Source of the DNA: a virus
Lineage: Duplodnaviria > Heunggongvirae > Uroviricota > Caudoviricetes
DNA: 10,026 nucleotides
Direction: 5' to 3' (one strand)
Virus record (IMG/VR): IMGVR_UViG_2706794694_000003
Part shown: one piece after another, positions 1 through 10,026 of the stretch
How the letters are laid out: every line of letters starts with the position of its first letter
Position numbering within the stretch: position 1 is the stretch's first letter
Made by a program: the position numbers and the translations under genes
Notes under the pieces: generated by a model
Told to the model about the DNA's origin: nothing
What the model saw: only the letters and a program-made list of their open reading frames with translations
Databases searched by the model: none

Positions 1-54
1 GTTACGCAGAGAATCGTAACGGGATACCAGATCAAGAGCCTGTCCAATGTGCAT
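1..54 (-). CDS. insG: IS4-family transposase, N-terminal 18 codons (partial, runs off window)
   Basis: Minus-strand translation from ATG 54-52 gives MHIGQALDLVSRYDSLRN, which I recall as the start of IS4 InsG. Not in the ORF track because it is truncated by the window edge. Confidence 0.55.
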   Translation of the reverse strand, partial: MHIGQALDLVSRYDSLRN

Positions 55-138
55 AAAAAAATCCGGAAACAAGTGAGCGTTTCCGGATTCTTACACAGCC
101 ACTGGATCGGTCAACTGATCCTTAACTGATCGGCATTA
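1..138 (-). mobile_element. IS4-like insertion sequence, left end (partial; continues beyond window start)
   Basis: Read on the minus strand from 138: TAATGCCGATCAGTTAAG..., then an 84-nt leader containing a 10-bp hairpin (61-70 pairs with 79-88) followed by a T7 run, then the transposase ATG at 54-52. Identification rests on my recollection of the IS4 transposase N-terminus and terminal repeat, not on a search. Confidence 0.6.
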
Positions 139-1278
139 CACCACCGGGACGCGGATTCATATCTTCCAGGTCGCGGCAGTCATTGGAAGAGTAAATTCCC
201 CAGTTGATCCCGGTGGCGTAGGCTTCAAAACGGGACTTCATATCCCCGCGCAGTAACGCCCCGGCGTTAAATTTGGCGTAATAAACGCCCTGCTTACTTT
301 TTCGTACCAGTCCGGTGTTGATCCGCTGTTCGATGCGGGTCAGATACGGCACCAGTGAATAGTTGATAAATCCCAGCCCCAGCTCTTCGATATTGTTGAA
401 GGTGGCGCGATCGGTGTTCTGCACCATGTGCAACGGCACCCGGAACAGACGACAGATTTCTTCCAGCTGAAACTTGCGGGTTTCCAGGAACTGACTGTCC
501 TCGGCGTTCAGCGCCATCGACTTCCAGTCCAGCCCCATTTCCAGAATCATCGGGCGGTGAGCATTGCCAAGCCCCGTGTGACACTCCTCAAAATCTTTCT
601 TCAGACGCTCGTAAGCATCCGGCGTGAGCTTTTGTTCCGTACGCAACACACCGGATGTCACCGCACCATTACTAAACAACCTGGCACCGTGCTCCTCGGT
701 TGCCGCTGCCAGTGAAATGGCCTCACGCGCATACGCAATGGGATTCAGCCCGACAAGTCCATCCAGCGTCAGGGTGCGCACATGCCAGATTTCATTCTGG
801 GTCAACACATCCACGGAACCATCCGGAAACGTCACCTGATAAACCGGCTGCCACTGGCTGTTCAGCTTCGGTTCCACACAGCCCGGATCTATCGGAAGAA
901 GCTCCACCACTTCTCCCAGTGCCTTTACCTTGTAGGCGTAAAAATTCCCCCGTAGACACAGGCAGACAATAACCAGCTCCCAGAATTCCTGCGGTGTCAT
1001 GTAGCCATTAGGTTTTGCCGAAACCAACTTATGCAGTCGTTCATCCACCGCCCGTGTTTTCAGGGTACCGCTGATTTTGTAGAGACTGCAGGGCAGCATA
1101 CCAACAGACTCTGCCAGCACCCTGACGCAAGAATAGACCGCCGTCAGGCGCATGGCCCGCTGGCTACTGATCCGCTTTCCGGTATAGGTGTCGTATGACA
1201 GCCCGATAGCATCAGCAGTTCTGCTGGCGTGGTCACCGGCACATCGCTTTTTCGTTGAAATAATCCCGAAAAGAACAC
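122..1278 (-). CDS. Phage portal protein, HK97 family; probably disrupted (start unresolved, 3' end inside the IS4 terminus)
   Basis: Track ORF 122..1369 translates to a portal-like protein (AMRLTAVYSCVRVLAES motif and a long conserved body). The first 30 track codons begin at TTG, are Cys/Arg/Trp-rich and overlap the 60-aa ORF in another frame, so they are unlikely to be real. The only strong RBS (GGAGGT 1290-1285) precedes GTG 1278 in a different frame. Stop TAA 122-124 lies inside the putative IS4 terminal repeat. Confidence 0.6.
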
Positions 1279-1460
1279 TATTTACCTCCGCCGACAGACT
1301 GCCGTGTACGGTCGAGATATCGCGCCACCAGCCACGACCAGAACAGGCACAGCGCCCCGGCAACAACAAAACCCGCCGGGGGATAAATCAGCCAGGCACC
1401 ATACGCCAGCAAAAGCGCACCCAGCACGCCCACCAGAGGCGCGAGAATCAGCATGATCAT
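1278..1460 (-). CDS. Hypothetical small membrane protein (60 aa, two predicted transmembrane helices)
   Basis: ATG at 1460 is preceded by GAGGTAA with good spacing and starts 12 nt after the terminase large-subunit stop. Codon usage is E. coli-like (CTG/GCG-rich). Translation [60 protein letters not shown] has two hydrophobic segments and a charged tail. No family recognised. Confidence 0.45.
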
Positions 1461-1471
1461 AATTACCTCAG

Positions 1472-3205
1472 TTAAAGCGAGCGGATCCCGTAGGACTCAA
1501 TGTGGTCAGACAGCGTGTCTTCTTTCTCGTACAGCATGGCTCTGCCAACCGCCATAATCAGCGCAACTGCACCATCGATTTTGTTTTCCGCCTGCTCTTT
1601 GACGGGTTTCACCACATCATCGTTACCCGGCATGTTTTTGCCGACCACGTTGCCGATACACCAGGTCATGATGGGATTGCCGTCATGATGAAAACGTCCC
1701 GATTCAATCGCTGCTTCCAGCTCTTTCATCGGATCGGACATATTGGTGAAGTTCTGGACGATAGTGACGGGATTCAGGTCTTCATCAGCAAGGTCATGTG
1801 ACAACCCGGTCGCCCCGAAGGGGTCGATGGGTGACTCACTGACCGGGCTGATTTTGTTCGCCGCTTTGGCCTCCTCGAGGATGTAGCGATAATCCACCTC
1901 CGCACCATCGGTAACGGTCAGAACGCCCATTTCCACCCATTTCTGAAAGCGTTCGGCTGTCCGTCGATCTTCATTTTTCTCGACGCTGTACACCGTGTCA
2001 TACGGTACCCAGAAACGCGGGGCCACACTGTAGTAATGCGTTTTACCGTCAATCTCGCGGGTATAAAGTCGCGCCATGCTGTTCATATCCAGCTTACGCG
2101 CCAGGTCAAAGGCCAGAATGCACGGCTGCCCCTCGAACTGCTCAAGGGTCAGTGATTTATCCTCGCAGCTCTGCCAGCTCACCAAGTTGAAATACGCCGA
2201 ACGCGCCGACACCCAGATATTGAGGTGTTTTGTTTTAAAGACGTTTGCCAGACGGGCGTTATTTTTCGCACGCTGCTGCTGACTTAACAAAAATTCGCGA
2301 TAAACCGACACGCCAATATTTGGATTGGCTTTTTCCAGCACCTGCGGGCCGGTCCAGTCGTCACCTTCATCAACGGTATAGATGATCCCGAACAGTTCAT
2401 CGTTAGGCACCGAGCCGTTGAGCATCTCGATGACTTCCCGCCGCTTGTCGTAGCACGGCCCCTCAATGTTGTACCCGGCGGTGGTGATGGCCCACATCAG
2501 TGGCTGACGTCGCGCCCCCATCCCGGTAAGCATTGTGGTATAAAGCGCATCGGTGGCATGCTCGTGATATTCATCAACCACGGCACAGTGGGGTGATGAA
2601 CCATCACCTGGGTTGCCGATCAGCGGTTCAAACCGCGCGCCATCCTCCGGACGGTTCATGTTTGAGGCGTTAACCTCAATCCCGAACGCTTCCGTCAGCA
2701 TGGGTGTGCGTTTACACATCAGTCGCGCCGGGCGAAAGACTTCCCACGCCTGTTTCTCTGTCGTGGCACCGGAATACACTTCCGCGCCAAACTCGTTATC
2801 ACAGGCAAAACAATACAGGGCAACACCGGCAGAGATTGCTGATTTGCCGTTCTTACGGGGGATTTCGGTGTACACCTCCCGGAAGCGGCGCAACCGGGTG
2901 CCTTTATTGACCCAGCCAAACGCACAGCAGATCACAAATAGCTGCCACGGCTCCAGCGTGATGGGCATCCGTTTGAATGCCCACTCCCCCTTGGTGTGCG
3001 GCAACAGCTGAATAAATTTCGCGGCCCGTTCAGCCAGGTCCTTGTCGAAGCGGTAACGAAACGACTTACTTTTTTCCGCCATCAGGTCATCAAGATGGCG
3101 CTGGCAGGCCTGAATCACAAACTGGCAGGCAACAATCTTTCCGCGCACGACATCCCGGGCATACTGATTTGCAGCATTTACGTTGGGGTAAGATTTCCGG
3201 CTCAT
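1472..3205 (-). CDS. Phage terminase large subunit
   Basis: 577-aa ORF with ATG start whose ATGA overlaps the stop of the upstream small-subunit gene. Walker A-like RKNGKS motif and typical ATPase/nuclease-length architecture. It follows the small subunit and precedes the portal. Confidence 0.9.
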
Positions 3206-3696
3206 GATTCGATAATTTTCAGAAACGGGTTAGTGGCTTTCTTCTGCCCCGCCAGGCCAATCAGACGCTGGCGGCTGCTGGGGTCGAGTCCGAGCATTGC
3301 CCCCGTGCTGCTCATCTCGGACTCCTGTTCTTTTTTGGCGGTCAGCTCCGGATTTTTGACCCTGCCGCCCATTGCACCGGTGATGGTGTTGCCCTGTATG
3401 GCAATATTTTTCACGGCACGTCGCCAGAACTCATAGGCCACGCACCACCGCTCAAGTACCGCCAGGTCAGTCACGCACAGCAGGCCCTGACCGCAGAGTT
3501 CTTTGGTTGTCAGTTGCCACATGATCGTGGCGAGAGGGAGATCTTCTTCAGCGAACCACTCTGGTGGCTCAACACCTTTGATGGGCGTAAAAACAGGTTC
3601 ATCTTTGTTCAGGGCTCGCTTGCCGGGGTTTCCGGCCAGCGCCTTGCGCGCCGTTGGCTTGGGGCGACGCCCGGAACGCCCCGCCGTTCCAGCCAT
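3202..3696 (-). CDS. Phage terminase small subunit (P27-like family)
   Basis: Chosen start is ATG 3696-3694 ([18 protein letters not shown]...), preceded by AGGAG at about 8 nt. The track start at 3705 is GTG and adds 3 codons. The basic N-terminus is typical of small terminase subunits. Stop overlaps the large-subunit ATG. Confidence 0.8.
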
Positions 3697-3746
3697 ATGC
3701 GGCACTCCTGGTTAAATTTCATTTTTCGCGGGTATAAAAAAACGAT

Positions 3747-3795
3747 GGGGCGGGCAGTCCGGAAGACGTCAGGTCACAGGGATTTGCCCCGCCCC
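3747..3795. other. GC-rich imperfect inverted repeat between the HNH gene and terminase small subunit; candidate cos site or terminator
   Basis: GGGGCGGGCA (3747-3756) and TGCCCCGCCCC (3785-3795) are near-perfect reverse complements separated by 28 nt. On the minus strand the element is followed by TTTTTTTAT. It sits where HK97-like phages place cos. Confidence 0.3.
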
Positions 3796-3817
3796 TCCCT
3801 ACAAGTGAGAATAATTA

Positions 3818-4168
3818 TCACCGGATTCGTTCGCGCGCTGTTTTCGCTTTATGGCAGGGCCAGCACAGACTCTGCAGGTTGCTGTCTGCGTCTGTTCCGC
3901 CATGCGCTTTCGGGATGATGTGGTCGACGGTTTTCGCCTCGCTCACCACACCGACACGCAGACACAACTGACACAGACCTTTATCGCGCTTCAGAATACG
4001 GGCACGAATCACCGTCCATTTTGAGCCATAGCCACGCTGGTGGCGGCTCAGTCCGCGCTGGTGCTGCACCCAGCCTTCACCGCGATGTTTATCGCAGTAA
4101 CCCGAACTGTCTGTGGTTGTACCTGCACATCCACGCTTACGGCAGGCACGTGGGATTAGTGATGGCAT
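3818..4168 (-). CDS. HNH endonuclease (packaging-associated, HK97 gp74-like position)
   Basis: 116-aa ORF with ATG start and GAGGT RBS. Cys-rich N-terminal region, then DHIIPKAHGG and CWPCHKAK, consistent with an HNH/zinc-finger nuclease. Located immediately upstream of the terminase genes. Confidence 0.85.
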   Translation of the reverse strand: MPSLIPRACRKRGCAGTTTDSSGYCDKHRGEGWVQHQRGLSRHQRGYGSKWTVIRARILKRDKGLCQLCLRVGVVSEAKTVDHIIPKAHGGTDADSNLQSLCWPCHKAKTARERIR

Positions 4169-4210
4169 AAATACCTCATACCCTGCGAAATGTTTACCAC
4201 GATAAAAAGG

Positions 4211-4465
4211 CTACTTAATGCACTGAGTGCGGATATACTCCTGTGCCCCTTCCAGTTGCATCTGCATCGTCATCAGCCGCTCTCTGAGGGTGAAATAATC
4301 CCGTTCAGCGGTGTCTGCCAGTCGGGGGCTGGTTGCATTATCCACGCCGGAGGCGGTGGTGGCTTCACGCACTGACTGACAGACTGCTTTGATGTGCAAC
4401 CGACGACGACCAGCGGCAACATCAGCGCGCAGAGTTTCATTTTCAGCTTTCGCATCAGCTAACTC
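4211..4465 (-). CDS. Rz: Rz-like i-spanin, C-terminal part (5' end lost in the N gap)
   Basis: The frame is open from the gap edge to TAG at 4211-4213. Translation ...ENETLRADVAAGRRRLHIKAVCQSVREATTASGVDNATSPRLADTAERDYFTLRERLMTMQMQLEGAQEYIRTQCIK closely matches the lambda Rz C-terminus as I recall it. Confidence 0.8.
   Translation of the reverse strand, partial: ELADAKAENETLRADVAAGRRRLHIKAVCQSVREATTASGVDNATSPRLADTAERDYFTLRERLMTMQMQLEGAQEYIRTQCIK
4273..4455 (-). CDS. Rz1: Rz1-like o-spanin lipoprotein, embedded in Rz in another frame
   Basis: ATG at 4455; MRKLKMKLCALMLPLVVVGCTSKQ... has a signal peptide with a lipobox Cys and a proline-rich mature region. Entirely nested within the Rz reading frame, the classic Rz/Rz1 arrangement. 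Confidence 0.75.
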   Translation of the reverse strand: MRKLKMKLCALMLPLVVVGCTSKQSVSQCVKPPPPPAWIMQPAPDWQTPLNGIISPSESG

Positions 4466-4715
4466 NNNNNNNNNNNNNNNNNNNNNNNNNNNNNNNNNNN
4501 NNNNNNNNNNNNNNNNNNNNNNNNNNNNNNNNNNNNNNNNNNNNNNNNNNNNNNNNNNNNNNNNNNNNNNNNNNNNNNNNNNNNNNNNNNNNNNNNNNNN
4601 NNNNNNNNNNNNNNNNNNNNNNNNNNNNNNNNNNNNNNNNNNNNNNNNNNNNNNNNNNNNNNNNNNNNNNNNNNNNNNNNNNNNNNNNNNNNNNNNNNNN
4701 NNNNNNNNNNNNNNN
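4466..4715. other. Assembly gap (250 N)
   Basis: Uninterrupted run of N from 4466 to 4715. Confidence 0.95.
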
Positions 4716-5001
4716 CCGGTATATCGACTTTGATGTACGGGTTAATTTGTCTGGCGACAGTGGCAAGGTCTTTATTCAGGAGGGCTTTGCATTCTGCTTC
4801 GGTATACGTTTTACCGAGCATGATGTCTTTTCCGGTGTGTCCGTGACATACAGTCCATACACCAATGATATCTTTGTATGGTATGTAGCTGACACCTTCC
4901 AGACCATCGTTACCACCTGGGCCAGTGATTAACACAGATGCTATAGCAACAGCCCCACCACCAATAGCAGCTGCAACAGCCTTGCGTAATGATGGCGACA
5001 T
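4716..5001 (-). CDS. R: SAR-type endolysin (phage lysozyme), N-terminal 95 codons; 3' end lost in the gap
   Basis: ATG 5001-4999 with GAGGTG RBS. The Gly/Ala-rich N-terminal segment ([27 protein letters not shown]) is a signal-anchor-release domain, followed by lysozyme-like sequence ([22 protein letters not shown]...). Resembles the phage 21 endolysin as I recall it. Confidence 0.85.
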
Positions 5002-5216
5002 TATTCACCTCTCGCAGCCTTACGCTTGTCTTCTCTTATTTTGAAATACAGATTTGTCAGATAAGTCAGAAGCCCCAGAAGCAGACTTCCCAGCACACCA
5101 ATCGCAGCCCACTGTGATGGACTGACCTGATCCAACCACTGCAAAAACCAGTAGCCGGCACTGCCGGCGGAGGTGCCGTAGGCAATGCCTGTTGATATTT
5201 TTTCCATCTGATACAT
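5001..5216 (-). CDS. S: Class II holin (phage 21 S-like pinholin) with dual-start motif
   Basis: 71 aa, [71 protein letters not shown], with two transmembrane segments and a charged C-terminus. Met1 and Met4 give the antiholin/holin dual start. Stop TAA shares a base with the endolysin ATG. Confidence 0.85.
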
Positions 5217-5246
5217 ATCCCGCCCCCCGACAGACCTGTGCTATCG

Positions 5247-5283
5247 GAAAGAAAAAAGGCCATCAGCAAAACTCTGATGGCCT
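5247..5283 (-). terminator. Intrinsic terminator-like hairpin upstream of the holin
   Basis: On the minus strand: GGCCATCAG-agttttg-CTGATGGCC (9-bp stem) followed by TTTTTTCTTT. Confidence 0.5.
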
Positions 5284-5896
5284 GAATCACCTTTACCAAT
5301 ATTGTATGAAAAAACACGCACGACTAATTGACAATAATTTTCATTTCCATTAAAAAAGATCGCGTAGCATTCTTAATTCATGAGGAACTTTACCCGCCAG
5401 CAATCTGAGTAGCGAAAGCTGTTCATCCCCAATGTTTTTGCTGGCGGGTCCTTTTTTCTACGGTCCTCCTCCCCGGAGGGGGGCATTTCATTATTTTTCT
5501 AATCGTTACTGGTGAGAAGGCGGAAGAAAAAGCCAGTTCTTCGCCCCTAAATAACAGCATGATTCCAGTCCATGCAAAATCTGATTTCCAGCTCACACAT
5601 ACCGAGCGCTGTACAAAAAACCGCCAGCCAAGGCAGTTAAGAGTGTGTTCCCGGGGTTTGCTTAGAATATTTTGTAAGTTGTCCGAAGAGATATTTACAA
5701 CACCAGAATGATGAATCATCAGTCCCCTGCCAGAGGTTCACTACGTAACCTGACCGACAATGCACCATTCTGGTGCTGAAAAAAGAGCACTGGAACTGCA
5801 ACAAAACAACATCACAGAACAGGAGATGGTAAGGAGTCAGACATTCCCACACAATATTGTGTCAGTGCAAATAACAACCTTCGTCTCAAATCTCGC

Positions 5897-5971
<75 letters not shown>

Positions 5972-5974
5972 ATA

Positions 5975-6050
<76 letters not shown>

Positions 6051-6052
6051 GC

Positions 6053-6129
6053 TGGCCCACCACCGAGGACTCGAACCTCGCACCGTCAACTTAGAAGGTT
6101 GATGCTCTATCCGGATGAGCTAGTGGTGG
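6053..6129 (-). tRNA. tRNA-Arg (anticodon UCU), unusual C1:G72 acceptor start
   Basis: Reverse complement CCACCACTAGCTCATCCGGATAGAGCATCAACCTTCTAAGTTGACGGTGCGAGGTTCGAGTCCTCGGTGGTGGGCCA. Cloverleaf folds with a perfect 7-bp acceptor stem, anticodon loop CTTCTAA, encoded CCA. Confidence 0.75.
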
Positions 6130-6130
6130 T

Positions 6131-6207
6131 TGGTGGCCCTTGCTGGACTTGAACCAGCGACCTGGCGATTATGAGTCGCTCGCTCTGACCAACTGAGCTA
6201 AAGGGCC
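6131..6207 (-). tRNA. tRNA with CAU anticodon, most like tRNA-Ile2 (lysidine type, reads AUA); tRNA-Met cannot be excluded from sequence alone
   Basis: Reverse complement GGCCCTTTAGCTCAGTTGGTCAGAGCGAGCGACTCATAATCGCCAGGTCGCTGGTTCAAGTCCAGCAAGGGCCACCA. Closely resembles host ileX-type tRNA as I recall it. Anticodon loop CTCATAA. Confidence 0.8.
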
Positions 6208-6216
6208 GGAGGCAGA

Positions 6217-6245
6217 ATAATAACCATATGTCATCACATCTGCAA
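6217..6245 (-). promoter_or_regulatory. Putative sigma70 promoter for the tRNA cluster
   Basis: Minus strand TTGCAG (6245-6240), 17-nt spacer, TATTAT (6222-6217), about 9 nt before the first tRNA 5' end. Confidence 0.4.
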
Positions 6246-6293
6246 ACTCATCTGACCACCAGCACGTTTAACGTCCTGTGCCGTTTTTCAGGT

Positions 6294-6320
6294 ATAAAAA
6301 AACCCGCTCATCGGCGGGTT
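6294..6320 (-). terminator. Intrinsic terminator downstream of the ORF6N-domain gene
   Basis: Minus strand AAACCCGC-cgatga-GCGGGTTT followed by TTTTTTAT, about 75 nt after the stop at 6397. Confidence 0.6.
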
Positions 6321-6396
6321 TAAGCTGTGTGGCGTAGTAACCACTCTTAACAGGATATTCAACTTTTTACGATCGTAAAGTTTTCGGAAAAAATTT

Positions 6397-6960
6397 TTAA
6401 AACCGCATCAACCGCTCCACCAGTTGCTCTTTACGGGCAACGATCCACCCGTGTTGCTCCAGATAAAATTTAAACCGTTCCAGAGTACATACCATCGCAT
6501 CGGCGGGTACCTTTTCCGTGAACTCAACCTGACCGTGTTTATCGAAGTGGCTCAGTAATGCGCATCCATCATTTTCGATAGATGTGTTTTGTGCCGCTGG
6601 TGGCTGTTTCTGGTTGAAATAACAGTCTTCCAGTTTTTCGAACACTTCCCACGCCTGATCGGTTTCGAGCATTTTGGCGTGACGGGCTGCGCCACGTTCT
6701 GTCCAGAGGATGAGGGAGCGAACGTTACGGGCAATTTTCACAGAAACTCTTAAAGAGTTTTCGTTCTTCAACTCTCGTAACGCATCACCTTCTATCAGGA
6801 AAAAATGTTTACCTTCTATAAACCGTTCTTTGTTTCGATTGAAATTGTTTGTCAAACGCTGGCGCTCTGTTCCGTACAAATCAGCCAGCAGCTCTGTTGT
6901 CATGACAGGAAGATGGTTATGCGTAAGTGACGGGAGTTTTTCAATAGACGTGCGATTCAT
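6397..6960 (-). CDS. ORF6N-domain (KilA-N/Bro-N-like DNA-binding) protein with a C-terminal domain of unknown function
   Basis: Chosen start ATG 6960-6958 (MNRTSIEK...), 7 nt after AAAGGA; an ATG two codons upstream at 6966 is an alternative. N-terminal region LPVMTTELLADLYGTERQRLTNNFNRNKERFIEGKHFFLIEGDALREL...WTERGAARHAKMLETDQAWEVF matches the ORF6N pattern as I recall it. The track's 253-aa version begins at GTG and adds a Trp/Cys/Phe-rich stretch overlapping the promoter, which I discount. Confidence 0.7.
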   Translation of the reverse strand: MNRTSIEKLPSLTHNHLPVMTTELLADLYGTERQRLTNNFNRNKERFIEGKHFFLIEGDALRELKNENSLRVSVKIARNVRSLILWTERGAARHAKMLETDQAWEVFEKLEDCYFNQKQPPAAQNTSIENDGCALLSHFDKHGQVEFTEKVPADAMVCTLERFKFYLEQHGWIVARKEQLVERLMRF

Positions 6961-7166
6961 AGACATGTCCTTTCGAATATTTTGATTTACCCCTTTTGAG
7001 AGGGTGACCGGGCGCTCAAAACCGTCGAAAGTCGGCGGGCGTATTTCCATTGCTGGTATTGTATTAGCCGCACACCCGGTCATAAACCAAGAATTCTGGA
7101 CACAAAAAAACCACATGGCTATCGGGTGTGGATACCGCTTTCGAGGTGTTTTGAGCACCGCGGGGA

Positions 7167-7195
7167 AATGTAAACTGCAAACCTGAAACTGTCAA
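7167..7195 (-). promoter_or_regulatory. Near-consensus sigma70 promoter facing the ORF6N-domain gene
   Basis: Minus strand TTGACA (7195-7190), 17-nt spacer, TACATT (7172-7167). The roughly 200-nt leader contains a short hairpin plus T7 run (about 7101-7131). Confidence 0.4.
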
Positions 7196-7320
7196 CACCG
7201 TCAGGTTCCAATCATCGGGTGGTGAGACGCACAGGGTTGGAACTACCGGGAAACCGACCGGCGAGCTTTTCAGCTCCCCCATGCGCCCCACCATAATTCA
7301 GATGTGCGCGTGCATACGAC

Positions 7321-7345
7321 AATAAAAAACACGCTCGCGGCGTGT
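7321..7345 (-). terminator. tR'-like intrinsic terminator ending a short late leader transcript
   Basis: Minus strand ACACGC-cgcga-GCGTGT followed by TTTTTTATT, about 55-80 nt downstream of the predicted pR' start. Confidence 0.55.
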
Positions 7346-7406
7346 GTCTGTCGCGGTCTCTATCCGGGGTTCCAATCCCGACGCCAGATTTTGCTGGCGC
7401 GTGAGG

Positions 7407-7436
7407 AATATAGCCCCGGACAATGTGTCTGGTCAA
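7407..7436 (-). promoter_or_regulatory. pR'-like late promoter immediately downstream of Q
   Basis: Minus strand TTGACC (7436-7431), 18-nt spacer, TATATT (7412-7407), 5 bp past the Q stop codon. The predicted 5' leader forms a CGCCAG-caaaat-CTGGCG hairpin (7382-7399). Confidence 0.5.
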
Positions 7437-7440
7437 GCAC

Positions 7441-7827
7441 CTACATAATTCGTTCTACGTATCTGTCCATCTCCAGCCGGATATCAAGCATCATCAACAT
7501 GCCATCAATAACCCCTTCCGCTTTCTGCAGGCGCTTGCCAATACAGGTATCCGAACACCCATGTTTCCGTGCCAGACTCATAAAAGTCATTCCACCTACG
7601 TAATAATCCACCAGCAAATCGTGCAAATCCTGATTTTTCTTGTTCAACCGGGCCATACAGCCACAAATTATCATTGCATCATCATCAGAACACTGAGGGC
7701 GTGATTTCACTTTCGACGGAATTAACCCTTTAAAACCAGCAGCGATCGACGCCCAGGATACATCTTCATGAGTGTTTGCAGCCCAAGCCCCCCACCGTTC
7801 CATAACCTGCTGAATATCACGCGCCAT
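7441..7827 (-). CDS. Late-gene antitermination protein Q (Stx-phage Q933-like type)
   Basis: Chosen start ATG 7827 ([25 protein letters not shown]...) with AGGTGA RBS; the track's upstream ATG at 7848 adds 7 codons. Cys clusters (CGCMARL, HGCSDTC) suggest zinc binding. Resembles the Q of Stx2 phages as I recall it. Overlaps the rusA stop. Confidence 0.8.
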
Positions 7828-8188
7828 CGTTATCACCTGTGATTTCATAAATCTTCACGCCCAGTCGCCCACCAGGAACGAGCTGACCGCGCACAATATT
7901 GATTTCATCAAACTGCTCGTCGTCTATGAGTAGTCCGGCATGCGTCAGCGCATCCAGTGGTGCTTTCAGGATATTGTCCAGGTCACGACGGCGCTTATCC
8001 GGTGGCTCTGCAATAATCTTTATCGCCAGCCTTCCGGACAGGTTTAATTTCAGCCGCTGCTGGCGAACAATTAGCGTCACATCACGGCGATAACGCTCAC
8101 CAACTTTTGATACAAAATATGTGCTGCCACGACGTCGCCAGTAAGTATTCACCGTCGGCGGATAAGGTAAAATAAACTCATGGCGCAT
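7817..8188 (-). CDS. rusA: RusA-family Holliday junction resolvase
   Basis: 123 aa; [15 protein letters not shown]... and [29 protein letters not shown] match the RusA catalytic region (compare DRRRRDLDNLQKAAFDAL in E. coli RusA as I recall it). ATG start, in the nin-region position before Q. Confidence 0.85.
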
Positions 8189-8430
8189 CAGCGCAGCACC
8201 TCCTGCACCATTTTTTCAAACTTTCCAACTTTGGTTTCCAGCTCTGCCACACAATCAACGAGCTCATCCACCGCTTTTTGTGCGCGATGTTTCGCCTGCA
8301 TCAGTTCCCTGAGCGCTGGCACCATATCCCGACGAATGGCATCTTTTGTTACACCTGTTTTTTCCAGTTGTTCCGCCTGTCGCAACATTTCCTGCGCGTG
8401 TTTACGCAATTGTTCAGAGGTAAAAGTCAT
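8188..8430 (-). CDS. Hypothetical protein (80 aa, predicted helical/coiled-coil) in the nin-region
   Basis: Start taken as ATG 8430 (MTFTSEQLRKHAQEMLRQAEQLEK...); the track start at 8445 is TTG. No clear RBS; begins 11 nt after the helicase stop. Its stop shares a base with the rusA ATG (TGATG). Confidence 0.5.
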   Translation of the reverse strand: MTFTSEQLRKHAQEMLRQAEQLEKTGVTKDAIRRDMVPALRELMQAKHRAQKAVDELVDCVAELETKVGKFEKMVQEVLR

Positions 8431-8441
8431 TGTCTGGTTGT

Positions 8442-9833
8442 TCAAAAGAAACGCTCCATCTTACTGCTGTCGGTACGTGTATTGCTGTATCTGCGCGGCT
8501 GGGGCTGCCGCATTGGGGTGGAAAGAACCTGTGCGCTTTCCTGGTCCACAGGCAGAAAATGTCCGTTATAAAAACGCCGGTAAATCGTCCCCAGAGAACC
8601 GTTACGTTGTTTCGTGATATTAATTTCTGCTATGCCTGTAGCCTGTGTATCCGGGTTGTACACTTCATCCCTGTAAAGCATCAGAATGATGTCTGCATCC
8701 GCCTCTATTTCTCCGGAATTTTTCAGGTCTGAGTTCATGGGACGTTTATTGGGTCTGGACTCCACACCGCGGGAGAGCTGGCTCAGCGCAATCAACGGAA
8801 AACCACCGGATTTTGCCAGGCCTTTAAGCCCCTTTGAGATTTCACCCACGGCAAGGTCATGACGCCCCGTGGTTCGGGTTTTTATCAGCCCGAGATAATC
8901 AACCACCACCAGCGCCGTTTCCGGATGTTTAATCAGATGGTGTTTCGTTGTTGCGCATATCTCATCAATGGTCAGGTTCGCCTGGTCCACCATCCAGATA
9001 TTGCGCCCGGTCATCCGCCCCACCCCTTGTGAGAAACGCGCCCAGTCTTCATCTTCAAAGTGAGCCACAGATTTCAGGCGTGATACTGGCATCCCTCCAG
9101 CCGCAGACACCATACGTTCACCAATCTGGATGTTCGCCATCTCCATGGTGAACAGAAGCACACCATGCCCCTGCTCAGTCACCTTGTCGATGATGTCCAG
9201 CGCAAGTTCGGTTTTCCCCATCGAAGGACGGGCGGCAATGAATACCAGGTCTCCGGGCTCCATACCGCCTGTTTTTGCGTCCAGTTCATCAATACCGGTC
9301 ATCAACGTCCTGGATTTCTCCAGCCCCTGATTCCGGCATTCAACACGCTCAACCACTTCCGGAAGCACATCATCAATATGTACCGGCTGAATGACGCCCT
9401 TTCCTGTCGACAGTGTGACCATCATGTTCTGCGCATCCTTCAGGGCATCTTCAGCTGCTTCACAGGTATGCGCATCACGTAATTTCTGCAGCGCCTCATT
9501 CAGTGTTTTTTCTGCATCGCGCAGTGCGGCATTGCGCCGCAACGCTGCAACATAGTGCTCCAGTGAAGACTTCACCCAGGTTTTACGCCCGGTATCAGTA
9601 ATCACCGGGGCAAGTTCCGGCATCTCATTACACAACAGCACGGGGTCAATCACTCCTGAAACACGGGCCTGTCTGCAGATGCCTGTGTAGATATCCCGAT
9701 ACGCTCGTACAGAAAAAATGTCCGCCGGTAGTGTGATCAGAATATCCATCACTTCATGATCTGCCCCACGCAGAAAGAATGCGCCAATGACAGCGCCTTC
9801 CAGGTCATCATTACGCCAGACTGGTGTTGTCAT
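8442..9833 (-). CDS. Replicative DNA helicase, DnaB family (phage-encoded)
   Basis: Chosen start ATG 9833 with GAGGTG RBS (MTTPVWRNDDLEGAVIGAFFL...), giving 463 aa. Walker A ARPSMGKTELAL and a DnaB-like C-terminal domain. The track's 47 extra N-terminal codons begin at GTG and look non-coding. Confidence 0.85.
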   Translation of the reverse strand: MTTPVWRNDDLEGAVIGAFFLRGADHEVMDILITLPADIFSVRAYRDIYTGICRQARVSGVIDPVLLCNEMPELAPVITDTGRKTWVKSSLEHYVAALRRNAALRDAEKTLNEALQKLRDAHTCEAAEDALKDAQNMMVTLSTGKGVIQPVHIDDVLPEVVERVECRNQGLEKSRTLMTGIDELDAKTGGMEPGDLVFIAARPSMGKTELALDIIDKVTEQGHGVLLFTMEMANIQIGERMVSAAGGMPVSRLKSVAHFEDEDWARFSQGVGRMTGRNIWMVDQANLTIDEICATTKHHLIKHPETALVVVDYLGLIKTRTTGRHDLAVGEISKGLKGLAKSGGFPLIALSQLSRGVESRPNKRPMNSDLKNSGEIEADADIILMLYRDEVYNPDTQATGIAEINITKQRNGSLGTIYRRFYNGHFLPVDQESAQVLSTPMRQPQPRRYSNTRTDSSKMERFF

Positions 9834-9948
9834 GCAGCCACACCTCTGATACAAGAACGGTAGCTGGGCCAGTTGAACGACAACCAGTTGCGCCCCCCGT
9901 CTGTGATCCTGTCGGCAATGCGGGGGCTGATGAACGCTGGATTTGCCC

Positions 9949-10026
9949 CTATATTTCCAGACACCTGTTATCACTTAACCCATTACTGGCTTGCTGCCGT
10001 AGATATTCCCGTGGCGAGCGATAACC
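9949..10026 (-). CDS. 3' end of an upstream gene (likely replication initiator/helicase-loader class), partial
   Basis: Only one minus frame is open from the window edge to TAG at 9949-9951 (...GYRSPREYLRQQASNGLSDNRCLEI). Function is inferred from lambdoid gene order only. Confidence 0.3.
   Translation of the reverse strand, partial: GYRSPREYLRQQASNGLSDNRCLEI

Follow-up and report, generated by a model that had tools for sequence, protein, structure and literature searches.

The transposase genes of IS10 and IS50 are shielded from external promoters by a fold-back that inhibits the translation of read-through transcripts, as described in the work of Kleckner and Reznikoff. In these elements, the initiation region is buried in a helix in transcripts arriving from outside, while the element's own transcript lacks the 5' arm of that helix. 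IS4 (insG) of Escherichia coli is the type element of the IS4 family and belongs to the IS4 subgroup, for which a length of 1,400-1,650 bp was taken as the criterion (1,426 bp in IS4 itself). The ends of this subgroup carry the signature -AATR--------WTW, direct target duplications of 10-13 bp are formed, and a target preference has been reported for some of its elements (PMC2266710). In Shigella, both the IS3 and IS4 families have expanded and rearrangement rates are high (PMC8072062; PMC2266710). HK97-type portals are known from HK97 (gp3, PDB 8cez), SfIV, SfII, SfI, and phiP27. In intact relatives of the prophage studied here, a 413-aa portal overlaps the start of an HK97-family prohead protease, which is followed by the major capsid gene.

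The window, i.e., the whole stretch of 10,026 nucleotides analyzed (IMG/VR record IMGVR_UViG_2706794694_000003), holds an IS4 end and an HK97-type portal pseudogene at a locus shaped by IS-mediated prophage decay and inversion, all of which are already known kinds from IS4, HK97-type phages, and Shigella. It is highly probable that IS4 inserted into the portal gene of a prophage and that later IS-driven loss or relocation left a remnant in Shigella sonnei, bordered by an IS4 copy with a probably insulating hairpin.

The window derives from the S. sonnei chromosome. Its large-terminase protein was found as an exact sequence in nine chromosome-length contigs, including CP000038.1 (L012), which we take to be S. 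sonnei Ss046, and in one draft contig of 9,960 bp. On both sides of its N-run, the window was 100% identical to six of the nine contigs, CP000038.1 among them. In the assembly collection, the exact large terminase occurred in 4,305 blocks, mostly on contigs of 2-10 kb, as is expected since drafts break at the flanking IS copies. The run of 250 N at 4466-4715 takes the place of 418 bp in the lysis region, from the end of the lysozyme gene into the start of an Rz-like gene. All S. sonnei loci contain these bases, and the ORFs listed over the run are artefacts.

The gene set of the locus comprises helicase, RusA, Q, lysis genes, HNH, TerS, TerL, and the portal pseudogene, with IS2 and IS4 at the ends. 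Next to the portal pseudogene on the minus strand are a ymfR-like ORF of 60 aa (1278-1460), so called from the annotation of homologous prophages, and the intact genes of the large terminase (1472-3205; Pfam TerL_ATPase and TerL_nuclease) and the P27-family small terminase (3202-3705; Pfam Terminase_4). The HNH endonuclease gene (3818-4168, minus strand) lies immediately upstream of the small terminase, and both ORFs are open. The resulting order HNH - TerS - TerL - ymfR-like - portal is shared with the packaging modules of the Shigella phages SfII and SfIV, to which DNA identity was 94-95%, compared to 93% for E. coli prophages. The prophage of origin is P27/SfII/SfIV-like with an HK97-type head. 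Although the portal is dead, gene calls in the source contigs still give the terminase, Q-antiterminator, and holin/lysozyme genes at full length. On the far side, the remnant is bounded by the end of an IS2 copy (9939-10026), located upstream of a DnaB-like helicase gene. Over its first 88 nt, the IS2 nested in the IS4 of L012 matched these bases at 93% identity, and IS2-type ORFs of 121 and 301 aa (HTH_Tnp_1 and rve) were found on this side in the source loci. The integrase/immunity side of the prophage is also cut off there.

The window begins within IS4 and holds, on its minus strand, the left end of the element at 1-138 (IS4 nt 1-138 of 1,426); all 138 bases are identical to E. coli IS4, including the terminal repeat, the hairpin, and the transposase N-terminus. 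By megablast, positions 1-140 were 100% identical to IS4 copies annotated as insG or "IS4-like element IS4 family transposase" and matched in 2,591 of 5,426 complete E. coli genomes. Read on the minus strand from the ATG at 54-52 to position 1, the first 18 codons of the transposase InsG give MHIGQALDLVSRYDSLRN. An alternative TTG start at 72-70 is the choice of PGAP, so that the annotated CDS begins 18 nt further upstream in L003 and L004. The full product, of which the window holds 18 codons, is a single-ORF DDE transposase with an N-terminal IS4 domain: in the source loci L008 and L009, the portal-adjacent IS4 encodes 442 aa with PF13006 (Nterm_IS4) and PF01609 (DDE_Tnp_1). This copy measures 1,426 bp in L008 and L009 and 1,425 bp in L010, while six other contigs have the 1,426 bp with an IS2 nested in them; the element thus lies within the length range of the subgroup. 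The full copy of the source genome was 99.6% identical to a copy in E. coli.

The terminus was placed with a reference copy of 1,426 bp in yicI (L003), the ends of which are unambiguous because a perfect 12-bp target duplication stands on both sides. Laid on the window, these ends put the IS4 terminus exactly at 138. The left terminal inverted repeat, TAATGCCGATCAGTTAAG, covers the 18 bp from 121 to 138 on the minus strand and shares 16 of 18 bases with the right repeat, TAATGCCAGTCAGTTAAG. The subgroup signature was found both in positions 138-121 of the window and in the right repeat of the source loci. CA (TG on the IS strand) stands just outside the left terminus in two independent IS4 copies, at 139-140 of the window and at 1939-1940 of L003; the yicI duplication of the latter reads CAG...CTG. 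Seen at these two sites, it may reflect the target preference reported for the subgroup.

A terminator-like hairpin with a T-run occupies positions 55-88 on the minus strand, directly before the transposase ATG, and is a normal part of every IS4. Its 5' arm, ATCCGGAAAC (IS4 nt 51-60), and its 3' arm, GTTTCCGGAT (IS4 nt 69-78), form a 10-bp stem with 5 G-C pairs between 61-70 and 79-88, enclosing a loop of 8 nt (IS4 nt 61-68). Seven T, counting the last stem base, extend to IS4 nt 84, and the ATG begins at IS4 nt 85. Alone, the hairpin folds at -14.6 kcal/mol. The 99-nt IS4 leader reached z = -4.5 against shuffled sequences, with 0 of 200 shuffles folding as well. In the longer leader fold, an outer helix pairs UGUGUA (IS4 nt 42-47) with UGCACA, which overlaps the start codon, and in the minimum-energy folds the stem runs on into the T-run. 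The structure is terminator-like in the direction of the transposase only; on the other strand, the hairpin is followed by TCTTACAC. The leader hairpin was not listed by a scan for simple consensus terminators, and a search of window positions 1-400 against Rfam at E <= 1 returned no family. Literature searches on the IS4 leader, its terminator, and read-through function, as well as on the S. sonnei prophage, returned general papers only.

The same region was folded in six IS4-subgroup left ends from plasmids: an IS4-family element of K. michiganensis (L015), an E. coli variant (L016), the element of pKAZ1 (L017), an ISAeme15-family element (L018), a solo fragment (L019), and an element of C. 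freundii (L020). A hairpin with T5-T7 was found at the same place in all six, and in five of them it stands directly before the start codon. The exception, L019, is without a transposase gene: at about 250-335 of this E. coli plasmid (p203740_80), a solo IS4 left end carries the terminal repeat, the -35 element, and the hairpin, with no transposase gene behind it. The stems of L017 and L018 differ from that of IS4 by a compensatory change from A-T to C-G, and the stem of L020 is wholly unrelated in sequence. In a MAFFT alignment of all seven left ends of IS4 type (A1), the stems of the more distant relatives are out of register, so the individual folds were relied on instead of pair counts.

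A promoter-like site overlaps the hairpin at 87-114 on the minus strand. It consists of a -35-like TTGACC (114-109; IS4 nt 25-30), a spacer of 16 nt, and a TG-extended -10-like AAGAAT (92-87; IS4 nt 47-52), which overlaps the first two bases of the 5' arm. It is the sole sigma-70-like match in positions 1-1600, one match being the chance expectation. Of the -35 bases, T25, T26, G27, A28, and C30 were invariant in the seven IS4-subgroup left ends. As the -10 abuts the stem, a transcript from this putative promoter of IS4 would start inside the 5' arm, 6-8 nt further on. A leader starting at IS4 nt 58-60 was predicted to fold at only -3.3 kcal/mol, compared to -23.5 kcal/mol when the upstream arm is included.

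Conservation across these relatives suggests that the hairpin most likely insulates the transposase gene against outside transcription. Transcripts entering from outside would be blocked by intrinsic termination and by a helix that sequesters the GGA/AUG initiation region, while transcripts from the element's own promoter would have an unstructured, translatable leader. The likeness to IS10 and IS50 lies in this predicted pairing, with an own transcript that would lack the 5' arm; the difference is that the IS4 leader also looks like an intrinsic terminator, with its stem and seven T before the ATG. A further proposal is more tentative, and we hold it with somewhat less than even confidence: the IS4 leader (nt 42-92) may be a conserved RNA device of the IS4 subgroup that blocks outside transcripts, being terminator-like and burying the start codon, and from which the own transcript escapes. 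Such a device is not described for IS4 in Rfam or in the searchable literature.

Among the alternatives to the overall account, the one that survives best concerns the hairpin alone. The hairpin and T-run could be a DNA element for protein binding or transposition, such as a site of the transposase or of a host factor, or an attenuator of the element's own mRNA, rather than an insulator. Their location in the subterminal region, where transposases often bind, is in favor of this alternative, as is the own-promoter assignment, a consensus match no better than chance. It was nevertheless judged unlikely. What is conserved is the pairing, the T-run, and the position, while the stem sequence is free, as in the unrelated stem of L020 and the compensated stems of L017 and L018; this points to an RNA structure and not to a sequence-specific protein site, and the terminator-like form in the transposase direction only also speaks against this alternative. 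The insulating role assigned to the hairpin in the preliminary description has in this way gained comparative support from the relatives and is stated here as the most likely function. For the phage itself, insulation is moot at this locus, as no phage gene is located downstream any more.

Portal homology begins where IS4 ends. Similarity to intact portal genes begins at 139 in the majority of the best E. coli and phage matches and at 141 or 153 in the others (153 in phiP27). The frame of the portal body continues across the junction as GGT GGT G/TA ATG CCG ATC AGT TAA, where the slash marks the IS4 terminus. The IS thus encodes the remainder of a split codon, four complete codons, and the stop (122-124). 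The native frame ends after ...NPRPGG and is followed by V-M-P-I-S and the stop from IS4 (138-122), so that five IS-encoded residues stand in place of 33 native C-terminal residues (DVYLTPMNMTT...). The Pfam portal domain was kept whole in ORF 122-1369 (PF04860, E = 3.3e-107, profile positions 2-321 of 321) and is shared over the full profile with the portals of HK97, SfIV, SfII, SfI, and phiP27. When an intact portal homologue was compared to the HK97 portal structure (8cez_A, E = 1.2e-53), the alignment ended at about ..PGGDVAMRQA. The region alignable to the structure is retained, and the lost tail lies almost wholly beyond it. IS4 has the same orientation as the late operon of the phage.

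Several claims of the preliminary description can be compared to these results. It had taken the element for IS4 from the transposase start read from 54 on the minus strand and from a terminal repeat at 138, and both the identity and the terminus were borne out, the former by the insG copies and the latter by the reference copy in yicI. The hairpin at 61-88 with its seven T before the ATG proved real as well. A native portal C-terminus replaced by the insertion was correctly anticipated: positions 1-138 matched IS4 and portal homology did not run through the stop at 122. It was right that this stop and the last codons come from the IS, but the loss had been put too low, as 33 native residues are gone and not merely a few.

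The junction itself was found in none of the 5,426 complete E. coli genomes, and an exact-pattern scan of species-representative genomes, among which S. sonnei is apparently not represented, gave no match. Assembly error was rejected as an explanation, since the same junction recurs without change in nine independent chromosome-length contigs and five IMG/VR contigs. With its apparent restriction to one lineage, the sequence portal...GTCCCGGTGGTG/TAATGCC could be used as a marker.

Independent of the insertion, the portal gene is broken by a frameshift. The HK97-family portal pseudogene covers 122-1278 on the minus strand, and its native GTG start (1278-1276) shares bases with the stop codon of the ymfR-like ORF (TAGTG), an overlap also present in intact relatives. 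In an alignment of the portal DNA to the intact 413-aa portals L001 and L002, one G was missing and 33 C-terminal codons were lost. From the GTG, 21 codons match the intact portals, after which the missing G (CTGGC to CTGC, between 1216 and 1215) shifts the frame and leads to a premature stop at 1146-1144, 44 codons after the start. The deletion was present in 10 of 10 S. sonnei loci. It was absent from all 80 loci in which the portal 3' end is uninterrupted, 56 of which show the intact allele. There is accordingly no intact frame from the native start to a native stop, the former being followed by the deletion and the latter being replaced by IS4. The 415-codon ORF at 122-1369 is a mechanical upstream extension of the portal frame and exists only because the shifted frame stays open upstream into ymfR; it should not be called a portal protein. 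The position of the gene has changed as well. In place of the prohead protease and major capsid genes expected opposite the large terminase, IS4 and then chromosomal genes follow the portal in all source contigs. Compared to HK97-type portals, that of the window is thus frameshifted after codon 21, has its tail replaced, and is without downstream protease and capsid genes.

The 12 bp that adjoin IS4 in the window, GTCCCGGTGGTG (139-150, minus strand; portal codons ..R P G G), form the left copy of the target, and the reciprocal junction was found in a second contig. A degenerate search of IMG/VR for the IS4 right end, 0-2 nt, and TCCCGGTGGTG gave two matches, of which one was true (L022). The other, L021, was rejected as a chance match without IS4. 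In L022, the IS4 right end is followed by the same GTCCCGGTGGTG, then by ATGTCTATCTC... and by the missing parts, namely the portal 3' end, the protease, the capsid, and a siphovirus-type tail module. The uninterrupted target, CGCGTCCCGGTGGTGATGTCTATCTCACACC, was found in at least 120 viral contigs, where the 12 bp occur once. Left junction, right junction, and empty site together indicate a simple transposition with a 12-bp duplication, within the 10-13 bp of IS4. As the 12 bp are shared by the left end in the window and the right end in L022, the original insertion had the duplication expected of the subgroup, while the present arrangement does not.

The only contig with the reciprocal junction was L022, a draft sequence joined through a single N and a fold-back of the IS4 hairpin; species-representative genomes and JGI metagenomes gave no match. 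In this contig, the portal 3' end with the protease 5' end occurs twice (2400-2860 and 4190-4600; 3 differences in 386 bp), once on each side of an IS4 that is missing nt 1-60. The second portal 3' copy is uninterrupted, and the upstream portal has the same 1-bp deletion as S. sonnei. The double copy is probably an assembly join of two related prophages. In the contigs read, the exact capsid (P0121) and the exact 228-aa protease ORF (P0135) of L022 occurred only beside intact 413-aa portals and no IS4, in an exact-protein search that is blind to variant or pseudogenized copies.

On the right side, the portal-adjacent IS4 leads into the chromosome. The left flank ...GTCCCGGTGGTG next to IS4 was found in all nine chromosome-length contigs, but two right flanks occurred. 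In three contigs (L008-L010, from 14494), IS4 is intact and is followed by CAGCCCTTGAGC... and then by raiA-pheL-pheA-tyrA-aroF. In the other six (L005-L007 and L011-L013; from 15830 in L012), the right flank is GCTCATTGAGCACC..., followed by bamE-recN-nadK-grpE, and IS2 splits the element at nt 1118-1123 (about 14191-15520). The transposase of the split IS4 is shortened to about 374-380 aa, and the window fits either form of the copy. Neither right flank repeats the left one, so that no target duplication surrounds the portal-adjacent copy in any of the nine contigs, nor were the phage protease, capsid, or tail genes found after its right end. It is in this lack of a duplication, and in the interruption by IS2 in six of nine contigs, that the S. 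sonnei copy differs from E. coli IS4. On the map of E. coli K-12, one right flank is located 24 bp past bamD and the other 45 bp past bamE (2,736,907 and 2,753,991). The bamD/raiA and bamE/yfjF spacers are the two ends of a segment of 17.1 kb in K-12, hence the raiA...bamE segment stands beside the remnant in either orientation. Such an inversion polymorphism flanked by IS4 is what recombination between inverted copies of the element would be expected to produce. The insertion on the bamE side is located inside the bamE/yfjF terminator palindrome.

From these junctions, the following course is considered highly probable. IS4, a DDE-transposase IS of 1,426 bp, entered the portal 3' end of a prophage in the S. 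sonnei lineage, 33 codons before the stop, and duplicated the 12-bp target GTCCCGGTGGTG. Later recombination between IS4 copies would then have detached or removed the portal 3' end and the prohead protease, capsid, and tail genes. The IS4 right end now joins the bamD/raiA or the bamE/yfjF spacer, depending on the orientation of the 17-kb segment.

A one-step origin would also account for the missing duplication around the present copy. Here, a resident chromosomal IS4 would have attacked the portal by intramolecular transposition, with an adjacent deletion or inversion, and would never have been flanked by a duplication. IS4 copies do flank the neighboring raiA-bamE segment, and an intramolecular inversion would likewise duplicate the target at both new junctions. 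Yet the reciprocal product in L022, with its identical 12 bp, carries the signature of a simple insertion, and the two right flanks among S. sonnei strains show that homologous exchange between IS4 copies operates at this place. A one-step origin was therefore regarded as improbable, and simple insertion followed by exchange between IS4 copies remains the preferred course.

A simple IS4 insertion could also have left a prophage that is complete except for the portal C-terminus, in which case the second IS end and the duplicated target would be located immediately beyond the left edge of the window. This reading agrees with the left junction falling exactly at the IS4 terminus and with L022, which shows that such a structure once existed or exists somewhere, but is very improbable given that the right end meets raiA-pheA-tyrA-aroF or bamE-recN-nadK-grpE without a duplication in nine of nine contigs, that the portal has its independent frameshift, that IS2 cuts the replication side, and that the exact L022 capsid and protease accompany only intact portals. 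The expectation of the preliminary description that the other IS end and an 11-13 bp duplication would lie to the left of the window, together with the otherwise complete prophage that this implies, is contradicted by the nine contigs and by the same defects. Its prediction of a packaging-defective prophage is correct, the portal being cut by IS4 and frameshifted and no head genes being located downstream. Portal frameshift, truncation by IS2, and IS4 together make the locus a non-functional prophage remnant.

This region should be labeled as an IS4 end next to a portal pseudogene, on the margin of a prophage remnant, and not as a defective but complete prophage. With its bracket of IS2 and IS4, its nested IS, and its 17-kb inversion, it shares the features of cryptic-prophage decay in Shigella and shows no difference in kind; it neatly illustrates the part that IS4 and IS2 play in taking prophages apart and giving rise to inversions in S. 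sonnei. Wider interest lies only in the structurally conserved leader hairpin of the IS4 subgroup, as it bears on how the family avoids activation by outside transcription. If the leader device holds true, the translational block would be its working part in a Q-antiterminated phage late operon like the one studied here.

Follow-up and report, generated by a model that had tools for sequence, protein, structure and literature searches.

At the end of a prophage packaging module lies a portal gene whose own reading frame was reported to lack a start. The locus raises the question of whether this gene has been broken by a frameshift and, if so, whether the missing base is a lesion carried by the prophage or an indel of a draft assembly. 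The window (the whole stretch of DNA analysed here, 10,026 nucleotides) derives from a cryptic lambdoid prophage whose head genes are of the HK97 type, and corresponds to its late region. CP000038.1, the genome of Shigella sonnei Ss046 (PMC5447701), is among the loci that match it at 99.3–100% identity, which would place the prophage in S. sonnei or a very close relative. We consider it very likely that two independent, heritable lesions have made a pseudogene of the portal gene in this cryptic S. sonnei prophage. The main features upstream of the portal are:

9974–8442, minus strand: DnaB-like helicase
7848–7441, minus strand: antiterminator Q
7158–6397, minus strand: ORF6N protein
6207–5897, minus strand: four tRNA genes
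5216–5001, minus strand: holin
4715–4466: run of 250 N
4168–3818, minus strand: HNH endonuclease, intact ORF
3705–3202, minus strand: small terminase (TerS), intact ORF
3205–1472, minus strand: large terminase (TerL), 577 aa, intact ORF with Pfam TerL_ATPase and TerL_nuclease
1460–1278, minus strand: ymfR-like 60-aa ORF encoding a small hydrophobic protein, TAG stop at 1280–1278

The position of TerL directly upstream of the portal region marks this context as a packaging module.

The portal region and its two reading frames

The remainder of the window, from the portal start signals to its edge, is arranged as follows:

1289–1284, minus strand: Shine–Dalgarno motif GGAGGT, five bases 5' of GTG 1278, invariant in the alignment of intact homologues
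1278–139, minus strand: portal gene remnant, from the native start GTG 1278 to the IS4 element
1278–1216, minus strand: portal codons 1–21 in the native frame, start codon GTG 1278–1276
1216–1215, minus strand: site of the one-nucleotide deletion, from the DNA alignment with intact homologues
1215–1144, minus strand: out-of-frame tail of 23 codons (LMLSGCHTTPIPESGSVASGPCA) and TGA 1146–1144
1213–139, minus strand: portal codons 23–380 in the shifted frame (DAIGLSYDTYTGK...NPRPGG), otherwise open
1153–1151, minus strand: ATG, native Met43, the first conventional start in the portal frame
138–122, minus strand: fusion tail VMPIS and TAA 124–122, that is, Gly380 followed by residues read from IS4
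138–1, minus strand: left end of IS4, with its terminal inverted repeat and the start of the transposase

The GTG codon at 1278–1276 shares one base with the TAG that ends the 60-aa ORF (TAGTG). The Shine–Dalgarno motif in front of it had been recognized in the sequence-only reading, which placed it at 1290–1285, off by one. As that reading also proposed, GTG 1278 opens a frame other than that of the main portal ORF; translation gave 44 codons ending at TGA 1146–1144, of which the first 21 are native portal codons and the following 23 are out of frame. In the portal frame, a scan of 1369–1153 for ATG, GTG and TTG found only TTG 1369, TTG 1366, TTG 1363 and ATG 1153, in agreement with the proposal that this frame has no start between the stop of the 60-aa ORF and ATG 1153. 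The two-frame layout is deterministic, and chance does not enter into it.

ATG 1153 is used by gene callers, yielding a 343-aa product. It has no good Shine–Dalgarno sequence and is located four bases ahead of TGA 1146–1144. A start at this codon had been expected to cost the protein a conserved N-terminus, and residues 1–42, which would be missing, are indeed conserved among homologues. No sign of function was seen for the 343-aa ORF.

Alignment of both frames to intact portals, which had been suggested as a check, showed them to be colinear except for one base, with the homologues starting at the equivalent of the GTG codon (GTG or ATG). The window is without one G at 1216, in codon 22, where CTGGCT has become CTGCT (Leu21–Ala22). 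When aligned as DNA with three intact portals from E. coli prophages, the window shows this single gap (...CCAGCAGAACT-GCTGATGCT...). A frameshift had thus been correctly predicted, but not its range: the break, at 1216, lies some 16 bases outside the proposed interval of roughly 1150–1200, on its upstream side. The resemblance of the GTG-frame peptide to a portal N-terminus, also proposed, holds for residues 1–21, which are identical at 20 of 21 positions to the portals of E. coli A36 and SfIV (the GTG start codon being counted as Met). From residue 22/23 (Asp23 onwards), the match to portals resumes in the other frame, whereas the out-of-frame tail at 1215–1144, compared with portals in that frame, showed no similarity to them. 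The indel is therefore not a multiple of three and homology continues in another frame, as in a frameshift pseudogene.

Intact relatives of this region are common in E. coli. A query of 481 bases around the site found matches in 1,384 of 5,426 complete E. coli genomes (80–96% identity). These were intact relatives only, with identity of at most 95.9%. All 40 matches listed span 482 bases, one more than the window, and are annotated as terminase large subunit, ymfR or hypothetical protein, and phage portal protein. Three of these genomes have a 413-aa portal CDS whose first base is also the final base of the ymfR stop, exactly where GTG 1278 lies in the window. In A36 and STEC276, the upstream gene, annotated as ymfR or as a membrane protein, overlaps the portal start by one base, as in the window. 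An IMG/VR contig (L020) has the intact allele GAACTGGCTGATGCT (PAELADAIGL), with the G present (...TTPAELADAIGLSYDTYTGK...). No homologue starts at the TTG codons further upstream in the portal frame, the case that would have spoken against a frameshift.

When the missing base is restored, the repaired protein aligns with the SfIV portal over 380 aa at 91% identity without gaps. It matches Pfam PF04860 (Phage_portal) with 359.2 bits (cut-off of 39.1), with residues 47–373 covering model positions 2–321 of 321. Residues 27–380 match the solved portal 8cez_A (E = 4.6e-51), and the repaired protein also matches 6te8, 'Phage portal protein, HK97 family' (E = 2.2e-19).

The IS4 junction and the DNA beyond it

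A second lesion is present at the other end of the gene. Phage homology stops at position 139, and from 138 downward the window consists of the left end of IS4, so that the element adjoins portal codon 380 (138/139) and the last 33 codons are lost. The first base of the Val codon of the fusion tail is the last portal base, 139. The terminal inverted repeat of IS4 begins TAATGCCGATCAGTTAAG at 138 and is followed by a hairpin at about 88–61 and by the transposase ATG at 54–52, with the ORF continuing past the window edge. As a result of the codon 22 deletion and the codon 380 cut, no uninterrupted ORF connects the native start and stop codons. The IS4 lesion was missed in the sequence-only reading.

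The window holds only the first 138 bases of IS4. The full element in L013 is 1,426 bp long, with inverted repeats TGTAATGCCGATCAGTTAAG and CTTAACTGACTGGCATTACA at 7066–7085 and 8476–8495, and a 442-aa transposase with PF13006 (Nterm_IS4) and PF01609 (DDE_Tnp_1) is encoded in L013, L014, L026 and L030. IS4 generates target-site duplications of 11–13 bp. In the complete genomes examined, no target duplication was found, the left flank being GTCCCGGTGGTG and the right flank CAGCCCTTGAGC.

Beyond IS4, two arrangements were observed. In L013, L014, L026 and L030, the element is followed by raiA-pheL-pheA-tyrA-aroF. In L010–L012, L016, L021–L025 and L027–L029, the rest of IS4 is split by an IS3-family element and bamE-recN-nadK come next (an arrangement confirmed by alignment for L022 only). 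Up to 6 kb past the portal stop was checked in six loci (five complete genomes), and neither the portal 3' end nor a protease or capsid gene turned up. TerS, TerL and the small ORF upstream of the portal are arranged as in the homologues, and downstream there are IS4 and host DNA without protease and capsid genes. Because host genes and not head genes lie past IS4 in complete genomes, a deletion or rearrangement associated with IS4 has parted the 5' part of the portal from the head module.

One contig has a different structure. L009 (IMG/VR UViG 2663762996_000003) is 99.9% identical to the window from TerL to the portal and shares the frameshift. In this contig, GTCCCGGTGGTG adjoins the right end of IS4 and equals the 12 bases before IS4 in the window (150–139). 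Past this 12-bp repeat, the contig continues with the 3' end of the portal and then with genes for protease, capsid and tail (protease and capsid at 4251–6157). A scan of IMG/VR for the junction between the IS4 right end and the portal 3' part (CTGACTGGCATTA|GTCCCGGTGGTGATGTCTATC) found it in L009 only. This arrangement is suggestive of a simple IS4 insertion that preceded the later rearrangement, and L009 could be an intermediate. Within IS4, this contig also has an inverted hairpin loop, and it further contains a single N and a read-through copy of the junction, oddities that suggest a draft-assembly chimera. On the basis of L009, some strains, or another part of the chromosome, may still contain the rest of the prophage.

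The events at this locus can be summed up as follows. One G has been lost from CTG-GCT (codons 21–22) at 1216. Ribosomes starting at GTG 1278, coupled to the stop of the ymfR-like gene, therefore read 21 native and 23 out-of-frame codons. IS4 has inserted after codon 380, removing the last 33 codons, and an IS4-associated deletion or rearrangement has parted the portal 5' part from the morphogenesis module. With these changes, no functional portal would be made, and the prophage remnant is predicted to be unable to form particles or heads.

Between the two lesions, the portal frame is open and well conserved (codons 23–380). Since the rest of this frame is still open, as are TerS, TerL and HNH, decay of the prophage has probably been recent. 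A comparison of L014 with the window (99.3% identical) gave no signal of relaxed constraint: all 34 differences are located in the Rz/Rz1 region (4244–4457) and none between TerS and the portal.

Alternative readings of the locus

Among the alternatives to a pseudogene with two lesions, we first consider a retained protein. In this case, a 343-aa product (Met43–Gly380 plus VMPIS) would be made from ATG 1153 and kept for some function. Reinitiation offers a possible route, as the stop of the 44-codon ORF lies four bases past ATG 1153 and the two signals, ATG 1153 and TGA 1146–1144, fall within ten bases. The product would contain the whole Pfam Phage_portal domain, TerS, TerL and HNH are intact upstream, and the TerS-to-portal region is identical even in L014, the most divergent locus. 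However, ATG 1153 lacks a good Shine–Dalgarno sequence, the missing residues 1–42 are conserved among homologues, and the complete genomes hold no capsid or protease partners downstream. S. sonnei is young and clonal, which accounts for the identity among loci and makes it no evidence of selection; divergence between S. sonnei lineages is about 0.023% (PMC7373316). We therefore regard a retained function as very improbable. The same slim chance is given to a more specific version, in which the 343-aa ORF (1153–122) together with HNH, TerS and TerL would form a domesticated packaging or phage-interference module expressed by termination–reinitiation. Judging from the layout of the two codons, weak reinitiation may nevertheless give some expression of the truncated 343-aa portal protein.

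Less probable still is an intact gene from which the base is missing only through an error of sequencing or draft assembly. The sequence-only reading had left open a pseudogenising lesion or a draft indel. The window contains a run of 250 N (4466–4715) and possibly comes from a draft or masked record, and some of the related loci do show indels: TerS, TerL, recN and nadK are all split in L024, and TerL is only 498 aa in L028 and L029. These indels are sporadic and private to single assemblies, however, and in L024 and L028 affect host genes such as recN and nadK as well. The portal deletion, by contrast, is found in all 26 fetched loci of the same prophage, which originate from different projects and include the Sanger-sequenced S. 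sonnei Ss046 (CP000038.1). Of these 26 loci, 6 are IMG/VR contigs and 20 come from NCBI assemblies, of which two are included twice; the aligned parts of the 26 loci are those that match the window at 99.3–100% identity. With only two G in the run that lost the base, this is no homopolymer prone to errors. Among public assemblies, 1,695 indexed blocks contain the exact 343-aa product, and 4,305 blocks a TerL protein identical to that of the window. An exact-pattern scan for the deletion allele in a collection of species-representative genomes found none; we believe this to be due to S. sonnei not being its own species representative there. Given its presence in 26 of 26 loci from independent assemblies and the 1,695 blocks with the 343-aa product, the deletion is a real pseudogenising lesion, carried by every copy of the prophage that was fetched. 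The draft indel can thus be set aside and the lesion retained.

Recoding, by which programmed −1 ribosomal frameshifting or transcriptional slippage would restore the frame, has a negligible probability. The portal frame is open across 1278–1144, and any −1 shift there would repair it. Yet in 1278–1144 there is no in-frame X_XXY_YYZ slippery heptamer and the longest homopolymer is A5. The related intact portals are all single ORFs, which makes the two-frame state a derived one and not a conserved site. In addition, the IS4 cut would remain, so a native portal would not be made in any case. Programmed frameshifting was rejected for the lack of a slippery heptamer in the overlap and the single ORFs of the homologues.

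A true start at TTG 1369–1361, with the 5' end of the portal intact, can be dismissed with similar firmness: an uninterrupted 415-codon ORF does extend from TTG 1369 to 122, and the 414-aa gene call in CP000038.1 corresponds to TTG 1366 (L016, 5840–7084), but the roughly 50 residues added are rich in Cys, Trp and Arg (as had been pointed out in judging them implausible) and have no counterpart in intact portals, the extension shares about 90 bases with the ymfR-like gene, which is read in another frame, no homologue begins at these codons, and the real N-terminus is in the GTG frame.

Related systems and meaning for Shigella

The closest functional relatives of this pseudogene are the portals of Shigella phages SfIV, SfII and SfI. 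In these phages and in Salmonella ST64B, TerS, TerL, a small membrane protein and the portal follow in the same order as in the window. From TerS to the portal (139–3300), nucleotide identity is 93–94.5% to SfIV, SfII and SfI and 84% to ST64B. The portal start of SfIV is at the same position as GTG 1278, and in SfII a ymfR-type gene overlaps the portal start, as in the window. The portals of SfIV and its relatives are intact 413-aa ORFs followed by the prohead protease and the major capsid protein, whereas the window copy is broken and cut by IS4. Among HK97-family portals more generally (PF04860; structures 8cez and 8fql), the repaired protein is a match that covers the full Pfam model. Unlike them, the portal of the window cannot be translated as one chain and has lost its C-terminal 33 residues.

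Among described systems, the nearest parallel comes from E. coli K-12, whose cryptic prophage e14 carries ymfR-beeE. Here too, a portal-family gene begins on the last base of the ymfR stop. The e14 beeE gene is a truncated portal remnant (474 nt) in a defective prophage, beside other pseudogenes. The two remnants differ in how they were formed and in where they are located: in e14, an internal deletion joins the remnant to the jayE tail gene, whereas the window has a frameshift and IS4; and e14 is found at icd, whereas the remnant of the window adjoins raiA or bamE.

The feature is an ordinary pseudogene of a well-known kind, usual for Shigella. Chromosomes of S. sonnei carry many pseudogenes and, at the median, 286 IS insertions; IS4 is among the expanded IS families of this species, and its genome decay is documented to proceed through IS insertion, the formation of pseudogenes and rearrangements associated with IS elements (Hawkey et al. 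2020, PMC7373316). That study addresses host gene loss and leaves phage regions out of its SNV phylogeny; we found no description of the portal lesion in it.

The value of the finding is mainly one of annotation. Public calls at this locus consist of a 414-aa protein (from the false TTG, in Ss046), a 343-aa N-truncated portal, or no gene at all. As a result of these inconsistent calls, truncated or chimeric portal sequences are numerous in protein databases (the 343-aa form in the 1,695 assembly blocks mentioned above). Prophage predictors should not score the region as an intact phage. Since the deletion is present in every copy fetched, it could serve as a marker of the prophage remnant. Its biological weight is small: it adds one more dead gene to an IS-ridden cryptic prophage of Shigella.

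Gene calls on the portal pseudogene and small terminase

The portal pseudogene is annotated inconsistently among public records. The Shigella sonnei Ss046 record (CP000038.1) carries a 414-aa portal call at 5840-7084 of its locus L016, corresponding to window 1366-122, and the TTG at 1366 from which this call starts is spurious. Elsewhere, the same pseudogene is called as 343 aa from ATG 1153 or is left without any gene call (other assemblies). The start of the small terminase (window 3202-3705) is likewise ambiguous, the same sequence being called as 167 aa (from GTG 3705) or 164 aa.

The lysis region and its surroundings

A run of Ns, exactly 250 long, occupies window 4466-4715. Otherwise identical assemblies, Ss046 (L016) among them, have 418 bases in its place, which hold the 3′ portion of the lysozyme gene together with the 5′ portion of Rz. 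ORFs called over the run owe their existence to the Ns and are artefacts, the 180-aa ORF at 4459-5001 being one example. Between the lysis genes and the Q antiterminator region lies a tRNA cluster, at a position where tRNA genes are frequent in lambdoid prophages:

Window 5897-6207, minus strand: a closely spaced group of four tRNA genes (Met-CAT, Arg-TCT, Thr-TGT and Gly-TCC)

The window and the more divergent assembly CP044191.1 (loci L014 and L026) show 34 differences, including a 3-base indel. All 34 fall in the Rz/Rz1 region (window 4244-4457), and the two are identical from TerS through the portal. The cluster has the look of mosaic recombination over a small patch rather than of scattered mutation.

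IS4 and its right flank

The element that interrupts the portal was located as follows:

Window 1-138, at the window end: left 138 bases of IS4
L013 (a further locus of the same prophage) 7068-8493: IS4

In related complete genomes, IS4 is present at the portal without a target duplication, and host DNA adjoins it on the right in one of two arrangements. In the first, IS4 is followed by raiA-pheA-tyrA-aroF; in the second, it is followed by bamE-recN-nadK and is itself broken by an IS3-family element. The missing duplication together with the two host flanks suggests that the raiA-to-bamE segment, which we take to span about 16 kb in K-12, was inverted via the IS.

Probable assembly breaks and a possible decay intermediate

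Single assemblies (L024, L028 and L029) have TerS and TerL genes that are shortened or fall into pieces, TerL being, for example, 498 aa or two pieces of 194 and 341 aa. L024 and L028 additionally have breaks in recN and/or nadK, which are host genes. All these breaks are probably long-read assembly indels rather than further decay.

Locus L009 (1-13286; IMGVR_UViG_2663762996_000003) is the same prophage, 99.9% identical and sharing the codon-22 deletion. Its contig may be a draft-assembly chimera, to judge from a lone N, an inverted hairpin loop and a read-through junction copy. Its IS4 has a 12-bp target duplication, after which the portal 3′ end and the protease, capsid and tail genes are all retained; L009 may represent an intermediate stage of decay.

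Follow-up and report, generated by a model that had tools for sequence, protein, structure and literature searches.

Gene Organization of the Window

In an initial annotation of the window (the whole stretch of 10,026 nucleotides analysed here), a gene for a small protein of 60 amino acid residues was noticed between the terminase and portal genes, inside a head module of a kind in which the gene of the terminase large subunit (TerL) was said to be followed directly by that of the portal. The question raised by this locus is whether the small gene is real and, if it is, whether it forms an integral part of the module. Two explanations had been offered, a moron (for example one for superinfection exclusion, a membrane-acting toxin or a lysis modulator) and an artefact of the overlap with a disrupted portal start.

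The ORF list, together with Pfam and TIGR/NCBIfam assignments, showed a late region of lambdoid type on the minus strand of the window. Genes were assigned on this strand for a DnaB-like helicase (8442–9974), RusA (7817–8188), the antiterminator Q (7441–7848), an ORF6N protein, a holin of the phage 21 type (P21-type, S-type; 5001–5216), a lysozyme hidden in part by a run of N at 4466–4715, an HNH endonuclease (3818–4168), a P27-type small terminase (3202–3705) and TerL (1472–3205; Pfam TerL_ATPase and TerL_nuclease, PHROG 9). The small gene, ymfR, occupies positions 1278–1460 of the minus strand, a strand that the initial annotation had left unstated, and comprises, according to the ORF listing, 60 codons from an ATG start to a TAG stop at 1280–1278 (183 nt). 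Its location between terminase and portal was in agreement with the initial annotation, with TerL recognized by Pfam on one side and an HK97-family portal (Pfam Phage_portal, E 3e-107; TIGR01537) on the other.

The ymfR ORF is intact, and the strong ribosome-binding site ascribed to it was found on reading the sequence as a Shine-Dalgarno motif, GAGGT, at 1465–1469, 4 nt upstream of the ATG; a GAGG at equal spacing is conserved in the enterobacterial ymfR homologues. The TerL stop is separated from the ymfR ATG by 11 nt. On the downstream side, the portal GTG start (1278–1276) shares its G with the ymfR TAG (TAGTG, an overlap of 1 nt), and the portal Shine-Dalgarno motif, read as GGAGG at 1284–1288, lies within the final ymfR codons (GGGK). 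The GC3 value is 0.67 for ymfR versus 0.65 for TerL and portal, and ymfR is not compositionally foreign.

The portal start had been correctly described as disrupted. One G that is present in phiP27, ST64B and E. coli ZJ3920 is missing between positions 1217 and 1216, by which the frame is shifted after 21 codons and the gene is split into an N-terminal fragment of 44 amino acid residues (1144–1278, from the ORF list and alignment with the same three sequences) and the main body of the portal in the other frame (139–1216, the frame being open to 122). The 3′ end of the main body is cut by the end of an IS4 element at 1–138 (blastn, 95–97% identity to annotated IS4 copies), which truncates both the portal gene and the prophage; similarity to the phiP27 portal extends as far as about position 139, where the IS4 end starts.

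The same exact YmfR is encoded in complete-genome loci in which the region is identical, portal deletion included. The IS4 transposase gene comes next in the identical loci L184, L185 and L188, and beyond IS4 the genomes with such loci contain more IS elements or host genes (bamE/recN, or raiA/pheA/tyrA), the protease, capsid and tail genes being gone. It was through these identical loci that the portal deletion was confirmed to be shared, and not through a scan of genome contigs with a 40-mer across the deletion, which gave 0 exact matches. The database name of the exact protein points to Shigella sonnei. Since the portal carries both a 1-nt deletion and an IS4 truncation, the ymfR gene of the window, though intact, is a relic within a prophage that is defective and of the Shigella sonnei type. 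The cryptic prophage e14 of E. coli K-12 is comparable, with ymfR intact and the terminase and portal genes truncated on either side.

Identity and Predicted Structure of YmfR

Public databases carry the exact protein sequence under the name "protein YmfR [Shigella sonnei]" or as MULTISPECIES [Shigella], and YmfR of E. coli K-12 (b1150, e14), the record of which is labelled as an IPR020297 domain protein, is identical to it in 58 of 60 residues (97%). A 501-nt query spanning the junction found a match in 1600 of the 5426 complete E. coli genomes (about 30%), where the RefSeq feature between "terminase large subunit" and "phage portal protein" reads "ymfR: protein YmfR". A membrane protein is annotated accordingly in phages phiP27 (L37) and ST64B (sb3), and phages SfI, SfII and SfIV also encode the peptide, just ahead of the portal. 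The annotation of ymfR is inconsistent, the gene being missing in SfIV and in Burkholderia phage vB_SR1; in the genome paper of SfIV, the portal is orf-3, right behind two terminase genes, and ymfR is unannotated. Thus named and catalogued already, ymfR is a late head-module gene of temperate phages of the P27/ST64B/SfV/e14 type and not a new one.

Comparison with PHROG profiles assigned YmfR to PHROG 502, "membrane protein" (E 2.8e-28, residues 1–55 on profile positions 3–57 of 58), which was also matched by 38 of 38 diverse homologues. Clustering at 90% left 166 homologues, and when 1.84 billion cluster representatives were searched with a profile, 430 matched at E ≤ 1e-3, nearly all of 50–70 amino acid residues. 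Nothing significant was obtained for YmfR with Pfam and NCBIfam (a TctB match at E 0.025 is noise), and some family members gave sub-threshold matches to DUF1206 in Pfam.

The two hydrophobic segments noticed initially were evident both in the hydropathy profile, where Kyte-Doolittle means over 15 residues peak at 2.7 (residues 4–18) and 2.2 (residues 31–45), and in an AlphaFold model based on a 38-sequence alignment, which contains helices at residues 2–25 and 27–55 (mean pLDDT 76.6). YmfR is accordingly predicted to be a two-helix inner-membrane protein. A YPPAG turn lies between the segments and a basic tail follows the second, with four K/R and one D/E residues (net charge +3). By the well-established positive-inside rule, both the N and C ends would be cytoplasmic and the turn periplasmic. 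The family alignment shows little or no variation at G11, G14, G21, W23, the PPAG turn and G35. Foldseek comparison of the model with BFVD and PDB gave no match at E ≤ 0.001; the top BFVD matches, above this cut-off, were uncharacterised phage peptides of similar size.

ymfR Is a Genuine Gene

The proposal that ymfR might be a chance ORF, or an artefact of the disrupted portal start, has two observations in its favour. The portal start is truly frameshifted in the window, and an ORF of 415 codons with a TTG start (122–1369) overlaps the 3′ half of ymfR in another frame. Pfam and TIGR homology to portals starts, however, only at residue 69–77 of this ORF, downstream of the overlap, and the portal homology therefore does not span ymfR. 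The 415-residue ORF is the main frame of the portal running open upstream, and is spurious; the portal in fact starts with the GTG at 1278.

Furthermore, ymfR precedes intact portal genes in the functional phages phiP27 and ST64B, and SfI, SfII and SfIV likewise have it ahead of their portal genes. It is conserved as a protein, transmembrane core included, down to about 30% identity. Nei-Gojobori dN/dS values against the window gene were about 0.1–0.5 for divergent pairs (dS > 1), the tail giving higher values than codons 1–47 and the transmembrane core values down to about 0.1; a few near-identical pairs, with fewer than 10 substitutions, gave noisy values near 1. With conservation and purifying selection found for ymfR and portal homology confined to the region outside it, the artefact explanation is already refuted, and its residual probability is negligible.

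Position and Translational Coupling of ymfR

Whether homologous phages carry an ORF at this junction was examined in 168 loci, representing 57 distinct proteins and drawn from the IMG/VR contigs of two family alignments, contigs with distant homologues and reference phages, in which the ORFs for YmfR-like proteins, TerL and portal were located with HMMs. They do so throughout: in all 168 loci, as far as the flanks extend, the YmfR ORF has TerL on one side and the portal on the other. The ymfR stop overlaps the portal start codon in 55 of the 57 distinct versions (TGATG in 36, TAGTG in 10 and TAATG in 9), and a Shine-Dalgarno-like 4-mer occurs in the last 15 nt in 56 of the 57, as compared with 29% of internal windows. 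The otherwise odd conservation of a C-terminal GG[EDK] motif would be explained by the portal Shine-Dalgarno sequence in the last ymfR codons. In one clade the ymfR start also overlaps the TerL end, by 4–7 nt.

A consensus scan of the minus strand revealed no promoter-like or terminator-like sites flanking ymfR, and the count of such sites in 4.4 kb was that expected from shuffled sequence. From the fixed slot, the stop/start overlaps and the embedded portal Shine-Dalgarno sequence it follows that ymfR is integral to the late operon, to which translational coupling ties it at its portal end and, in many cases, at its TerL end as well. The moron explanation, in the classical sense of a self-contained transcription unit, was not upheld, as ymfR is found without a promoter or terminator of its own, with the composition of its neighbours, in a constant slot and diverging together with the portal (see below). 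Odd composition and sporadic presence, by which classical morons are recognized, are not features of ymfR, which was present in every sampled member of the lineage.

Co-Inheritance with the Portal

Distances between YmfR, TerL and portal were compared over 49 distinct loci in which TerL and portal are mosaically reassorted. YmfR distances followed those of the portal (Mantel r 0.80; partial r 0.72 given TerL), the partial correlation of YmfR with TerL given portal being 0.19. Among pairs of loci whose TerL proteins were less than 50% identical but whose portals were more than 85% identical, YmfR identity averaged 79%; where TerL identity exceeded 68% and portal identity stayed under 45%, YmfR identity was 47%. 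In mosaic genomes YmfR thus segregates with the portal and not with TerL. This co-segregation could stem from the physical stop/start overlap of the two genes rather than from a relationship between the two proteins.

YmfR is kept with prohead proteases of either the S78 or the S49 family and with different TerL types, with a tail of the myovirus type (sheath protein, L001) or of another type (L005), and with unrelated holin families. As far as we have found, the coupling to the portal and the pattern of co-segregation are new; they do not by themselves establish a function.

An N-terminal portal motif, MF[FL]xxxF, accompanies YmfR in its clade, and four YmfR-less phages have portals with polar N-termini. 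A general link between the presence of YmfR and a hydrophobic portal N-terminus was considered and rejected, since it fails in Vibrio phage pVa-4 and Pseudomonas phage D14O, which have a two-helix ORF in the slot and yet polar portal N-termini; it is kept as a weak lead only.

Occurrence among Phages with Related Portals

Fourteen phages with portals 27–40% identical to that of the window were sampled. HMM-positive two-helix ORFs were found in the slot in Klebsiella phage Kpn_R1 (3e-25), Burkholderia phage vB_SR1 (4e-13, unannotated), Ralstonia phage YO168_1 (5e-8) and Vibrio phages K233 and pVa-4 (2e-5 each), and the D3-like Pseudomonas phage D14O has there a two-helix ORF of 54 amino acid residues that is HMM-negative. 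No slot ORF was present in the HK97 relative HK633, Klebsiella phage KpF5, Pseudomonas phage phi2, Moraxella phage Mcat24 or Burkholderia phage KS9. Other cargo occupies the slot in Xanthomonas phage CP1 (an ORF of 214 amino acid residues), Streptococcus phage phiSC070807 (Phd/Doc) and Campylobacter phage CJIE4-5 (MazF).

Since HK97 relatives such as HK633 are without ymfR, YmfR is lineage-specific, and it is evidently dispensable for HK97-type assembly in general. The statement that HK97-type modules pass straight from TerL to portal accordingly holds for HK97 relatives of this kind but not for the P27/ST64B/SfV/e14 lineage, in which ymfR is the norm. Taken jointly, the identity of YmfR, the reality of its gene, its expression architecture and its membership in the head module can be stated with high confidence, the function of the protein being a separate matter.

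Possible Function of YmfR

The ymfR gene is uncharacterised, and its deletion or replacement in K-12 is without a reported phenotype (PMC9145139); since e14 is defective, a neutral deletion there is uninformative on phage growth. When an SOS-inducing drug is given, expression of the K-12 gene increases along with that of the rest of e14 (PMC10012262), which fits expression in the lytic cycle. A literature search retrieved no functional study of ymfR, nor of small membrane proteins encoded between terminase and portal.

A precedent is provided by phage T4, in which the membrane-bound portal initiator gp20 needs a viral factor, gp40 (PMC9958956). By analogy, our best guess, put forward tentatively, is that YmfR may be a late inner-membrane partner or helper of the portal or of prohead initiation. 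The late operon would be translated in series from TerL through YmfR to the portal, and YmfR, anchored in the membrane, would assist the portal or the initiation of proheads much as in T4, where gp20 depends on gp40. An autonomous role as host-directed cargo appears less likely.

The main competitor of this proposal, which we consider possible but doubtful, is that YmfR is a late accessory membrane protein acting on the host, by superinfection exclusion, a block of DNA entry, lysis timing or depolarisation, and is a moron in the functional sense. The category given to PHROG 502 is 'moron, auxiliary metabolic gene and host takeover', and in its size, two transmembrane helices and charged C-terminal tail YmfR resembles class II holins and small exclusion proteins. 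Such a role would also agree with HK97-type assembly in the relatives devoid of ymfR and with the cargo (Phd/Doc, MazF, the 214-residue ORF) that the slot takes in other HK97-like phages. The composition of ymfR is, however, that of its neighbours, no signal was seen by which it would be independently expressed in a lysogen, and its slot and coupling are fixed over deep divergence, unlike those of exchangeable cargo. Neither holin Pfam families, nor PADLOC defence models, nor the P21-type holin of the window matched YmfR; with PADLOC, two of the 38 family members matched LeoBC at E 0.065, which is noise. In addition, YmfR-positive phages have complete and mutually different lysis cassettes. 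The survival of an intact ymfR in two decayed prophages, those of the window and of K-12 e14, might be taken to indicate a benefit to the host; it was set aside as uninformative, since it concerns two examples and a gene of 183 nt, which is expected to stay intact by chance.

It is also conceivable, though improbable, that ymfR is in essence a short leader cistron whose translational coupling brings ribosomes to the start of the portal gene and determines the portal:TerL ratio, its peptide being of little importance. This would account for the stop/start overlap in 55 of 57 versions, the portal Shine-Dalgarno sequence in the last codons in 56 of 57, the C-terminal GG[EDK] motif, which looks dictated by that sequence, and the additional overlap with the TerL end in one clade. 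A mere leader would not be expected to keep a specific two-helix sequence with its glycines, W23 and PPAG turn, nor to show dN/dS values down to about 0.1 in the transmembrane core at saturated dS; moreover, relatives do without a leader, their TerL being coupled straight to the portal. The remaining probability falls to something else than the roles named here.

If the reading of YmfR as a portal helper is followed further, hairpins of this type might be a widespread and overlooked membrane-anchored component of head assembly in the HK97 lineage that tethers or chaperones the portal at the inner membrane. This generalization, again by analogy and based on the strict coupling to the portal and the co-segregation with it, we regard as rather unlikely, and it would perhaps extend to the two-helix slot ORFs of the Vibrio, Ralstonia, Burkholderia and D3-like Pseudomonas phages. 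If true, the temperate phages of this large group would initiate their proheads in association with the membrane, as T4 does, and such initiation would extend beyond T4. For the window itself the finding is minor, as ymfR is already named and the prophage is degraded; what is offered is a modest but testable lead, a common gene for a 60-residue hairpin that is coupled to, and co-inherited with, the portal.

Comparison with Known Systems

The closest counterparts of the window gene are found in K-12 e14, phiP27 (L37) and ST64B (Sb3), which have in common the slot between TerL and portal, the upstream gap of 11 nt and the downstream overlap of 1 nt. YmfR proteins of phiP27 and ST64B are 97–98% identical to that of the window and equal in length, and the two residues by which K-12 YmfR differs are both in the variable C-terminal tail. 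The neighbouring genes have decayed differently, the portal of the window by the 1-nt deletion and the IS4 cut and the K-12 neighbours (aaaE, beeE) by other truncations.

In phage lambda, a small gene is found in the same slot, between those of the terminase A and the portal B. Its product, gpW, is a soluble head-completion protein of 68 amino acid residues, and YmfR with its two hydrophobic helices is thereby set apart from gpW by description. Some Escherichia phage records call a stretch matching YmfR 'head-tail joining protein W', which appears to be a positional mis-annotation.

YmfR resembles class II holins and pinholins in being small, in its two transmembrane helices with glycine-rich faces, and in having a short N-terminus and a charged tail at the C-terminal end. 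It differs from them in that its gene lies in the head module, 3.5 kb from the lysis cassette, and in that alignment of YmfR with the holin of the window by hhalign gave a probability of 1.4%; none of the holin Pfam families rose above noise against the 38 family members.

Searches of Pfam, NCBIfam, PHROG, BFVD and PDB revealed no sequence or fold similarity of YmfR to T4 gp40 or to any characterised protein, and the likeness to gp40 is one of functional analogy only. The head lineages differ as well, being T4-like for gp40 and HK97-like for YmfR. On the T4 side stands a phage factor that acts at the inner membrane in the portal or prohead-initiation step (PMC9958956), and on the other side a protein predicted to be embedded in the membrane, the gene of which is translationally coupled to, and inherited together with, that of the portal.

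Portal Gene and Adjacent Regions of the Window

The portal gene of the window is frameshifted at about codon 21 by a 1-nt deletion at window 1216-1217 (minus strand), where, in comparison with phiP27, ST64B and E. coli ZJ3920, a G is missing and CTGGC is reduced to CTGC. The same deletion is carried by several complete genomes with identical loci, and it is therefore a fixed mutation, a read error being ruled out. At its 3′ end the portal gene is cut short by ~100 nt, where the end of an IS4 element occupies window 1-138. Downstream of IS4, genomes with the identical locus contain either additional IS elements or genes of the host (bamE/recN or raiA/pheA/tyrA), and thus the genes for prohead protease, capsid and tail are no longer present. 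Elsewhere in the window, a run of 250 N at 4466-4715 hides the lysozyme gene in its 3′ part and an Rz-like gene in its 5′ part, and produced both a spurious 180-aa ORF in the ORF listing and an apparent GC of 0.

Portal and TerL Genes Flanking YmfR

The N-terminus of the window portal is VFFSGLF (window 1276-1258). At the homologous positions, nearly all portals encoded 3′ of YmfR-type genes (loci L001-L168, the YmfR-bearing set) open with MF[FL][PS]x[LMF]F, and this start is kept even among portals with only ~35% overall identity. Polar portal starts were found in four relatives devoid of YmfR; the counter-examples are the portals of pVa-4 and D14O, which start polar despite a two-helix ORF in the TerL-portal slot. 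The motif may reflect a re-initiation context or a contact site.

The TerL (terminase large subunit) and portal genes are mosaically reassorted among the same loci: portals sharing 93-95% identity with that of phiP27 are paired with TerL of only 41% identity, and TerL of ~70% identity with portals of ~38-40% identity. Such pairings imply that recombination is frequent at the TerL/ymfR boundary.

The YmfR family is inconsistently annotated across phage records. Homologues were left unannotated in Burkholderia phage vB_SR1 (L172:2215-2400) and Shigella phage SfIV (NC_022749, 2382-2483), and in several Escherichia phage records (ON470603, ON470584, ON470580) the annotated feature that underlies the YmfR match bears the name "head-tail joining protein W", apparently assigned by position.

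Other Contents of the TerL-Portal Junction

In other HK97-like phages this junction is occupied by unrelated cargo, namely a Phd/Doc toxin-antitoxin pair in Streptococcus phage phiSC070807 (L180), a MazF toxin in Campylobacter phage CJIE4-5 (L181) and a 214-aa hypothetical protein in Xanthomonas phage CP1 (L177). The junction looks like a general hotspot for insertions. In the D3-like Pseudomonas phage vB_PaeS-D14O, a 54-aa two-helix ORF (L182:1209-1373) overlaps both TerL and portal. The family HMM failed to detect this ORF; its architecture is identical to that of YmfR, and it is either a very remote YmfR homologue or an independent analogue.

Follow-up and report, generated by a model that had tools for sequence, protein, structure and literature searches.

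A probable cohesive-end (cos) site of the SfV/SfI/phiP27 type between the HNH endonuclease and small terminase genes of a lambdoid prophage

The question raised by this locus is whether a GC-rich inverted repeat, found together with a T run between an HNH endonuclease gene and a small terminase gene, marks the place at which phage DNA is cut for packaging or simply the end of a transcript. The DNA that was analyzed (here called the window) is a stretch of 10,026 nucleotides from a virus of the Caudoviricetes (IMG/VR record IMGVR_UViG_2706794694_000003), and an earlier note on it had raised both possibilities, namely, a candidate cos site and a terminator for the HNH transcript. On the minus strand, the window encodes in order a DnaB-like helicase, RusA, the antiterminator Q (7441-7848, upstream of the late genes), an sRNA/anti-repressor region, four tRNAs, and then the late genes, all on the same strand: holin (5001-5216), lysozyme, Rz, HNH, the gap with the repeat, the small terminase (TerS), the large terminase (TerL), and the portal (122-1369). 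The HNH gene (3818 to 4168, minus strand; Pfam HNH, E value of 1.6e-16) ends with a TGA at 3820-3818, and its product, a packaging-associated partner of terminase, was 79% identical in amino acid sequence to the HNH protein of SfI and 34% identical over 70 amino acids to HK97 gp74 (E value of 2e-10), with the GVE2 HNH endonuclease (5h0m) as its best sequence match in the PDB. The small terminase gene terS (3202 to 3696, minus strand; Terminase_4/P27 family, Pfam PF05119, E value of 3.7e-20) starts with an ATG at 3696-3694, confirmed by comparison with SfV orf1, and has a ribosome-binding site, AGGAG, at 3709-3705; its homologues in RefSeq are named "phage terminase small subunit P27 family," and it was 48% identical to phiP27 L35, which belongs to the same Pfam family. 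The large terminase (1472 to 3205, minus strand), with both the TerL_ATPase and TerL_nuclease domains of Pfam, was 78% identical to phiP27 L36 over the N-terminal 331 amino acids and 26% identical to HK97 gp2 over 522 aligned positions (E value of 8e-31). The true intergenic gap spans 3697-3817; the start at 3706 given in the earlier note came from an upstream in-frame GTG. This gene set is that of a lambdoid, Q-antiterminated late operon, and the repeat is positioned where HK97-like phages keep cos.

The features first described for this gap, a GC-rich inverted repeat whose arms are 28 nt apart and a T7 run, were confirmed, with the arms at 3747-3756 and 3785-3795. On the plus strand, arm 1 reads GGGGCGGGCA and arm 2 reads TGCCCCGCCCC; the repeat finder returned a core of eight perfect G/C pairs (GGGGCGGG/CCCGCCCC), and beyond a bulge of one C the stem continues with GCA/TGC. 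Between the arms, the spacer (3757-3784, 28 nt) contains TCCGGA at 3758-3763 and GACGTC at 3765-3770, and 4 nt (ATCG) past the stem lies an A7 run at 3736-3742 of the plus strand, so that the coding (minus) strand has T7 there. Judged as a pattern alone, the repeat stands out only to a moderate degree: inverted repeats of 8 bp made up entirely of G/C pairs, with loops of up to 40 nt, numbered one in the window versus 0.05 expected, and 3.7% of shuffles contained at least one. The window includes a run of 250 Ns, and the count of inverted repeats was corrected for these positions. The stability of the hairpin was likewise unexceptional for its composition, with predicted energies of -25.8 to -26.8 kcal/mol as RNA (z about -1.2 to -1.3) and -13.1 kcal/mol as DNA (z of -1.7), and 6 to 7% of dinucleotide shuffles folded equally well. 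The spacer folded no better than its shuffles (z of +0.38), and among the spacers of the 42 relatives described below, only 4 had excess structure at a P value of ≤0.05. A search of Rfam gave no match within 3600-3950 even at an E value of ≤1, and all hits in the window that reached the gathering threshold were elsewhere.

To what, then, does arm 1 correspond in phages whose ends have been mapped? When positions 3300-4300 were compared by megablast with phage records, several Shigella phage records proved to begin or end inside the repeat. Run-off sequencing of SfI virion DNA, outward from primers on the HNH side and on the terS side, has revealed a 10-nt gap, 5'-TGCCCGCCCC-3', relative to the prophage (PMC3636060), and the window matches this cohesive end at 10 of 10 positions on the coding strand (3756-3747), so that arm 1 (3747 to 3756, minus strand) is the cosN equivalent by identity to the SfI end. 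The SfI record ends in ...GGACTGCCCGCCCC / ...TTCCGGACTGCCCGCCCC and starts with GTCGTTTTTTT / GTCGTTTTTTTATACCC, which places position +1 of SfI at window position 3746. The same or nearly the same sequence was present in SfV, SfII, and ST64B, and the phiP27 record (AJ298298) carries, at the homologous position, a 10-nt misc_feature labeled "cos-site" that reads CGCCCGCCCC on the coding strand. The check proposed earlier, alignment to HK97-type cos sequences and related phage termini, also put the junctions in register. When the ends of the HK97 record were joined, the alignment to the window ran ungapped from the TGA(T/G)AAT palindrome at the HNH stop codon through the junction and included the G-run, TCAAATCT, the GAC, and the C-rich 10-mer that ends at the record junction; since the joined ends aligned without gaps, the HK97 junction (...CGCCGCCAAA|GTTTG...) and the SfI junction occupy one alignment column, between window positions 3747 and 3746. 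The candidate cos reading is thus borne out by an arm that equals a mapped end base for base and by a phiP27 annotation and an HK97 junction that align with it. For SfV and SfIV, the first base of the record corresponds to window position 3763, inside TCCGGA and 17 nt upstream of the SfI-defined +1, and the authors of the SfIV sequence state that theirs was merely linearized. A text search of the literature for the cohesive-end 10-mer returned unrelated papers only.

From these correspondences, nicks are predicted at 3747|3746 on the coding (minus) strand and at 3756|3757 on the plus strand, which would leave 10-nt 3' overhangs. Because the SfI run-off reads left a gap and not an overlap, the 5' ends would be recessed and the overhangs 3', a polarity that we infer from that method together with the 3' overhangs of HK97. 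In the latter phage, overhangs of 10 nt are formed, the HNH protein gp74 stimulates cleavage at cos, and TerS binds at +15 to +29 (PMC11331095, PMC9410871).

Conservation around the predicted cut was examined in two sets of relatives, one of 80 viral contigs with TerS 99 to 100% identical to that of the window and one of 56 loci from a collection with one bacterial genome per species, in which TerS was 46 to 99% identical and the genera included Shigella, Edwardsiella, Klebsiella-like bacteria, Xenorhabdus, Morganella, Rheinheimera, Burkholderia, and Cupriavidus. The element was present in every homologous packaging module examined, so that its absence from such modules, which the earlier note had named as a finding that would refute the cos reading, was not observed. 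The anchoring motif CGCGAAA was found in all of the 140 relatives for which upstream DNA was available, which ranged from Enterobacterales to Burkholderiales. Per-column conservation was computed from 42 non-redundant relatives (Enterobacterales, Alteromonadales, and Burkholderiales) anchored on CGCGAAA, so that the invariance of this motif in the alignment is by construction, whereas the invariance of the CC and TTT that flank it does not depend on the anchor. The 42 relatives shared one layout, consisting of a G-rich block with AAATCYCT, a variable spacer, a GAC with the C-rich 10-mer, and a T-tract with ACCCGCGAAA, and the spacing was near-fixed, with register shifts of no more than 1 nt.

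Within this layout, the distal block (3778 to 3799, minus strand) is made up of GGGAGGGGCGGGG (3799-3787) and CAAATCCCT (3786-3778) and includes arm 2, with the conserved columns of the G-rich block at 3799-3788 and the AAATCYCT consensus at 3785-3778; it was kept at near-fixed spacing in the relatives and has a counterpart, GGGGGGGGATCAAATCT, in HK97. By analogy with cosQ of lambda, we propose that it may act as an element for recognition of the right end or for termination. The spacer proper (3761 to 3777, minus strand) had low information content. It holds GACGTC and part of TCCGGA, and these palindromes, which had been described as part of the site, were rejected as functional sites since they fall in the sole non-conserved stretch and have no excess structure over shuffles. 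On the coding strand, the cohesive end is directly preceded by a GGAC flank (3757 to 3760, minus strand), which borders the predicted plus-strand nick; A3758 and C3757 were 100% conserved, as was G3755 in the cohesive end, whose 5' half was conserved (the invariant G3755 and then CC) and whose 3' half was looser. Beyond the cut, the T-tract with AT (3734 to 3742, minus strand; T7 at 3742-3736) occupies +5 to +13 from the predicted coding-strand nick, and in it TTT at 3740-3738 was invariant, the conserved T-tract of the alignment covered 3741-3736, and the T-tract plus A was 83 to 100% conserved, including in relatives whose G/C arms pair poorly. It is followed by ACCCGCGAAA (3724 to 3733, minus strand; +14 to +23), the most conserved block and a putative small-terminase recognition site (cosB equivalent). 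The full 10-mer occurs once in the window and its position matches that of the mapped TerS site of HK97, and we infer that TerS binds to the T-tract plus ACCCGCGAAA. Downstream of this putative site is an A/T block, AAATTTAA (3712 to 3719, minus strand), that was 76 to 98% conserved. At the other end of the gap, a 15-bp imperfect palindrome, TGATAAT-T-ATTCTCA (3806 to 3820, no strand assigned), overlaps the HNH stop codon and is Fur-box-like, with one mismatch to TGATAATNATTATCA; two matches to TGATAATNATTATCA at up to two mismatches, at 3806-3820 and at 5329-5343, were present in the window versus 0.03 expected. Many relatives have the palindrome at this position, as does HK97 in weaker form, and it is possibly an accessory (host-factor) site of the cos region.

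Three other explanations of the repeat were weighed against the cos reading. If the inverted repeat were itself functional, whether through extrusion of a hairpin or cruciform or through binding of the same protein to both arms, then terminase or HNH would require its symmetry. The arms are indeed more complementary than composition-matched shuffles (z of -2.2 and P value of 0.02 for the window; P value of ≤0.05 in 17 of 42 relatives), and pairing is specific to the register, with 60.2% of cells paired compared to 43 to 49% when the 3' partner was slid. However, the same 60.2% was no higher than the 61.8% obtained after column shuffles (486 of 500 shuffles equaled or exceeded the observed value), a relative's own G-block and C-block paired no better with each other than across lineages (permutation P value of 0.64), and there was no excess of double changes in the alignment of 42 relatives. 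Moreover, RNAalifold returned no consensus structure for the 42 sequences, the stem is broken without compensation in natural recombinants, where GGGGGAGG faces CCCGCCCC in its unaltered form, and the DNA hairpin amounts to only -13 kcal/mol (z of -1.7). The symmetry had been likened to that of cohesive-end sites, and the site does appear to be cos, but the cut falls at one arm and not at the center of symmetry. A conserved hairpin or cruciform was therefore rejected on the empty RNAalifold consensus, the null pair-count shuffles, and the null self-versus-non-self permutation, and a functional role for the symmetry in the broader sense seems improbable to us. Rather, the G-rich distal block and the C-rich end are conserved separately, and the inverted repeat arises from a coincidental complementarity between their consensus sequences; as judged from these alignments, hairpin formation does not appear to be under selection.

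The hairpin and T7 run could instead, or in addition to cos, be a Rho-independent terminator of the lysis/HNH transcript, since a GC-rich stem (-25.8 kcal/mol as RNA) directly past the HNH stop codon is followed by U7 on the coding strand and late expression would survive a terminator at this place if the upstream Q antiterminator could read through it. Yet a terminator scan called no site in 3000-4600, while the same scan, applied to 4800-7500, called canonical same-strand terminators at 5283-5257, 6321-6300, and 5638-5619. The loop of 28 nt (canonically about 3 to 8 nt) and the 4 nt between the stem and the U-tract also speak against it, as do a stability within the range of shuffles (z of -1.2 to -1.3) and the lack of covariation or compensatory stem changes in the 42 relatives. 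The phage phi467 has the same hairpin without an adjacent U-tract, and the relatives with weak arms still keep the T-tract, as part of TTTTTAYACCCGCGAAA. The T7 run is thus present on the coding strand, as had been noted, but since the T-tract plus ACCCGCGAAA block changes when the small terminase changes, it belongs to that conserved block and is not a terminator tail. No promoter-like site was found between the hairpin and terS, so that terS and terL would depend on read-through, which Q would allow. A terminator as the main function was rejected on the negative scan, the non-canonical geometry, and the absence of covariation, and the alternative of the earlier note is disfavored by the scan, by the absence of covariation, and by the linkage of the T run to the TerS block; although the element may act to a minor extent as a terminator when the lysogen is uninduced, we regard a terminator here as very unlikely. 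Less likely still is that the repeat is a chance GC-rich feature of an intergenic gap with no packaging role and that the true cos or pac lies elsewhere. Inverted repeats of 8 bp are frequent in a stretch of 10 kb (8 distinct places with 17 seed hits in all, versus about 5 seed hits in shuffles), but this sequence equals a mapped cohesive end and the record termini of related phages, and its conservation at near-fixed spacing across bacterial orders effectively refutes a chance origin, to which we assign almost no probability.

The two halves of the site differ in the genes with which they are inherited. In phi467-type phages, similarity to the window is lost at about position 3777. phi467 and its relatives share with the window the HNH gene, the G-block/AAATCTCT, and GTAC plus the CGCCGCCTGA end (GAC plus CGCCGCC), whereas the TerS and TerL of phi467 are only 24% and 39% identical, respectively, to those of the window, and the stretch past its cohesive end is without ACCCGCGAAA; the distal block thus accompanies the HNH gene in phi467 despite a different small terminase. 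Conversely, among contigs that share the same TerS and the same proximal half, several distal halves and several HNH alleles occur. Together, these two comparisons indicated that the proximal block is tied to TerS and the distal block to the HNH side, and the cos spacer marks a recombination joint or module boundary. A more general proposal would be a modular code of near-fixed geometry, common to the cos sites of HNH-assisted terminases, that extends from HK97 through the SfV/P27 phages to prophages of Burkholderiales, in which the distal half is read by HNH/TerL, the proximal half is read by TerS, and the spacer serves as the exchange joint; we put this forward tentatively, as an idea with more chance of being wrong than right. 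Under such a code, the distal half may comprise the Fur-box-like palindrome, the G-rich block with AAATCYCT, and the GAC about 20 nt on and may be inherited with the HNH gene, the proximal half of the P27 family may comprise the T-tract and ACCCGCGAAA and may be recognized by TerS, and the G-block and the cohesive end might be complementary because the same nuclease recognizes both.

We therefore return to the cos reading, according to which the site is, with high probability, the cos of a lambdoid prophage with a packaging module of the SfV/SfI/phiP27 type, made up of the HNH endonuclease, a P27-family TerS, an HK97-related TerL, and the portal. That it is a cohesive-end site with the 10-nt end TGCCCGCCCC is shown by homology to experiments on related phages; the prophage itself could be defective. 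In the mechanism that we propose, the small terminase would bind to the T-tract and ACCCGCGAAA (3742-3724), just inside the left end, on concatemeric DNA, and the TerL nuclease with HNH would introduce two nicks 10 bp apart that flank TGCCCGCCCC (3756-3747) and thereby generate complementary 10-nt 3' overhangs. Packaging would then proceed through the genome starting at the terS side, and recognition or termination at the following cos would probably be aided by the HNH-side G-rich/AAATCYCT block (3799-3778). The TGATAAT palindrome would perhaps act at the right end as well, either as a cosQ-like element or as a site for a host factor.

The cos site as such is already known, as it has been mapped in SfI and annotated in phiP27, and in this sense the finding is a common one; what is modestly new is the comparative picture of a two-module cos of near-fixed geometry across distant hosts, which extends known biology. 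The packaging module is present in about a quarter of complete Escherichia coli genomes (a 301-bp region was matched in 1294 of 5426), and for annotation the natural genome ends of the prophage can be placed, by homology, at 3746/3747 and 3756/3757. Since the prophage would be a cos packager, generalized transduction through headful packaging is not expected of it. Moreover, the geometry of the conserved blocks, the TerS-linked ACCCGCGAAA, and the exchange of modules at the spacer could guide work on DNA recognition by HNH-assisted terminases.

Among known systems, the closest are SfI, SfV, SfII, and SfIV, which have the same 10-nt cohesive end and the same HNH-cos-TerS-TerL order, flanks that are identical or nearly identical from the G-block to the start of terS, and a terS region that is 97 to 99% identical to that of the window at the DNA level. 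The differences from these phages lie on the distal side, where arm 2 reads GGGGCGGGGCA in the window and GGGGCGGGTCA in SfV and SfI and where the HNH allele differs from that of SfI. The Stx2e phage phiP27 likewise has the G-block, AAATCCCT, GGAC, and ACCCGCGAAA, but its cohesive end begins with C where that of the window begins with T, its T-tract is AAATTTTT instead of T7, and the A/T block after ACCCGCGAAA also differs. The site has what characterizes a cos of the SfV/SfI/phiP27 type, that is, a 10-nt cohesive-end sequence at the homologous position, a P27-family TerS, and flanks at the expected spacing. With a Rho-independent terminator it shares a GC-rich stem and a U-run after a stop codon, and it differs in the 28-nt loop, the 4-nt gap, the lack of covariation, and the lack of a call in the scan.

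The cos of HK97 is also located between HNH and terS, its TerL and HNH are homologous to those of the window, and its cos DNA can be aligned in register, with TGAC in place of GGAC and with a conserved, A/T-tract-containing block at a comparable position, about 15 to 30 bp in from the left end. The HK97 cohesive end would be CGCCGCCAAA, its TerS site, CTAACCCGATTTTTT, which contains an A-tract, differs from ACCCGCGAAA, and its HNH-to-cos distance is about 300 bp, compared to 60 bp in the window. The TerS of the window had no detectable sequence similarity to HK97 gp1 (BLASTP E value of 6.9), gp1 gave no Terminase_4 hit, and a sequence and profile search of the PDB with TerS found no terminase; a single-sequence AF2 model of TerS had a pLDDT of 39.5, and the comparison with gp1 is therefore one at the sequence level. 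The HK97-like packaging that had been suggested thus holds for HNH, TerL, and the cos DNA but not, in sequence, for the small terminase, and because TerS lacks homology to HK97 at this level, the site is filed under the P27/SfV type and not under HK97 proper. By analogy, the site would nonetheless be expected to work like the HK97 cos. The cosQ-cosN-cosB region of lambda follows the same tripartite logic, with an element on the side of the right end, a staggered nick, and a TerS-binding region before the TerS gene, and the likeness drawn here is one of layout. In lambda, the overhangs are 5' and 12 nt long, terminase has no HNH partner, the small terminase (Nu1) is unrelated, and the nick sites are symmetric within cosN, whereas the site described here would be cut at one arm of its repeat to leave 10-nt 3' overhangs.

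The variable spacer at 3761-3777, inside the cohesive-end site (cos) in the gap between the HNH endonuclease gene and the small terminase gene (terS), is a mosaic joint. Phages of the phi467 type have only the HNH side in common with the window; their similarity ends at about 3777, and their small terminase is 24% identical to that of the window. Among the contigs whose small terminase is identical to that of the window (L008-L087), several differing HNH-side halves were found. The loci covered by the mosaic-joint observation were L150, L151, and L008-L087.

The database records of SfV (U82619.2) and SfIV (KC814930.1) have their position 1 at window position 3763, at TCCGGA, which is 17 nt upstream of the experimentally defined +1 of SfI. 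The first base of these records is therefore not the physical end to which the SfI data point. In the related Xenorhabdus and Morganella prophages (L111-L129), a short inverted repeat flanks the cohesive-end region itself, as in CCAAGG-GACCGCCA-CCTTGG. In the same prophages, the pairing partner of the G-block, the conserved G-rich stretch on the HNH side of cos, is instead CTCTCGCCCC in the spacer, and the distance from the conserved block to the terS start is 60 to 80 bases longer.

Two 15-bp palindromes in the window, compared to 0.03 expected by chance, match the 7-1-7 Fur-box consensus TGATAATNATTATCA, one departing from it at a single position and the other at 2; both are candidate Fur sites. 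The palindrome with 1 mismatch (3806-3820) lies at the distal edge of cos, where it overlaps the stop codon of the HNH gene, and the one with 2 mismatches (5329-5343) lies upstream of the holin gene. Many relatives also carry the palindrome of the HNH stop at that position; in L099 and L110 the arrangement of its half-sites is perfect, and HK97 has a weaker version.

Canonical intrinsic terminators were located on the late-operon (minus) strand at 5257-5283, 5619-5638, and 6300-6321; an example directly upstream of the holin gene reads AGGCCATCAG-AGTTTTG-CTGATGGCCT, followed by T6. Presumably, Q-modified polymerase reads through these late-strand terminators. Two long inverted repeats with 11-bp arms were also present. 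One (CCCGCCAGCAA...TTGCTGGCGGG, 5393-5448, with a 34-nt loop) spans the 3' end of an unannotated open reading frame (5423-5719), and the other (AATCCGGAAAC...GTTTCCGGATT, 60-89) lies downstream of the portal open reading frame (122-1369), close to the left edge of the window. Masked sequence, 250 N in a row, occupies 4466-4715 within the lysozyme open reading frame (4459-5001, minus strand) and conceals part of the endolysin gene.

The stretch from the Q antiterminator region to the lysis cassette carries, at 5897-6207 on the minus strand, a cluster of four genes for tRNAs: Gly-tcc, Thr-tgt, Arg-tct, and Met-cat. Downstream of Q, Rfam matches on the minus strand at 6998-7413, all above the gathering score, comprised sRNA-Xcc1 (6998-7081), C4 antisense RNA (7215-7298), isrK (7324-7400), and the a1/b1 target of C4 antisense RNA (7361-7413). 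These matches are adjoined by an ORF6N-domain protein (6397-7158), and together the RNAs and this protein make up an antisense-controlled anti-repressor module of the P1/P7-like kind within a lambdoid late region.

Follow-up and report, generated by a model that had tools for sequence, protein, structure and literature searches.

Two mobile non-coding modules between the tRNA cassette and the holin gene of a lambdoid prophage

The viral DNA analysed here, called the window, comprises 10,026 nucleotides of a Caudoviricetes genome (IMG/VR record IMGVR_UViG_2706794694_000003). Its minus strand carries Q, an isrK/C4-ant module, tRNA genes, and the holin, lysozyme and terminase genes. The Q gene (PF06530) occupies 7848..7441; the ORF adjoining the tRNA genes (7158..6397) is not Q but an ORF6N anti-repressor, and the isrK/C4 antisense-RNA module sits between the two. 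The terminator that follows the anti-repressor gene belongs to an 82-bp element (6379..6298; local BLAST against loci L001, L002 and L003) also encountered upstream of essD in the K-12 prophage DLP12 and downstream of Q genes elsewhere in prophages, and it plausibly represents the tR' of the late promoter region. Beyond it lies a cassette of four tRNA genes headed by a promoter-like site (Table 1). Other Met-Arg/Lys-Thr-Gly cassettes, whose upstream DNA is not identical, display a TTGCA-type -35 and a TATTAT or TATCAT -10 at the same position. The subject of this work is the gap of 680 bp (5217-5896) on the late-operon (minus) strand that is delimited by tRNA-Gly(UCC) (5897-5971 on the minus strand, ARAGORN) and, on its downstream flank, by the holin ORF (5216..5001) with its dual starts Met1 and Met4. 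The gap had been placed between the tRNA cluster and the holin gene, and these borders are exact (ARAGORN; PF04971).

Table 1. Features of the gap and of its flanks in the window
Feature	Coordinates	Strand	Basis
Intrinsic terminator downstream of the anti-repressor gene	6300..6321	-	Terminator scan
Sigma-70 promoter-like site of the tRNA cassette (TTTGCA-18-TATTAT)	6217..6246	-	Scan; ends ~10 nt before tRNA-Met
Four tRNA genes, Met(CAT), Arg(TCT), Thr(TGT), Gly(TCC)	5897..6207	-	ARAGORN; Rfam tRNA matches
Module (a), structured RNA forming the 3' trailer; ~284 nt between tRNA-Gly and the U-run of the terminator, inclusive of the latter	5613..5896	-	Linkage, alignment
GCACUG, invariant in all classes	5863..5868	-	RNAalifold consensus of W and T classes
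UGUGAUGUUGUUUUGUUG, 17/18 identical to GcvB nt 66-83 (R1 seed)	5799..5816	-	blastn against K-12 gcvB
Long hairpin, 29-pair main helix plus apical helices (~35 predicted pairs)	5694..5782	-	35 distinct sequences
Intrinsic terminator of the tRNA cassette (AACUGCC-loop-GGCGGUUUUUUGU)	5613..5638	-	Scan; kept in class T
Module (b), conserved non-coding pre-holin block	5217..5597		84-88% identity across E. coli genomes
Second terminator-like hairpin (GUCCUCCUCCCCGGAGGGGGGC) with U-rich tail	5463..5497	+	Scan; fold
Candidate antisense sRNA, ~90 nt	5364..5456	+	Fold: MFE -30.9 kcal/mol, z=-3.6
Promoter-like site, -35 TTGACA, 17-nt spacer, -10 TAAAAA	5329..5357	+	Read from sequence
Strong intrinsic terminator (GGCCAUCAG-loop-CUGAUGGCC-U6)	5251..5283	-	Scan; z=-4.6
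G-run and CGGG before the holin ATG (Shine-Dalgarno region)	5219..5228	-	Alignment of 27 module variants
Class II (phage 21 S-type) holin	5001..5216	-	PF04971, E=1.5e-35; PHROG holin families

The gap shows no coding signal and is non-coding, in agreement with its initial description as devoid of a convincing gene. The 98-aa and 71-aa minus-strand ORFs mentioned in that description are present (5423..5719 and 5637..5852), and neither they nor four more gap ORFs match Pfam (E<=1) or PHROGs (E<=0.1). In nine E. coli genomes matching the 680 bp at 99-100% identity, PGAP carries no annotation under the match, and reading frames are not kept among alleles and relatives. Strains with the identical region include E. 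coli CFSAN029787, VL46 and RMDEC364. The gap had also been called AT-rich, which holds to a moderate extent only (GC 44.4% against 51.9% for the whole window). The several structured elements noticed there are well supported, since a scan of 4950-6500 counted 8 terminator-like sites where 1.5 +/- 1.1 were expected and since gap sub-segments have fold z-scores of -3.2 to -4.6.

Comparison with other genomes divides the gap into two conserved non-coding modules that are independently mobile. The full 680 bp occurs in nine E. coli genomes only, whereas 5597..5217, or module (b), is found in ~1,450, and weaker relatives (~70% identity) of 5896..5613, or module (a), occur in 233. In other places, module (b) is preceded by varied DNA and followed by varied genes. 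The spacing between the modules is constant in 16 loci, at 231-232 nt between the two search patterns (256-257 nt start to start). The sole insertion seen between them (L032) was considered as cargo and rejected, being an IS3-family element. Both modules are unannotated and belong with the regulatory RNAs and terminators of the prophage moron slot.

Module (b) was detected in 1,451 of 5,426 complete E. coli genomes, at 948 chromosomal and 643 plasmid places. A set of 27 distinct sequences was gathered from 47 places among the loci examined, which comprised 46 IMG/VR pattern loci, the window, and E. coli and Shigella loci, and the many indels of 1-2 nt between alleles mark the module as non-coding. 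Its 3' recombination boundary coincides with the G-run preceding the holin gene, which varies in length from 4 to 8 among loci. The minus-strand terminator of the module, the last gate before the lysis genes, has a U-run that stops ~35 nt short of the start of the holin gene; this terminator is nearly invariant across alleles, and its C-to-U variants give U-G pairs on the minus strand. On the opposite strand, antisense to the late operon, lies a promoter-like site with a perfect -35 and a -10 devoid of the usual final T, on account of which the scan missed it. Both hexamers are constant in the 27 sequences except for one -35 position in a ColV plasmid allele (L009), while the spacer has at least three variable positions.

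This site precedes the candidate antisense sRNA, which lies ~150 nt from the holin start. Its predicted fold begins with a small 5' hairpin, followed by a terminator part (5394..5456, plus strand) made of a 12-bp stem around an inner helix of 8 bp that is capped by a GAAA loop, and then by a U-tract. The consensus fold is better on the plus strand (-30.6) than on the minus strand (-26.1). G-U pairs of the inner helix are possible on the plus strand only, and the variants of the 5' hairpin (C-G/U-G, U-A, U-G/U-G) likewise pair on that strand only. In the 12-bp stem, one plasmid allele favours the minus strand and another the plus strand, and no compensatory change was found on either strand among the module alleles. 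A module-core scan of GTDB species representatives returned E. coli and Shigella only and consequently brought no added diversity for covariation.

Module (b) is kept without a holin gene in ColV plasmids and in a pathogenicity island of the UPEC clone D i14, with ~640 plasmid places in all. It adjoins iss in the ColV virulence plasmids and lies near papI in clone D i14. Module copies devoid of a holin gene fit hitch-hiking or an independent function as well as they fit an insulator. Such retention in holin-less plasmids and pathogenicity islands would be explained if module (b) were chiefly an antisense sRNA gene acting on host or phage mRNAs, an analogue of PasA, PasC, AsxR or PapR. The perfect -35 with its 17-nt spacer, the sRNA-like fold ending in a terminator and U-tract, the plus-strand-only pairing, and a position and orientation like those of PasA (Table S6, PMC8550237) all argue for this reading. 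It is weakened by the poor -10, the lack of compensatory changes, an allele diversity limited to E. coli and Shigella, and the dissimilarity to PasA and PasC (z=1.5-2.3), AgvB and AsxR; moreover, hitch-hiking with iss or bor could account for the retention. We therefore hold the antisense sRNA gene as a tentative reading that falls short of even odds.

The Pas sRNAs adjoin the holin/lysozyme operon (Zhu, Shabalina and Storz 2026, bioRxiv 10.64898/2026.05.13.724894) with tRNA genes nearby, as the gap elements do; PasA, PasC and PasD/STnc100 are sRNAs of EPEC prophages (Pearl Mizrahi 2021, PMC8550237). PasA is antisense to late genes and ends in a terminator stem and U-tract, and the candidate at 5364..5456 is likewise intergenic, antisense, close to holin and lysozyme and terminated by a stem with poly-U. 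All five Pas sRNAs of E2348/69, taken at their published coordinates, were compared with the gap and rejected for want of significant similarity. PasA and PasC gave chance matches only in blastn at word size 7, and global alignment reached z=2.3 and z=1.5, respectively, against shuffles. A further EPEC sRNA, beside a pseudo-tRNA-Gly in prophage PP10, is not homologous either. STnc100/PasD (RF02076) has no Rfam match in the window, in contrast to the related loci L002 and L008, where it clearly matches at 114.5 bits ahead of a copy of module (b). PapR, an sRNA of UPEC (Khandige et al. 2015, PMC4546395), was suspected because of the proximity of module (b) to papI in clone D i14. Exact 12-mers of its 5' and 3' ends, taken from published primers, occur in L002 and L008 but nowhere in the window, and PapR was not found in one UTI89 region examined. 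In those other E. coli prophages a PapR-like 3' end, antisense to late genes and convergent with STnc100, lies immediately upstream of module (b), at the position held by the tRNA trailer in the window. IpeX of DLP12 was dismissed as well, as the gap shares no homology with the nmpC-essD spacer of K-12; only the tR'-like 82 bp, which lie outside the gap, do so.

Module (a) is the trailer of the tRNA cassette: starting directly 3' of the last tRNA, it extends along the same strand as far as the terminator of the operon (5638..5613). The complete unit runs from the promoter through tRNA-Met, Arg, Thr and Gly to ~85 variable nucleotides, a conserved U-run (5784..5779), the long hairpin and the intrinsic terminator. 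In 83 of 96 pattern matches the hairpin shares the strand of tRNA-Gly and follows it at a distance of 173-190 nt, regardless of what comes next. The trailer has a match in 233 of 5,426 complete E. coli genomes, nearly always without annotation, and the structured RNA occurs in 91 IMG/VR loci (contig stretches). Three sequence classes were aligned, W (the window type), S and T. Rfam contains no family for the trailer: at the gathering threshold none was found in the window or in six loci including class S and T trailers, and none in a cmscan of 5100-6000 at E<=10. Permissive-threshold matches were set aside as chance, such as miRNA precursors merely mirroring the hairpin.

The long hairpin provides the clearest structural signal. 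Among 35 distinct sequences, 97.9% of the cells are paired as against 31-55% in slid controls, and 6 pairs show compensatory change where shuffles give 1.6 +/- 0.9 (0/500). At least seven G-U positions can pair on the minus strand only, and a class W variant falling outside the search pattern has two changes in the 3' arm, both of which improve pairing. The 3' side of the hairpin contains an invariant unpaired CUGGCAGGG. In the cassette terminator, the stem change of class T keeps pairing (ACUGCC/GGCGGU versus ACCGCC/GGGCGGU). The GCACUG hexamer is predicted by the consensus fold to pair with CAGUGC (5792..5787) and so to close the variable domain of the trailer. Both hexamers are conserved in class S too, and since neither side varies this helix is without covariation. 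Simple termination would leave unexplained the conservation of so long a hairpin and of its invariant CUGGCAGGG bulge.

Two roles can be envisaged for the trailer: it may persist as a stable by-product through which the tRNA precursor is protected or processed, or it may function as an RNA in its own right. Long hairpins are common cut sites in phage polycistronic RNAs. The hairpin could be mainly a processing or stability element for RNase III or another nuclease, without function in trans, parting the tRNA precursor from the lysis mRNA in the Q-antiterminated late transcript and shielding the 3' side of tRNA-Gly. A near-perfect helix of at least 29 pairs, maintained by covariation on the transcribed strand at a constant position after tRNA-Gly, points in this direction, as do phages phi467 and PhiR47_1, where analogous, non-homologous long inverted repeats and a terminator follow the same tRNAs. 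The invariant unpaired nucleotides and the GCACUG/CAGUGC helix nevertheless suggest more than a generic double-stranded RNA site, and we consider a mere processing role doubtful, if worth keeping in view.

A known RNA with a comparable layout is 3'ETS-leuZ, an sRNA sponge of ~53 nt excised from the 3' end of the glyW-cysT-leuZ operon. RNAs of this type are released by RNase E, bound by a chaperone, and pair with sRNAs or mRNAs. The trailer and 3'ETS-leuZ both lie between the last tRNA of an operon and its intrinsic terminator, on the same strand; in the window, tRNA-Gly ends at 5897, the terminator occupies 5638..5613 and the linkage is that of the 83 in 96 matches. The trailer differs by its ~284 nt, by its dominant long covarying hairpin and by being phage-borne, and an sRNA role is here a candidate one. 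Its variable domain contains the stretch resembling the R1 seed of GcvB (blastn against K-12 gcvB, E=3e-4 for the gap and 0.004 for the window), which is specific to class W trailers. No other match of at least 17/18 to any GcvB 18-mer was found in the 1.2 Mb of prophage DNA examined. Of the 35 copies of the seed-like stretch, 23 precede the exact hairpin pattern by no more than 200 nt, and the remaining 12, from module-scan loci, have class W spacing; the 285-nt surroundings of the fully extractable copies align to the trailer of the window. The similarity is confined to 18 nt of R1, homology to the whole of GcvB (RF00022) being absent by Rfam at E<=10 in 5100-6000.

This seed copy is suggestive, as judged from sequence, of a trans-acting, chaperone-bound sRNA of the tRNA 3'-external-transcribed-spacer type with the variable domain as its seed. 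In the window type, the prophage would then repress the GcvB regulon of amino-acid and peptide transporters, or perturb it by competition. Besides the identity itself, unique in the prophage DNA examined and found in class W trailers wherever flanks are readable, the layout of variable region, conserved scaffold, U-rich tract and terminator is favourable, and prophage anti-sRNAs share a 'variable 5', conserved 3'' pattern (PMC4104026). The comparison with GcvB was, however, made post hoc on a low-complexity G/U stretch, and correction for ~100 known sRNAs brings the gap E-value to ~0.02. Furthermore, the predicted fold already engages part of the seed in pairing, energies computed for duplexes with GcvB are ordinary (matched by 49/300 and 19/300 shuffles, not significant), Rfam yields no GcvB match, and trailers of classes S and T do not conserve the segment. 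A trans-acting trailer is for these reasons unlikely. Improbable too is the broader proposal that trailers form a family of chaperone-dependent regulatory RNAs in which a scaffold made of the GCACUG/CAGUGC helix, U-run, long hairpin and terminator would show an exchangeable seed, the window member having captured, or converged upon, a copy of the GcvB R1 seed. If it were true, the prophage would act on the host GcvB regulon from a constitutively expressed tRNA moron.

Other RNAs of the same interval offer further points of comparison. The lambda late leader consists of pR', 6S RNA and tR'. In Stx phages, according to a later summary, StxS is an sRNA generated by termination at tR' (Sy et al. 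2020, summarised in PMC12197685). In both, as would be the case here, intrinsic terminators located from Q to S are passed only by Q-modified polymerase, and short terminated RNAs can gain regulatory roles. The gap elements differ in lying downstream of an inserted tRNA operon, in their unrelated sequence and in including antisense-facing terminators. Tree et al. (2014, PMC4104026) described convergent sRNA pairs and the anti-sRNAs AgvB and AsxR in lambdoid prophages of EHEC, at the moron site 3' of pR'. These RNAs share the niche of the gap, from Q/pR' to the lysis genes, and are likewise non-coding, with terminators facing each other and a conserved scaffold beside a variable stretch, AgvB being tied to GcvB. 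The gap indeed lies between Q (7848..7441) and the holin gene and has convergent predicted terminators, the minus-strand one at 5613 facing the plus-strand ones at 5456 and 5484. By contrast, AgvB and AsxR are Hfq-bound primary transcripts of 51-60 nt that antagonise a core sRNA, and the sense RNA of the gap is a predicted tRNA operon tail of ~284 nt; what the gap reproduces on its transcribed strand is the GcvB seed itself, as opposed to mimicry of GcvB targets. Neither RNA (RF02702, RF02703), each with a conserved 3' part of ~42 nt, has a cmscan match at E<=10 in 5100-6000 or at the gathering threshold in the window. A text search of 8 million papers for literal sequence strings found nothing, and a literature search on prophage tRNA-spacer sponges nothing specific.

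Two readings in terms of coding DNA fare worse. The gap had been located at the position where Stx phages carry toxin genes and thought possibly to be the remnant of a deleted moron. The first point holds insofar as the gap belongs to the Q-to-S moron region, where the nearby cargo of related prophages includes a methyltransferase, nanS-type esterases, stx and LT-II; in the Stx phage phi467, however, stxAB lies upstream of the same tRNA-Thr/tRNA-Gly pair and not in the gap. The second did not survive the proposed BLASTN search for deletion scars. Megablast and blastn of the gap against 50,697 phage records produced non-coding matches only, with no similarity to stx or other phage genes, and no domain match exists. 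Both halves are intact, full-length modules conserved in dozens to thousands of prophages, with constant spacing interrupted by a single IS3-family insertion. Decaying coding DNA left by a moron such as stx is thus largely refuted and very improbable. That annotation overlooked one or several small proteins, among six gap ORFs of 98, 71, 61, 53, 50 and 37 aa, is hardly credible, even though PGAP calls a 63-aa ORF in the 87% allele, for this ORF is disrupted in the window by indels of 1-2 nt, the 98-aa ORF straddles the junction of two unrelated modules of independent distribution, the 71-aa ORF crosses the covarying hairpin, where indels set the classes apart, frames vary among alleles, and the gap ORFs have no match in Pfam or PHROGs.

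The reading we prefer, with a probability of roughly 60%, is that the 680 bp form a region through which a lambdoid prophage exerts control at the RNA level, non-coding and built from two independently moving conserved modules. It relies on the observed lack of coding signal, conservation, tRNA-Gly linkage, RNA structure with its strand, and terminator anatomy. The initial suggestion of a small RNA or regulatory sites is borne out to the extent that the gap and its flanks contain a covarying long hairpin, at least three predicted intrinsic terminators over both strands, and promoter-like sites, one recovered by scan (6217..6246, minus) and one read from the sequence (5329..5357, plus). The Rfam covariance scan suggested at the time was negative for the gap, both at the gathering threshold in the window and for the relevant families at E<=10 in 5100-6000. 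Predicted sites with a GC-rich stem and U-run number three on the minus strand, at 6321..6300, 5638..5619 and 5283..5257, and two on the plus strand, at 5463..5484 and 5394..5456. As far as promoter activity, the transcripts themselves and Q read-through can be inferred from such features, the tRNA unit would be transcribed in the lysogen from its own promoter and stop at 5613. Module (b) would act as an insulator directly before the lysis cassette, its one strong sense terminator stopping transcription before the holin gene; its two antisense-facing terminators probably end an antisense RNA of ~90 nt, issued from the TTGACA promoter-like site and convergent with the trailer. Only Q-modified RNA polymerase from the putative late promoter would pass the sense terminators 6321..6300, 5638..5613 and 5283..5251 to reach the holin gene.

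The Q-to-S interval of lambdoid prophages is the expression site of toxins and other morons and a known home of regulatory sRNAs that rewire host networks, such as AgvB, AsxR, the Pas sRNAs, PapR and StxS. To this inventory are added a structured RNA with covarying pairs, which accompanies a phage tRNA cassette and is absent from Rfam, and a pre-holin module present in about one quarter of complete E. coli genomes, ColV virulence plasmids included. The annotation of both elements as 'hypothetical proteins' should cease. Should both modules be only terminators or processing sites, they would illustrate the means by which lysis genes are kept insulated from morons that are transcribed constitutively; should either yield a trans-acting RNA, the control that prophages exert on host physiology would be wider.

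All genes in this part of the window lie on the minus strand, where the gap is made of two modules: (a), the 3' trailer of the tRNA cassette (5896..5613), and (b), a pre-holin block (5597..5217). The original prediction delimited this gap exactly, between tRNA-Gly and the holin; the gene adjoining the tRNAs that it took for Q is an ORF6N anti-repressor, the true Q lying one module farther upstream. Between Q and the tRNAs of this lambdoid prophage sits an antisense-controlled anti-repressor module resembling P1 immI and Gifsy-1 isrK-anrP, with Rfam matches to isrK (77.5 bits), the c4-a1b1 targets and the C4 antisense RNA directly upstream of the anti-repressor gene. The coding sequence of the latter contains a full-length Rfam match to sRNA-Xcc1 (6998-7081, minus strand; 77.4 bits for a gathering score of 53). 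A terminator-bearing element of 82 bp (6298-6379, minus strand) is 84-88% identical to the DNA just upstream of essD in DLP12 of K-12. In other prophages it follows Q genes, and it plausibly represents a late promoter/tR' region that could give a StxS-like short RNA. The lysis cassette is not fully readable, a run of N at 4466-4715 hiding part of the lysozyme/Rz region.

Features of the gap and of its surroundings in the window
Feature	Position	Strand	Remark
DnaB-type helicase	9974..8442	minus	
RusA	8188..7817	minus	
Q antiterminator	7848..7441	minus	PF06530
isrK / c4-a1b1 / C4 antisense-RNA cluster	7413..7215	minus	Rfam
ORF6N anti-repressor	7158..6397	minus	
Intrinsic terminator	6321..6300	minus	
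Promoter-like site of the tRNA cassette, TTTGCA-18-TATTAT	6246..6217	minus	
tRNA-Met, Arg, Thr, Gly	6207..5897	minus	
680-bp gap	5896..5217	minus	
Second terminator-like hairpin	5463..5484	plus	
Promoter-like site, TTGACA, 17-nt spacer, TAAAAA	TTGACA at 5329-5334	plus	
Strong terminator, GGCCAUCAG-N7-CUGAUGGCC-U6	5283..5251	minus	z=-4.6
Phage-21-type holin	5216..5001	minus	
Lysozyme	5001..4459	minus	broken by masked run of 250 N
HNH endonuclease, terminase	beyond lysozyme, downstream	minus	

The gap holds no gene, and the claim that no convincing one is present there stands. None of its six ORFs (37-98 aa) matched Pfam (E<=1) or PHROGs (E<=0.1), in runs where the flanking holin and anti-repressor scored strongly, and PGAP annotates nothing in the nine complete E. 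coli genomes carrying the 680 bp at 99-100% identity. A 63-aa protein is sometimes called by PGAP in the common 87% allele; in the window its start is absent and a 1-nt indel shifts the frame, and indels of 1-2 nt occur throughout this ORF region across five alleles. The 98-aa ORF straddles the junction of the two differently distributed modules, and the 71-aa ORF runs across a covarying RNA hairpin, with indels between the classes of that hairpin. The GC content is 44.4% in the gap versus 51.9% in the window.

By megablast, the complete 680 bp is found in only nine of 5,426 complete E. coli genomes. The holin-proximal 380 bp, module (b), occurs at 84-88% identity in about 1,450 of these genomes (948 chromosomal and 643 plasmid places), and a detectable trailer copy, almost always unannotated, in 233. 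In two E. coli prophages (L002, L008), module (b) follows a methyltransferase, STnc100 (an Rfam sRNA) and an antisense 3' end resembling that of PapR; in ColV-type plasmids and the pap island of clone D i14, IS remnants precede it and the holin itself is lost. Module (b) without holin lies beside iss in about 640 plasmid places (e.g. ColV-type plasmid pAMSC2, L009 2501-2969) and roughly 2 kb from papI in a UPEC island (clone D i14, L010 2501-2976), with an Rfam STnc490 match immediately after it in both loci. The spacing of the two modules is constant in 16 loci, at 231-232 nt from one search pattern to the next (256-257 nt when measured between starts), and the sole interruption seen is an IS3-family insertion (L032). 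The suggestion that the gap is the remnant of a deleted moron is not supported: besides this constant spacing and single interruption, the proposed BLAST search for deletion scars (megablast and blastn of phage records) revealed no resemblance to any phage gene for either half of the gap.

Within module (a), 5868..5692 is about 72-76% similar by blastn of phage records to the DNA right after tRNA-Gly in vB_EcoS-683R6 and after both tRNA-Gly copies of SerU-LTIIb. In the latter, an LT-IIb prophage, the unit of tRNA-Gly, trailer and holin is duplicated and the toxin genes follow the endolysin. When IMG/VR was scanned for the conserved 3' arm TGATKCATCATYCYGGTGTTGTAAA, 91 loci matched; adding the window and previously collected loci brings the hits to 96. 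In 83 of the 96, tRNA-Gly(UCC) precedes the pattern by 173-190 nt on the same strand, independently of whether the window's holin (+478), a holin of about 83% identity (about +565) or no match to that holin follows. The trailers fall into three classes: W (the window type, 21 copies), T, and S (the SerU/683R6 type, forming the majority). All share GCACUG ... CAGUGC, a predicted closing helix, then a U-run followed by a long hairpin, and an invariant unpaired CUGGCAGGG. In classes W and T the 3' part is shared too; it finishes with an intrinsic terminator that has different stems, both able to pair (ACUGCC/GGCGGU versus ACCGCC/GGGCGGU).

Among 35 distinct sequences of the long hairpin, 97.9% of cells are paired, versus 31-55% with the partners slid, and six pairs are changed on both sides versus 1.6 +/- 0.9 in shuffles (0/500). 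At least seven positions are G-U in most sequences and would be C-A on the opposite strand; the structure therefore belongs to the late-sense RNA. Since most of the 3' arm was dictated by the search pattern, variation was sought outside that pattern, where a class W variant (at least 10 loci) carries two 3'-arm substitutions converting U-G to U-A and a C-U mismatch to C-G. Rfam yielded no trailer family at gathering threshold in the window and six loci, including class S and T trailers, and the covariance-model scan that had been proposed found no family for this RNA even at E<=10 (window 5100-5996). Cassettes with dissimilar upstream DNA retain, immediately ahead of tRNA-Met, a -35 of TTGCA type and a TATTAT -10. 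From the tRNA-Gly linkage, the conserved hairpin and terminator and this promoter layout, the promoter, tRNAs, trailer and terminator look like an autonomous moron, of which the first 284 nt of the gap are the tail. The long hairpin may act in RNA processing or stability, or may serve as scaffold for a regulatory RNA.

In the Stx phage phi467 and in PhiR47_1, the same tRNA-Thr/Gly pair precedes a non-homologous spacer of 292 bp, likewise composed of long inverted repeats plus a terminator; phi467 has stxAB upstream of the pair (L013 1-1951). Upstream of tRNA-Thr, class S cassettes with only Thr and Gly (e.g. L012 about 2130-2244) have a TTGACG motif and a conserved hairpin, GGTTCTGAGGGGGA...TCCCCTGAAGAACC, of about 50 nt, possibly a degenerate tRNA or some other structured leader.

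The variable domain of class W contains UGUGAUGUUGUUUUGUUG (5816..5799), which matches nt 66-83 of K-12 GcvB, the R1 seed, at 17 of 18 positions (E=3e-4 against the gap, 0.004 against the window); the comparison was prompted by a noticed G/U-rich run, and these values need a discount for about 100 comparable sRNAs. It is the only match of at least 17/18 to any GcvB 18-mer in 1.2 Mb of fetched prophage DNA. There are 35 copies: 23 precede the exact hairpin pattern by no more than 200 nt, and the other 12 are in module-scan loci at class W spacing; where the surrounding 285 nt could be extracted in full, they align to the trailer of the window. In the predicted fold the GcvB-like stretch is partly paired; it is not conserved in classes S and T, and predicted duplexes with GcvB are unremarkable. 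The apparent resemblance is a lead, not a finding.

Module (b) was aligned from 27 distinct sequences, representing about six real alleles, and the blocks described here have at most two variable positions. The U-run of its strong minus-strand terminator ends about 35 nt before the holin ATG, and the few C-to-U variants give U-G on the minus strand; this predicted terminator is the final barrier before the lysis genes. A G-run in the holin Shine-Dalgarno region (5223-5228, minus strand) comprises 4-8 Gs among otherwise near-identical loci; in seven loci it marks the recombination junction beyond which a different gene follows. Its length could be slipped-strand variation tuning holin translation.

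On the plus strand, the promoter-like hexamers are almost invariant, the only difference being at one -35 position of the ColV plasmid allele (L009), while variation occurs at several spacer positions and in the DNA immediately following the site. About 7 nt past this site starts a 93-nt sRNA-like fold (-30.9 kcal/mol, z=-3.6), with a 5' hairpin, then a 12-bp terminator stem around an 8-bp helix with a GAAA loop, and a U-tract. The consensus fold energy (-30.6 kcal/mol on the plus strand versus -26.1 on the minus) together with an inner helix and 5'-hairpin variants that pair on the plus strand only, point weakly to an antisense RNA. The alignment contains no compensatory change for it, the -10 (TAAAAA) is missing its final T, and in one plasmid allele the 12-bp stem fits the minus strand better; for these reasons the putative antisense RNA is only a tentative candidate.

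The minus-strand trailer terminator (5613) faces two plus-strand terminators (5456, 5484), the same convergent layout as described for the moron site of EHEC prophages (Tree et al., PMC4104026). AgvB, AsxR, Esr41 and STnc100 have no Rfam match in the gap, even at E<=10. PasA, B, C, D1 and D2, extracted from E2348/69 by the Table S6 coordinates of PMC8550237, show no similarity to it, PapR is not in the window, and the IpeX/DLP12 spacer is non-homologous. None of these named prophage sRNAs is thus present, yet the window shares their niche and architecture. In L002 (2698-2904) and L008 (2198-2404), late-sense STnc100 and the antisense PapR-like terminator form a convergent pair directly upstream of module (b), a position that would put PapR in the moron slot between Q and the lysis genes of common E. 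coli prophages.

The anatomy and established lambdoid biology suggest a most likely mechanism. In the lysogen, the tRNA promoter would drive the four tRNAs and the trailer, with a stop at 5613; leak-through and any transcription starting inside module (b) would be halted at 5251, and antisense transcription, from the candidate sRNA or entering from the lysis side, at 5456 and 5484. Upon induction, Q-modified polymerase would pass 6300, 5613 and 5251, expressing tRNAs and lysis genes together. The covarying trailer hairpin, the terminators on both strands and the promoter-like sites indicate that the original prediction of a small RNA or regulatory sites was on the right track. The gap elements are unannotated and new, in the same niche as known prophage RNAs; their significance would rise only if the trailer RNA acted in trans through an exchangeable seed, here the copy of the GcvB seed.

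Follow-up and report, generated by a model that had tools for sequence, protein, structure and literature searches.

An AnrP-like antirepressor gene probably gated by an sRNA-Xcc1 antisense module between Q and the late promoter of a tailed phage

The stretch analysed here (the window, 10,026 nucleotides of a Caudoviricetes virus) carries on its minus strand a gene whose 187-residue ORF6N-domain product is, judged by its homologies, an AnrP-like antirepressor, that is, a phage regulator of the 'Bro network'. We consider it probable that its synthesis is controlled by an antisense RNA module of the immunity type, which has the sRNA-Xcc1 fold as its scaffold and is located between the late antiterminator gene Q and the late promoter pR'. 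By analogy, the logic of the module would be that of P1 C4/immI and Gifsy-1 IsrK, with a different RNA fold. The features are collected in Table 1.

Table 1. Features of the Q to pR' region (window coordinates), from upstream to downstream on the minus strand
Feature	Position	Strand	Basis or remark
Late antiterminator Q gene	7441..7827	-	PF06530 Phage_antitermQ, E 2e-52
PisrK promoter-like site TTGACC-18-TATATT	7407..7436	-	10/12
c4-a1b1, overlapping IsrK	7413-7361	-	RF03163, 50.1 bits vs 46.7
IsrK sRNA	7324..7400	-	Rfam RF01394, 77.5 bits vs gathering 50
b1 target GAUUGGAAC	7377-7369	-	within IsrK
IsrK terminator	7345-7329	-	taken in the preliminary description as tR'
C4-type antisense RNA	7215..7298	-	equivalent of Gifsy-1 STnc1160; RF01695, 71 bits vs gathering 45
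b' element GUUCCAAC of C4 RNA	7243-7236	-	aligns with Gifsy-1 C4
Gifsy-1 orf45 homologue, 76 codons	7064..7294	-	AUGs 7294, 7282 = nt 107, 119-121 of IsrK transcript
b2-like C4 target GAUUGGAAC, kept	7205..7213	-	Z1323/Gifsy-1 homology stops just after
Cassette promoter TTGACA-17-TACATT	7167..7195	-	sigma-70-like, 10/12; predicted start near 7160
Short 5' leader RNA, target set 1	7104..7160	-	layout recurs in distant loci
Leader hairpin GGUGCUCAAAACACC	7159-7145	-	S-target within it at 7156-7148
L2-target UCGAAAGCGG	7144-7135	-	part of target set 1
Terminator-like hairpin CCACACCCGAUAGCCAUGUGG	7131-7111	-	followed by U7 at 7110-7104
sRNA-Xcc1 antisense RNA, 84 nt	6998..7081	-	Rfam RF02221, 77.4 bits vs gathering 53, model positions 1-87/87
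Xcc1 hairpin-2 loop CUUUCGA	7031-7025	-	recognition element
Xcc1 3' single strand UUUUGAGC	7021-7014	-	recognition element, UUUUGAG
Target set 2	6968..7000	-	CUCAAAAG 7000-6993; UCGAAAGGA 6976-6968
ORF6N-domain protein, 187 aa, AnrP-like antirepressor	6397..6960	-	PF10543, AnrP/PHROG homology, AlphaFold2 model
Stx-phage late promoter unit homologue	6294..6379	-	~85% identical to post-Q sequence in VT2-Sakai and 30 viral loci
pR' hexamers TTTACG and TATCCT, 16-nt spacer	6379-6374 and 6357-6352	-	only 8/12; not among the listed promoter-scan sites
Homologous start site	A6345	-	in pR' unit
Strong terminator, then T run	6321-6300	-	part of pR' unit

The ORF6N protein and its neighbourhood

The N-terminal part of the protein matches the ORF6N domain PF10543 at residues 13-97 (Pfam HMM, 74.4 bits against a cut-off of 27.8, E 9e-21). 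The protein is 49% identical to AnrP of Gifsy-1 over its whole length, both having 187 residues (E 6e-58), and it matches PHROG 2379 'anti-repressor' at E 4e-85, a label that in PHROGs is an annotation rather than a test. AnrP is known to raise transcription of the antQ operon of Gifsy-1 and to induce the prophage (PMC4825925). A preliminary description of this DNA had proposed a moron with a role in lysogenic conversion or against other phages. The full-length homology to AnrP, which induces its prophage (PMC4825925), and to PHROG 2379 speaks against that, and in place of the host-serving function of a moron it points to a regulator of phage induction.

In the AlphaFold2 model, an N-terminal domain (about residues 11-115) is joined by a disordered linker (116-131) to a small C-terminal domain (about 133-187), in which pLDDT is only about 60. 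The C-terminal domain had been called unrecognisable, and it is so in our searches as well: Pfam, searched up to E 10, matches nothing in the last ~65-90 residues, and the domain has no NCBIfam match, nothing below E 0.79 in a PDB sequence search and nothing below E 0.58 with Foldseek against the PDB. Its relatives are confined to 11 clusters in an exhaustive HMMER search of 1.8 billion representatives and to 15 proteins, mainly short or partial entries, in a word-indexed search. Elsewhere it is fused to a Rha N-domain and also to Ash and AntA N-domains. The C-domain follows the phage backbone (82-100% identity) and the N-domain is swapped (59-68%), which is the pattern expected of a partner-specific domain.

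Between Q and the ORF6N gene, isrK, c4-a1b1, C4 and sRNA-Xcc1 lie in that order on the minus strand, all above their Rfam gathering thresholds. The order Q, isrK, C4, anrP, tRNA(s) is common to the window and to the antQ-isrK-orf45(STnc1160)-anrP-isrJ region of Gifsy-1 (Hershko-Shalev et al. 2016, PMC4825925); in both, isrK and C4 score above the Rfam thresholds and the orf45 AUGs fall at transcript nt 107 and 119-121, in agreement with PMC4825925 Table 1C. The orf45 frame has 76 codons in the window, 44 in EC12 and 45 in Gifsy-1, so that the extra length in the window is not conserved. Translational coupling arises in Gifsy-1 from an ATGA shared by the stop of orf45 and the start of anrP, whereas the window frame ends at 7064, 104 nt before ATG 6960. 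The C4 a2 target stands next to the anrP Shine-Dalgarno (SD) site in Gifsy-1; the Gifsy-type a2 target, SD and start codon of anrP are missing from the window, where the Xcc1 cassette takes their place. Gifsy-1 in turn has neither the cassette nor an internal promoter (PMC4825925 Table 1A), while the window has the cassette and a promoter-like site. The displacement of a2, SD and start of IsrK/C4 leaves two antisense RNA modules in tandem, and the cassette, fused behind the module whose a2/SD/start it replaced, is not the stand-alone unit once proposed.

The terminator following Q, previously read as tR', is that of the IsrK sRNA (RF01394, 77.5 bits). A PisrK-type promoter precedes isrK in Gifsy-1 and, within the nin region, in Nil2 and L173/L195; because it precedes isrK away from Q too, it belongs to the IsrK/C4 module and not to Q. 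The identification of PisrK with the late promoter pR' that is implied in PMC7547250 was rejected, because L173, L195 and Nil2 have isrK/C4 ahead of Q, within the nin region; a unit other than isrK/C4 follows Q in 77 of 80 loci, which also counts against it.

A close homologue of the Stx-phage PR'-tR' unit that produces StxS (Sy et al. 2020, PMC7547250) is found instead on the far side of the gene, positions 6379-6294 being ~85% identical to the VT2-Sakai promoter and first hairpins. Thirty related loci that lack the ORF6N gene have this unit 48 nt after Q, compared with 1054 nt in the window. In VT2-Sakai the unit also lies 48 nt after Q, and the predicted start is 258 nt from the second terminator, the PR'-tR' distance mapped for Stx phage (PMC7547250); of this, no more than the initial ~50 nt and the first terminator is present in the window before the tRNA array. 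Downstream, isrJ (RF01393) scores 100 bits in Gifsy-1 but has no match in the window at E up to 1, where the Stx-type pR' is present instead. The strong terminator reported at 6320-6294 exists, at 6321-6300 with its T run, but as a part of the pR' unit found in 30 gene-less loci, which leaves the cassette without a terminator of its own. The cassette had further been placed inside the late operon, between tR' and the tRNAs; with the pR' homologue (6379-6352) downstream of the ORF6N stop at 6397, it falls outside that operon, in the stretch from Q to pR'.

Not every Q-family locus has the gene, which is present in 37 of 74. Among loci with Q 85-100% identical to that of the window and an examinable downstream flank, it is present in 37 of 37. 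The Xcc1-type cassette is more restricted and occurs, among loci with a related Q, only in the nine of 74 that match the window. The promoter-leader-gene unit is nevertheless portable, and is also found ahead of antB in the nin region of phage Nil2.

Promoter, leader RNA and antisense complementarity

The near-consensus promoter at 7195-7167 holds as a predicted site, one of only four such sites within 5800-7900. Its position is conserved: 59 of 109 non-identical sRNA-Xcc1 loci have a site scoring 9/12 or better, with the end of the -10 hexamer 10-29 nt ahead of the first RNA target, and 60 of the 75 promoter-like hits in the 260 nt upstream fall within that 20-nt interval. Nil2 has TTGACA-18-TATATT at the same distance in unrelated surrounding sequence. 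The -35 hexamer is located on a recombination junction, where GGTGGTGATA of Z1323 and Gifsy-1 becomes GGTGTTGACA in the window, and of 163 E. coli genomes, 148 show homology to the leader that sets in at the predicted start. No LexA box was found by eye at this promoter.

From the start near 7160 to ATG 6960 the leader spans ~200 nt and contains the hairpin and T7 run, as described earlier. The start at ATG 6960, rather than one far upstream, is also borne out: RefSeq gives the same start in E. coli EC12, where a stop codon closes the in-frame upstream extension; structured RNA fills the stretch upstream; and the ATG follows the target/SD by 9 nt, the commonest spacing in the family.

Within the first ~55 nt of the predicted transcript, the short sequences GCUCAAAAC and UCGAAAGCGG precede a hairpin with U7; this part matches no Rfam family at E up to 1. 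A T run of at least five occurs at the leader-terminator position in 51 of 71 viral loci; the hairpin itself is weak in the window (-10.7 kcal/mol, z-score +0.67). The suggestion that hairpin and U7 are regulatory, possibly as an attenuator, is supported by their recurrence across distant loci. An anti-terminator/terminator switch (GCGG/CCGC/GCGG) was considered and rejected, its first pairing being lost in the window and several subfamilies; the conserved GCGG makes better sense as a partner of the 5' stem in hairpin 2 of Xcc1.

The Xcc1 loop CUUUCGA and 3' strand UUUUGAG are complementary to both leader sequences upstream and again to a second copy downstream. There the second UCGAAAG covers the SD site of the ORF6N gene, UCGAAAGGA overlapping its AAGGA, which stands 7 nt ahead of the ATG. 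The element at 7081-6998 has no match to the Rfam C4 model (RF01695) at E up to 1, and Rfam assigns Xcc1 to no clan, so that 'C4-like' refers to the logic of the module and not to family membership. Xcc1 has a 3' tail, CACCC, similar to CACCACCC in the tail of C4, a lead only. In the minimum-energy fold of the whole leader, the 5' leader pairs with the 3' half of Xcc1, which means that the antisense elements may be self-sequestered in cis. RNAduplex over-predicts pairing over long segments and served as a pointer only.

The complementarity is maintained when the sequence changes. Three enterobacterial alleles covary three ways: the hairpin-2 loop is CUUUCGA in the window, with UCGAAAG upstream and downstream; CUACUGA in EC12, with UCAGUAG on both sides; and CUACUUG at Nil2 antB, with CAAGUAG on both sides. 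Because the loops vary in length and register from one locus to another, the tests compared words, with cross-locus pairs as controls, and not alignment columns. Both flanks contain a 7-mer with complementarity to the variable part of Xcc1 in 45 of 71 unique viral loci, against 162 of 4970 cross-locus pairs (3.3%), with 27 distinct complementary words among the viral loci. Among the matches listed for bacterial genomes, which include no Xanthomonas record, 40 of 94 loci have such complementarity on both flanks, against 1.7% of cross-locus pairs. The shared 7-mer is absent in 26 of the 71 viral loci, one subfamily being entirely without it. The downstream target stops 8-11 nt short of the start codon in 28 of 42 diverse loci, and 15 of 17 sampled loci reach the Rfam gathering score for Xcc1. 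The genes downstream are mostly of antirepressor families, namely AntA/AntB, Rha, Bro-N, P22_AR_N, KilA-N and ORF6N.

In the mechanism that we propose, the sigma-70-type promoter at 7195-7167 would start a transcript near 7160, and read-through of the leader hairpin and U7 would yield the 84-nt Xcc1 RNA. This RNA, probably cut from its precursor as C4 is by RNase P, would pair with target set 2 and block antirepressor translation in the lysogen. The short terminated 5' RNA would act as a set of decoy targets that can titrate Xcc1 and free translation, and the protein would then inactivate the prophage repressor and lead to induction, as AnrP does in Gifsy-1. Lying between Q and pR', the module is not expected to be transcribed by Q-modified polymerase; its own promoter, PisrK and early-operon read-through would serve instead. 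The earlier expectation that the protein is made in the lysogen is thereby replaced, by analogy, with one of silence imposed by antisense RNA. Gifsy-1 lysogens express the RNAs and not the protein (PMC4825925 Table 1A; PMC7067206), and anrP mRNA is made there, yet untranslated unless IsrK is supplied (PMC4825925).

Alternative readings

One could suppose that the site at 7195-7167 is non-functional, the gene being transcribed only from PisrK and by early read-through, and that the Xcc1 region is purely a cis-folding leader. Transcription of anrP in Gifsy-1 is lost when PisrK is removed (3 vs 280 Miller units, PMC4825925 Table 1A), a recombination junction runs through the -35 hexamer of the window, and long-range cis pairing dominates the whole-leader fold. 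However, Gifsy-1 lacks the Xcc1 cassette altogether, so the PisrK result does not bear on the window promoter, and both the recurrence of sites equally far from target set 1 (59 of 109 diverse loci, with unrelated flanks) and the onset of leader homology at the predicted start (148 of 163 E. coli genomes) make this reading improbable. Still further from likely is an sRNA-Xcc1 acting mainly in trans on host mRNAs and close to the ORF6N gene only by chance, even though published work reports trans action for Xanthomonas and proposes it for Xylella (PMC12189769; bioRxiv 10.1101/2025.06.18.660453) and phage sRNAs of the IsrK and StxS types do have host targets (PMC7547250). In each locus the variable elements track both flanks, with at least 27 alleles, the downstream target lies on the SD site, and the downstream genes are overwhelmingly of antirepressor families; trans targets may exist, but they cannot account for the flank pattern.

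The antisense-gated antirepressor must also be weighed against other views of the protein. The original picture of an autonomous moron, one that brings along a promoter, an attenuator and a terminator and whose protein is made in the lysogen for conversion or anti-phage defence, can point to a promoter-like site of conserved position, to the limited occurrence of the gene (37 of the 74 related-Q loci), and to a weak PADLOC match of the ORF6N domain to the candidate defence system PDC-S05 (E 1e-7, N-domain only). We regard it as very unlikely in view of the full-length homology to an experimentally supported antirepressor (PMC4825925) and to an anti-repressor PHROG, the covarying antisense target over the SD site, which argues for silence in the lysogen, the assignment of the terminator to the pR' unit, and the occurrence of the gene in all 37 loci with Q 85-100% identical and an examinable flank. 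It is likewise doubtful, though less so, that the protein is some other DNA-binding regulator of the Bro network or a host toxin whose toxicity the RNA control contains. ORF6N and KilA-N are DNA-binding modules in proteins of many functions, sRNA-Xcc1 has been noted upstream of the toxin gene symE in Xanthomonas integron cassettes, the C-terminal domain matches no known fold, and the PHROGs label is an annotation; against these stand the 49% full-length identity to AnrP, which raises antQ operon transcription and induces Gifsy-1, and the C-domain that follows the backbone (82-100%) while the N-domain is swapped (59-68%).

Relation to known immunity systems and implications

Citron and Schuster are said to have described in 1990 the immI operon of P1/P7, in which the c4 antisense RNA, a1/b1 and a2/b2 targets, icd and ant are combined. 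The operon is summarised in bioRxiv 10.1101/2020.03.17.996009. Like it, the window has a structured antisense RNA predicted to derive from the same transcript as its target and bearing two recognition elements, a target pair upstream and downstream, the latter over the ribosome-binding site before an antirepressor gene, and specificity alleles that differ between phages. Unlike P1, its RNA belongs to another Rfam family (RF02221, no clan) and there is no icd-like leader ORF between target and antirepressor gene; behind target set 1 stands a terminator of its own, which would release a separate short RNA, an arrangement nearer to IsrK than to P1. P4 immunity (CI RNA, seqA/seqC; PMC4825925, PMC10111431) is similar in having a processed RNA repressor flanked by complementary sites, with a terminator between the first site and the RNA. 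P4 CI, however, works by premature transcription termination and is found by the C4 Rfam model, whereas in the window it is the SD overlap that is conserved.

sRNA-Xcc1 (RF02221) is reportedly a Xanthomonas campestris integron sRNA (Chen et al., 2011). The literature searched describes it as a trans-acting, virulence-linked sRNA; one paper mentions in passing that it lies upstream of an ORF6N gene in APSE phages, and another that it lies upstream of symE. In the searchable literature, which does not extend to Chen et al., we found no description of flanking covarying targets, SD occlusion or a phage immunity role for it. On balance, we lean towards the view that the immunity RNAs of phages and mobile elements include a second widespread structural class, sRNA-Xcc1, and that this family is not primarily a trans-acting virulence sRNA. 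It would be an analogue of C4/CI with a fixed scaffold and two reprogrammable elements, covering at least 27 specificities, each copy having decoy targets in a short terminated 5' RNA and an SD-occluding copy before a Bro-network antirepressor or, in integrons, possibly the SymE toxin.

For the phage itself, what looked like an accessory gene of unknown function in the late operon becomes an antirepressor between Q and pR', probably silenced by antisense RNA, a picture that can be tested. The antirepressor could probably trigger induction without classical repressor cleavage. With Xcc1 standing behind IsrK/C4, induction by this route could, if the view of Xcc1 as an immunity RNA is right, need two independent RNA locks to be opened. 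When phages with this Q family are annotated, the first terminator after Q need not be tR'. Annotations of sRNA-Xcc1 are numerous in proteobacterial genomes and in phages, and the family has come up in discussions of virulence and of vesicle cargo. It now gains a concrete and checkable role, with targets predicted for each copy in the sequence that flanks it. The large number of specificity alleles suggests that phages are immune to one another or cross-talk as P1 and P7 do. With two variable elements open to reprogramming, the module is also a candidate for use as an orthogonal switch of translation.

Genomic setting of the ORF6N gene

The window belongs to a lambdoid prophage, with a Shigella sonnei protein cluster as the closest (99% identity). 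The four tRNAs downstream of the ORF6N gene (Table) are followed on the same strand by holin, lysozyme, HNH endonuclease, terminase and portal genes. The bases at about 4470-4720, within the lysozyme and Rz-like genes, are masked (N), and ORFs 4459-5001 and 4455-4766 give long X runs on translation.

Features of the window and of the Xcc1 leader
Feature	Coordinates	Strand	Remark
DnaB-like helicase	9974-8442	-	
RusA	8188-7817	-	
Q late antiterminator	7827-7441	-	PF06530
c4-a1b1	7413-7361	-	Rfam, 50.1 bits
isrK	7400-7324	-	Rfam, 77.5 bits
C4 antisense RNA	7298-7215	-	Rfam, 71 bits
Upstream site GCUCAAAAC	7156-7148	-	
Upstream site UCGAAAGCGG	7144-7135	-	
sRNA-Xcc1	7081-6998	-	Rfam, 77.4 bits
Xcc1 hairpin-2 loop CUUUCGA	7031-7025	-	complementary to upstream and downstream site pairs
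Xcc1 3' single strand UUUUGAGC	7021-7014	-	complementary to upstream and downstream site pairs
Downstream site CUCAAAAG	7000-6993	-	
Downstream site UCGAAAGGA	6976-6968	-	includes SD
ORF6N gene	6960-6397	-	
Four tRNAs	6207-5897	-	

The Rfam scan placed four consecutive elements on the minus strand, each scoring above its gathering threshold. The first three (c4-a1b1, isrK and C4) are those of the Gifsy-1 isrK locus, and the site at 7345-7329, taken for tR' in the preliminary description, is therefore the IsrK terminator. The Gifsy-1 order is Q (STM2617), isrK, C4 (= STnc1160), the 187-aa STM2616 (AnrP), isrJ and tRNA-Arg, and a full-length comparison of the window ORF6N protein with AnrP gives 49% identity (E = 6e-58). 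Counted from an assumed transcript start at 7400, the AUGs at 7294 and 7282 are nt 107 and 119-121, exactly both orf45 start codons mutated in the Gifsy-1 study (PMC4825925). In that prophage anrP is transcribed from the isrK promoter, its mRNA is untranslated unless short IsrK is provided, and AnrP raises antQ operon transcription and induces the prophage (PMC4825925). The window orf45 homologue (7064-7294, minus strand) has 76 codons versus 44 in the E. coli relative EC12 and 45 in Gifsy-1; it crosses the cassette promoter and stops within Xcc1 (compare locus L001, 3156-3290). C4 targets b1 (7377-7369) and b2 (7213-7205) are retained, the a2/SD/start controlled by C4 in Gifsy-1 is lost, and the window C4 may have been left as an orphan RNA or may act in trans.

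In L173, L195 and phage Nil2 the isrK/C4 module precedes Q, within the nin region, so that PisrK is part of this module and not of Q. In L173 (933-1131) and L195 (1045-1232), phages with 83%-identical Q, the distance to Q is about 2.4 kb; STnc100 and AgvB sRNA matches occur in the same phages about 2 kb downstream of Q (L173 5750-6024).

The 97 bases that follow the ORF6N stop (6390-6294) align at ~85% to the sequence directly 3' of Q in related-Q phages. This pR' unit is present in 77 of 80 viral loci with Q 81-100% identical at protein level: 48 nt after Q with nothing between (30 loci), ~500 nt (5), 775-882 nt with isrK/C4/ORF6N between, as checked for the L132 type (31), 1054 nt, the window type, whose intervening DNA includes the Xcc1 cassette (7), and at other distances of 1560-3006 nt (4). 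The VT2-Sakai unit reads TTTACG-16-TATCAT, with 258 nt from predicted start to end of the second terminator, and PR' to tR' is also 258 nt from primary-transcript and 3'-end mapping (PMC7547250). Chromosome coordinates agree, given a uniform 142-base offset between two Sakai record versions, an offset derived on the assumption that the VT2-Sakai phage record begins at the first base of prophage Sp5. Judged by sequence, 6379-6352 is the predicted pR' of the window, and the terminator at 6321-6300, present as described, is predicted to be the first terminator of pR' rather than the cassette's own. Likewise, the ORF6N module, previously assigned to the late operon, would lie between Q and pR' and would not be Q-dependent late cargo. 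A promoter-like TTTGCA-18-TATTAT (9/12) is found at 6217-6246 (minus strand), just 5' of the first gene of the tRNA array (start 6207); for Sp5, a primary transcription start that seems to drive the phage tRNAs is reported from the interval separating tR' and stx2AB (PMC7547250).

Boundaries and distribution of the cassette

The promoter-like site, leader hairpin with T7 run and ORF6N domain of the preliminary description are all present: the site reads TTGACA-17-TACATT (7195-7167), the hairpin (7131-7111) is followed by U7 (7110-7104), and the domain spans residues 13-97. A protein start far upstream, which would have made the promoter intragenic, is contradicted on four counts: RefSeq annotates the identical start to ATG 6960 in EC12, where a stop codon shuts the in-frame 5' extension, the stretch 5' of this ATG is structured RNA in the Rfam scan, and the ATG sits 9 nt after the target/SD, the commonest spacing in the family. 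Since this start is sound, the promoter is not inside the ORF6N frame; it falls within the 76-codon orf45 homologue.

The window was aligned with two E. coli relatives, Z1323 and EC12. The ORF6N start codon of Z1323 is directly 3' of C4, as in Gifsy-1, and the window and EC12 carry ~235 additional bases comprising the promoter, hairpins, Xcc1 and a new SD. The junction is just 3' of the C4 b2 target, and the cassette -35 hexamer is the conserved GGTGGTGATA of C4-type modules with two substitutions. The same promoter-hairpins-Xcc1-SD unit, its promoter annotated by the depositors, precedes antB in the Nil2 nin region amid unrelated upstream sequence, and to that extent the claim of a portable promoter-leader-gene unit was right. 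The replacement took in the first ~75 codons of the gene as well, since relatives without the cassette are 59-68% identical to the window in the N-domain versus 82-97% in the C-domain.

ORF6N is no universal core gene: among 74 evaluable Q-family loci, 9 are of window type, 28 have ORF6N without Xcc1 and 37 have neither. Some part of the 1.2-kb region is matched by 1349 of 5426 complete E. coli genomes, and 163 carry the Xcc1 leader of the window subtype, in most of which homology starts at the predicted transcription start. In E. coli O157:H7 strain Z1813, an isrK-C4-Xcc1-ORF6N composite (L206 1937-3761) lies after a DUF1133 gene and before tRNA-Met; the module is therefore not tied to this Q alone. 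All in all, the preliminary observation is partly confirmed and its interpretation partly supported.

Complementarity and covariation in Xcc1 leaders

Three alleles compared covary at the Xcc1 loop, the upstream site and the downstream site alike: the loop reads CUUUCGA in the window, with UCGAAAG at both sites, CUACUGA in EC12, with UCAGUAG at both, and CUACUUG in Nil2 antB, with CAAGUAG at both. In the predicted whole-leader fold the 3' half of Xcc1 is base-paired to the 5' leader, an arrangement similar to the translationally inactive 'structure A' (PMC4825925). The window allele has a weak leader terminator. The loop ACCCGAUAGC of this hairpin (7104-7131) is kept across distant loci (e.g. 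L006, L005, L040 and L094), and a plain terminator does not need it.

Viral contigs scanned for the invariant Xcc1 core yielded 120 loci, nearly all Xcc1-looking, and 15 of 17 sampled reach the Rfam gathering score. A complementary 7-mer occurs on both flanks in 45 of 71 viral loci (27 distinct words) versus 3.3% of 4970 cross-locus pairs, and among the matches listed from bacterial genomes in 40 of 94 loci versus 1.7% of cross-locus pairs. The downstream target ends 8-11 nt 5' of the start codon in 28 of 42 loci, the remainder being mostly mis-called starts; of all 75 promoter-like matches within 260 nt upstream, 60 stand 10-29 nt 5' of target set 1 (the upstream site pair), and a T run of at least 5 separates target set 1 from Xcc1 in 51 of 71 loci. 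The internal loop AAUACAAnACC and a small GNRA-like hairpin (7040-7066) are invariant in all Xcc1 loci, partly by construction as the core was the search pattern; the hairpin-2 loop and 3' single strand, unlike the core, vary with the targets.

The 89 unique complete downstream proteins include AntA/AntB (17), Rha (16), an 83-87-aa protein of unknown function (14), ORF6N (9), Bro-N (9), P22_AR_N (7) and KilA-N (5), all but the 83-87-aa group being 'Bro network' antirepressor-like proteins (PMC10111431). In a metagenomic subfamily (L007, L012, L019, L022, L042, L056, L057, L073, L090, L092, L099, L102 and L106), Xcc1 precedes the 83-87-aa protein, which lacks a Pfam match; no complementary word common to both flanks was found there, so the subfamily falls outside the present model. 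In Pseudomonas genomes L210, L211, L233, L254 and L323, the SD-overlapping target is followed by an apparent short ORF (ATGCCT...), with the first long ORF, Bro-N-like by eye, further downstream; the short ORF recalls icd/orf45 leader ORFs and translational coupling. Two Xcc1 copies occur within a few hundred bases in L046, L111 and L263, and five in a row are reported in Xylella fastidiosa (PMC12189769).

The putative antirepressor and its proposed regulation

In the AlphaFold2 model the N-domain is confidently predicted (pLDDT 76-91), residues 116-131 form a disordered linker, and the small C-domain consists of two strands and two helices (pLDDT ~60). Neither a fold nor a sequence match was found in PDB, Foldseek included. 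The C-domain is uncommon, with 11 clusters in 1.8 billion representatives, and is also fused to Rha and Ash+AntA N-domains. As it tracks the phage backbone and the N-domain is exchanged, we infer that it would be the partner-specific part, possibly binding the repressor. Weak PADLOC matches of the N-domain to candidate system PDC-S05 represent, on present evidence, no more than a shared domain. Nil2 antA (L003 2920-3060) has a ~30-nt tandem repeat GGGTTACTTTAAGTAACTCACAAAATTTGC inside the linker of an ORF6N-type gene, matching a variable-length insert in the protein alignment (proteins P0058 and P0036).

Complementarity, covariation, SD position, conservation of promoter and U-run, and downstream gene type are observed features of these loci; Xcc1 would repress translation, and the short 5' RNA would act as decoy or activator, as IsrK does. 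The best explanation, which we consider quite probable, is a structurally new form of RNA-gated antirepressor cassette, and we are more confident of the element's identity than of the direction of regulation. The logic is shared with P1 c4 (a1/b1, a'/b', a2/b2) and IsrK/C4, but the fold of Xcc1 differs; neither a C4 model match to the element nor an Rfam clan for Xcc1 was found.

The searchable literature treats sRNA-Xcc1 as a trans-acting, virulence- or vesicle-linked sRNA, with passing mentions in two papers of its position upstream of an ORF6N gene (APSE phages) or symE (integrons). Flanking covarying targets, SD occlusion and an antirepressor link for Xcc1 were not found in that literature, which leaves the founding paper and subscription journals outside. 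The gene, the IsrK/C4 module and the pR' unit are of already known kinds. The ORF6N gene itself is ordinary, and it is the re-reading of Xcc1 and the tandem RNA locks that are worth experiment.
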